A stretch of DNA of 59,284 nt, the filler included, from Platydemus manokwari (taxonomy: Eukaryota), in the NCBI GenBank assembly GCA_037951405.1. It is 5 parts of 5 records of this genome, joined end to end, with 100 filler letters (N's around TTAATTAATTAA, not from the genome) between each part and the next. Parts side by side here need not be neighbours in the genome. Positions count along the whole stretch, not along the records: positions 9,402 to 21,580 come from JBBMOY010268893.1; 4 more parts are not named here. One strand, given 5' to 3'. The notes under the pieces are model-generated. The model did not search any database and had not been told where the DNA came from. It was given only the letters and a program-made list of their open reading frames with translations. Position 1 is the stretch's first letter, and every line of letters starts with the position of its first letter. The position numbers and the translations under genes were made by a program. Positions 1 through 59,284 of the stretch are shown here, piece after piece.

Positions 1-704
1 AATTCCCGGGTACAAAGTACCGGATTTCAACGACTATATAAGCAGAGGGATTTCCATCACAATTCACTCTTAAAAATCTCGACGACTTGAATCAAGATAA
101 ACTGTAAAATCAGACAATCAAAAATTCTATTTGAGAAAGTAAAAGTTAAATATTTTATTGAACTACTCTCTGAAGGATCTACCTTTGGGGATAACTAAAT
201 AATTTTTATCCAAAAAATCTATATTTTTAAATTTGTAAGGAAAATAGCGGTTCTCACGGTCTCTGTGAGATTATCACAGGAAATTTGTTTTCTCAATAAA
301 ATCTTGTTTGAGCTAAACTGTGTCATTAATTGTTTGTACTTTGTGATTTAAATAAAATTTGTTATAAATTCTTCTGTGTTGATATAGTTGTTGATATAAA
401 TAAACAAATAATAAAGGGACTCACGCTGTTGAGTTGTGTTCTAACAACCGACAAATTAACATTCATTCACAACCCAACAATAGGTACATGAAGAGAAATG
501 GCCTAAGCCTAAGGCAGTAGACAAAAATCGCTCAAAAGCTACCTTCAGACCTTGATAACAAAGTAATTTATGATTGAATTGTAGAAAATGTAATTGTCTG
601 AAATAAATTTTTATTCACAAAAAATCTTATTTTTTTAACAGAAAAATTTGATAACTTAAGGCTTGGGTATGTCAAAAAAGACCAGTTTTAAAATGTAAAA
701 GTAG

Positions 705-751
705 GGGGAGCATTATACTTGGGTAGTCATTATACTTGGGTGATTACGGTA
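705..751. mobile_element. Terminal inverted repeat of a Tc1/mariner-superfamily (Tc2/pogo-like) DNA transposon; one end only
   Basis: The minus strand reads TA-CCGTAATCACCCAAGTATAATGACTACCCAAGTATAATGC: a CCGTA terminus, a TA target site and an internally duplicated CCCAAGTATAATG motif. I did not find the partner TIR. Confidence 0.5.
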
Positions 752-1033
752 TATAAATTTTATAATGATATCGTTATTAGATTGTACTGTTTCATAAAAT
801 ACGATTCGGGAAAAAATTTAATAACTTCAAAATAATAAATTATAACTTAATCGAAAAATTCAAACCAATTATATTGATCATTTATAATTTATTAAGACAG
901 AAATATTTTCTGTTTAAAATGAATATTTAAATATGAATTTATTTTTAAATCCTTTTAACAATATTCAAATTTTTTTATTGATTGTATATTCCGAAGAAGC
1001 TGATTTTAGACTGTTTTCATTCATCGCAATGTC

Positions 1034-2150
1034 TCAACAATAATAATCGTTAATATTAATCACGCGAATCGATCCATTAACATCATCTTCATTCATTTTA
1101 CGATTTGGTAAAATTAAAACCTCTCCATCTTCCATGTCAACTAAGTGATCATTTGCAAAATTCGGATTGAATGCAAACAACTCTTTTCCTGATATTCCTC
1201 CGTGTTTTCCTTGACGGAAAGCCTTTTCTTTATTTGCAATATCAGTATTGTTTTCCTGTATTTGTTTGGCTCGTTTCTTTCTCTTCCATTCCATAAAGGT
1301 TTCCCATGTGATTTTTGTCAGATTGTCACCCAATGCACCTCGTTCTTTTTCAATAAGATCTTCTAATGAAATCATATCTTCTTTCTGTTCTTCCATTTTC
1401 TTCTTATCTCGTTTTAAAACAAAATCGGCAGGTAAAGCATGTTTGTAATGGCATTTCTCACCGTTCGGACAAGACCAAAACCAACCATATTTATTTGATT
1501 CGACGGCATTCAAAAAATTCTTACATATCTACAATTATTTGTTTTATTAAATATTTATTGATAAATCATAACCAATCACGTACAATCTTTGATTGTCGAA
1601 TTCCATCCTTGTTTTCCATCAAGGGTTTCTTGCTAACAACATCTTCGAATTTATTTTGATCATTAATACCCTCTTTATCTTTTTCCTCTTCTACTTCGTA
1701 AATATTCCTCTTCTCCGTTCGACGAACAACATTCAAGTCGTGAGAAAATTTACATTTGTCACCTTTTGCACACTGGCCTTGTTTGAAAAACACACACAAC
1801 ACCGATTTCGGGTCCACATCCTTGCTTATCTTTTGTTGTTCGACAACTGGTTTGAACAATGTATTTAATTCATCTAATTCTTTCTTTTTCAGTTCCTTTC
1901 TACTTTCGACATTGATATCTTTGTTGGTTTTATTTTTATTGTTGCTATTGGTATTGTTATAAACACTCCTCTGAATTTGATCGACTAATTTCTGTTGTTT
2001 AGCACCTTTCTTGTTTTTCAATCCGAACGTTTGATCCTAATTTGAAAAAAAACATAATATAATAATTTATAATGTTTATCTTCTTACTTCAACAACTTTT
2101 GCCTTTTGCTTAGCGACAGTTTTTTTATTGGGTTGATTTTTTGGAGGCAT
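1034..2150 (-). CDS. ZC3H15: Zinc finger CCCH domain-containing protein 15 (DFRP1/Tma46 family), copy A; exons 2150-2088, 2036-1584, 1528-1034; ~336 aa
   Basis: The spliced translation gives MPPKNQPNKKT...[16 protein letters not shown], a CCCH finger [19 protein letters not shown], a second finger [33 protein letters not shown], and the DFRP region ISLEDLIEKER...TKITWETFMEWK...SGKELF. Both GT-AG introns preserve the frame. Confidence 0.95.
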
Positions 2151-5100
2151 TATTGAAATTGTTAGAATGATTTTTCTGGATTAAATATAAAAACAAAAAA
2201 ATATTTTGTAAAATATTTTACTTGATTCGATAATTTCGATTGATAATAAATTTCACCGGAAACTTTAATTTTCTAATATTTAAGGATATATATATAATTA
2301 AAATACGACGCGATTTAAATTAAACATATTAAAGGATCTAGGCAGATCATCATTTGATATTAGAATGATTGACGATGAAAATATCTTTAATGATTTAAAC
2401 AAAAATGTGATAATAATAATAATATTTAGATTTTTTGTGTTTTTGTGGTTGATTGAAGAAACATCACAAATTTCTTTAAATTTTAATTAAATTATACACA
2501 CGCGCACACACACATATATATGTGTGTGTGTGTGTGTGAAACCTAATAATAATCTAATATACTTAATTATATCAAAGAAATACTAAATATTACGCCACCC
2601 ATAAATTAATTAACTTGTGCTTGAAATTTCAGTGAATGATGGGACTCCTTCAAGGTGTTGTGCGTTTATAGTCGAATTTTCTCAGTTTGACTATTTTTAC
2701 ATGTATGGAATTGACATTGATACAATGAGGGGATACTGATAAGTGACACAATGGACTTAAATACAACTATTATTTTGCTGTATTACATACCCAATACAAA
2801 AACATAATTAAAAAAATAAATAATTCAGAAACCCAGTATAGATAATATAAATCCAGAACTCAAATATAATCTCTCAACCTTCACCAATATATTCACTCGT
2901 GCCAACATATTTGTTTAAATTCAATAATACCATAAAAACTAATTTTAAAATGTGCTGGGACTATAATCAATCAATAACAGAAACCCAATCAATTCAATAA
3001 AACAATTTGATTTCTGAATTTTTGAAATTAAAAATTGATTATTAGACATTTAATTGATTTAACTAATTTTGATTGTCAAAACACTTTTGATTATTATTGA
3101 TTTCTGTCATTCAATTATTTGTTATATTAGATCAAATTTTCTCATTTTATTTCAATATAAAAAAAGATAGGATGTTGATACAGGATGTAATGGCATAATG
3201 AATAAATATAAATAAATAGGAAATAAATAATAGAATAATAATATGACATAAGAATATATACATAATCAAAAATCAACCAAGATAACCACCCGCGCAGCCC
3301 ATGTGTTAAAAAGGATATAAGTAGTCAATCAAAGATTGAACCAGAGAGGCGACACAAAAATCCATAACAGAGATCACATAGAAGTCAGTTGATTACAGAG
3401 TCAAAACCGCAAATTAATCTCACAAATTAGAATCTCATTAAGTAGAAGCCACTAAACCGAATCTATTTTCACGACATTAACATACAGAGAAAGCGAAAAA
3501 TCAACATTCCAACTTCCAAAATTATTGATTGAATTTCATTGTTTAGATGAGCTAATTTTTGTTGTTGGATTTTAATTGAGCGAAGTAAGGATGTAGTTAT
3601 TTATAACGATTAATTTTATACATATTCAATTTATTTAGATTATTTAATTGCCATTACATTTTGATATTATTTTTCCGACTATCTTTTCGTTCGCCATGGA
3701 GTTTCAATAATTCACTTATAGGTGTGCTGGGCATTCTAAAAATTTTTGTCGAATTCCTTTATTTTTAAAGTGTAATCTTTTCGATTATTTATGAAATATA
3801 ATTTTATATTGCATTACAACAGTTTTATTGCTTGAATATAGACAGTTATCGTATACAATCCAATTCGACAATCATATTGATTATTAATTGCAATTTAGGC
3901 AATACTAATTTAAACTTTTATTATTAATCGAATACATTTAGTCAACGTTTAAGCCTAGCTTAAGTTCAATCCAATTTTCACTTAGTGCCTTATTATAAAT
4001 TAAAAGTTTAAAGGAACCGTTAGAAATCAGTTATCTATAGTTTAGTCTTCATACTTACTATCGAAGCTCCTTAGGATACAAAAAGTGAAAATCAGATAAG
4101 GTTATTACAAAAACAAAAAACATGATAATTTCATAATCTTTATATCAAATATGAAATATAAAGACGTCCATTGATAGATCAAAGTTAAAAATTTTAAGTT
4201 TGAAATCTTCAATAAGCTGCTAATTTGTTCAATATAATATATAGAATTAGATGCTTTAGCATTACATAGAAGAATCATCAAATTCGAAAATCAAGGGTTG
4301 TTGAGGTCCATTAGAAACATAATTATCAACGTATCCAACTTACTGTTTCTAATAATTATTGAATAATTATTTGTAAAGATCAAAAGTTTGATTTCGAAAT
4401 AATGTCTTAACCTTTCTCCTCTTCCAAAAAGGTATCTTTTGCAGCAGTGTTAACCCAGCTTTGAGAGTTAAAGAAGCACAAAGTCAAATATTATTTCCTC
4501 GCGTCAATTTCATCAAAAATTTCTATAGCTGTATCGTTCTTGATTCTGATTTATGAATTAATCCCGAAACAATGATATTTAGTTTCTAAATATTCTCTCG
4601 AGCTAAATATATATATATCCACGAGTTTTACATAAAACTCAGCGGACTGCATCACCATGACTTTCGTGGCCCGCTAATGAAGAAAAATTAAGGGTCATCT
4701 AGCACCATCATTGAGAAATAAGTTAATTAATCACAAGGACAAGATGCAGTTCATAGAAGTGCACATCTACAAAGTATAAGTATAAAAATGTTTCGTTCAG
4801 AAGAACAAGGTTACAAACATAAAGTAAGAGACATTTTTATGGAACTAACCAACCCATTTTGACCCAACCGATGCATAAAATAAGTAAAAATAATAATATA
4901 ATTTTTTTTCAAAAAATACAAAAAATATTCATAAAATTTTTAAATTTGTTTTATTGCATCAAAACTAATCGACATTAAGATCATTAGGAAAATCCGCATC
5001 GAAATCTAAAAATAGATTTTCCGATAAACGGAAAATATAAATAATAACACTAGTTGCAATAAATAGACACTTGGACTAAAAATAATAACCTATGCTTTAC

Positions 5101-8100
5101 ATATGCTAAATTTAGTAACATATGATACTAAGCATAGAATGTTACCAAAAATATCAACAGGATGCATGATTCACAATAAAGCACAAAATAGTATATATAC
5201 TGGCATAAACAGACAGCACTCGCACAATTTCGACTATTCACATTTACGATATTTTACTAATTTTCGCAAGAAGATATTTATTTTAAACTTGGACGAACGC
5301 CATGAGCTCAATTCCTCAGCTATTGTATGCTAATTTCTAACCGAAGATTTTCCTGAAGATATTTTTATGCCAATTCCTATGATGCAACCTACGAGTAAAT
5401 TTTTAATTGTTTTTCGACCCACGGCTAATTTTAGTCTTGAGGTCTATTAAAATCATATAGGTTCCTACTTAAAAGTTTCTTACTTTCAACTTTTTGTCAC
5501 GAGAGGCTTAACCCGTTACTTTTTACTTGACTACAGATCTCTTTCCTCTCACAATAACGAATACAGTCTTGAGTGATTTAAATTTATTGTAATTCAATTA
5601 TCATTTATAGATCAATATATTTTATTTTGTTTTGTTTTGTATTGTTCATTCGATTTTAATTATTTATCATTTATATTTTAAATACTATTTTTTATTATAA
5701 TCACCCGAATATTTTAAGCAACAACAACCTCTTATCTGTTTGGATTCCAGATATGTTGAAGATCTAGGGCAACTATTATTAATTCTATTCAAATCCTTCT
5801 GATCAAATTTTGTGAATTATTATATCGAGTTACAAATTGTACATTTGTAATTAGAACTTATTATTACTATATCGACAACCCGACAATCTTTAACACATTC
5901 ATTAATAATTAAGACTACAATAATGATTATCTTCATGAGCTTTATAAGAGTAGATATCAAGTACCGTAGAATAGAGTACTAAAATGTGCATCACAGATCC
6001 TAGAAGAACTCAATTCAAAACATATCATCAAGGTAATAATAGATCATTTTGTAGAAAGAGTTTAGGAATTGCTACCGCACAACTAGTTACTAAAGATATG
6101 GTCTTCTTAATATTCTCAGAAGTATTGAGATACAGCCCAGTTCAAATCTCAGAAATGTCCAGTCTAAAAAACATTGTTTAGCTTAAGCATAAACACAGAG
6201 TCAAGATCAACCACCAGAATCAAATGTGAAAAAAATAAAACTTCAATATTCACAATCATGTTTTTACTTGTTCAGCACATTCAATGTTTTATTCGCAATT
6301 TGTGTGTCATAAAAATTTGAAGATCTTTAATTGTAAAAGCCAATTTTCAATTCTTAAATTATTCAACGGTACTTGGGTTTATCTTAACAATTGATTTCAT
6401 TTGTTTTGTTATCCTCATTTGTCTTATAAATGATAAATGAGAAATGGATTGAAAATAAAATTTAAATTATAATAAATTAATTAAGAACTCGAAAAAGCAA
6501 AGACCTTAAATTTATAGCATATTTATAATTATATTATCTTTGTTTATAATTATATTATCTTTGTGTTTATATAATATATTTACACATATCATTTTTATAC
6601 TTCATATTTTCAACAAATCCTGATCTCAATGTTTCGTTTTTTTAATGTTCAATATATTTTCAAACTGATATGGTGCATAATTTTGGAGCAAGGATTCACA
6701 GTTCAAAGTTCCATTGGTTGTATGATAGCATAGTTTTTGTTACAAAATACTTCATTTAGTATTACCGATAATTGTTAATTCCATGGTAATAAACATCAGC
6801 CTAGGAAAAATTCGGGTAAGATGTCTGAAACAATGGGTTCAGCATCATCTTCTATTTCGAATACAAGTTGTTCCATCTCCACTAGTGATGTTATTAGTTG
6901 ATGTTTCGAAAAATCACTGATTTTTATCCAATGGGTCAATGGATAATGATAGATAACGATAACATTTGCTATTGGCTACTAACAATTGAATATAAATCGA
7001 ATATTTGATAGCTATTGAACATAAATTAAATGTTTGTTAGCTAACCTAAGTCAAACTGAATTACACTTACATAAATTTATAATTCACAACAAATCGAACG
7101 AAATATTGTCCACTTGACTTAGTTAAGACAATCAAATAATCATAAAACTAATGTTGCCTAATTAACATGATAATATAGAAATATTATTCATATAATCGAT
7201 TATTTTGTAAATGCAATTTCATGAAAAATAATTTTAAAAAATGATAAAAACAATAAATAAAAGAGGTTGCCAAGATAATTTTTAAAATGCCATCGACAAC
7301 CCGCAAGGAAACAACAATAAGAAACAATAAAATAAGCACCTAATAAAAGCACAAACAAAAATTAAAGAGGTATCTGAAAAACACATGACAAGAATGAACT
7401 ATATAAGCACCAACCAGAAGTAGAAAAGTCGCAAAAATAAACACAATAATCGTTCAATTCATATCGTCACACTCACACCTAAGCAGAGACACCCAAGCAT
7501 TAAAATTAACCAATAAACAGAAGCAAAACTCGTTACCAAGCAACTCGATTAAACCATCACAAAATAATATTGAGTAAATTTTTATTACATAATTGAGTAC
7601 GCATTATTTTAATGACATTGTTACCTATAAATTAATTGTTGGACATTTGACATATTTCATAAAATCACATCTCCTTGAACTTCATTTAAACACAGAGTTG
7701 AATGGTATTACCTCTTATCTTGCCTTCAAAGCACTACTAAAAAAAATTAAACATTTTACACAATTTATATTTACTGTGTTATTGTTATTATAATATATTT
7801 TTCAGTCTTAAATTATTTTAATCACCTTAATTGTGTTTAAATATAAACACGCAATCTGGAATAACATAAACAATAAATCAGGTTTTTATCTGCATTTCTA
7901 CCTTACCGTTTAAATTATTAACAATTAATTGCCATTATTTTAATTCATCAACAACGTCAAATAACACTATCTCATCAAGAACGGTATCTTAGAAAATATA
8001 TATTTGAAGTACTCAGGTTTCTATATTGTCAGTAATAGTTAAGTAACTAGCTATACTACCAGATTTATCAAACAAATTCAATTAGAAAATAGGATCCCTT

Positions 8101-8468
8101 ATTCACACAAAATCAAAATAATCAGCACCAATAAAACTGTAAAAATTATTATTATCATTAAATATTTTATATTGTAGTGAATAAGTCACTATCGATTAAA
8201 CTTTATCTTAACAAATTTTTTTATTGAAATTAAATTCCAATTCAATTTATTTGAATTTATTTTCGATAAATAATTTTAATTTTAAGATACACAATTCTCT
8301 GTTTTCGATTTTTTTTATAAAGATCATAAAATAAAATAAAATATTTTCACGATTAAATAGCACTTATTCATTCAATTGAGTTAATAAAAAGCGCACGGGA
8401 AAATATTTTTAATATTAAACTTTTGTTTTAATATTAGATTTATAAAATTTATTTAAACATTTCATTCT

Positions 8469-9301
8469 ATGCCACCCAAAAATCAGCCAAGCAAAAAAAA
8501 TGTTGAAAAGCAAAAAGCTAAAATTGTTGAAGTAAGATTACAATTAAATCGCTCAATAAAATTCAAATTTAAACTATAAGGATAAAACTTTTGGGTTGAA
8601 AAATAAGAAAGGTGCTAAACAACAAAAACTCGTTGAACAAATACAGAAAAGCGTCTACCAAGGTAATAAAAGCAATAAAGAGGTTAATTAAATTAATTGA
8701 ATAAAATATGTAATATTTAATAAATTATAGCTCGAAAGATCCAAGGTTGCAAATGAAAGTAAAAAGGAACAGAAAAAGAAAGAATTAGATGAATTAAATA
8801 CATTATTCAAACCAGTTGTAGAACTTCAAAAGATTGGTAAAGGTGTAGATCCGAAATCAGTGTTGTGTGTTTTTTTCAAGCAAGGACAATGTGCAAAAGG
8901 TGACAAATGTAAATTTTCTCACGACTTGAACATTGTTCGTCGAACGGAAAAAAGAAATATTTATGAAGTCGAAGAAGAAAAAGATAAAGAAGATATGAAT
9001 GATTGGGATCAAAATAAATTGGAAGATGTAGTAAACAAGAAACACGGTGACACCAATAAAGGACTACCACCGACAACGATTGTAACCATTTATTTTATAA
9101 ATATTTATTTTTATTAATCAAAAATAATGGAATTGATTAAATATAAATAATAATTTTAGATATGCAAGTATTTCCTAGAGGCTGTGGAGGCAAATAAATA
9201 TGGTTGGTTTTGGACCTGTCCGACCGGTGAGAAATGCCATTACAAACATGCTTTACCTGCCGATTTTGTTTTAAAACGAGATAAGAAGAAAATGGAAGAA
9301 C
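8469..9301 (+). CDS. ZC3H15: ZC3H15 copy B, 3'-truncated by the contig end; exons 8469-8531, 8581-8682, 8731-9081, 9160->9301
   Basis: [21 protein letters not shown]|[16 protein letters not shown]...[21 protein letters not shown]...[16 protein letters not shown]...|[33 protein letters not shown], with three phase-0 GT-AG introns. Confidence 0.95.
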
Positions 9302-9401
9302 NNNNNNNNNNNNNNNNNNNNNNNNNNNNNNNNNNNNNNNNNNNNTTAATTAATTAANNNNNNNNNNNNNNNNNNNNNNNNNNNNNNNNNNNNNNNNNNN
9401 N
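9302..9401. other. Artificial contig linker (N44-TTAATTAATTAA-N44)
   Basis: The same 100-nt spacer, containing a six-frame stop, occurs four times. Confidence 0.98.
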
Positions 9402-9483
9402 AAAAGGTGGAATTGAACCACTTCGATGTCAACCGACTACAGGTTTGAAGCCTGCACCTTGGACCACCAAGGATCATTCCAGC
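9402..9483 (-). tRNA. tRNA-Sec (anticodon UCA), copy 1; last ~5 nt cut by the contig end
   Basis: The minus strand reads GCTGGAATGATCCTTGGTGGTCCAAGGTGCAGGCTTCAAACCTGTAGTCGGTTGACATCGAAGTGGTTCAATTCCACCTTTT. It has a 6-bp D stem (CCTTGG/CCAAGG), anticodon loop CTTCAAA, a long variable arm and a 4-bp T stem GTGG-TTCAATT-CCAC. This is the eukaryotic 9/4 tRNA-Sec fold. Confidence 0.95.
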
Positions 9484-10805
9484 AAAAATATGTCCTTCAA
9501 TCACTTTCATAAGTTTAATAAATAATTATTTCTCATTTTTAATTTCATTAATTCAGAAATTATCAAATTTCAAATTAAGCAAAAATAAACTACTGATAAA
9601 TTTAATAAGTAACAAATTATTATTACGAAAATATAATATTAATTTACTGAAATTAATATTAATTATAAAATTACGATTAATGCTTTTAATGCTTTTCATG
9701 AAATAAGTTACAGATAATATGTTGATACGATGATGAAACTATTGGCATAATAATCAAATGAACGGAATTCTGGATTGGAATTCAATATCAATAATTCTTC
9801 ACGTATATCTATGGTTGTATTTTTTTAATTTTATTGATTTGATCATCTAAAATTGAAAATGCATAAAAGATCAACAATAAGAAGGAATAATCAATAATAA
9901 ATCAAGATCTTAGAGATTGATAGATGACAGAAATGATTTTCGTTGGCAGCTGTTGTATGTTGTCGCTTCAACCTATAATGCTGACTAAGTTATGAACGTT
10001 TGAGTAATGAACGTTAACTAATGTGATTGATGGACAGCTGATGAACATTGAAATGAATTGAAAACTTAAATTTTTAGCCTTAGATTTTTCAAGTCCTGTA
10101 ATTTTATCTATGTTATTTCTGCCATTTATTTTTTATGGCTGGAATAAGGTTAATGATATCAGGAGAAGAAAAATATATAATTAAATTTGGCAACACATTG
10201 TAGGATACAGTAAACCGTACTTAAAGTCTCTTCAATAGTAGTTAGATATAAAACAAACACAAATACAAAATATGGAACAGAAAAAGTAACAACAAGCAAT
10301 TTATATGGTCCATATCCCGATTACACAAATCAATTAGACACATACAAATTACCATTGAAAGAATTGGAAAATATTCCAGTCGAATTAATTTTCCAGTGAC
10401 ATCTAAATTGAATCAGATCTTCTCTATCTACGCAGCAAAACTGTTCTGGATTACGTACTAAGGTGTTCTTCGGAACATGTAACAAATATACCTGTTTAAT
10501 TTTATTCTTTGGCTTTGTACAACATAAATATTAATAAATATCATTACGCTTATCAAAAGTCATTGAAAGCATAAATAAAATTCGTTATAAAACATGTATT
10601 ATTTTGATTGTTGTATCATTTACGAAACCAATGATTATTGAATATATAAGCCAGGAGAACAAAGTGAAAATGATAAATCATTATTTTTAAATAAGCTGAT
10701 TAAAATTGATATACTAGTTTTCAGACAATTATTTGAGCCTTTCACATAGAACCATTATAAATACAAGCGATTAGTAAATTATCAAATAAAATAACCAGCA
10801 ATAAA

Positions 10806-10852
10806 GTCAGCTGACATTAAAGTGGCCCAATTTTCACATTTCTGTAATTTTT
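10806..10852 (+). pseudogene. Decayed 3' half of tRNA-Sec
   Basis: gtcagctgacattaaagtggcccaattttcacatttctgtaattttt aligns without gaps to the 3' half plus terminator of the intact copy (33/47 identities, counted by eye). Confidence 0.6.
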
Positions 10853-11130
10853 ATGAAATGAAAAGGAGACAAGTCTTGATGAATTAAAATATAATGATTA
10901 TTATAATTTTTAATTAGAGAAATAAAAGAAATAGCAAAGCTTTAACTTTTTAAATCATGGCATTTATGGTAATTTGATATTTTGTAATATTTAATGGATA
11001 TCTTGATTCTTAAAATCAATGAAAGCTTTCGCTTATCTTCTGGTTAAGATTGAAAATTATGTTTGTTAAATATTTAACAACGAATTGCAAATAAACATAA
11101 ATTAGAATTGTTCAAACGACAAGTAAAATT

Positions 11131-11213
11131 CGCTGAAAAAGTGTGAACAAATTAGTCCAAAGTGAACCAATAACAGATTTGAAGTCTGCAAGCTGACAAC
11201 CAAGAATTTACTC
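11131..11213 (-). pseudogene. Decayed tRNA-Sec copy
   Basis: The plus strand cgctgaaaaagtg...aaccaataacagatttgaagtctgcaagctgacaaccaagaat parallels cgctgaaaaggtg...aaccgactacaggtttgaagcctgcaccttggaccaccaaggat. The anticodon loop is kept, the T arm is destroyed, and the 3' flank is also homologous. Confidence 0.75.
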
Positions 11214-11357
11214 AAATAACAACTCAACGTTCTTATATTCAAACGACAAGACGGAATGTGAACTGAATGTAGGAAATACAGCTAGAGAAATTGGAATAAT
11301 CAAAATAGAAACTTGGAGGATTTGATCAATGGAAATATTTAAATATAAAAAAATTTA

Positions 11358-11427
11358 TGGTCCAAAGATCAGTCTTCAAACATGTCGTCAGTTGACATCA
11401 AAGTGGTTCAATTCAATCTTGTCAGTG
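11358..11427 (+). pseudogene. Decayed, inverted tRNA-Sec copy lacking the 5' acceptor/D strand
   Basis: tggtccaaagatcagtcttcaaacatgtcgtcagttgacatcaaagtggttcaattcaatcttgtcagtg is followed by TTTTT and a flank (aaatctaaatta) shared with copy 2. Confidence 0.85.
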
Positions 11428-11569
11428 ATTTTTGCAAGTACATTAAACAAATCTAAATTATAATTATTATCATTTTATGATCATATTTAGTGAAAATAAT
11501 ATTTGGCTTGGAAATAAACATGTACATTCTTTTTAATAATTTAGATTTGAGTAACGGGCATGTAAAAAT

Positions 11570-11656
11570 CGCTGAAAAGGTGGAATTGAACCACTTCGAT
11601 GTCAACCGACTACAGGTTTGAAGCCTGCACCTTGGACCACCAAGGATCATTTCATC
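11570..11656 (-). tRNA. tRNA-Sec (UCA), copy 2, full length 87 nt
   Basis: The body is the same as copy 1 and ends CCACCTTTTCAGCG (discriminator G), followed by a TTTTT Pol III terminator. The 5' strand GATGAAATG gives one A-G mismatch at acceptor pair 2. Confidence 0.93.
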
Positions 11657-11820
11657 AAAAATATGTCCTTTAATTACTTTCATAAGTTCAATAAATAATT
11701 ATTTCGCATTTTTAATTTCATTAATTCAGGAAATTATCAAATTTCAAATTAATCAAAAATAATCTACTTATAAATTTAATAAGTAACAAATTATTATTAG
11801 GAAAATATAATATTAATTTA
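11657..11820 (-). promoter_or_regulatory. Upstream flank of tRNA-Sec, duplicated at 9484-9646; presumed external Pol III promoter
   Basis: About 165 nt upstream of both intact copies is nearly identical. Metazoan tRNA-Sec genes use upstream PSE/TATA elements, but I could not delimit the individual elements in this AT-rich sequence. Confidence 0.5.
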
Positions 11821-14800
11821 TTTTGTAATGATATTGTTACAATTATTTGTTTATGGTTTTCCGATGGTTTTAGTTTGTACTGACCGTTTAAATCGATTCG
11901 CTATTAATAGGACTTCATTTCTACTCTGAAGACAAAGTTACTAACAGATGAATAACGATCGTGGCTAGAGAATGATTATTCTTCTTATTATCATACTCAA
12001 TCCTTCTTTTATAAACACAGTTGTGCTTAAATATTGAATAAATGAAAGGACATCATAATTAACACCAAATAGTTACTGTTGATCACAAATTGTTAAAAAT
12101 CAATAATAATTATTATTGCTATTGGTCACTTATTTCTTAAGAATGTTATTAATATAAAGTATTTGTCCTTAAATATTGTTGAATGATGATCAGAAAAATT
12201 TGCCATGGCCACAAGAATTATTTGCTTAATATTGAACGATTTCCCACAGAGAGATTTACTTTGCTCATCATCGCTTACAGAACAAGATCTTTTAACTCAA
12301 CATTTGAGTTTTATGTTTCAATTTGAATAAATTAGAAGAAAGAATTTGATATTGCATTTATAACTGGGAAATTCAACTGATTGCTTTGTGAATAAATATT
12401 GGTGTGGTGGGCAATTCAAATTATTAAATTATGATTTTTCTTACAATGGGTTATGTGAGTGTTGCGATACTGATTGTTTGTGTATGCTAATTGATTGTAT
12501 GATGTTTAGGATTGGTTTGTAAGTGATTGAGGCTAAAATATTATTTATATTAAAGCTCCATCTCAACAATTTATTGAAATTAATATATTAGAATTTGGAA
12601 AATATAATATTATTAACAAAGAATAAAATTTAGTGATTCATTTAATACAAAAGCCAAGTTTTCCTTTCAAAATCCGAATTTCCCATAACTGAATAATAAC
12701 CATTATAAATTTAAAAAAATTATTAATTTCTAAAATACAAACAAATAATACTCAAATATTAATATAGAAAACACAATAAATGTCACCACAAACCTTTTAA
12801 ATGCAAAATATAATTTATTTTAAGTACAACAGATTATTTGGAGAAAATATTTTTTGATTATAATAAATAAAATGTATATTTCAGGTAACAGAGTGTCACA
12901 ATATCATATATAAATTATTATTATTATAAAGGTGAAACAAAGTGTTTTGCCATTTCAAAAATACCAAAAAACGTTGAAGGACAATGTGATTGGATTTATC
13001 AGTAGATTCAAGTGTGTGTGGGAGCATTCAAACCTTGGTTATTATTGTGATGTCCAGTAATAGTATTAAAGTATCTGTTACGAGCTTTATTGACGTGACT
13101 ATTAGATAATTCTGAACCAGTATCACAATCTGATGAGACAAAGACTTGGTTTTATTTTTGATTTGTTATAAGAGTATAAGCTTGATTCAGTTAAAATGGA
13201 CTGAACTATCTTTACATTGAAATTAATGGAAACAAACTACTTATAAATTTAATAAGTAAAATATTAATATAAATATATTAAATAACAAAATTCAATTTAT
13301 TCTTAACATGAAGTCGTTGTACTACTGTTGAACTGACAATGCACAACAATTTTTCACAATATTTGAGATTTTGAAAAATATAGCCAATGGTAAATTCTTC
13401 TTTTAAATATTTGTGAAAAATAAATCATGTAGTTGTTATTTAATTTGTTGAGTGGATTACTTAAAAATGACTCCAACGTCTTAAGTAACGGAACGGATGT
13501 CAATGCAGTATCCCGAAGCGATTATGTAATCACATTGTTACGAAATAGTGACTGCATATAGTGTATTAAGAAAATCGATAAAAAATAAAAAGTGACGATT
13601 TGCTTTCGTTAATTGTTAGATTTTGTTAACTTTATAATGATTTTTATTGATTTTGTAAATGGAACAATTATATCGACTTTATCATGAAATTCTTAAGTGT
13701 TTTTTTGATAATGGCTTCAATTAGTAAGGAAAAATTACAATTTTAACAAAAATAATGAATAATCCTCATATTTAATGACACTTGGTAACGTTGGAAACTT
13801 TTACTGTATATATTTATACACATTCTATACAACATCTTCAAAATAATGTTTTTATCAAACGGAACTATGACAGCAATATAACATGCTAATAATGAAATGG
13901 GACTCAACAATAATCAAAAGAAAATGGAAACCACTGCCCATCAGGCAAATGAGAAAAAACTCAGTGCAAAAAATCTCTGACTGTCAGGTCTGTCAAGGTT
14001 TACACCGTAAAAACAGGACAATAACCTGAATGAAATCGATCAGTGATACGAAGCCTACGCACGTTACTTCTCTGAAACTGATGATATCGATTCAGAAGAA
14101 TATCAAGCCTCTCTTAATTTCATGACTTTTGATGAAGCAACCCACACAAATTGAAAGAATATTTGATGATAAAGAAACATCTGTGACAGACTATTTAATC
14201 GCAATAGAGGATAAATCATTGGCTAGCTGGTCTAGCTATCCAGTATAGCTATTTTCATTATAAGATCTGTGTGTGCTATGTAATTTGAACAAAGATTATT
14301 TACAAGTTTTTGGTCCAAACAATAATTATAAAAAAATATTATAAAATATTATTATATGCTAATGAATTGCTAATACTCATCAAAATCTTATGAAAACTTA
14401 TGAAACTATGAATTGTGAGATAAGAGAGAGTTGAATTCTAAATGAAACTAACTGGAAATGTCAAACTTTTCGACGGTGGAAACAGAGTCGATAAACCATT
14501 TAAAAAATTTGATTTCTGGGACAGAGAAAATGTTGAAATTGTGGAGATGAAACCAGCACAACAGTTATAAAATAAGCACAAATAGATTTTGTAGGGATTA
14601 ACTCCAGCCATAAAAGCAGGAAAATCTTTATCTGGTTTGTCGTTATACGAGACGGGTTCATGCTCGACTCATGGCCAACAGAATCGATATTTAGTGATCT
14701 ATCTAATAGTAACTGAGAATAGAACTTTGAATCAATCATAAGTTGATGGTGAATTTCATGGGTCTCGATTACTTTTACTTGTCACATCCTAACAGTAAAT

Positions 14801-16954
14801 AATACTAAATACGATTGAAGTCTATCTTTTCCAAAATTATGAGAGTGAAGATATTAAATTTGCGCATCGTGATATATTCATCAAATTAAAGAAACAAATC
14901 AGAAGGAAATCCGAATGATATCCCACTAAAATCAGATAACAGATAGCTATCTATCATACTTCAAAAAAATACAAAACGCAAAACGTAAGTTGGTTAGCTT
15001 ATTTATAAATAAACATCAGGTTTTCAGTAGAAACATTGGTATTGGTGAAATATGTAGGATCTTGGATTCATTGCCTGCTAACTCAAAAAATCATTTCATT
15101 GTCAAGTTTATCTATGAGTCTGATTATGAGTTATTCAAAAGAAGAGAGCTCTCAGACAATTCCAAGGGATAAAAGATTACGATTGCATAATCCGAAAAAA
15201 AAGAATCAATAAGAAATCCTTGTAATGTTCTATTCAAAATGCGACACTTTCTATTGACTTCACTTGCGCACAACGCGCTTTCTATTTTGCTCCATGACCT
15301 TTGATTTTCGAATAAGGTAAACAAAAAATGATCATTACATGGACCCAAGAACTATATGAGATCTATTGTTTCTGGAATTTTAACTTGTGTTTAATCGAAC
15401 TAGTTAAGAAGATTTTACGTCTTTCTCGCAATTCTGATATACCCTATTTGTATTACGATACTATTTAAGGTGGTACTGACTTATATGATTTACTTTATGG
15501 ATTTAATCTACAAAAGATAATCCAAGCCTTCAAGATTAGATTTAATTCTCCACGATATACTCACATGGTCTTTAATATAAGCAGTCTGCCCAAGACAACC
15601 AAGTTAATTTATTTCACCCTTTGGCAGTTTGATCCAGTGTCTATACGGGAGTTTCAGATTGCCTTAATACTTTGAATTACTTTAAGATTAGGTACGTGAT
15701 TATCACAATGTTTGACCATGAGAATAACAAAATTCATATCGTTTAAAAGATTCATATTGAACGCACATACTTATGAATGATGATTCAAACCGTCAATTGA
15801 TCGTACCTCTTAATTTGAATCATGTAGTCAGCGTTTCTAAATGATTGACAGTGACACAATGATTTCTAGAGACCTCTCAATGCATTCATCTATTTAATCC
15901 ACCTGTTAAGAAGTCAGTGAGTCGATTCGAAACCTGCTGAAATGACATAGTGATTCCAATTTAGAAGTGAATTTGAAGATAGTCTTCAAAGCAGTTATCA
16001 AATACTTATTTGACTCAGATTATTTGATCGGCAATGCGGATAATTGTAATCAATCAATATGTTTAGAATATTATTAAATCAAACAAATCATCCCCAGTAG
16101 ATCATTTCAATCAATCTGATCTCCACATAACCAAAATGTAACTCAACCATCTAGAATAGCAACTCCAATCAATTTACAAAAAGTAATTATGCAGTCTCTT
16201 TGTCTTTTAGTTTCTAAAATTTATGAAGATATTACCATTAACCTCTAATGTTCTTTGCTCATTACTCACCTTGGAGAGCAGCGATTGAGATTTCGATAAC
16301 TGTGGATAACTCTCAAGTCTAGAAAGCTTCAATACCGTCAAAGTAATTATATTTAATGGTAATAACTGGAAATAGGTTTAATTGGTCCATTAGGATTGTA
16401 AATAGAATTATAAACGTTCGATTGAAGTTAAGTAAAAAGGCATCAACTATAAAATTCTAAAAATGCAAGCTAAAAGCAAGAGTTTATCTAATTTCAATGA
16501 TTAGGTTTTGCTTTGAAATTTTATTAAGAGATGAAGATACACTTAATGTATAATAAAGGTTATATCATATAAAATAGTAGGAACATCATTTGGGAATCAT
16601 AATTGAATTATATTAATCAAATTGAGTAGCCATTTTAGAATGAATTTTAGGAATTACGTATTAATAATATGATTAATAATTTGTAGAATTTGGTTCTTAT
16701 TCGGGACATCTTAAAATTATTATTAATACTTGAGTTATTACTTAAAAATTCAATGTCATTGATTTTATGACACTTATTTGAACCGATCCTTATTAGTTGG
16801 AGATATATTTTATCTTAAATTTTGCTTATTAATAATATTATAACTAGAAATTATAAAATAAGCGTCAATATAAATAAAACAATGATTTGAAAATGTATTA
16901 CAAATTCCCCTACTTCTCACCAATCAAATCACTGTATTACAATCATAAATACCA

Positions 16955-19257
16955 ATGTTTCATCACAATCACTCAATGATGATGTCCATTGTGAAACAAT
17001 GCTTTTCTGAATCCACAATGCATGGACTGCCTAATATGGCTAATCGAAAATCGAGAACTGTTAAAATCGTGTGGGTTATTTTAACAATGGCTGCCATTGG
17101 TGGATTGATTGCACATTCAACGGTGTTGGGAATGAAATATTTGGAAGAATCAGTATCGATAAGTATTATTCCGAAATCAATACCTTTCGATCAACCAGAT
17201 ATTTTACTTTGTCCGAAAAGAATATTTGCTTTAGAATATGTTCGACGTCCTCCTCCGAATGAATTTCAATTCATCAACGAGACTTCTCAACAAATGCTAT
17301 TTATTAACAAAACTCAAGTTCTTCTACCAGCACAATTAGAGATGTTTTTACAAAATATTGACATTTGGAAAGTCTTTAAAGCATTTTCTTATCGTCAAAG
17401 CCAACTATTTATTAGTATTGAATGCACGATTCAACAAAAAACAACAATACTCAACAATCTTACATTATTACCAGAATATGTTTATCCACATTATTTATGC
17501 TATCGATTAACACAAGACATTTGTTCTATGAGATTTCCAACATCTAAATTAGTTCTCAAATTATACATTCATGATTATTTTATTAATCGACCAAGTGCAA
17601 TCAAAGACATTGACGAACTTCTTAATCAGATTGATTTTCCAGTTTCTAATGGTATGAATATCTATTTTCTCAATCGAAACGAGAACAGACAAGATAGTAG
17701 CAAAAAAGTAACTGTTTCTGGAGGTACTGAAATGGATATTAGTATCCAATCATTACAATATCGATTTTTGAATCGTAAAAATTTCAAATGTCAAGAAAAA
17801 GATACACTGATCAAATTTAGGAACTTTCATGCCTTAGATAACGTTCAATATGGTGTAGACTTTTTGAATAGTTCTACTTGTTACTTGAATGCATACTGTG
17901 ATTCAATCTTTCAAAGTTGGAAATGTAAATTCACGATGTGTCCTACTCAGGCTCAGCAACCAATGGATTTTCCTTATTGCTACGCATTCACCAATATTTT
18001 GTCGTTTTTCAAAATGTTGCAAGAGAACCAAAATAAGGTACCCATTGATGACACCACGGTTTATAATCAATGCACACAAGCACAACCATGTTCCTATGTT
18101 GAATATGTCACTACAGCAAATAGTGCAGAAATACGACCAAATTTGTTTGTAAACAATAATTTAAATAGTTTGAGAAGATTAGCAACGGATGAACAACCGG
18201 GAATCAAAGAATTTTGGACGAGTTATGAAAGTAATAATACAAGAATCAATCAATGGAAGAGAAATATGATAATGGTTTGTATTTTATGTGGCTTTTACTG
18301 ATTTTATAAATAATATTATAAATTTTATGATCTGTAATCTCTGTCCAGTTTTAATTTTGCCAATAGATGACTGAACAAATCAATGAAAAGTTTGACTAAT
18401 TAGTTAGTTAATTTCTATAATGAATATTATTTACCTTTACATTGAAAATAGCATATTTAATCCATCTTTTAGATTCAATTAGTTATTCTATTTTGATCAC
18501 AAAACCTTTAATTCATTTATACATACTAGTTTAATAACTTTTTAGCAGTGCATGTTTGTTGTGCATTTTGATTACGAATATTCCAATAAGAGAACTCTGG
18601 CTACTTATCGCTATTTTGTATTTCTCATTCAAAGAATTTCTCAGGGCTGAAGAAATATAATAATACTAAAAAAAATTTCTCATTTTATTATTATTTTGGT
18701 TTTTTATTTGTTTAGAATAAGATAATCCTTCACAATTTGCGACTTTTTTAATCTGACTAGTCAATGCTCGGTAATAAGAAATGCTAAAGTTGATTTGGAT
18801 TTTAAATTTATGAAAAAATGTAAAATAAGAAAGTTCTTGGAATATTTTCACTGGTATCGCATTTCCAATTTATTTCAATGAGCAAATCTGGAATTTATAA
18901 ATGAGGATTTCATATAATGTTATGACATAAACAGCTTTTATGAAAAATTTCATTTTTCGTTACTTATTAATACCGATTCAATAAAGTCTTAATAAATTAA
19001 TTCTCTTCGTTTTACAGATTCACATTTATCCAGGAGAGTTTCAAAGCACACAATTTGTCGAAAGCTTCAGTTATGATTTACGAAATCTTTTTACGGATGT
19101 TGGTGGTATTCTGGGATTCTATATTGGAGCCAGTATCTTGACTGTGTTTGAGCTTTACAATATCGTCCATGAATTGCTAACAATCGGTGTTATTTATCGC
19201 ATGATCAGACAGAGGAAAAAGCTCCACAACGAAGATCAATCAAATCTGATTGAATAA
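16955..19257 (+). CDS. DEG/ENaC/ASIC-family amiloride-sensitive channel subunit; exons 16955-18274, 19018-19257; ~519 aa
   Basis: It has the pre-TM1 FSESTMHGL (HG) motif, TM1, FDQPDILLCP and a Cys-rich ectodomain (QPCSYVEY). Exon 2, missed by the ORF track, encodes YDLRNLFTDVGGILGFYIGASILTVFEL (TM2 with the GAS filter). The intron is phase-0 GT-AG. Confidence 0.93.
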
Positions 19258-19389
19258 TAAACTGTGATGTTCGAGAGATATTTTCATCATTTTATTCTAT
19301 TGTTTCGATTTTCCTTTATTTTCGATTATTAACTTGAAAATTATTTCACATCATTCTTTATTGAATGTTTTATTAGATTTGTTTGATGA

Positions 19390-19870
19390 CTTTATATTGA
19401 CTCCTTTCCTGGATAAATGTAATATTTTCATTTATTTATTTATTTTTGTATAAACTTCCTTGATAATAAATATTTCTTTTGAAATTTTTATTTCTTATTT
19501 AAAATTCTTACGCAATCCTAAGCTTTGAATTTTGATTTTTCATTTAAATTAAATCATCACTTTAACATTTTCTGGATTTTTTCTAGCTTTAACTGGACTT
19601 GCACCAATACCAGAATGAATTTTATAATTATATTTATTTACAACACTCTGTTACGAATTATTATTCCATTTCTGATTTCCAACAGCTGTAAAATGTTTCC
19701 AAGTGATATTTTTCAAAGTTTTAATAATTTTTTCACCAAATGCAGCTTTTGCTTCGTTTTCAGTACGATATTAAACTATGTTATTTTCGTCACAAAACTT
19801 TTAAAAATATTTACTTCTAATGTCTGATTCTTTATCAAACCAATTTTTTGTTTCAGATTTTTTAGGCATT
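19390..19870 (-). mobile_element. Decayed retroviral-like integrase of a Maverick/Polinton
   Basis: YRTENEAKAAFGEKIIKTLKNITWKHFTAVGNQKW...*...YNYKIHSGIGASPVKA matches the c-integrase pattern KAxxxERxxRTLK...W...YNxxxHSxIxxxP, with stops and frameshifts. Confidence 0.8.
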
Positions 19871-20319
19871 ACAATAATATCTGCACTGTGAGTATTATCA
19901 TTATTAGATATCTTTACTTTTAAAAATTTCTAAACTTGTTTCTTTTCATTATGTAATTCTTTGACTAATAAGTACTCGTCTCATATAGAGAAGTTATCTT
20001 TGTATTTTTATTTTGTATATTTAATTTCTTCACTTAATGGGAAGTTACCTTTTTGATTACCATCACCTGGTACATCAAATATTTTCTTTATATCTAAATC
20101 TTTTTATTTATAATGCTTGGAAAAAGAGATTAAAATAAAATAAAGTATGAAGATATAATTACTTATCTGTGGATTGTAAAGACAGCAGGAATTTCTTCAC
20201 AATAACCAGGACGTCTTAAATATATAATAGAACTCAGAAATATAGCAGAAATAAATCAGTATATGGCTTTTCAATGGGATCATCAGCCACTTCAAGGTCA
20301 ATGGCTATATATTAATAAT

Positions 20320-21400
20320 AATCATCACAATCCAATAGAATTATTTTATGAATTAAAAAAGTTATTAGCAGATAAAAAGGGAAGATGTAATAATGTTCAC
20401 AATTAATTATATAATATTTAAACAAAATTAAATAGATTAGGATATATAAATAAAGAAAATATAAAATTCTTAAAAAGTATTTTCGATGAGCACTTGGTGT
20501 ACCCACGAAAAGTATTTACCTTAAATTTTTATAAAAAAAAGAATTCAAAAATTAGATTGAAACATTTATAAATTTAAACATGAAATTAAAAAGACCATTA
20601 ATTTGTTATAAACCCATAGCCACTGCAATAACCGATTGAAATGAATCTAAAGATATTATTTTTAAATCTCAATGGACTTCGAATCCTGTAGATAATACTA
20701 ATAGATTTTTAAGACATGATATCGAAGTAGAATTTTAAAAAATCTAAATAAAATAATGTCCAACTTGATCATCATATAACTTTGGAAAATAATTTCTTTC
20801 CAAATTTATTTGACTCAATGAAATTAACATTAGGAACACATGAAATTGAAAATATTTAAAAAAATTCCATGAGAAATATCTGCTATACTAAATTTTATAT
20901 TATTAAATCAATTTAATGAAAGAACTGGTGAATTACCTTCATGTATTCAAGATAAAACTAAAGATCTATATAATAATAACAATGGGTTTAGAAGACGAAA
21001 GGCTGTTTGTAATTTATAAAACAAGTTTACAGGACAATTACCATTAAAATACTTATTTGGATCTTTAGTAAGTTTTAATACATCATTAATTACGTTTTAG
21101 AAAGTCTTAACAGATCATTATTTTGGAAGATGATTAAATTAACTTTAAAAAGATATATAAATGATAAAGAAAATATTTTACGAGACGAAAAGCGAAACAA
21201 AATTAACGATTAAATCTTTAGAATTTTGTTCGCCAGGATTAGTTTAAATCCTGAAAGTGAACTTGAACTCACTGAAAGATTGAAAACGGATTATTTATTT
21301 TAGTTATAGACTTTCAAATTTAGTTGAAATTCCAGAATTACAAACAGTTACTTGGCAAGTAGCTTTATTACAAAACAAACCGAGATAAATGTTAAGATCC
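20320..21400 (+). mobile_element. Decayed Maverick/Polinton genes: conserved small-ORF motif and major capsid protein remnants
   Basis: NPIELFYELKKLLADKKGRCNNVHN* near 20330 resembles the Polinton DPNELxxRLxLL..aGNN motif. NNGFRRRKA...FTGQLPLKYLFG at ~20980-21060 resembles the Polinton capsid. Both are heavily disrupted and lie next to the integrase relic. Confidence 0.6.
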
Positions 21401-21580
21401 TGATATTAGTTATGTTAAAAATATTTAAAATTAATTCAAAATATTGGTGATAAATATATAAAATTATTAGAAAAAAGACTAAATAACAGTAATTATCTGG
21501 TTCGGCAATTTGTGGATGCCATCCCAAAAAAACCGGTCATCTTTTGAATCAAAGAACGAATCGAGCCACTTTTTGATGCC

Positions 21581-21680
21581 NNNNNNNNNNNNNNNNNNNN
21601 NNNNNNNNNNNNNNNNNNNNNNNNTTAATTAATTAANNNNNNNNNNNNNNNNNNNNNNNNNNNNNNNNNNNNNNNNNNNN
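21581..21680. other. Artificial contig linker
   Basis: N-TTAATTAATTAA-N spacer. Confidence 0.98.
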
Positions 21681-21808
21681 AGGCCCTATCCGACTCTGAG
21701 GATACCTTGACCACGCAAAAGGACTGTGACCAGAGCAAGGTCACGGTGGTCTCCACATACCATGGGTCGCTTGTCCAGTAACCAACCGGGTTTCCCCAGA
21801 GGGCTGAC
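21681..21808 (-). ncRNA. Unidentified structured RNA candidate with a U6-like (type 3 Pol III) upstream promoter
   Basis: A GC-rich island that starts abruptly at G21808. TTTATAAG lies at -30..-23 and a PSE-like ACACCATACAGTTTCTACAC at -66..-47. Hairpins are CTGGG-GAAA-CCCGG and GTGACC/GGTCAC, with a T4 run at 21720-21717. Confidence 0.45.
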
Positions 21809-22849
21809 AATAGTGGAATAACTCAGTTCACTTATAAAGCAGCATGAATACACCGTGTAGAAACTGTATGGTGTACCGTTTTTGAATATTAGAAATTAAT
21901 ACGTTATTGGCAATATTTTTTCTCTACAAACATGTTTACGATTGATAACACGCAATGTTTATTATATATTTCAGTCAATAACTTTTACATCACTAAATAT
22001 ACAGTGTAATAGATGAAGAATTAAAATGTATTGTTTTGAATAAAATGCAATTAATATGTAGGGGAAGTTACTCTAGATGTTTTTTCACAGAAGTTGCAAA
22101 ATAAACGACAAAGGGAAGTAATTGTATTCTATTAACACTGATATGTTGTTTAAACTCGACAAGACCACATTCTGTTCGTGTTCATGTTTATAAAATGGAA
22201 ACAATATGTATACACTGCACGATATATTCTGTAATTTAGATTTACAGTCATATTAAAAGGGGAAATAAACACACATTCTTTTGCCTAATTAATTTGATAA
22301 TGATTTAATTTCGTAGTTTCTGCTTATTGTTTTTGATGTGCCGAAAACAACGACTCGAAGACAACGACACATTGTTTGCAGTGATTAGTTATTGTTATTA
22401 TTGACGAACTTGTATTAATACGTATATCGTAACTAACTTTTAATTAACTAGTAAAAAAATAACACTACAGTTACTAAGTTACAGTAAGTACACTTGAATT
22501 TCAATGAGTTTTCAGTAATTACAAGATCAAGACTGTCACTAGTGTTGCTAATAGTAATTTTGCTTTAGTTTTAGTTTTATTTCAAGTTGTTTGATTAGCA
22601 CTGTAGTCTGTAGAGTTTGGCCATCATTTTGAGGAGTTTTAAATTAATAAATAATTTGATTATCCTAATGATTGTCATGTATAAAATTAAAGATTAATCA
22701 TGTGGACAAACACAAAATATGACTAGGCAGACTTGACAAAAGGGAATAGTAAAGAAACAATTGTATACTTATACAGTTTTTTTCATTTTGTCAAGTCTTT
22801 GTTAATAATATTTTGTATCTATTTGCAGCAAAATCTTGGCTCGGTGACA

Positions 22850-25444
22850 ATGACAACTACTTTATATTTAAAGGTAAATGCATGTATTGCTGAAATAGCT
22901 ATTACTGTTGTGAATTAAATAATATATTAGTAATTTAATCTTCAAAATTGACCGGGCCAACGGAAAATCTACTGATTCTGCTAGATTCCTGTAGTCCTAT
23001 ACTTCATGATAGGCACAGAGAACAATGGATCACACTGATATTATGAATGCTGGATTCTGAATCAGTAACTGGACTACTAGACTTGAAGTGCTTTGGGATG
23101 TTGCAAGAAACAAAAACTGTCATCAGTAGACATTTTATAAACCAAAAAAAAAGAACTTAAACTGACATTTGTTGTGTGCTGACAGAGATACTGAAGAGGT
23201 AATCTAGCTGCTTACAAACTTGTTTCACATGCTTTTGTGGATCATTTAGTGACTAACTAAAATGTTAATATCTGTATATAATAGACATGCTTACTTCATT
23301 GTATTATTATTGGAATGGTTTTTTTAAAGGCTTATCTAGCTGTAGTAGTCTCATTAGTAGAGATGTAATTTTTAAGCTATGATTAGAATACATAGGCTGA
23401 AGTAAATTGAGATATAAGCTATTTATGGGTTTTTTTTAGATGTTATAATTGTTAAATGATAAAAAAGTAAGAAGATGTTTAGTTGAAGTATTTTAATCAT
23501 TAGAAAAATATACAGTAATTTGACAGAATCAGAAGGATGCCATGTGACCCATTAAACTTCATAGCTGATATGACTAAAATTATGATTCATATTGCGGTAA
23601 CATTTTTTGAAAAAAAAGAACCACTTACTAAGTGACTTAGCAACCATATATTATTATAATCGGGGTAGTGCAGTCCAACTGAATATGTTATCTTTGTTTA
23701 AATATGATGCATTATAATTAAAAATAGCTGCAACATTGACATAAACAGTGCTAAATATACACTGAAGATTTTTTAAATGTACATATTTTAGACACTGTGA
23801 AAATGGTAGTTAAAATGACTAAAATCATGGTTTAAATTGCAAGAACTATTAAACAAATAACTTAACAACCATAGATCATTATAATTGACGAAGCAAGGCC
23901 TAACTGAATATGTTATCTTTCTTTAAAATCTATGTAACAGTAATATTAATGTGAATACACTAGTATTAAAAGAGACTGTTAAATTAACACAGACGGTGTA
24001 AAATATGCACTGCCAAATTTTAAAGGCGCACGCATAATACTATACGCCATGATCTAATTAATATTTTTAAATGGCCACCAATTAATTATGTGTTGTTAAT
24101 TGAAGACCTTGCGTTTTAACAAATACTAGCTAGCAAGCTTGAGAAGATATACATTTAATTGTGCGGTGAAATAAACCTAAAGGTAAAATATGTTTCATTA
24201 CCATGCCCATTGACCTAATTAATAATGGCCACCAATAAACTGTTCATAATTAAAGATTTTACGTTTTAGCAATTATTATTTAGTTAGCCAGGGAAAATGT
24301 ATCTTTATCATGCAGGGTAGAAATGATATTTCAGTGCTATTTTCTGTGACATAATTAACCATTTTAAATGACAACAAATTAATTATTCTATAAATACCTC
24401 TGCTTTAAAAATTATTTGCTAATGAGTCTAGTATGGTGTATATTTTATCATGAGGACTGGTGAAATAAACCTAAAATATACAGTTCCAAAAAGTAGCTCA
24501 TGTTACAATGTCATCATTAAAATTTGCAAGTAATTATTAAAAACTACTCAGACAATATGGGTGTGAAAATGATGAGAGATGTAAAAATGAAAATTAAATT
24601 GATTGCAAATTTTGTCAATATAATCCATGCACAATTTTTGTGATTGAAAGTTTTTATTTGTAAATTCACTGCTTGTGTCCCAATTACATAAACTGAGCCA
24701 GTAAAAGTGAGTCTGATAACTGATTTTAATTAATTTTCAAAAGATATCATGTCAGTTAAAATGCTGGAAATAGTTTGTAAAAAAAATATAAAAGATACAT
24801 TATTTGTAGAAATGAAACTTGTATGATGTTTAAATTTATTAGTTCAAAATCATCCGATTTATTAATTACACTACCCTGACAAATCATGTCACTGCTATTT
24901 TAAGTGAACTTTTGTATCAAACCAGCATATCTGTCCAGCACATTGCTCATCTGACTCCCACAGTAGTCATGCTATGCTAGCAAGCCAATCAGCATGTTCA
25001 TTTTCTCTGAACCAAGCATGCTTTGGCGCAATAATTGTGATTTATGTCTTCTTTTGCAACAGTATTGCTGTCATCAACCTGTTCAGAAAGTAATGGCAGC
25101 ATACTAAACGTATCAATTGTCAAGAATATTTCAAACAGTCAACAGAAGCTGAATTTGATTATGTCCTAAAGAGGATATGTGATTAATTTTTAAAATGCTT
25201 TTTCAATGTCAGCCGCAGCCTTCAAGTGCAGACTGCCCATGGTATTTTCATCATTCTTCTGTAAAACAATATCTTCACAAGCTCCAAATAATTTCTCACT
25301 AACTGGTGAACTAATACAGTAAGCATTGAACATTAGAGACACCTGTGCATGACAAGTAACTTGAGTCAAGGAAACTGGTGAAGAATTTAGAATTTTTCCA
25401 GCAGGTTGTGATGAGACCAATGTTCTGCAAGGGGCTTGCTACAC

Positions 25445-25480
<36 letters not shown>

Positions 25481-28400
25481 AATGTTACTTTCTTTTATTG
25501 TTTGCTGCTATCAATAGTCTGTTGATTTGATTCAGGAGCAGAAAGTACTTCTGACGCTAAAGAAATGCTTGGCAGAAGATTGTCATGACTGTGAAAGCTT
25601 GCAGACTACAAGCAATTAACATGCTTTTTGTAGATGTCTGTGGTTAGTATTTCTTTTACATTATCCATTTGTCTGACTGCCTGTCTTCTTATTTGCCTCT
25701 ACATCATGTCCTCTTTATCATCGTCCTCCTTCTCTTATTCCTCCTCCTTTTCCTTCAAGTGCCTGTCCTGGACAAAAATTTTAACTATCTTGAATCCTCC
25801 TTTATCCTCTGAGTCATTTTGTTGATGATGTTTAACTCTTTCACTTCCAATCAATGTGTTGTATGTGAGATGGGCACCTTCTGTGGAGTCCCTATCATAG
25901 GCTAATAGCTGTTATATTTCTTTTTACATTTGGCCAAAAGACACTATCAGTGGAATCCTAACTGTAAGCTAGTATGTAGTCATACTTTACACATTATAAT
26001 GAATTCTGGCTTTTCCAGTTATCATTTTGTCTGTCATTGTGTAGATATTGACTTTGACAGGCTTTGAAAAAATATATGATGAAGCTTCACTCCTGGCAGG
26101 ATTGGTCCCAAGAAGATACTGACAGATTGATAGGCAAACTGGCATCCCAAGAAGACTGCAATAGAGTACCCCAAACAATAAGGACAGAAATATGTGTACC
26201 ACCTGGTTCACACTGAGAACACAAACACTACGGATACAGCATTTTGAATGGGAACATGGTCAATATCAAATGACTACATAAGAATTCTGTCCATATTCTA
26301 TAATTGTGCGATTGAGTATATGATAGTCCTAGCTAATGAAGGCACCTTTTATATGGGTATCTAGTGGCCAAGAGTTGAAGTACACTTTTTCCTATAGCTG
26401 CCGCCAAGCTGGAGGTGGCAGGTTTGAATCCTTTTGCGGTAATTTTAGCTTTCAATTTGTGTGTTCTTTAGTGTGTCCTCTGATATCTATTTCCTTACAC
26501 TGTTTCTATGAGTGCTGATCAATACCTGTGAATTTATTGCGCATGTAAAGGTTTAACAGTGGTAACTGATTGAATGAATGGGGACAGAGTAGAAAAGAGA
26601 TATGACACTCCACTCTGACACAAGCAGAGTGGGTTTGTCTCAAAACATTGACTATATAGATTTTTACAAATGGAAAATGGAATCTAATGGGAGATGAAAC
26701 AAAACATGAAATATAATCAAATGTGGAATGAAGTGTGAAGTGAAATTAGACATGGAAGAAAAAGCTTCTCCCTGATCATGGTGTAGTGAATTGAACATCT
26801 AGCTTTCTCAGACAAAGACAATAAACTTGAAGGATCCACGTGCATGCTGTACACATTAAAAATCCCTCAGCAGTTGAAAATAGAGAAAAGAATAGGCTGC
26901 TGCTCTGACAAAATTGTAAATTAGAAAAAGCTACCCACACACAAAACAATGACACACTAAGAGTAGTTCTCATATACACACAATGGGATCCTTGCTGGTG
27001 TTACAGAGATCATGTGAGATGTCCCCACAGGGGCAGCAATATTACTGATTCTTCCCTATAGAAGGAGACTGGAACACTTATGGAGAAATCCTTATGTGAC
27101 AGAAGTGATCCAACGACTGGCTAAATAACTCACTGAACTGTGCACTGTCTGACTACATGTACACTGACTGTATGGAGTCATCAATTGTGAAATTTCAGTA
27201 CATCTGGTTGAGAAGTGGCCTGGGATCAGCACATCCAGCTCATACATCATGTGGTGGGCATTCAATTCCTGGTAAGGTCAGTATGTTTTTCTAATGGAGG
27301 TGAAATATACATTTCCCGGTCTGTACACTGTGCAGTGACTGGTCTCACAAAGTGGCCTTTAATTTCTCAGCTTGTTAACAAAGTCCTTCCTGCAACACCA
27401 GTAATGGGACAATGCTTTAGGGAAGTTAGTACATCTGATTGTGTGATCTGTTGTTTCCTGTTCAAAGTCAGAATATAATGTATTATTCTTGTAATCATCA
27501 TCATCAACAATATTATCATCATCATCATCAGATTATTCAGACAGATGTCTAATATTGAAGTTGTGTCATCAACCCCTGATCTCAGCTCTTCTCTTCAGCT
27601 CTGCACAAGTCTGCACATGCCTAAGTGATGTAGTTAATCCTTGGAAACCCTCTCTTTCACTTTACCTGGATCTTGTGCTCAAACACTCTCAATAAAAGGC
27701 CTCCATCTTTCATAGCATAATATGCTCTGGTCAATACAATCTTTTTTTTTTTAATTGTTCTCACAGTTCATACAAGGAAAATAACAGCACAATGCATGAA
27801 CTTTTCAACTCCAACAAATGAGTTCAGATCGTCCCTTGTGTGGGAGTATGACAAGTCTAGGAACAAAAGAGACAGAATATAAGTCAGAAAGGTTTCAGAG
27901 TCAGAGACAGGTCAGAGAAGGGTAAGAGAAAAGCCATTCACCACAAGTGTGGGAGCGCGAATATGTTGGTAGTTAGCGTGCGCAGTGACGTGAGTGTTTT
28001 GAATACTAGTCAACAATGATGGAGAGAGTAACTGATAACCTATAAAACAAACAGGATGCTTGGCGTTCCTGAGTCAGTTTCTGTCCAAAGACTGACGAGA
28101 AGGAAAGTTTTGTTGTTACAGAGAGGAGGAGAGAAAGTTACTTCACAATGTGAAGCACATTTTGTGAATAAGCCTTCTATTGTAGAGAAGACTGTTGCAA
28201 GGAGATTGAGTATAAGAGTTGAATGTAAGATAGTGACGAATGCCTGTTTTGTTTGTCAGGACTATTTCAAGTGTGTATGAATAAGCAGTCATCATTCTCA
28301 TTACTCCTTGTATGCCAGAATAAATATTCGTTGGCCTGTCTACATGTGTTATTGAGTTCGTATTCCAGTCGAAGTGGAAATTGTTTACGTCTGGTCAGAG

Positions 28401-29327
28401 TATCCCCAAAAGACTCCAGGACCCTGCTTCACCTCCCTTTCAACCTTCCCATTGTTACTACATATTCCAATTTTCTCTTCCTCATAATGTGTCCAAAAAA
28501 TGTGGTTAGTCTTATTTTGATGTGATTAACCAGTACTCTGTGCAAGTTAGTCTCTCTCAATTCAACTTCATTTAGCTTCTTATATGTCCAACTTAGATAA
28601 ACATAAATTGGGTACCAAGGAAAGATCCTGGAAATAAGGGTTGCTACCTTGATATTGACGAAGTAACCTGCTGATTGGTCTATAAAAATGGGAGGCTAGC
28701 ATACACTGCCAGAGTAAGAAATTGTAGGAACCTGGGCTTCAGGTACTGTGAGGTCCCCAGTAATATATAATTGGACATAATAATTTCCATTGTAAGGCTT
28801 TTCTCCAGCTATTCCTTCTTACCGAGGCCTCTCCTCCCTACACCCTGACAAATTCAGGCGCATGGTCTGCAACCCATCAAGGCCAGGCCTTAATCAGGCT
28901 CAGCTAGAACCATATACCCAAAACGCCTTAATAAGACACAGAAAGGGGTTCCTTCACTTTCTAGATTTAGTTAATGTTATTTTACATATCCCCTTCAAGA
29001 CATAACAAATAACCCCAGCATTTATTGGCTGTTGGTTACGTTCTTGGTAAATGATACATTCAGTAGGTTGCCATTACTTTCTGAGCAGGTCATTGACTTT
29101 TGTCCCCTTATAGCACTCCACTGTACATAATACGATGATTTTTACAAAATATCTGCCCGTGGTTCAAACGTGCTATGCCAACATGAATCCAAGAATACCT
29201 TTCCTCTCAACCACGTGTCAACCTATTGGATTTATGACAGGTGTAAATATTTTTTATTTATTCCAAACAGATCATGAAGGCCTTCATGTACAGTCTGAAG
29301 AAGGAGCTGGACTACACAGGGAAATAG
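22850..29327 (+). CDS. Candidate spliced small ORF MTTTLYLK|IMKAFMYSLKKELDYTGK (26 aa); exons 22829-22873 and 29271-29340, probable last exon from 30462
   Basis: Splice sites are strong (tttgcag/AAGgtaaat; ttccaaacag/CGGgtaagc; ttttcag at 30461), and AATAAA lies near 30546. The ATG has A at -3, and exon 29271 has markedly GC-ending codons in this frame. Further exons cannot be excluded. Confidence 0.45.
23003..23063 (+). ncRNA. Candidate intronic box C/D snoRNA, possibly U62-like (18S guide)
   Basis: C-like box ATGATAG (23006), D' CTGA (23035), C'-like ATGA and D CTGA (23057), with flanking stems TACT/AGTA and GTAGTCC/GGACTAC. The guide CAATGGATC is complementary to the conserved 18S segment GAUCCAUUG. 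Confidence 0.55.
24045..24480. repeat. Degenerate tandem repeat, ~150-160 nt unit, ~3 copies
   Basis: Recurring taattaa...aatggcc(a/c)cca...gttttaacaa...ggtgaaataaacctaaa blocks. Confidence 0.5.
26360..26520 (+). mobile_element. Decayed tRNA-derived SINE head
   Basis: A-box-like CTAGTGG and B-box-like GGTTTGAATCC, with no cloverleaf. A similar relic lies at ~27215-27470. Confidence 0.35.
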
Positions 29328-29494
29328 GTGATCTACCCGGGTAAGCTGTCTATTGTTGAGGCAGCCTTCACCCTGAGCAAGGCCAGGGTTGAGTGGATAA
29401 CTGAATTGGTCAGGATCTTCATGTAGCATCAGAAGACTTGGAAGGTAAGGAGCATTCCTGGTGTTAAGCTGATTGCTGGTGGAGAATCATGTCT

Positions 29495-29840
29495 TGTCAT
29501 TGTTCTTCTTTCACATTATTTTAATCTTCACTCATGTCTATTAATTGTTCTTTCACAATGTTTTTACCTTTCACTCAGGTCTTTTCATTGTTCTTTCACA
29601 ATGTTTTAATCTTTCACTCATGTCTTTTCATTGTTCTTTCACATTGTTTTATTCTTTCATTCATGTCTCTTCATTGCTCTTTCACATTGTTTTAATCTTT
29701 CACTCATGTCATTTCATTGTTCTTTCACATTGTTTTTACCTTTCTTTCATGTCTCTTCATTGTTCTTCTTTCACAATATTTTAACCTTTCACTCATCTCT
29801 TTATTGTTCTTCTTTCACATTGTTGTAACTTTTCATTCAT
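29495..29840. repeat. Pyrimidine-rich minisatellite, ~40 nt unit
   Basis: ttcattgttctttcacattgttttaatctttcactcatgtct, about 8 copies. It explains the spurious ORFs here. Confidence 0.85.
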
Positions 29841-31140
29841 GATTTCATCATTATCATGATCTTTGTCACCATCAAGTGCCTTGCCAACTGGTGGGTGACC
29901 ATGCTTCTCCACAATCTGTGATCTCCAACAGTGGGGTATAATGAAGACACCTATCCATGCCATGGCAAAAGACTGTCAAGAATCTTCTTTTGCTGTCTTC
30001 TCTTATCTCACTTTCCACAGATCTTTCCAATTGTTCCATTTTTCAGTTTGTCTCTTCTGCTGTCAGTATCTTGAACTTTTCATGTGTATCTGTTTGTAGT
30101 TCATCATCATCTTCAAATCCCTATGATGAGAACCACTTCTTAAGGTGTATGAACAGGTTGTAACTTGAGATTGGGACTGTTGGGCAGGTGGTCAAAGATT
30201 TTCCAGGAAAATTGCTGCAACAATTGAACAGTTTGATCAGTGGTGTGAGGTCAAGCATTGTCAATGAAAAGCACAATCCCAGTTGTCCAAATTGTTCTGT
30301 TATAAAAGTGTCATTGAATGGTTCAAGGCACTGGCGACAGACTTTTTCTGCATTGAGAAAGGGATTTGATACCACAATACCAAAAATGTGTGAAAAATGT
30401 ATTTTAAAAGTGTATCGTATATAAAAGTAATAAATATAATATTTTCTCTTTTTGTTTTCAGGAAGCTTTAACCTTCTATGGACAGACGATTGGCAAGCCT
30501 ATGTTACTTCAAACCAAAAATATTCTCAGGATTGTTAAACATAATAATAAAAAATGTGGCACTATTCTTAAGTTTTGTTGAAATGTAGCATTATTGTATG
30601 TTTTGTTGGCAGTGTGGTAATTGGAATGCTCAAAATAGACAAGGAAGATATTTTGAAGACTGTTTATGAAATGCTGCTAATTGAAGGTGCAGTAAAAGTT
30701 GAAACAATATATATAAGGGTGCTTGAGTTTAAGTGTTCCAGCAGAGGAGGCATATCACATGGCAGGTCAATAGTAAGAATTCACATCACATCACATTTCA
30801 TAACCCATTAAAAACAATCTGGACTTGTTGCCAGCTTCTCTGCCTCATGCTCAAAGTGTTATCAATGTTCTGTGTCCACCTCCACATTGGTTGGCCCCAG
30901 CCAATCCCTCCAGGAACGTGCCCTCCTTCACTGTTCTTTCCAAATCACTGTGATACTTAATATGGCCAAACTCTTTCAAGTTCCAGTCATAATGATATGT
31001 GTGAGCCAGTTTTCTTCAATGTTCAGTTTCTTCAGTATGTCAATATTTTTCACTTCCTAATCCATGGTATTCTTAGAACCTTTATGATTTCATACCACTA
31101 TGATGATTACCATGACCAATGCATTTCAGTTTCTGAGATA

Positions 31141-31985
31141 TGAGGGCTGTACAAAAAGTATTGGACCTTTTTATTTTCTTTGAAATCAAATCATACATGG
31201 CTGATGTTCTTTTGTGGGGTGTAAGGGATAGTAATGCACATGTATGGATTTTTTCCTACCCATAGAAATGTCAGTAGCTGGCAAAAAGCATGAAAGTGAA
31301 GGTTTGCAGTGATCAGCTATAACATTTTTGCTTTTGCTGAATGACTGAAAAACTAGAGTGGCATCAGATTTTGTCATAGGCTCTGTGATACCCAAACGGA
31401 AACTATTTGGAAGATTCAACAGGCTTTCGGTAATGATTCATTGAGCATTATGTAAAAGTAATGAATGGTGCAATCACTTTAAAGATGGCCACACATAGGT
31501 GGAGAGTGGAACACATTCTGGTACCGACTCAGAAGCCAAAATGATGAGGTCATTAACCAAATTGGAGTTTGGTCAAGCAGAACTGTGATATTATCATCCA
31601 AGATTTTGTGGACGAGGTGGAGATAAACATTGGTTTGATACATTCCATTTTGACTACGGACTTGGCCATGCACCAAGTATCTGTGAAATTCATGCCAAGG
31701 CCGAATACTTTTTGTTCAGACTTTCTTGGCCAAGCACAAAATTCCTGCGCTTCGTCAGGCTTACTATTCTCCCAGCGTAGTTCCTTGAGAATTATGGCTG
31801 TTCCCCAAGCTGAGAAAACTATGAAAGGGACCAGATTTGAGTCAAAAGAGGACATTTTGCAGAACGGGTGATCCAACTGTACTCCATTCCCAATGAGTTT
31901 TTTCAGCAATGCTTCCAACAATAGAAGGCTACCTTGAAGAAGTAAGTGCAGTCCCAAGAAGAGTACTTTGATGGGGATTAATAAA
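31141..31985 (+). mobile_element. Decayed, internally deleted mariner transposon
   Basis: A TA-(T/C)GAGGGCTGTACAAAAAGT terminus, plus transposase remnants VKFMPR (WVPR-like), FPKL..MKGTRFESKEDI and C-terminal EYFDGD*. Confidence 0.8.
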
Positions 31986-32399
31986 TTATAACAAAAGTGC
32001 TACTGAAAGTATCAGCTTGTATACATTAGGACATTTTCTGAGAGAAACAAAGCACCTAGGTGTTTACCCACAGTTCTATGCTGTGAATTCTTAAAAGCCA
32101 AGTGGAAACAAAGTACACAATTTTGGTTGTAAAATAGATTGCTCTAAAGGGGTAGCAGAACTCATAGGTAACACAACCACAACAAATTATGCTGTAAAAT
32201 AAAAAAATTCAAATAATAATGTTACTGTGATCATTACTTAAACTCTATATAATTACTATTATTATTAATAACCATCATCTTAGAACATCAGACAAACCCA
32301 AAGATGCACCAACTCCCTTAAAAAAATGTCACAAGGTGTAGATGCTAATTGTTTCTGTTACCAGCTAGTTATAAATGCATCAGATTTCATTGACAACAG

Positions 32400-33230
32400 G
32401 TTTTCACGTGATTATTTCCACTAAAACTGGAGCCATTCTAAAATATTAAATATTTTATTTACAACAGATTTTCATCATCATTATTCCACTCAGTCATTCC
32501 AAAATATTTAAAATTTCATTTTCAACAGATTTTCGTCATGATTATTCCCATGACTGGGGCTATCAGAGCCACTCTAAAATATTTGAAATTTCATTTTAAG
32601 CAGATTTTCATCATCATTATTCCCACTGCTGACACTATCAGAGCCATTCTAAAATGTTCAAAATTTCATTTACAACTGATTTTCAACATTATTATTACTT
32701 CTCCTCCAATTCTTTTCACACAAATCTTGCTTTCATTTGTTTCACACACAAATCTGACTTTTATTTATTTCATACACAAATCACACTTTCATTCATTTCA
32801 AACACAAATGATGCTCTCATTCATTTTCACATCAATCAAGCTTTTATTAATTATACATAAATCATGCTTTCATTCATTTCATACAAATCATGCTTTCATT
32901 TACTTCACACAGAAATCATGCTTTTATTCATTTTGCACACAAATCACATTTGTTTTTCATACACACAAATTGTATTTTTCAGCATTTGACACACATGTGC
33001 ATTTATCCATTTCACACACATATCACCTATTTTTTTTCTTTTCACACACAAACTGTACTTTCATTAATTTCATACACAAATTGGGCTTTCATCTATTTCA
33101 TACACAAACTATGCTTTCATTCATACCATACATTCTTCGAGCTTTCATTACACACATAAATAAAGCTTCTAAATCATGCTTTCATTCATTTCAAACAAAT
33201 TGTGCTTTCAACCATTTTACACTCAAACCA
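32400..33230. repeat. Two adjacent degenerate tandem arrays (~60-75 nt unit, then ~22-26 nt unit)
   Basis: agccattctaaaatattgaaatttcattt..acagattttcatcatcattattccc (x4), then repeated tgctttcattcatttcatacacaaatca. Confidence 0.75.
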
Positions 33231-33974
33231 GGCTTATGTTCAGACTTCAAAATTGAATTAGAAATTGTGACATATGTGAAAACCAGGGTCATTGTCTAGA
33301 TCTTTATTAAATGAGAAATGAAGTGTGTGATTCTTCTCTAACACTCTTTGGATAATGACAAAAAACAAGAAGGTTTTGTAGTAAGTGGCATGCATAAAAA
33401 CTCACTTGCTATTGAAAGTCTAAAAGTGAAATATAGAGCACATCACTCATCTAGTGCCAACTGATCTATACAAATGTGGCAGTCACATCAGAGAGTTTAA
33501 AGGAACAGAGTGTAACAAGTACAGAGATCATTCAGTGGACAGAAGTAAATGACATCTGTGATGAAATTAGGAAGAGGAGATGAAAATGGTCGGAACATGT
33601 GTTCGGAATGTCATAAAAAAAAAAAAAAAGAAACATTCTTATACTGCCTTAAAATGGAATCTTGCATGCCAGATAAAAGAGGGAGTGTGGGCTGTGGGAA
33701 AACCCAATTAAACTTGGATAAGAACTATAGAAAGGTATAAGGATAAAATCTGGAATGAATTAAGATGTCTCATCTAGAAAGATCTAGTTGATGGAAGCTT
33801 GCCTGTGCCTATGCTTCACTTGGAGCTAAGTGCGAGAGGGCACTCATAAGGTGGGCCGATGCTTAAATTCTCAATGGGTTAATGATGATGATGATTACTG
33901 TTGGGCTGCACTATCTAACATCTTATTCTTCTTACAGTTCATGCCTTGTGGCATTGGTTATAATGTCTTTCCAC

Positions 33975-34935
33975 AGCCTTCTATCTGTGTACATACTATC
34001 ATCTCCGATACAGTTATTCTACCATGCCATGAAGCCAAACTTTTCAGTATTGTCTCTCTGGGTCTTCCCCTGGCCCTCTTTTACCCCAACCTTCCCATTG
34101 ATACTAGAATCCAAGTTGTCCCCTTCACATCACATAACCAAAGAATGCAGACTGTCTTCTCCTGGTGAGGTTTACCAGTCTTCTTTATTGAATTCGTCTC
34201 CCTCAAGACATCTTAATTAGGCCTTTCATCTATCCATGGTATTTTCATCAATCCTATGTAAAATCACATATCTACAGACTCCAAATAATTTCTCACTAAC
34301 TTCCTAATTGTCCGTACCTCACTTCCATACAACAGAATTGGCTCTATACATCTGCTAAGAACTCTTTTCCTCACTTCTATTGTAAATTTAAACTGCATAG
34401 AATATTTTTTAATTTGTGAAATGCTGCTTTGACTTGGGCTATTCTACACTTGACTTCCATAACACATCTTCCATCAACTGTTGTTGTATATTTTAACTAC
34501 CATTACTTCTGTTTTATTGTGTTTCAGACTAAGACATTTGTTTTGGTTTTCCGTTGCAATTATATCCACCATTTCTTGTAACTGCATTTCACTTTGAGCT
34601 ATCAGAATTGTGTCATCATCATATCTCAGGTTGTTCACACCATGTCCACCAACTGTAATTTCAGGAATCTCTTGTAATGATTCAATTATCAATTCACTGT
34701 ACAAATTAAATATGTAGGGCAACAACATAATCCCTGTTTTACACCTTGTTTAATGTGTTTAAAAGTTCCCAATTGATTTCAAATCTTATGGCTGCTTCCT
34801 GTTATCAATATATATGTTTAATTATTCTCAGATTGTTTCCATCAATGTTCAAAGCTTTCAATATTGAACAAATTTTACCATTTCTCACCTTATCAAACGC
34901 CTTAGTGTAGCCAAAAAAGCACACATCTCTATTCA
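33975..34935 (-). mobile_element. RTE-clade LINE reverse transcriptase relic
   Basis: LLPYIFNLYSELII...ITVGGHGVNNLRYDDDTILIAQSEMQLQEMV is the RT core with a YADD-like motif, disrupted on both sides. Related 3' fragments lie at ~24900-25440, 28330-28600, 29860-30230, 30780-31130 and 33330-33830. Confidence 0.9.
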
Positions 34936-34936
34936 T

Positions 34937-35795
34937 TTCATATAGCTAGAACGCCAAACTTCTCAATTGGTTAATGATGATGATTAATAGCTAGAGTTCC
35001 CAAACTGTTGATGGATTAATAACGATTGCTGTTGGGCTGCATCATATAGCTAGAACGCATAAACTATCAATGGATTAATAATGAATACTGTTAGGGTGCA
35101 CCACAAGAAAACAAAGATACAACTATTGAGGAGCTACATTTTCCCGGTTGATACATATGGGTGTGAAGCGTAAACGCTAACATCTGCATTGGAGAAGAGA
35201 ATCTCTTCATTTGAAATTAAATGTTACAGAATGATTTGAAAATACCATGGACAGAGAAACGAAAAAATGCAGATATCACAAAGAGCCTGCATACTGAAGA
35301 AGATTGGCTTCTAACGAACATCAAACGCCGTAGGCTGATATATTTCGGGCACATAAAAAGGTAAAATGGCCTGGAAAGAATAATTTTAGAAGAACAGGTA
35401 CCAGGAAAGAGGGAGAGAGCACGTCCGAGACGACGATGGACACAGGATATTGTGAACCTCCTGCATATGTCATTAGAGGACGCGGGTCGACTAACACAAG
35501 GCAGAGAGGCTTCCAGGGTGGCAGTGAGGACAGCGTTCTGCAAAGGACATGTTACATAGAAGAAGAAGCACCATATAGCTAGAACGCTCAAACTCTCAAT
35601 GGATTAGTGATGAGAAAGATGACAGTTGGTTGTACCACTTAGCTAGAATGCCCAAACTCTCCGTGGATTAATGATCATGATTATGAATGTTGTCTTCACC
35701 ACATAGCTAGAACGCTCAAATTCTCAATGGGTTAATGAGGATGTTGATGATGATGGTGACTGTTGGGCTGCACCACTTAGCTAGAACGCTCAAAA
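34937..35795. repeat. Minisatellite (~60-75 nt unit) interrupted by a LINE insertion
   Basis: About 7 copies of atagctagaacgctcaaactctcaatgg(a/g)ttaatgatga...gttgggctgcacca, with one further unit at ~33860-33915. Confidence 0.85.
35104..35567 (+). mobile_element. 5'-truncated RTE LINE 3' end with target-site duplication
   Basis: Remnants YGCEA*TL...IPWTEKRKNADI...YFGHIKR...ILEEQVPGKRERARPRRRWTQDI, an (AAG)n tail, and GCACCA duplicated at 35098-35103 and 35568-35573. Confidence 0.9.
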
Positions 35796-36309
35796 GGTGC
35801 TTGACACTGTGTGACTAACACCAGAAAAACCCATCCGTGTCCCCAGTGGCGTACAGAAGTTTTATGATGTGCAGAGCCAATTCCTTGATTTGGATATCCT
35901 CAATAGCTGTCTTTTAATACTAATATTCGACTCTGATATAAGCAACCCGCGATTGCTTCATTGCTTAGACCCTGTTGATGTCTTTGAATCATCATCATCA
36001 TCATCATGTGCCGTGCCGGTAAGCGTAGACGGTCATGATACACCATCTATCACGATCAGCAGAGTCATGTATCAAATCTGTGTTGTGATAGTTGATTTAC
36101 CATGATGTACAAGGGAGGTGTACAGCGGTGGTTTCCCCTTGTCTTCCGCCTGATTTGTATACGGTTTACTCCGCTAGCCATTGCCTAAAGAAGCAGTATT
36201 CCCTACAAGGCAGCAGGGGGTTTCCTTTATTTCAAGACACGAACTCACATTCTTAAATTTTGATTATTCCAAGTGAAACAATTACAATTTTTGAAAAGCA
36301 GGATGTTAT

Positions 36310-36409
36310 NNNNNNNNNNNNNNNNNNNNNNNNNNNNNNNNNNNNNNNNNNNNTTAATTAATTAANNNNNNNNNNNNNNNNNNNNNNNNNNNNNNNNNNN
36401 NNNNNNNNN
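36310..36409. other. Artificial contig linker
   Basis: N-TTAATTAATTAA-N spacer. Confidence 0.98.
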
Positions 36410-36715
36410 TGTGTATACGAGACTTAACTCTTGGATAACTAATTTTTTATAAGTTCATACATAATTTTTTCAATAAAAATTAAAATTTTATTAATTAATT
36501 TATGGGAAATTTACTTAAATCTTAAAATGAATTTTCAATAGAATTTTTTATTTGTTTAAAGCGACTTTATACGAAACATGTTAAATACAAATTTTGTATG
36601 TTCAATGAAAAAATTGTTTTTATAATACTACATATAAATTATATTTAAATTTTATTTAAAAGCTTTTCAAACGTCTGATTTCATTATAGATAATTTAATT
36701 TTGTAATATATTTAA

Positions 36716-39184
36716 ATGCCCGAGATTCAATACAAGTTTAAATCAAGTCTGTCATTTGAAATCATTAGGTTTTCCGAACCTTCCATTACTGTTGGATTGT
36801 TAAAAGATTTAATCAACCAAAAACAATCAATCAAAACCTGTGGTTTTGATTTAAAATTGAAAGATTCCCATGGAAAAGGTTCCTCGTTTTGATTTACACT
36901 TCATTATATGAGATTTCGTTTTTATGTGACTTTCAGTTTACACAGATGATGACGATATCATTGATTTGCAATCCAAAATTATTGTTTCTAGAGTTCCTAA
37001 AATTGCGAAAGCACAGCTAAAGTACGAATACCTGTGTATTATAATGAATTTATGATGATTATAGTACCAAAAAGAAAGAATCCATTTTGTCAAATAATTT
37101 ACCGGAAAATACAAATGATGTATCTGATGAAGTGAATTTAAATATAAAAGAAGTCGTTATGACAAACGAAAAATCAGAGTAATTTTTTACTATTATTTAA
37201 GACGTTATTATTTTTGTAAGGTAAATTATAATTATTGTAAAAGATTTTTGTTCTATTTGAAAGTTACATGAAAACTTACATTTTAATAAATTCATTTTAC
37301 AACAAAACGCTTTGTTTTCTTAGTATTTGAGTAAATTAAGATTAATTTGTGTGTCAAGTATTCAACATAAACATTGATATTGATAATTATGTTTTTTTTT
37401 AATGATTTTTGATAAAATTCAGTTTTTATTAAGGGATTTTTGTAAAAAGTATTTTTCAAGTCCACCGTTATGTTTTTAATCAAAGAAGTATGCTATTTGG
37501 GCTTAGTAAAATTTTATTTATAAAGATTAGCTTGATTATTGTGTGACACGCCAGTTTGTCACGTTAAATATATTTAAATTATTAAGCCAAAAAGAGTTTA
37601 AATAAAAATCTTGCGCTCATGAATAGTAAACTGGGTTTATTAGTTAGTAAAGCAACTAGAAATAAGCTTTTAATGGCTTGAATAGGAATTTCAATAGGCA
37701 GAGGGTGTTGATTCAAGGGAGAGAGGAGTCTTAAAGTATTCATGTATGTGGAGGGGAATAAGGAAGAAATAGTTAGTCGGTTAATTTTAAAGATCTGATT
37801 AAGACAGTGGAACTTATCTCAACAAATAAAACCACAAGTAAAGACCAAGAGACTTTTGAAATATGAATGAAACTGATACAGAATGTCCATCTTTGTGTAT
37901 CATGAACAGCGAAATCAAGTAATATCTGATGATAAATGTATTATTGTAGATGGAATTATTCATGATTCAATTGTTAATCATAATAAAAAATGCGTATTCT
38001 ATTTGCAATATTCGATGGGTATACATTTGTACTGTTTGATGGGGTTGTTATTTTATCTGAAAGAATGAAGCCATTGTGATAGATGAAGAAGTTTTGGATA
38101 TCTTAGTTTGTTTGTAAAGGATAAAAATAAAGGAAAAATTGGCAGTTTAGAGATAATTTATGCTGGTTTTAAAAATTTTTATGAATTATTTCTTTATTTT
38201 TTTTAAATATATAATGAAATTTGATTAAGTTTGACAATTCCACAACCCACCGACTTGTTATTTAAAGGTTCCTTATGACGACCTGTTAATTCAGATATTT
38301 TTACCAGACTATCAGTAAATAAATAATAATTTTCATAATTAAACCATAAGGCTGACACATGGTTGTTTTTCTTAATATATTTGATATATCATTATTTATG
38401 TATTTTTATTACTATTAATCCCATAATAAAGTGATTGGTTTTTATTTATTTGTATCAAAATCATAAAAAGAGAAAATCGGTGAAAACTAGTGTGCGAGGT
38501 GATACTTTTGATGGTTTATAGAGGCTTATTCAATAGAAATCTTTTTAAAATGATTATCAGTTATTTAACGAATAATGTCAATGTTTATTGGCACTAGATT
38601 ATAATATAAAATAACAATTCTAAATTTTTCTGGTTAAAGATAAATATAATTAAGTTCAACATCTTTATTAAGTATTAACATCAATCAAATTCAAGTATAT
38701 ATTTTATAGATGATGTGGTTACGATTTTATAAATACTTTTGATAATTGTAAACAAGCAAATAACCAGATTATTTAAGGAATGAATCTGTCAATGTTGATT
38801 CTATACAAGACAAACATGATCTAATCGTACCAGATATATTGAAATGTTGTTTGTGCAATAATTTAATGAAGGATTCTATGCAAATCAAATGCTGCAAAAC
38901 CAATTATTGTCACGAATGTATTACTGGTTATTTGTTCGATCCCGGCATTTCTGGTTCGTTGGAATGTCCTAATGGTAAAGCAGTTGTAAGCCGCATGTAA
39001 CATATGGTGATAATTATTCATAAATTATTAGGTGTCCAGTAAGGATGTCAATTTGATTGATAATATGGAAATCAGAAGTATGGTTCATGATTTTCTACAG
39101 GGAAAATTTGATTTGGGAACAATCTCAGAATTCCTTAAACTTTTACTGTTTTATAAAAAAATGATAATAAAAACTAACGGGTGA
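36716..39184 (+). CDS. Short RBBP6/Mpe1-like protein (DWNN ubiquitin-like domain + RING); exons 36716-36878, 36937-37021, 37065-37178, 38778-38985, 39032-39184; 240 aa
   Basis: DWNN: MPEIQYKFKSSLSFEIIRFSEPSITVGLLKDLI...FDLKLKDSHGKVYTDDDDIIDLQSKIIVSRVP. RING: VPDILKCCLCNNLMKDSMQIKCCKTNYCHECITGYL...ECPNG...LIDNMEIRSMVHDF. All introns are GT-AG and phase-compatible. The ORF track missed this gene. Confidence 0.85.
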
Positions 39185-39673
39185 TGGTATAGATGTAATG
39201 CCGCTCCGAACTTTGTCATGTTTGGAGCCTGATTCCATCTTGAGAGCCGTCTGGTGAGGCCACTCCGGGCGGCGTTGTTGTCGGACGGATGGCTGGATGT
39301 GGTTGAGTTGCTCCTATGTTTTCTGGTGTTGCCCTCTTTGGTGCCTGGAGTGTGGTGGCTGAAACAAAAAATAATTTTAAAAAAAATAACTTATACCAAA
39401 AATTTCTTAAATTTTAAATTGATATTTGTGTAGTCGACAGAAGATTTGAATAGGTATTTATACAGTCGGCAGCTGAGCATAAAAGACTCAGCTGCCAGTC
39501 GTCGGTTGATTGAGTAGAAAATAATCTCGGCAGCTGAGCGTGGGAAGCTCAGCTACCGTGCATTGTCCCGGGAAAAACAGACTGTCGGCTTAGCTGCTGT
39601 TAATTGTTTATGTCCAATACTAATTAAAAATTTGAAGCCTGACAATTAAAGTGGAAATTTCAATTGTTTTTAG

Positions 39674-41199
39674 TGTGGTTAACATGCTATTCGGTGCGAT
39701 ATTGAGTGTTTTCAACAAGGCAAGTTGAGCGTTTATTGTGAATTTCTGCCTCAGATAATATTCTTGTCGTCAATATTTGGATATTTAATAATAGAGATAT
39801 TTTATAAATGGATTGCATTTCATCCTAAAGATTCATACTGCCCCAAGTTTATTGATTGGCTTGATTAATATGTTCATGTTCAAATATGAGAATCGTTATA
39901 CATCAGATGGAACCTGTAATCCTAACGGTACATATTATTCTGGTCAAGTATGATTCTCTTGACATGATGTTTTTGTTTGTAAACATTTATTAGGCTGCTA
40001 TTCAATCTATATTGGTTTTAGTAGCCATTTCTTGTGTTCCTTGGATGTTATTAGCAAAACCTTTAATATTAAGGAAAAATATCACTTCTAAAAAAGTATT
40101 GATATTTAAAATATTGTGGATTATTTTTAAAATATTACAGATTGAGAATTTAAATGGTAGAATCAATGATATATCTAGTGCTGAACGAATCGATTTGGGT
40201 ACAGGAGACAATGTGTCGATAATGCAAGAACCAGAAGTTGAAGAAGTAAAAGATTTTTCAATATAACTATCGATTTATATTCTATATTATTAAAATAATT
40301 TTTTGTACTTGGTTATAACAAATTAAAATAAAATTCTCGAAATTTTATACAAAATATATTACTTTCATCTATCCATTAAAACAAGAATTCACAATACATC
40401 TGAATATTGAAAAATTGTATTTTTATCATTTATAAATTTGCACATGATTTTAAATTTTTACATTACCGCATATGATTTAGGAAAGGAGGGGTGATTTGTA
40501 TTGGTGGTATTAGTATTTTCTTAATGTAATTTTTATTAAAGAATTTCTTAAATATATTTTGAACAAAAGAGAAATTTCTCATAGACATAGTTTTGGAAAT
40601 TAATGTTTGAAAATGATTTTTTTTCGGTATTACAGAATTTTTTATTATAATTTTTATGACGAAAAAGTTATTGATTATTCGTTTCGTGATTCTGAGTGAA
40701 AATAATTATAATGGTAATGAGTAGAATTAAAAATGAATCCCAATTTGAATAAGAGAAGAAATAATGATGGGAAAAGATATGTTATGTTATATTTTGATAA
40801 TGAAAAATAATAAAAATGATTAAATATATCGCTCATTTTACAGTTCGAATTTTGGGAAGTGATTGTGAATCAAAGTATTCATACTATTGAATATTGTTTG
40901 GGATGCATTTCTAATACAGCTTCATATTTGAGATTATGGGTTTTGAGCCTGGCTCATGGACAATTATCGGAAGTGTTATGAGAAAGGTTTATGGTGGTTC
41001 GTTTATACTTTTCTTCATGTTTGCATTTTGGGCGTCATTGACCATTTTTGTTCTTCTATTAATTGAAGGATTGCCAGCATTTCTTCATGCTCTTCGTTTG
41101 CATTGGGTTGAATTCCAAAATAAATTTTATACTGGAAACAGTTATAAATTTATTCCATTCTCATTTGAATCTCTAAATAACTTGAAAATTGAAGAATAA
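39674..41199 (+). pseudogene. Unprocessed partial pseudogene of V-ATPase V0 subunit a (C-terminal membrane half)
   Basis: MLFGAILSVFN / CEFLPQIIFLSSIFGYL..FYKW / APSLLIGLINMFM / VPWMLLAKP / [32 protein letters not shown] / [21 protein letters not shown]. There are at least three frameshifts and an in-frame TGA at 40979. Introns are retained and the 5' half is absent. Confidence 0.9.
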
Positions 41200-41404
41200 A
41201 TTTCTAAATAACTTCGTCTGACTAATAGAATTTGATGTTTTATTAATTTATTATTTAGTTTTTTTTGTTTTAGACTAGATTAATATATATGTTTACATTC
41301 ATATATACTTGTGTCCAATTGTCTCACTATTTCTAATAAATTGTTTTTCTTCAAAAAAAGGGGGGTACATCCCGTTCATCGTCCTTATCTAAGATTTTGA
41401 GGAC

Positions 41405-42410
41405 AAAATCTTCAGGAGGTGGGAGCTATGATGAGTGAAGACAAAATCCTGAAAAAGAAAAACGATTTCATACCTTGAAACCCTTGTTTGAGCAATTTAA
41501 ACATTGGCACACCTACATAATCATACAAGCTTGACAACCATCGAATCACAGATGACTTAAACAGAAAAATCACAATTTTACGAGAGACATAACTACACGA
41601 GGAGACACGCATAGGGATTGACTAATCCCCACAGCTTATGATCGTCGGATCCAATGAAAATGCAATAAATAAAACAATCAATTAAAAGTGAAACACACAA
41701 AACACGAATATAAATAATGAGACCGAGGTGGTCAAATGCCAGTGTATTGGATGCCAGCATATTTAGCTGCAGAGTATTAGATGTCATTTTTGCGTTTATG
41801 TTGGAAATTGTGTTACACTGTTTTGGAGGTAAATTTGTATTATTGCGATTAATAAATCATTTACAAGTATTTTATCATTTATATTCAACTATATGAATAA
41901 CTTGAATATTGTTACAATGATAATATTTATAAAATTAAGTGAATATGAAAGCATTGTTAATATGCCAATTAACTATTGACACTGTTGGGTTACAAAAGAA
42001 TCGATTGTTGCACAATATTTGTCCACGTCACAACAAATTTCTACTCAGGACGTCTCTTGTTCACTCATAATACTGGTATAATCGATATAAAATTAAAACA
42101 TAAAACTTGGCTTCCAACTGGCAGGTAAGTATCTTTACATCAGTATTTATACTTGAGATTTGTATGCAATTTTTGTATCACATTTTTATCTTTCAAGTTC
42201 CTATTGTACTTGTTGATTTTGTATACTTGGGATTGGTTAGTCCCTATGTGTGTATTACAATGTGGCTATTTCCATTTAAGTCAGCTGTGATTGGTTGATT
42301 GCTACACCTGTACGATTGTGTAAGCATACAGATACTTAAAATGATATATAAGGGTTCTAATGTGTAAAATAGTTTTTCTTTTGCAAGATCTCGTCTCTAC
42401 TCAACAAAAT
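41405..42410. repeat. Two diverged, inverted copies (41410-41635 minus; 42225-42405 plus) of a dispersed repeat; third copy at ~47340-47470
   Basis: Shared blocks gggatt.gt.a.tccctatg.gtgt, tttaagtca.ctgtgatt and ttttctttt..aagat.t.gtct.tactca. Confidence 0.65.
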
Positions 42411-44312
42411 AAAACTCAGTTACAATTGTAGTATTGCAAATAACAAAAGTGCTAAATAAAAAAATTATATTTATTTCATTCTAGGTGCAGTTACTTCTTT
42501 TTATTATAATAAACTCTAATCAACTAACAAGGATTTTCATCCTATGCTCTTGAGATTCACTAAAATCTACTATCCATATGGAGACATATTATGTTTGATA
42601 TTAATTTTAACAATTTATGCTAATCTCATATACATTGGGTATAAGAAACCAAAGTAATGTCAAAGACTATTGCAAGTAAGTTCCAATTACAAATTTTAGA
42701 TGGGTTTTAAAATTATTGGAATTGGGCATCACGATTGTATTGAAATTTGAAGTTAAAAATATCTCAAAATGCTAACAATTGTAATCAACAAAGAAATGAT
42801 TTGATTATCGTTTTGAAAAAATTAATTAACATCATGAGTGTAATTAAAAAAACGAGAAAATTTCATTAACATGATCGAATAATTAAAATAAATTTTATTT
42901 ATATGTTCATAAGTAATTTATTAAGGATTCAAATATAAGATTTTAACATTGGTATGCATATCATCATAATGTCTTCTAGAAATTAATTTAGCGTAATTTT
43001 CGGTGCTGCATTACATATGATGACAGTTTAGTTTTCTATTTAAAACTTTAGATTTTAATTTCTTTTTAAACATCATTTTTATTGGATAGCGTGTTGCATC
43101 TGTAAACTTTGAATTAAAATATTATAACCATATTTTTAATTCATGATTTTAATGTGTATTATTTAAATTCATTTTTATTGTTTATTTTCAGTGTTCTTTA
43201 ATTTATCTTTGTTTCTTACTTTTATGTTTTGTCGTGCATCATCCTAACAGTTCATATACTAGTTATAAGGAAATCCAGAACTGTAAATCGTCGAGTATAC
43301 CGATTGCAGAGATGATATAGATCAAAAGATATCAGAGAAAATATGAAAACGATAACACAACTTATTAAACAGTTTACATTATTGAAATCACCCGAAAACG
43401 ATTTCATATAGATTTGAGAATCATTATTGAAATCTTCGTGAGGAAATTACAAGCTAAATTAACGTTCACAGTATGAATTTTTACTATCATAATCAAAATA
43501 CTAAATATTGAGATTTTCCCAGGTGTAGTAAAAGTATCAAATCTAATTTTGTTTTAAAAATCATTTTTCGTGTTAATAAAATTGTCAAATTGCTGAATTA
43601 ATTATCAAAATGATACTTCGTGTTTAAGTTTTTTAACTCTAAATATAACTTAATAACAATAAGTCAAAGAGATTCAAAGAAAATAGTGAAAATGTTTAGT
43701 GATTTTTATTTTTCTGGAAATGCTTTTCTGCAATCCTGGCAAATCAAATCCACGCAATAAATAAAATGAAACGCTGAAACAAAAACATGTTTCAAACTAT
43801 ATTAAAAAGAATACAAATTTCTTGCTTATAGGAATGTTATTTTTTGCTCTATTTAATCCCAATATTCACCTTAATATTCTTTTCAAATAAATACAAAAAT
43901 ATGAATTATTGATATTTATATTATTGATTAATATTAATAACAATTGCGACAAATATTCTTCGTAATAATTTCAATTTTCTCTCATTGCATATATATTTAT
44001 TATTCTTATCAAGCAAACTTACGTTTTCTGTTGGTTTCTTATGAAACTACATTTTCGTCAAAAAATGTTTTTGATAAATCATTGGAAATTTTTTTACAAC
44101 CAATTAAAAGCTTTTAGTTAAACCAAATAGTTAGTTACTCAACTAAGATGACGTGGTTTTTTCTGAAACGAATGAAACTTCATGAGATTAGATGAACAAA
44201 CGATGACATATGCTTTAAATAGGCAAAAATTAATGTAAAATTCCATTTGCCACTTTCCCAGATTTTTAGTTTGTTAAAACAAATTCTTTTGAATTGACAA
44301 AATTATCGCAAA

Positions 44313-45314
44313 ATGAGTTCAAAGAATAATACAAAATCCAATACCATCAATCAAGTATATAAGATATTTTCACTTTGAAATATTTAATTGAACTAACAAC
44401 TCTAGATGCCGAATCATTACGTTCTTATCGACTCAATAATTGGGGTGTGTCTCATTGTCACTCTCGCCAGCGGATATGTGGGAAACATTCTGACTTTTAT
44501 TGTACTCAAATTCGAAAAGACTCTGCGATCATTTACAAAACTAATGCTATGTCTACTAACGATCTGGGATATATTGGGACTATTGATTCAAGGTTCTCGT
44601 TATCTTATTCGAGCTATAAACAATGTTGATATCAGAGATATAAATTTCGTTTTTAAAATAGCTCATACATATTTCACTTATTTATCCATGGATTGTTCCA
44701 TTTGGACACTTACTGCATTATGCATTGAACGAATGTGTTTAGTGATGTGGCCCACAAATATTCGTCTGCGACGTGCAGCACATAAAGAGGCGTTATCAAT
44801 AACTTTAATTTTCATACTTTTTAGTTCTTTTATAAACTATAATGTTTATATATTTGAGCCATATAATCAAACACTCATCTTATATATTAAATTAGTATTT
44901 GAAGTAGTCATACCTTGTTTTGTGACATTGTTAACATCACTAACGATTCTTTGGAAGATCAAAACGAATTTCAGGACCACAAATGCTAATTCCGAGAATC
45001 AGCGAAGTGCCTCACCTACTTTCGCCATCAAGATGGTGTTCATTGTTGCATTGTATCAGCTTTTCACAACAACTCAAATAAAAATTATCGCATTTTTAAA
45101 GCATCAAGCAATCAAATTTCCTGATAAATTTCTGTACGATATTGTTTATAAAGGAGGAACAACGTTACTGTTGTCAAATGCATCAATAAAGTTCTATTTG
45201 TACAGTCTATCAACTCCACACATGAGGAAAGTTCTCCAGAAATTATTTAGTGACTTGATACAAAAAATCAAGATGAACAAAGTGACTAGTGCTGTATCAC
45301 ATTCACCCACATAA
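44313..45314 (+). CDS. Orphan rhodopsin-like (class A) GPCR; exons 44313-44354, 44406-45314; 316 aa
   Basis: Seven hydrophobic segments with TM1 GYVGNILTFIVL, TM2 LTIWD, TM3 SIWTLTALCIERM and TM7 SNASIKFYLY. A short upstream exon MSSKNNTKSNTINQ carries an N-glycosylation sequon and is joined by a phase-0 GT-AG intron. Confidence 0.9.
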
Positions 45315-47852
45315 ATCAATGATTTATTGATATTTTTTAAATTCAAAACCACATTTTCACTTTATTTCGATTTTAGAATACAACTTTATTCACAAATTTT
45401 GTTTGAATGGTTCTTATAATTTATGGTCAATTTTTATTAATAGTACCATTGTATTCCACAGGATGCTATTGATTGCATTTCATTGTAATACCAAATATAA
45501 TTGTTTGTGATTTGTTTTTATTAATCTTGGATTCCTAAAATTCTTGCAGAAATTAAAGTGTCAATAAAACAATAAAATGATAACAGTACGAAATCTGAAA
45601 ACAATAATTTGCAGAAAAATGTCTTGAAACAACTCATTTGAATTTGGTAATTTAATAGACTGGTCTAGAATAGTAAACACGTCATTTAATTTCTCATTTA
45701 ATCAAAATAACCATCTGAATTTGCTTATTATTTAATATACAATGTGTCCAGCAGCGCACCTCCTAACCAAAATTACCATGAATACTTAAAAATTACATTC
45801 GTTGTATTCCAATAAATTCTACTAACTTTAAAAATTCAAATTCTTATTATTATTGATTAGTTGATTTGCATGCGTCTATTGAATTTTAATGGTGTCAAAA
45901 GTGCGTTTTTATTGTATATAATTTTTATAAAACAAGAATCTATAACGAAGTGTCGAAATCTTTTGAAGATTTCTATGACAGATCCATCTATCGCATGTCA
46001 ATTCCTTCCTTAATTGAGAGATTTGAATTAACTTTAAAACGCGTCGACAAATCACTTGGTATATTTCTTAATGATAATCACGACAATAAAATTTGTTCAG
46101 CTGCTACCACAAGAAAGAGATCTAGAAATATTAGCATTTCAGAACCTTAGATTCGTATAATTCTTAAAATGAGCTTGCGTCTCAAAATTTATTACTTTTA
46201 TTTGTTTCAGGAGTTGTTAAGACGAGAAGTCGATTTTGTATTGACGAAAATAATGAACATTTTGAAAATAAAATTTGAAAGTAAAAATTATGCTTGGGAG
46301 GATTTGCTGTTCTATCAACATATGGACTGATAAAATATCTGATAAAATCATTGACAACAAATAATTTTAATATTAGTGCTATTACAATGATATTGTTATT
46401 AATTATCACCGCTTTAGTTAATGGTATGATGATATTGTGTAAAATAAATAGTAGAGTAAATTTTATAAACAAAAATTCCCTATTTTTAAAAATGTAAAAA
46501 TATCTAAAAAAATTATTTTATTTTTTCAATATTTTTCTAAATATTTTAATTAAAAAATTCAGATGTAATCACAACAATCCGAATATGTGGATCATTGCTT
46601 TGATTTAATTGTCTGACAGGTAAAAACAAATCAAATCATATAATCGATGTTTAATAATTATTATTATCTATATTATTATCAACCTGTAATTATAAATTCA
46701 GCGATGGTTAATACAAATCACTGGTGAATTGAGTGTAGATATAAGATTCAAAAATATGATTTGAAATCTGATTTTATTTATTTCTTAATTTTAAAGTTTG
46801 GATTCTTAATTGTTTTTGATATAAAATACATCCAAACAGTCTAAATTTATTTTGATTCGCCGATTAATGAAGAAAGTCGAGAAAATATATTAATTTGGGG
46901 AGATTTTTAATACACTAAAACAAATAAATAAAAATAAGGTATCATGATAATCAATTTATTTTTGACTGCTTATTTTAAGTGGAAAAATTTTGATGGAAAA
47001 TCATAGGTTTTGAGTTCTAGAATAAAATACGGTTAAATATATTAAATAACGTGGATCAATGTAATATATTTTCTTTACAAAATTGATTTGTTTAATTGGT
47101 TAAACGGATACAAAGGAGTAGTTTAATGTAATTTAAACGGTTATAATTAATAATGTCATTTCCTAAGTTTACTAAATTAAAATTTCATTTCCGATTGAAA
47201 TAATACACATTGTTTTTGGCAATAAAAGGAAATGAAGTTTAATTTTCCGACATAAATCATAGAATGAAAATTGGATTTCCTGTTAAAATCTTTAGATTAT
47301 TTTTCGTTTGATACATAATTAAATTATCGTTTTCAATTTACGTCAGTTATTATTGGTTCATTGCTATTCTTGTATGGTTTTGTAAGCATCAATATGCTTA
47401 AAGTGCTAAAACAAGGTATCCAAGGTGCATTTCTGTTTTTCTTTTGCAAGATTTAGGCTCTACTCAATACAATATTTTCAGAAAACATATATCAGTTGAA
47501 AAAATTAAGTTCGCCCGATACTAATTGGGTAAAAAAGAATGTATAATAAAAAATATACCAGAGAAATATTTTATATCAAGACTTTATGATAGAATAAATT
47601 CAATGAATTTTAATTTTAATGTGATTTATGTCAGATAATGTAAATACTTTTAATCACACACTGATGTTTGGAAATTTTCCAACAATTTTAAAAAAAGTAT
47701 TTCAAATATATTGCAAAATTGATTCAAAAGTAATTTATTTTTATTAATAGTCATTTTTATTGCTGGATTAAAACTAGAATTTATAAAAACAATGTATACG
47801 CATTATAAATAAAATATTGTCAACATTGATAAATCTATAATTAATACAAACT

Positions 47853-47877
47853 AAATAATAATAATAACAATAATAAC

Positions 47878-47929
<52 letters not shown>
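47853..47929. repeat. (AAT)n microsatellite at the contig end
   Basis: Directly visible. Confidence 0.95.
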
Positions 47930-48029
47930 NNNNNNNNNNNNNNNNNNNNNNNNNNNNNNNNNNNNNNNNNNNNTTAATTAATTAANNNNNNNNNNNNNNN
48001 NNNNNNNNNNNNNNNNNNNNNNNNNNNNN
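47930..48029. other. Artificial contig linker
   Basis: N-TTAATTAATTAA-N spacer. Confidence 0.98.
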
Positions 48030-48492
48030 TAAATTTTGTTTTGTTTGTGTTTTGTTTTTTTTTGTTTAGCGAAAAAACCGGAAAGGAATTACCGACACAC
48101 CTGGTAGATTTAGAAAAATAAAGGAAAAATTATATATCAATGATAAATTCAATAACCTTTTTCAATGAAAAATAAATTTTATATTAAAAAAAGTTTCTCT
48201 AAAAGATAAATTGTATTTAATTTAGGAGTAGCGCACTGCTTGGTTTATTGGAGTAGTAAAGAGTAGTAAAAGTATAAGTTAAAAAATGGTCGAATTATGA
48301 AAGAAACTAAGAGATATTCATCCGAAATCTTGTTCACTTTTCCTTCTTTTTCCAGAATTTCTGTAAATCTTGTTTTCTATCTCTTTTTTATTTTTTTTAT
48401 AATTTTTCTTTTTTTCTTTTTCTTCTTTCTATTAACCTAGTGTTTTTTCTTTCTTTGTCAATAAATCTTAAAGAAAATTGTATTATTTATAC

Positions 48493-49107
48493 CGTTTTGT
48501 GGGTATTGGAATCTTCAAAGCTGCTAAACGAATAACCAACAGCTCATGAATGGTTAAAAAATCGTTATATCTTCGATAGATTGTCCATGAAAAAATCCCA
48601 TGTTGCATTTCAATCTCGTATCTAAAATAAATTCAACCCAATCAATAATTGAAGATGAATGATTTTCGATAATGTCTCACACAAAGGGATTAAATTTTGC
48701 CAAGGTTTTTTCTCGGATTGAAGCATTTTGTGTATTTTTTTCAGATAATCCGGTATTTAATTGACGAGATTCTAAAGCTTTCTTTACGGTACTGCTTTTA
48801 GCTGTGCGGATTTGACAAGTAACTTTGGAATCACTGAGAAATATTTCCGGATCCTTGACTTGTGACAGAGCATTGTTGTGGAGTTTTTTGACAAGGAAAA
48901 CATGTTTGAAATCGTGAAGAAGATCTTTGTCACCTAGATATCATTTAGCTTAAACAGTTGATAATGGGCATTTAATAATTAATAGACAATTAACAACACA
49001 ATTGTCACTACTTCTTTCTTAATTAATATCTTACTTAATTTTCCCAAAGTACTATCAGAATCGCTAAATTCAACAGTTTCTGTCAGGCTTCGTCCACGAT
49101 TTTGCAT
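48493..49107 (-). CDS. PLD: 5' exons of a phospholipase D1/2-type gene (PX domain); exons 49107-49035, 48933-48681, 48621-48493; remainder unresolved or off the contig
   Basis: IFLSDSKVTCQI...NPFVYEIEMQHGIFSWTIYRRYNDFLTIHELLVIRLAALKIPIPTKR matches the PLD PX signature YxIExxHGxFxWxxxRxxxxFxxxH...IPxPT. The introns are phase-compatible. The ORF track missed this gene. Confidence 0.8.
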
Positions 49108-51968
49108 TACTTAAATTGGTAATAAAATTTCTATACAATTTATATCAACTACATTTATATGCCAATAATAATAAATATAGGATTTTAAAAAGATTAATAA
49201 TACTAGAAAATATCTTTTATTGATGCATTTAAACACAACAGATATCTTAAATTTTAAACTATAAATATGTATAGTTTATTTATACAAATTTTATTGGAAT
49301 AAAAGCAAAATTGGATTCTTTTGAAATGTTTGATTGATTATTTAGAATTAATTAAAAATAATGAATGCAAGATTGGTTTTTATTTTGTCGGCAATTTTAG
49401 AATTCGCATTTATTAGAGATTTAAACTTGATTTCAGTTTCAAAGTATCCTTTAATATTCAATATTTTAAAAATATATTTGGAATATTTAACAACAGTTTA
49501 AAATAAAAATCAAATATAGTACAATTATTTTTGATTTGAGTTATGTGAACTGTCCTTTCACTTCGATAGATCTTTGAAAGAAAACTGAGAAAGTTGTTTA
49601 GTTACTGAGAAACGATTATGAATTTCATGATAGACGAATTATTAAGTTGTTACTGATTTAAAATATTGAAGGGTTGAGATTACAAATTAGTACAAAGTAT
49701 TCAATTTTTGTTATAGCTTACAAGCATTTATGTATTTTTAATTTTATAATTTACTCATCTGAAAGTGTTCAAGGGTCACATGTTCTCTAGTACAGCTAAT
49801 TTCCCTTTTTGGTGATTAATTTGTAAGTTTCTGTGTGCAGAAAGCATTTATATTGGTGTGTTAAAGATGAATTAGTAAAAAGTCTATTGTTGAGCTTAGT
49901 ATTTACACCCATATGGAAATCACCTGTTTGGTTATCTTACAGAGTAAGCTCTTTTATCTAACTGCAAACATTTCGCTTATATTAACTACATCTCAAATAC
50001 CAAACAAAATGTAGCAATATAAGATTAGACAATCCAGATTTTGATGTAGTACCAACATATTTGAACTCAAAATTAATATAACATAAATACATACTTTGTT
50101 GTATGCCAATGATTTGATTTACTTTATTTGATTTACAAATTGATGTATACTGGTAAAAACAAAATTATGATTATAGCTACTAAAATATTCTTGCTTCAGA
50201 ATAGAATGGATGTTGTTTTGAAAAAAGTAACACCAAAGGAATAAAATTTATAAAATTGTTATAATGATGTAGTTTGTGTTTGATTTTTATTATTTTATTA
50301 ATTTATTATTTTTATTATTTTATAAGTTATAACAATTCATTGGCTTATTGGAAAATAATAAAAATTATTGTGTACAGTAATTACACTGTTCGAATAGTGA
50401 CGAAGATGGTGCTTTTAATCGAAATTTTGGTTTAAGTTAAGAAAAGGGGCTCTTTGAACTAAATTTTTTTAAAATTTTTCGTTAGTACAGGTTAGATTTA
50501 TGTTTTGTGTAGAAATTATCCACCAATAAGCAATCAATTTAATCGCATTTTAATGAAAACAAGTTTTATTTAATGTTATTTTTGACGAAATTCAATTTGA
50601 AATATTATAATAATTATAATAGTTTTACTGTGACTTATATAAATACTGACAGAAAACTTTGATGGATAAAATCAACTTTATTTTAAGGCTGATAAAATTT
50701 TATAAAATTAAGGCTTTTATTAATCTGAAAACTATTGACCATAAATGTTGAAATAAACATGGATTATTATCAGTTAAAGGTAGTGAAAAAGTATTATTTA
50801 CTTGTATTTGTATAGCAAGGGGCATTGTCAGTTGAAACCAATAGAAGGGAGAGTACGTTTTTAAAATCTGCGTCATTAATGTTGAGCGCTTTTAATCAAA
50901 TATGTTATTAAAAAATTTTGTCCGACAATCTGCAACATGAAAAGAGATATAGACGATATTCAAGACACACAGAAAGTATTAAATAAAAGTCTAAATTTTT
51001 TATTTTCCATGAATAAATATCTCGAATTAAAGTGGGCAACTAGAATCTAGTTAAAGACTTATATAATTGAGAAATATATGCTAAATCGATCAAGAATGAT
51101 TATCAAACCCATGGGAATAACCTTCAAACTATTTACAAGCAATATAAATACACTTTTTAGTAGAAAATTTCACTGATTGAACTTCGATCGTCAACTGATG
51201 CTTATCAACAACAGGTAACGAACATTGAGATATGCCAATAAAATGGTAAACAGAAGAAAATATGTTAATAGACTAGTCTTCAGTCGGTTATAGAAAATGA
51301 AAAAATAAGATGTAAGGCAACAAGTCAGCACACACGTCAAATTTATGAAAATAGTTGAATTTCGAGGACAACTGCCAGTCAATCAGGATCGGTAATTTTT
51401 GTCATTATTTTTTATCTTTCGGCTGTTGAGCCCATTGTAATTTGACCTTTGAACTTTGGACTAATCTAATATTTATAAATAAGGAAGCTTATGTGTAAAA
51501 TTACTGTGAATTTTATAAAAGATACTAAAGAGTTCATTTGGAGCAACTGATTTGCATTCTTTATTATTTATTCATGTGAATTTTCTTGTACGTAGCAATT
51601 ATGTTGTGTTATTACAATTTTTCTTTTCATCAATATCGGATATGATGCCAAATTCAGCATTTCATAATTATTGATGTGGTCATCACTCAGCTAATTCACT
51701 ACACAACATTTCTAATATCAACTTTACAATCAGAGATCCCTTAATTAAATATCACAATGAAAGATACGAATAAATTTAAATTATCTTTCGAAAGGGATTT
51801 GAAACTTGAAATTTGGTTTGTATTTGTTTAAATGAAAATTATTTCCAAAACCGTAAATAATAATCAAATAAAAACGAGAATATTAAATCAAAAACCGAGA
51901 TAAAAAAACAATCTCAATCAAATAAAGAAGTTCATCGAAAAATATCCTTATAAACAGTAGATAATCCT

Positions 51969-54900
51969 CTACGATAAGCAATCCAATACTTTGTGAAAAC
52001 ATATCTCCTTCACCCAACCATTTATCAAAAGATTATTCTGATCAATTATTCGATTGATTAGTTCTCGTTCAATTTTTCTTTTCTCTTCCAATGATGATGT
52101 TTCCATTGCCTCGATTATTTTCTTGCTGGCCGCATTTGACATCATTGAACCCAATGTTTCCTGATATTTATCAATTATCCATCCAAAGATTTTATCAAAT
52201 TCCGAATTGAATTGTTCACACGAATCTTGCTTTTGAATTAAAGCCGGTTTCATGGCGATAACTTGTCTCGATGTGAGAAATTGATGTGCTCCTTCTCCAA
52301 TGAGCTTCAAAACATCAATATCAACATTATTAGACGCGAGTGGTATATTACTAAGATTTGGTGTCCTAACTCGTTCTTCATTTGTCTTATTCGATATTGG
52401 AGCAATGAATGATTTGTTTTCCACTTTCTTAGCAATTGGAATAAGTTCTGCAATCGATTGATATTCAGAAGGTTGGATATTGATTAATAAATCATCCGGC
52501 GCAGGAACAACTTCTTGGGTGTTGTAAAGTTTTGTCGTTTGGGCGAAATTCACTACATTTTTCTTGTCGGGTGATTTCATTGGATATTTCTCATCGTAGG
52601 GAGCTACAAATTTACAAGTCCAATTTGACAGCTTTTCATCAACGTTATTCGATAATATATGCAATGTTTCTTTGATTTTATTTATTTCATTAGTTTGATT
52701 GTTGAGTTTACTAATAATCAACAAAAGCTGGTTGCTTCCTTCTTCAAGAATGATTTTCTCATTAGAATTGTTTCCTTTCACTTTAAGATTTTGTTCTTTA
52801 GAAGTCGATTCCTTCTTAATTTCAGTGTCTGTTGTTTGTATGTCGGTCGAAGATTCGTATACCGGCGGTGCTTTTTCTTCGGAGCTTTTACTTTTCTTAG
52901 ATTTCGTGGGTGTTTTCTTTTTTATTGGCACAGATTTTTCGGAACTCTTTTTGCTCATCAAAGAATTATGATCCGACAAGGTCTTTGGGTTACTTTTTTG
53001 AGATGTTAATGATGGAACTTTCTGAACTTGAACAACAGGTTCGGAACTCTTTTTGCTCATCAAAGAATTATGATCCGACAAGGTCTTTGGGTTACTTTTT
53101 TGAGAAGTTAATGATGGAGCTTTCTGAACTGGAACAACAAGTTCGGAGCTCTTTTTGCTCATCAATGAAGTGTGATCTGATAAGGTTTTCAGATCATTCT
53201 TATCAGATATTATAAGTGGAACACTTTGAACTTTCTCAGGTGGTTCAGAGTTCTTCTTAATCATCGATGAACCTTGTTGTGATGATATGTTTCCATCACT
53301 TTTTTGTGATTCCAATAAATCATTTTTCAAACTTTGTTCGGAAGCTTTTTTGAATTCCGCCAAACCTTGTACTGGAAGAGATTTATCTAAACTACTTTTA
53401 GATATTAATTTAGGTTTATCAGAATTTGCTCCATCATCATAATTCATGATTTCTGATGTTAGATGAGCATAAGTATTCTTGATAGGATCAGGTTTACCTG
53501 ATGAACCTTTCGGATTTCCTCGATTATGAGAATTTTCAACAGTATAATTCCTGTATAATTTACCTAACAATAGATTTTCAATTCCATTCGGGTCTAATGA
53601 TGTAAATAAATATTTTGCCACCGATATTTCCTCGAAAATTATTTCCGCCAAGATTTCATAACATAGACTTTGAAGATCATCATTGGAAATACGAGAATCA
53701 TGAATATTGTTTGCCACCGATACAAGAAGGTCTCTCTCTAAATTTTCTAATTCATTGACTACATGTAAATACAATTCTTTAGACGTTTCTTTATCTTGAG
53801 TTATAGTATTGATGATGAATTCAATAAGATCTTGGATACTGTTTCTACCAGCATTAATCGGAGTCTTCCATAATTCCGTTTGATTGTTTAGTTCTTTTAT
53901 AAGAGATGCTTCTGGATTTCGTTTCAATATAGGTTGATCGTCGATTATTTCCAATGCAATCATTCCATCTCTCGACTTCCTGGGAAGAGATTTGTTGGTG
54001 ATATTTTGTTCAATAGCCGATTGAGAAATCGTATTCATGGTTTTCTTAATTCTGCTATTGGTAATTATCGAAGGATCAGGATAACGGCTTTGAGAGCTTA
54101 TCATCAATTTATATTCAATTTTTTCATTGAGATTCTTGTTTTGAATTGGTTTATTTTGAGATTCATCAATTTGTTCGGGTTGTTTTTCAATTTTTAATGC
54201 TTGACTGTCTTGAGACGGTTTCGAATGTTGCTTGGTTGATAATCCGCTGGTCGTTGTCGTTGCAGATTCAGTTCCAGATACCGAAATGGCTTCAGATATA
54301 TTCGGTGATAGGGTCTGTGTGAAATCTTTTACAAAGTACGAGCTAAAATCCATACTCTTATTCGACTTTAACCATTCACCAAACAGTTGAAGTAGTCGTT
54401 TTATTTCTTCGATCATCTGATCGATTATCAACTCTAAACAAATATGATCTTTTAATTTTGATTTTTCCGTTAAATTTGATAAATAAACACAACAACCGAT
54501 GAATTCATTTTGTAATTCTAATAATACCGGTTGAATATCATCCAATTTTTTGCTGTTTCTATCAACATTTACGGATAAAATTAGTTCTATCAGCTCACCA
54601 ATCATTACTTTTCCACGTTTGATTGCCCCATGCCAATTTTTATTCAATATATCCATTTGATCCGTCAAACTTTTAACTTTAGCTTCAAGTTTATTTGGTT
54701 TGTGCACCTGGCGTTTGGAAAGCGGTAATTCAGCCAACATTGCTCGAACAATTCTCCGAATAATGCACGTTGGCAAAACCGCTGGTGATTCGGAATAAAA
54801 TTTACTTGTCGAAAAATATTCCAAAGACGGCATTTTAGAACCCATAGTTTGATTTTCAGTAAATGGTTCACTATATTTGGTGATAGTAGTTGTACTGTTA

Positions 54901-55763
54901 GGAGATTTGATAAACGATGTCAAATTTCCATTATCGGTCTTCAAATTCTTCGATAGTACGTCTGGAGTTTGAGCATCGCTTGGAGAGAGTTTGTTTTTGA
55001 TAGATAAATCGGCATCCTTTACAGTAGCTTCAGTCGGTTTTGTCGTTGCAAAATAACCGACCGATTCTTCGCTTCCAATTGATGCGTGTGATTTTTTCTT
55101 GTTTGATTTTACTTTGACTATCGGTTGATCTTCAATACTGGGCTTGACAATCATTTTTGGTTTCTCAATATCAGTTTTTCCACTTTCTTTTAAATTTTCA
55201 CTAATTAACGATAAGAACGTTTCTTGTGGCATACGGCCAATTCCTTTTAAAGAACCCGTGAAAGTGCCCCCGAGTTTAATGTTAACAATATTTTCGTCTT
55301 TACTATCCTTTTCTATCAAGACCTTCACATCACTATTGAATTGAGTAGACATATCAACATTGAGTGGAATTCCATCTGAAAATAAACAGTTCATTGTATT
55401 TTTTGTAAAATTATCCTGATTTGTGATCTCATTATTTTCGCTAGTATTCAAAAGATTCATCGTTTTCAATGGATTCGATGTCATATTATTGATACATAAA
55501 GTCGAACTGGAATCGGAATTGTTATCCATCACATTTGTTGTTCCCAGAGATGAAGTATTATTATAAGCATTCGTATCATTATCCGATATCATATTGGCAA
55601 TTAGGTTTTTACGATTAGTTTTCTTCATTTGTAAATTAATTTGATGACGCCAAAATTCTAAACGCATATCGGAATACATTTTATATGGAAACGAGTCTTT
55701 GGATGAACTCATAAAAATAACTTCGTTTTGTGAATTACTGGAATGGTATTTATAATATGACAT
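51969..55763 (-). CDS. Unknown 1264-aa Ser/Lys/Asn-rich protein, single long ORF, with internal repeats
   Basis: A 3.8-kb uninterrupted ORF in very AT-rich DNA. I do not recognise any enzyme or transposon motif in it. Confidence 0.85.
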   Translation of the reverse strand: MSYYKYHSSNSQNEVIFMSSSKDSFPYKMYSDMRLEFWRHQINLQMKKTNRKNLIANMISDNDTNAYNNTSSLGTTNVMDNNSDSSSTLCINNMTSNPLKTMNLLNTSENNEITNQDNFTKNTMNCLFSDGIPLNVDMSTQFNSDVKVLIEKDSKDENIVNIKLGGTFTGSLKGIGRMPQETFLSLISENLKESGKTDIEKPKMIVKPSIEDQPIVKVKSNKKKSHASIGSEESVGYFATTKPTEATVKDADLSIKNKLSPSDAQTPDVLSKNLKTDNGNLTSFIKSPNSTTTITKYSEPFTENQTMGSKMPSLEYFSTSKFYSESPAVLPTCIIRRIVRAMLAELPLSKRQVHKPNKLEAKVKSLTDQMDILNKNWHGAIKRGKVMIGELIELILSVNVDRNSKKLDDIQPVLLELQNEFIGCCVYLSNLTEKSKLKDHICLELIIDQMIEEIKRLLQLFGEWLKSNKSMDFSSYFVKDFTQTLSPNISEAISVSGTESATTTTSGLSTKQHSKPSQDSQALKIEKQPEQIDESQNKPIQNKNLNEKIEYKLMISSQSRYPDPSIITNSRIKKTMNTISQSAIEQNITNKSLPRKSRDGMIALEIIDDQPILKRNPEASLIKELNNQTELWKTPINAGRNSIQDLIEFIINTITQDKETSKELYLHVVNELENLERDLLVSVANNIHDSRISNDDLQSLCYEILAEIIFEEISVAKYLFTSLDPNGIENLLLGKLYRNYTVENSHNRGNPKGSSGKPDPIKNTYAHLTSEIMNYDDGANSDKPKLISKSSLDKSLPVQGLAEFKKASEQSLKNDLLESQKSDGNISSQQGSSMIKKNSEPPEKVQSVPLIISDKNDLKTLSDHTSLMSKKSSELVVPVQKAPSLTSQKSNPKTLSDHNSLMSKKSSEPVVQVQKVPSLTSQKSNPKTLSDHNSLMSKKSSEKSVPIKKKTPTKSKKSKSSEEKAPPVYESSTDIQTTDTEIKKESTSKEQNLKVKGNNSNEKIILEEGSNQLLLIISKLNNQTNEINKIKETLHILSNNVDEKLSNWTCKFVAPYDEKYPMKSPDKKNVVNFAQTTKLYNTQEVVPAPDDLLINIQPSEYQSIAELIPIAKKVENKSFIAPISNKTNEERVRTPNLSNIPLASNNVDIDVLKLIGEGAHQFLTSRQVIAMKPALIQKQDSCEQFNSEFDKIFGWIIDKYQETLGSMMSNAASKKIIEAMETSSLEEKRKIERELINRIIDQNNLLINGWVKEICFHKVLDCLS
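52937..53190 (-). repeat. In-frame 102-nt tandem repeat (34-aa unit), ~2.5 copies plus one degenerate upstream unit
   Basis: KTLSDH(T/N)SLMSKKSSE(L/P)VV(P/Q)VQK(A/V)PSLTSQKSNP repeated. Confidence 0.9.
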
Positions 55764-57146
55764 TAGATCAAAAAAGATGATTTATGAAATAGAAAATCCG
55801 ATATTATTATTATTAATTATTTCGACATTTTGAATGAAAATGAATTTATCGATTATTTGGAGATTTATGATGCCAATTCACAGATGAATTAGAATAAGTC
55901 CAGTATTGACAATCATATTTCTTTTAATTTATTCACAATAATTAGTTGAAGAGCTTGAATATTGATTGTATAGGTCAATAATATAATTTAAACTAAGAGA
56001 TTTTTTAACAAAGACTTTGTCAGCAATATCTATCAGAGAGATGTTAAGCGCTTTATCGCAATAGTAAAGAAGACAATCGATCATACCTGTTAAATATAAT
56101 TTATCATATAAATTAATATTAAAACTATTTAATATTAAAGATTTGAAAATCATTTCTCCTAAACTTTCGGCATCAGGATTCAACTACACGAAAAATCAAA
56201 TCGGAATTGTTCATCATTTAATGTTGAAATTGTTTTTGTTTATTAAAAAAAATACAATTTTCTTCTTGGAAAGCTATCCGATTTTCACCAGTTTGTTAGG
56301 TTAGATAATAACGTTGAACACTCGGAAATTAGAATTAACAAATAACGATTCGCACAAATTAGTTGATACTGTCAGCGTACAACACTCTAAAATCAAAGTT
56401 ACTCAGAATTACAAAAGTTTCTAATGTAAATTTTCTAATCACAACGGGATCAGAGACCGAAAGATCATAGCAATGACAGAATTTATCGACAACAAAAAAC
56501 TAATTGTCAGTATAATCACTCAAAGAATTATGACAGATACAGATTTTAAAAACTAAAATGTAAAATTTAGAAGGAGGACATGTCGTGTCCAGAAGAAGGA
56601 TAGCAATCGCGGAAGAGAACCAATAGCACTCTACCTCAGTATGGGCTTTGTGGGACGTTTATAAGTAATAATTCATCAGTAATCCTCTATCGGAGATTGA
56701 CTTAAAAAGGATAAAGATATAAAAGAATAAATATGTAAAAATTGAATCTACCATATTCGATTAAAAATTGAAAATAATGATTGTCTCGCCAATCGATGCT
56801 TGGATAGTGTATCAATTTCCAGATTTCTTGCAATACGAAAATTCCTCAAGTATGAAAATTTCTAAGTCGTCTAACGATATATATGAATCACTCAAATCGA
56901 AATTGTTTGAGAATTTTTTGTGCATTTTAGTTGAATTTCTGTTTATATACTTTGCTCGTGTTTCCTATCATTGCTATGACTGCTTGTTTTGAAATACTAT
57001 TTACCGTTGTATTTATTTTCTTTTGTTCAAGTGTCACATATGTTTCTATGGCAACTATTTTTTATCATAGCCTTTTTTCACTTACTATTTATTGTAAATG
57101 CATGTTTATTATGAGAATATTTTAAACATGAAATTACTTGCTAGAC

Positions 57147-57450
57147 CAGTGGTTTTCAACCTTTTTTCTGGAGAAGAACCCCACGGAAACATTCCTCTGG
57201 CTCGAGGAAACCCTGTGCAATAATGTAGCGAGTTTAATTATGTTAAAATTCGTATATTTAATCAATAACTAATAATACAAATAATAATGAAATAATAATA
57301 AATAATAATAATAATAAAATAGATTCTCTAAATTGAATTTAACATGTTTATTTGTTCATTGTTCTAATTTAGAAATTTAGAAATTGCGGAACCCTTGGAG
57401 TGTACTGGCAGTACCCTAAGATTCCGCGGAACACTGGTTGAAAACCACTG
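57147..57450. mobile_element. Non-autonomous hAT (Charlie-like) MITE, 304 bp
   Basis: Perfect 15-bp TIRs CAGTGGTTTTCAACC/GGTTGAAAACCACTG and an 8-bp TSD TGCTAGAC/TGCTAGGC (1 mismatch). Subterminal GGAACCC motifs are present. Confidence 0.95.
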
Positions 57451-59284
57451 TGCTAGGCAATAAGTTAACTATGTTTGTTATGGATAACTTTGATTTTATA
57501 ATTTGATAATTTAGGTTTCTTTGTTTGTTCTCGATAATTTACATGTCTAACAAATATTAAATTTCTTGTTAGTCGCTTTTCATAATTTGTTGGTCTACAT
57601 TTTTTATTGCACTGATTTTATAGATCATTCGGTTCATCAATTCTTATCAATAAATTGATCTAAATTTCCTTATATTGCTTTTTCAAATTTCTGACTTTAT
57701 GCAGATCTAATTAAATTGTATCTATGAGATATTATATATTTAGATATGTCAGATCAATCTAACATAATCAAGGACAATCTCTTAATCATACACAACAGAA
57801 TAAGAAGAGAAATTGCAAGCGTCATCATTTCATAATCGATAAATCCTTTCAAATTTTGTAATTTCATTATTATTATCAGTGATTGCAAATGAAAATTTTC
57901 TTGTAAAGATTGGCAAACTCATCTTTGTGTCATCCTTCAAATGTACTTGTTAGTTCTGTGTAGTTTCATCATAAGTAGGTCCATAATGAAAACATTGTGG
58001 TAAGTTAATTTCAAAGTGAATAAAAGCATATTGAAAGTGATGAATTTTTTATCATTTTGCATAAGAGAACCAACAAACTAAACAAATAACAATAAAAGTT
58101 TAAAATAAATTCTCACTGAGCTGCAGATACAAATATAATTGTTAATGTTTCCGTAATTATATGTCGAATATGATTACATTATAAAACAAAATATTATTTA
58201 CATGCCCAAATGAGTTTAAATTTTTAAGCCTATTATGATTTTTTAAAGTACTTCACTGCTCTTCTTCAATTTAAACTTTAACAGACTAATTTTCTGATTA
58301 ATACAATTCGAACGAAGTTTTGCGTTCTTCAACACTTTTTAATATCATTTCTCGTTTTTCTTCCAATTTCTTTTCTCTCTCTCAGTGTACGAATAACATA
58401 TTCTAACATCTAATCTCTTACATGTTTATTCGACTTTGGTTTTTTTTTAATTACAAACACGAAATCATAGTTGATAAAGAAATTCAACACACATCCCACA
58501 ACTCAATAAAAAATATAATTTTCGAATTAGTTTTCATTGAAATATTTCTAAACAATACAAATTATCTACTCATAATTTGTCAGTGAATAATTATGATCAA
58601 AAAATAATTTGTCAACCATTTTATATAACAAATCACCAAATTTCATAACACGTGTATTGTATTAAAAAGTAAATTGAAAAATAATCGTAAACATATAATA
58701 TACACAGTTCCATAGAACGGCAGTATCCAGTAATAATAATAATAATTTTAAAAATAATTATGATATTAAGTAATAATATTAACGATTGGAGCATCAAACA
58801 AAACATAAATATAAATCTAGGTTATATGAATAGTAATATCAATCGGAATATATTAATTCCCTCATATTAATAATGTTGATGCATATGAATGTATAGAAGC
58901 TGGTTGTCAAGATAGATAATTGAGTAAAGAGAGGAACAAGTAGTAAACAGTTCATTAGATATACAAATGCAACCGCAATTACTATGGAACTACTATTTTC
59001 AAATCCTATAGTATATATATGAATGACGACTGCATTTGGAAGCAGTAGATCCACAATTAGTTAGACAATTTTGCTAAGAAAACCTCGAGTTTGAAAGCCA
59101 CTGCTTAGGCTGCTGATGCCTCCGGTTATACTTCCGAGAAGAGATCTTGATGGAGTACTTGATTCGTTTTTAACTGATTGGGTAGCCTCTTCCACCTAGA
59201 TAGGTAAGTGTGATATTATATAATTATCCAAATATATTTCCGAAGATACAGTTAAAAAATCACAAAAATATTATAAAATAGGAT

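What the first reader, a model, noticed from the sequence alone, without database searches (positions are those of the whole stretch)
9402..11820. A birth-and-death array of selenocysteine tRNA genes
Seen: within 2.3 kb there are two near-identical tRNA-Sec(UCA) genes (9483-9402 and 11656-11570, both minus). There are also at least three decayed copies in alternating orientation (10806-10852 +, 11131-11213 -, 11358-11427 +) and possibly a fainter one at ~10000-10105. The contig breaks inside copy 1, so the array may continue. Copies of very different ages share 3' flanks, which points to repeated DNA-level inverted and tandem duplication rather than retroposition. The two better-preserved relics keep the CTTCAAA anticodon loop. 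Known: tRNA-Sec is usually a single-copy gene in animals, is limiting for selenoprotein synthesis, and is often missed by standard tRNA scans. Inference: ongoing amplification and turnover of the UGA-recoding tRNA, perhaps dosage-related.
Basis: partly seen in the sequence, partly recalled or inferred. Interest (0 to 1): 0.75.

Follow-up and report, generated by a model that had tools for sequence, protein, structure and literature searches.

The report
Selenocysteine tRNA gene family with dead copies
This AT-rich animal genome (probably an arthropod) carries a small family of selenocysteine tRNA genes instead of the usual single gene, and the window shows two intact-looking genes with three decayed copies between them, all made by repeated DNA duplication.

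Summary
Rfam's tRNA-Sec model finds two genes on the minus strand. Copy 2 (11570-11656) scores 73.4 bits. Copy 1 (9402-9483) is cut by the contig start and scores 63.9 bits. They share a 5' flank of about 165 nt at 95-96% identity.

Three dead copies lie between them, at 10805-10853 (+), 11093-11214 (-) and 11354-11465 (+). Two score far above shuffled sequence. The third is marginal alone, but two paralogous contigs hold a relic at the same relative place. The suggested relic at about 10000-10105 is not supported.

Genome-wide (911 Mb, 1.99 million contigs), nine places on six contigs keep an intact anticodon arm. Several contigs break inside the tRNA. There are also truncated stubs, older relics and kb-scale paralogy at 70-92% identity. 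The flanks are low-copy, so this is neither a SINE nor retroposition.

The tRNA bodies stay identical while their flanks differ by 8-18%. Seven stem pairs show compensatory changes between sequence classes. SepSecS exons and glutathione peroxidase genes with TGA at the catalytic site are present.

Best reading: a birth-and-death tRNA-Sec family, with several copies probably functional. Multi-copy tRNA-Sec is already reported in a spider, a lancelet and a diatom, so this is a new member of a known kind. Expression, exact copy number and any dosage role are untested.

The parts
9402..9483 (-). tRNA-Sec(UCA) copy 1. Its 5' end reads GCTGGAATG. The last 5 nt of the 87-nt gene are missing because the contig starts inside it.
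   Evidence: RF01852 63.9 bits, model positions 1-87, cut at 3'. Identical over the shared part to the copies on C637622 and C1384104.
9484..9646 (-). 5' flank of copy 1, the family's shared upstream unit.
   Evidence: 96% identical to 11657-11820. Homology to copy 2 stops here: 9647-9952 matches C1756475 and C1532967, not the region upstream of copy 2.
9586..9612 (-). 27-nt near-palindromic block at about -129 to -103 of copy 1 (7-nt arms TACTTAT/ATAAGTA).
   Evidence: It is the best conserved part of the 5' flank across 10 copies. With <=2 mismatches it occurs 13 times in the genome; 11 of these lie on contigs with tRNA-Sec copies, stubs or relics, and two lie on C1716399 and C1391449.
10805..10853 (+). 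Relic A: the oldest decayed copy, covering the 3' half of the tRNA and the T-run.
   Evidence: Local alignment score 31, equal to the null maximum. Relics at the same relative place on C662652 and C1223099.
11093..11214 (-). Relic B: a decayed, nearly full-length copy plus 3' flank (tRNA part about 11131-11214). It keeps CTTCAAA.
   Evidence: Local alignment score 58 against a null maximum of 31. nhmmer E 2.7e-26, though relic B is itself in the profile. The same relic is present on C1756475 524-643.
11354..11465 (+). Relic C: a 5'-truncated decayed copy (from about tRNA nt 15-18) plus 3' flank. It lies tail-to-tail with copy 2 across a 74-nt spacer.
   Evidence: Inverted repeat I1, 104-nt arms, 82% complementary. 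Local alignment score 113. nhmmer E 2.2e-26, though relic C is itself in the profile.
11536..11569 (-). 3' flank of copy 2, with the T5 terminator directly after G73.
   Evidence: Shared with relics B and C and with C662652 and C1223099.
11570..11656 (-). tRNA-Sec(UCA) copy 2, complete at 87 nt. Its 5' end reads GATGAAATG, with an A2/G mismatch in the acceptor stem.
   Evidence: RF01852 73.4 bits. ARAGORN tRNA-SeC(tca). Pair table.
11657..11820 (-). 5' flank of copy 2. The palindromic block lies at 11760-11786.
13217..13285 (-). Solo fragment of the family's 5' flank (block at 13233-13259), with no tRNA remnant detected beside it.
   Evidence: 78-90% identity to the flank in several copies. 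Block with 1 mismatch.

Best explanation
The left end of this contig is part of a lineage-specific multigene family of selenocysteine tRNA genes, built by repeated DNA-level segmental duplication in both direct and inverted orientation. A core unit of about 290 nt has been copied many times, sometimes together with kilobases of surrounding DNA. The core comprises about 165 nt of upstream flank, the 87-nt tRNA, a T-run terminator and about 35 nt of 3' flank. Some copies are kept identical in the tRNA body by purifying selection and/or gene conversion. These are most likely working RNA polymerase III genes, whose product would be serylated, converted to Sec-tRNA(Sec) and used to read UGA in selenoprotein mRNAs. 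Other copies were truncated at the duplication or have decayed into relics. In the window, copy 1 looks fully competent as far as it is assembled. Copy 2 carries one broken acceptor pair and may be a weakened or newly dying gene. Relics A, B and C are dead. Shown here: the copies, their ages, the shared flanks, the structure and the covariation. Inferred: transcription, aminoacylation and any dosage benefit.
For: The canonical eukaryotic tRNA-Sec fold is present: 9-bp acceptor, 6-bp D stem with 4-nt loop, UCA anticodon, 5-bp variable stem, 4-bp T stem and G73. RF01852 scores above the gathering value for six places in the genome: C1485002, C662652, C1078699, both copies on C268893, and one on C1270162 that ARAGORN calls tRNA-Ser. 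Nine places on six contigs keep an intact anticodon arm, with zero hits for the reversed control. The tRNA bodies are identical (73/73, 76/76) between copies whose 5' flanks are only 82-92% identical. The chance of no difference in 73 nt at 18% divergence is 5e-7. Seven stem pairs change on both sides between sequence classes, 95% of cells are paired, and no shuffle reaches the observed values. 5' and 3' flanks are shared, and there is kb-scale paralogy at 70-92%. Copies 1 and 2 are not alleles: their homology ends about 165 nt upstream, and each then continues into a different sequence that has its own paralogs. An independent contig set from one public run spans 9793-11588 without a difference. 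Its variant flanks each have roughly single-copy depth, and summed depth over tRNA plus flank is 64-116 against 10-16 for unique DNA. The Sec pathway is in use: SepSecS exons are present, and GPx-family exons carry one TGA, which in the one I translated sits at the catalytic NVASK-U-G position.
Against: There are no expression data: the only public run found is not on record as RNA (its kind is unrecorded) and is held as contigs. The 3' ends of the four GCTGGAATG-type copies are not assembled, so their acceptor stems are inferred. Copy 2 has an A2/G mismatch. The assembly is extremely fragmented and breaks inside the repeat, so order, linkage and exact copy number are unknown. U6 genes in the assembly are very heterogeneous, which raises the possibility that more than one organism is present. 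Identical tRNA bodies could reflect gene conversion from a single working gene rather than function in every copy.
Confidence: 0.8

Rival explanations
1. Only one gene works, for example the canonical GCCCGGATG-type copy on C1485002. The whole GCTGGAATG family, including both window copies, is then a set of silent pseudogenes kept similar by recent duplication or gene conversion.
For: C1485002 has the top RF01852 score (79.8 bits) and a TATA-like motif at about -30. Copy 2 has a broken acceptor pair. Many multi-copy tRNA-Sec predictions in other genomes are non-functional (PMC5330540).
Against: The family differs from the canonical copy by compensated changes in the acceptor, D and variable stems. 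This implies that at least its founder evolved under structural constraint. The tRNA bodies are invariant while the flanks diverged by 8-25%. True relics in the same loci did decay.
Confidence: 0.12
2. The multiplicity is an assembly artefact, caused by haplotypes or pooled individuals assembled separately, or by mis-joins through a repeat.
For: There are 1.99 million contigs for 911 Mb. Contigs break inside the tRNA. SepSecS exons also appear twice. C1532967 is 97% identical to 9669-9859 and may be an allele.
Against: Copies occur together on single contigs: two plus three relics here, two plus a stub on C1384104, two on C1078699. Flanks differ by 8-30% and continue into unrelated sequence. 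An independent contig set supports 9549-11588. There are at least eight distinct 5' junctions.
Confidence: 0.04
3. It is a tRNA-Sec-derived mobile element (SINE or MITE-like) rather than gene duplication.
For: The core unit has fairly sharp edges and occurs in different contexts. Solo fragments of its flank exist (13217-13285; C1716399).
Against: A 285-nt query finds only 17 matches genome-wide. The neighbouring 1.7-2.1 kb is low-copy and co-duplicated. The shared sequence includes the upstream flank, which retroposed tRNA copies lack. I saw no A-rich tail or target-site duplication.
Confidence: 0.03
4. The divergent sequence classes (C1485002, and the tandem pair on the 43%-GC contig C1078699) come from another organism in the sample. 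This would not touch the window's own array.
For: U6 genes in the assembly are very diverse. C1078699 has 43% GC against 22-27% for family contigs. Contaminant tRNA-Sec genes are documented in assemblies (PMC5330540).
Against: C1078699 shares derived acceptor, D-stem and variable-arm states with the family and is intermediate between it and the canonical copy. C1485002 has AT-rich flanks like this genome, and weak similarity (77% over 44 nt, E 0.003) to the family's upstream block.
Confidence: 0.15

Closest known systems
Multi-copy tRNA-Sec genomes reported with Secmarker (Parasteatoda tepidariorum, Branchiostoma floridae: 4 copies; Fragilariopsis cylindrus: 11 predictions; several arthropods with 2) - PMC5330540
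   Same: Several non-identical G73 tRNA-Sec genes in one genome, with compensatory stem changes relative to the top-scoring copy. Their significance is unclear.
   Different: Here there are at least nine copies with an intact anticodon arm, which would exceed the four reported for any animal. The genomic anatomy is also visible: clustered direct and inverted copies, shared promoter-side flank, stubs and relics of graded age.
Human TRNAU1 and its pseudogene TRNAU2 (also rabbit and hamster pseudogenes) - as described in PMC5330540
   Same: A working tRNA-Sec gene accompanied by decayed copies.
   Different: That paper concludes the human pseudogene arose by retrotransposition and was 'dead on arrival'. 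The copies here carry both flanks and arose by DNA duplication.
Zebrafish pair of identical tRNA-Sec genes (cited in PMC5330540)
   Same: More than one apparently functional copy in an animal.
   Different: The zebrafish has two identical genes only, with no series of diverged and dead copies.
Birth-and-death or concerted evolution of clustered tRNA and other multigene families (general concept, from my own knowledge)
   Same: Duplication, homogenisation of coding bodies, and loss by decay.
   Different: Here it applies to the one tRNA that is normally single-copy.

Membership tests
Eukaryotic tRNA-Sec (Rfam RF01852) | Covariance-model score above the gathering threshold (47 bits) | tested here: met
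   Copy 2 scores 73.4 bits and copy 1 (truncated) 63.9 bits. Other contigs score 75.9-79.8 bits. The relics score nothing at E<=10.
Eukaryotic tRNA-Sec (Rfam RF01852) | UCA anticodon in a 7-nt loop on a 6-bp stem | tested here: met
   CUUCAAA loop. All six anticodon-stem pairs are invariant in the five intact copies.
Eukaryotic tRNA-Sec (Rfam RF01852) | 9/4 fold (9-bp acceptor plus 4-bp T stem), 6-bp D stem with 4-nt loop, long variable arm | tested here: met
   30 pairs, 95% of cells paired. One non-standard pair at acceptor position 8 occurs in all copies. Copy 2 has an extra A2/G mismatch.
Eukaryotic tRNA-Sec (Rfam RF01852) | G73 discriminator (held essential in PMC5330540) | tested here: met
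   G follows the acceptor stem in copy 2, C662652, C1078699 and C1485002. It is not assembled for copy 1.
Eukaryotic tRNA-Sec (Rfam RF01852) | Upstream (type-3-like) Pol III promoter plus internal B box and T-run terminator | tested here: inconclusive
   A B-box-like GGTTCAATTCC and a T5 run are present. A conserved upstream flank exists. No motif is shared with this genome's U6 upstream regions, and AT-richness makes TATA calls meaningless.
Eukaryotic tRNA-Sec (Rfam RF01852) | Serylation, then conversion by PSTK and SepSecS, and use at UGA | not testable with these tools
   Only the context could be checked: SepSecS exons and GPx with TGA at the catalytic site are present in the assembly.
Birth-and-death multigene family | Paralogs of graded age, with intact genes and pseudogenes side by side | tested here: met
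   Identity tiers run from 96% through 90-93%, about 80% and about 71%, down to relics.
Birth-and-death multigene family | Gains and losses differing between related species | not testable with these tools
tRNA-derived SINE or retroposed tRNA pseudogene | High copy number, no shared upstream flank, A-rich or simple tail, target-site duplications | tested here: not met
   17 matches genome-wide. The upstream flank is shared. Neighbouring DNA is low-copy and co-duplicated.

The most novel reading that the evidence does not exclude
This animal expresses several structurally compensated tRNA-Sec isodecoder classes from the largest tRNA-Sec gene family yet seen in an animal (at least nine copies). 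Transcription is driven through a family-specific palindromic upstream element at about -130 to -104. The amplification is adaptive, through dosage or division of labour between isodecoders, rather than neutral churn.
Probability: 0.2. Interest if true: 0.6.

Novelty: new member of a known kind. Interest (0 to 1): 0.4.

Why it matters
tRNA-Sec is normally a single, essential gene and is thought to limit selenoprotein synthesis. A genome in which it has multiplied, diverged with compensatory changes and left a trail of dead copies is a natural experiment on three questions. Which parts of the tRNA and its promoter are constrained? Does copy number matter? How does a Pol III gene with an upstream promoter duplicate successfully? 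On the practical side, such families break short-read assemblies, and standard tRNA scanners under- or over-call them.

Tried and rejected
- **Relic at about 10000-10105:** no signal by local alignment against shuffles or by a family nhmmer profile. The stretch is merely paralogous to C1756475 92-388.
- **Relics against RF01852 at E<=10:** no hit.
- **Shared promoter motif with U6 genes of the same genome:** none seen. The U6 set is itself heterogeneous.
- **Tree of the 5' flanks to order the duplications:** unresolved. It separates only an old pair (C662652, C1223099) from eight younger copies.
- **Organism identity:** only 'probably an arthropod' could be reached, from the neighbouring ASC/pickpocket-like channel gene.
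- **Read depth and expression:** the single public run found is held as contigs only, so depth is a rough guide and expression could not be examined.
- **Masked sequence:** one U6 locus on contig C3 is masked with N and was left alone.
- **Human sequence:** I did not take any fetched contig for human, and I compared nothing with human sequence by tool. That the body of C1485002 resembles the vertebrate tRNA-Sec is from memory only.

Full report
**The sequence**

The piece (window 9402-21580, contig C268893 of a 911-Mb assembly in 1.99 million contigs) has 27.5% GC and contains no N.

Rfam's tRNA-Sec model RF01852 (gathering score 47) finds two minus-strand genes:
- Copy 2, 11571-11656, scores 73.4 bits over the full model.
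- Copy 1, 9402-9483, scores 63.9 bits and is cut at its 3' end by the contig start.

ARAGORN calls 11570-11656 tRNA-SeC with anticodon tca. The two copies share the tRNA and about 165 nt of 5' flank at 96% identity (9402-9646 against 11575-11820).

**The relics**

I aligned copy 2 plus its 34-nt 3' flank locally to 9647-11535 on both strands, and compared the scores with 200 dinucleotide shuffles (null mean 21.4, maximum 31).

| Relic | Place and strand | Score | Verdict |
|---|---|---|---|
| C | 11358-11461 (+) | 113 | clear |
| B | 11097-11207 (-) | 58 | clear |
| A | 10805-10853 (+) | 31 | only equals the null maximum |

- A family nhmmer profile places relic C at 11354-11465 (E 2e-26) and relic B at 11093-11214 (E 3e-26). 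Both relics are members of that profile, so these E-values are not independent evidence. Relic A alone reaches only E 0.13.
- Relic A is nonetheless real. Two paralogous contigs carry a relic at the same relative place, directly before sequence homologous to window 10847-11008. These are C662652 3818-3897 (E 5e-10) and C1223099 708-766 (E 0.016).
- None of the relics scores with RF01852 at E<=10. They are dead copies.
- Relics B and C keep the CTTCAAA loop. All three keep a T-run after the former 3' end.
- Relic C and copy 2 lie tail-to-tail as a 104-nt inverted repeat (82% complementary) around a 74-nt spacer.

**The genome-wide picture**

A 22-nt anticodon-arm pattern with up to 2 mismatches occurs at nine places, against zero for the reversed control:
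- C268893, twice;
- C637622, once;
- C662652, once;
- C1078699, twice, 443 nt apart;
- C1384104, twice, one at each contig end facing outward;
- C1485002, once.

A 285-nt query (flank, tRNA and 3' flank) finds only 17 matches. These include three 'stubs', in which the 5' flank is followed by only the first 11 nt of the tRNA (C1756475, C90222, and one inside C1384104).

Four copies sit at contig ends, as copy 1 does. The tRNA body therefore behaves as an assembly-breaking repeat.

Only three family-type 3' ends are assembled. The other copies may sit in tail-to-tail pairs whose short spacers were not assembled. That is my inference. It fits one 'opposite strands' joint seen in the public run's contigs.

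**Segmental duplication, not a mobile element and not alleles**

- Paralogy extends well beyond the tRNA. C1384104 matches window 11646-12154 and 13296-13930 at 75-85%. C1756475 matches 9473-9952, 9965-10288 and 10962-11348 at 72-83%, in a rearranged order. C662652 and C1223099 match at 67-80%.
- The neighbouring 1.7 kb and 2.1 kb are low-copy in the genome.
- Copies 1 and 2 cannot be alleles. Their homology stops about 165 nt upstream, and each then continues into a different sequence with its own paralogs.
- The one public run holding this DNA is stored as independently built contigs. One contig covers 9793-11588 without a difference. The variant flanks have depths of about 10-21, like unique DNA at 10-16. 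Summed depth over tRNA plus flank is 64-116. The tool warns that summed contig depth is not a copy number. I use it only as rough agreement with the eight copies that are at least 90% identical in the assembly.

**Evidence of constraint**

- The tRNA bodies are identical (73/73, 76/76) between copies whose 5' flanks are 82-92% identical. C662652 differs from copy 1 at 1 of 82 positions, although its flank is about 75-80% identical. The chance of no difference in 73 nt at 18% divergence is 5e-7.
- I tested five intact copies against the RF01852 structure. 95% of cells pair. Seven pairs change on both sides: three in the acceptor stem, two in the D stem and two in the variable stem. No shuffle or slid register reaches these values.
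- The copies fall into a graded series by their 5' acceptor strand:
  - GCCCGGATG (C1485002, 79.8 bits);
  - GCTGGGATG (C1078699, 75.9 bits);
  - GCTGGAATG (copy 1, C637622, C1384104);
  - GCTGAAATG (C662652, 78.4 bits);
  - GATGAAATG (copy 2, 73.4 bits), which has an unpaired A2/G.
- All complete copies have G73, which PMC5330540 regards as essential.

**The Sec pathway in the assembly**

SepSecS exons are present. Four GPx-family matches contain one TGA. In the one I translated, the TGA lies in the active-site motif NVASK-U-G.

**Interpretation**

This is a birth-and-death family of tRNA-Sec genes made by repeated direct and inverted DNA duplication. Several copies are maintained by selection and/or gene conversion, and others are dying or dead.

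- Copy 1 is probably functional, although its 3' end is not assembled.
- Copy 2 may be impaired.
- Transcription, charging and any dosage effect are inferred, not shown.

**Organism**

The contig also carries an intronless 448-aa ASC/DEG/ENaC channel gene at 16955-18301 (Pfam PF00858, E 7e-17). Its nearest protein-atlas clusters are arthropod pickpocket/Nach-like proteins. The organism is therefore probably an arthropod. I could not be more precise.

**Comparison with the literature**

PMC5330540 reports genomes with two to four tRNA-Sec genes carrying compensatory changes, among them a spider, a scorpion, crustaceans and a lancelet. It also reports eleven predictions in a diatom, and a retroposed human pseudogene.

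The present case is therefore a new member of a known kind. It is notable for the number of copies and for showing the duplication anatomy.

**Limits**

- The assembly is highly fragmented.
- The sample may contain other organisms: the U6 genes are very diverse.
- No RNA data were found.

Noticed in passing
window 9586-9612, 11760-11786, 13233-13259: A 27-nt near-palindrome (arms TACTTAT/ATAAGTA, 7-nt spacer) at about -130 to -104 is the best conserved part of the family's 5' flank. With <=2 mismatches it occurs 13 times in the genome; 11 of these are on contigs with tRNA-Sec copies, stubs or relics, and two are on C1716399 and C1391449. It is 27/27 even where the tRNA has half decayed (C1223099), and it occurs as solo fragments. 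It could be an upstream promoter or activator element, or a recombination hotspot.
   Followed up: partly
L030 (C1756475) 1387-1397; L032 (C90222) 874-884; L047 (C1384104) 2377-2387; window 11354-11360: Three truncated copies end after tRNA nt 11, immediately before the palindromic D arm (CCTTGG-TGGT-CCAAGG). Relic C begins at about nt 15-18. The breakpoints cluster at this hairpin, which hints at template switching during inverted duplication.
   Followed up: no
window 16955-18301 (+): Intronless 448-aa ORF of the amiloride-sensitive sodium channel family (PF00858, E 7e-17). The closest database proteins are 40-46% identical, and the nearest atlas clusters are arthropod Nach/pickpocket-like proteins.
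   Followed up: partly
L003 (C1078699) 1-71 and 419-505: Two tRNA-Sec copies in tandem, 443 nt apart, on a 520-nt contig of 43% GC. This is much richer in GC than the other family contigs. The sequence is intermediate between the canonical copy and the family, and has one C/A mismatch in the D stem.
   Followed up: partly
L049-L068 (U6 loci of G000); L055 (C3) partly N: U6 snRNA hits in the assembly have very different 5' ends and upstream regions. Either there are many U6 variants or pseudogenes, or the sample holds more than one organism. One locus is masked with N and was left alone.
   Followed up: no
L073 (C1532967) 1-255: This contig is 97% identical to window 9669-9859, then jumps to sequence like window 11762-11844. 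It is either another rearranged copy or an allele with a different junction.
   Followed up: partly
L092 (C63457) 1501-1680 and three other contigs: Glutathione peroxidase exons with an in-frame TGA. In L092 the TGA sits at the catalytic position. At least one, and probably several, Sec-GPx genes are therefore present in the assembly.
   Followed up: partly
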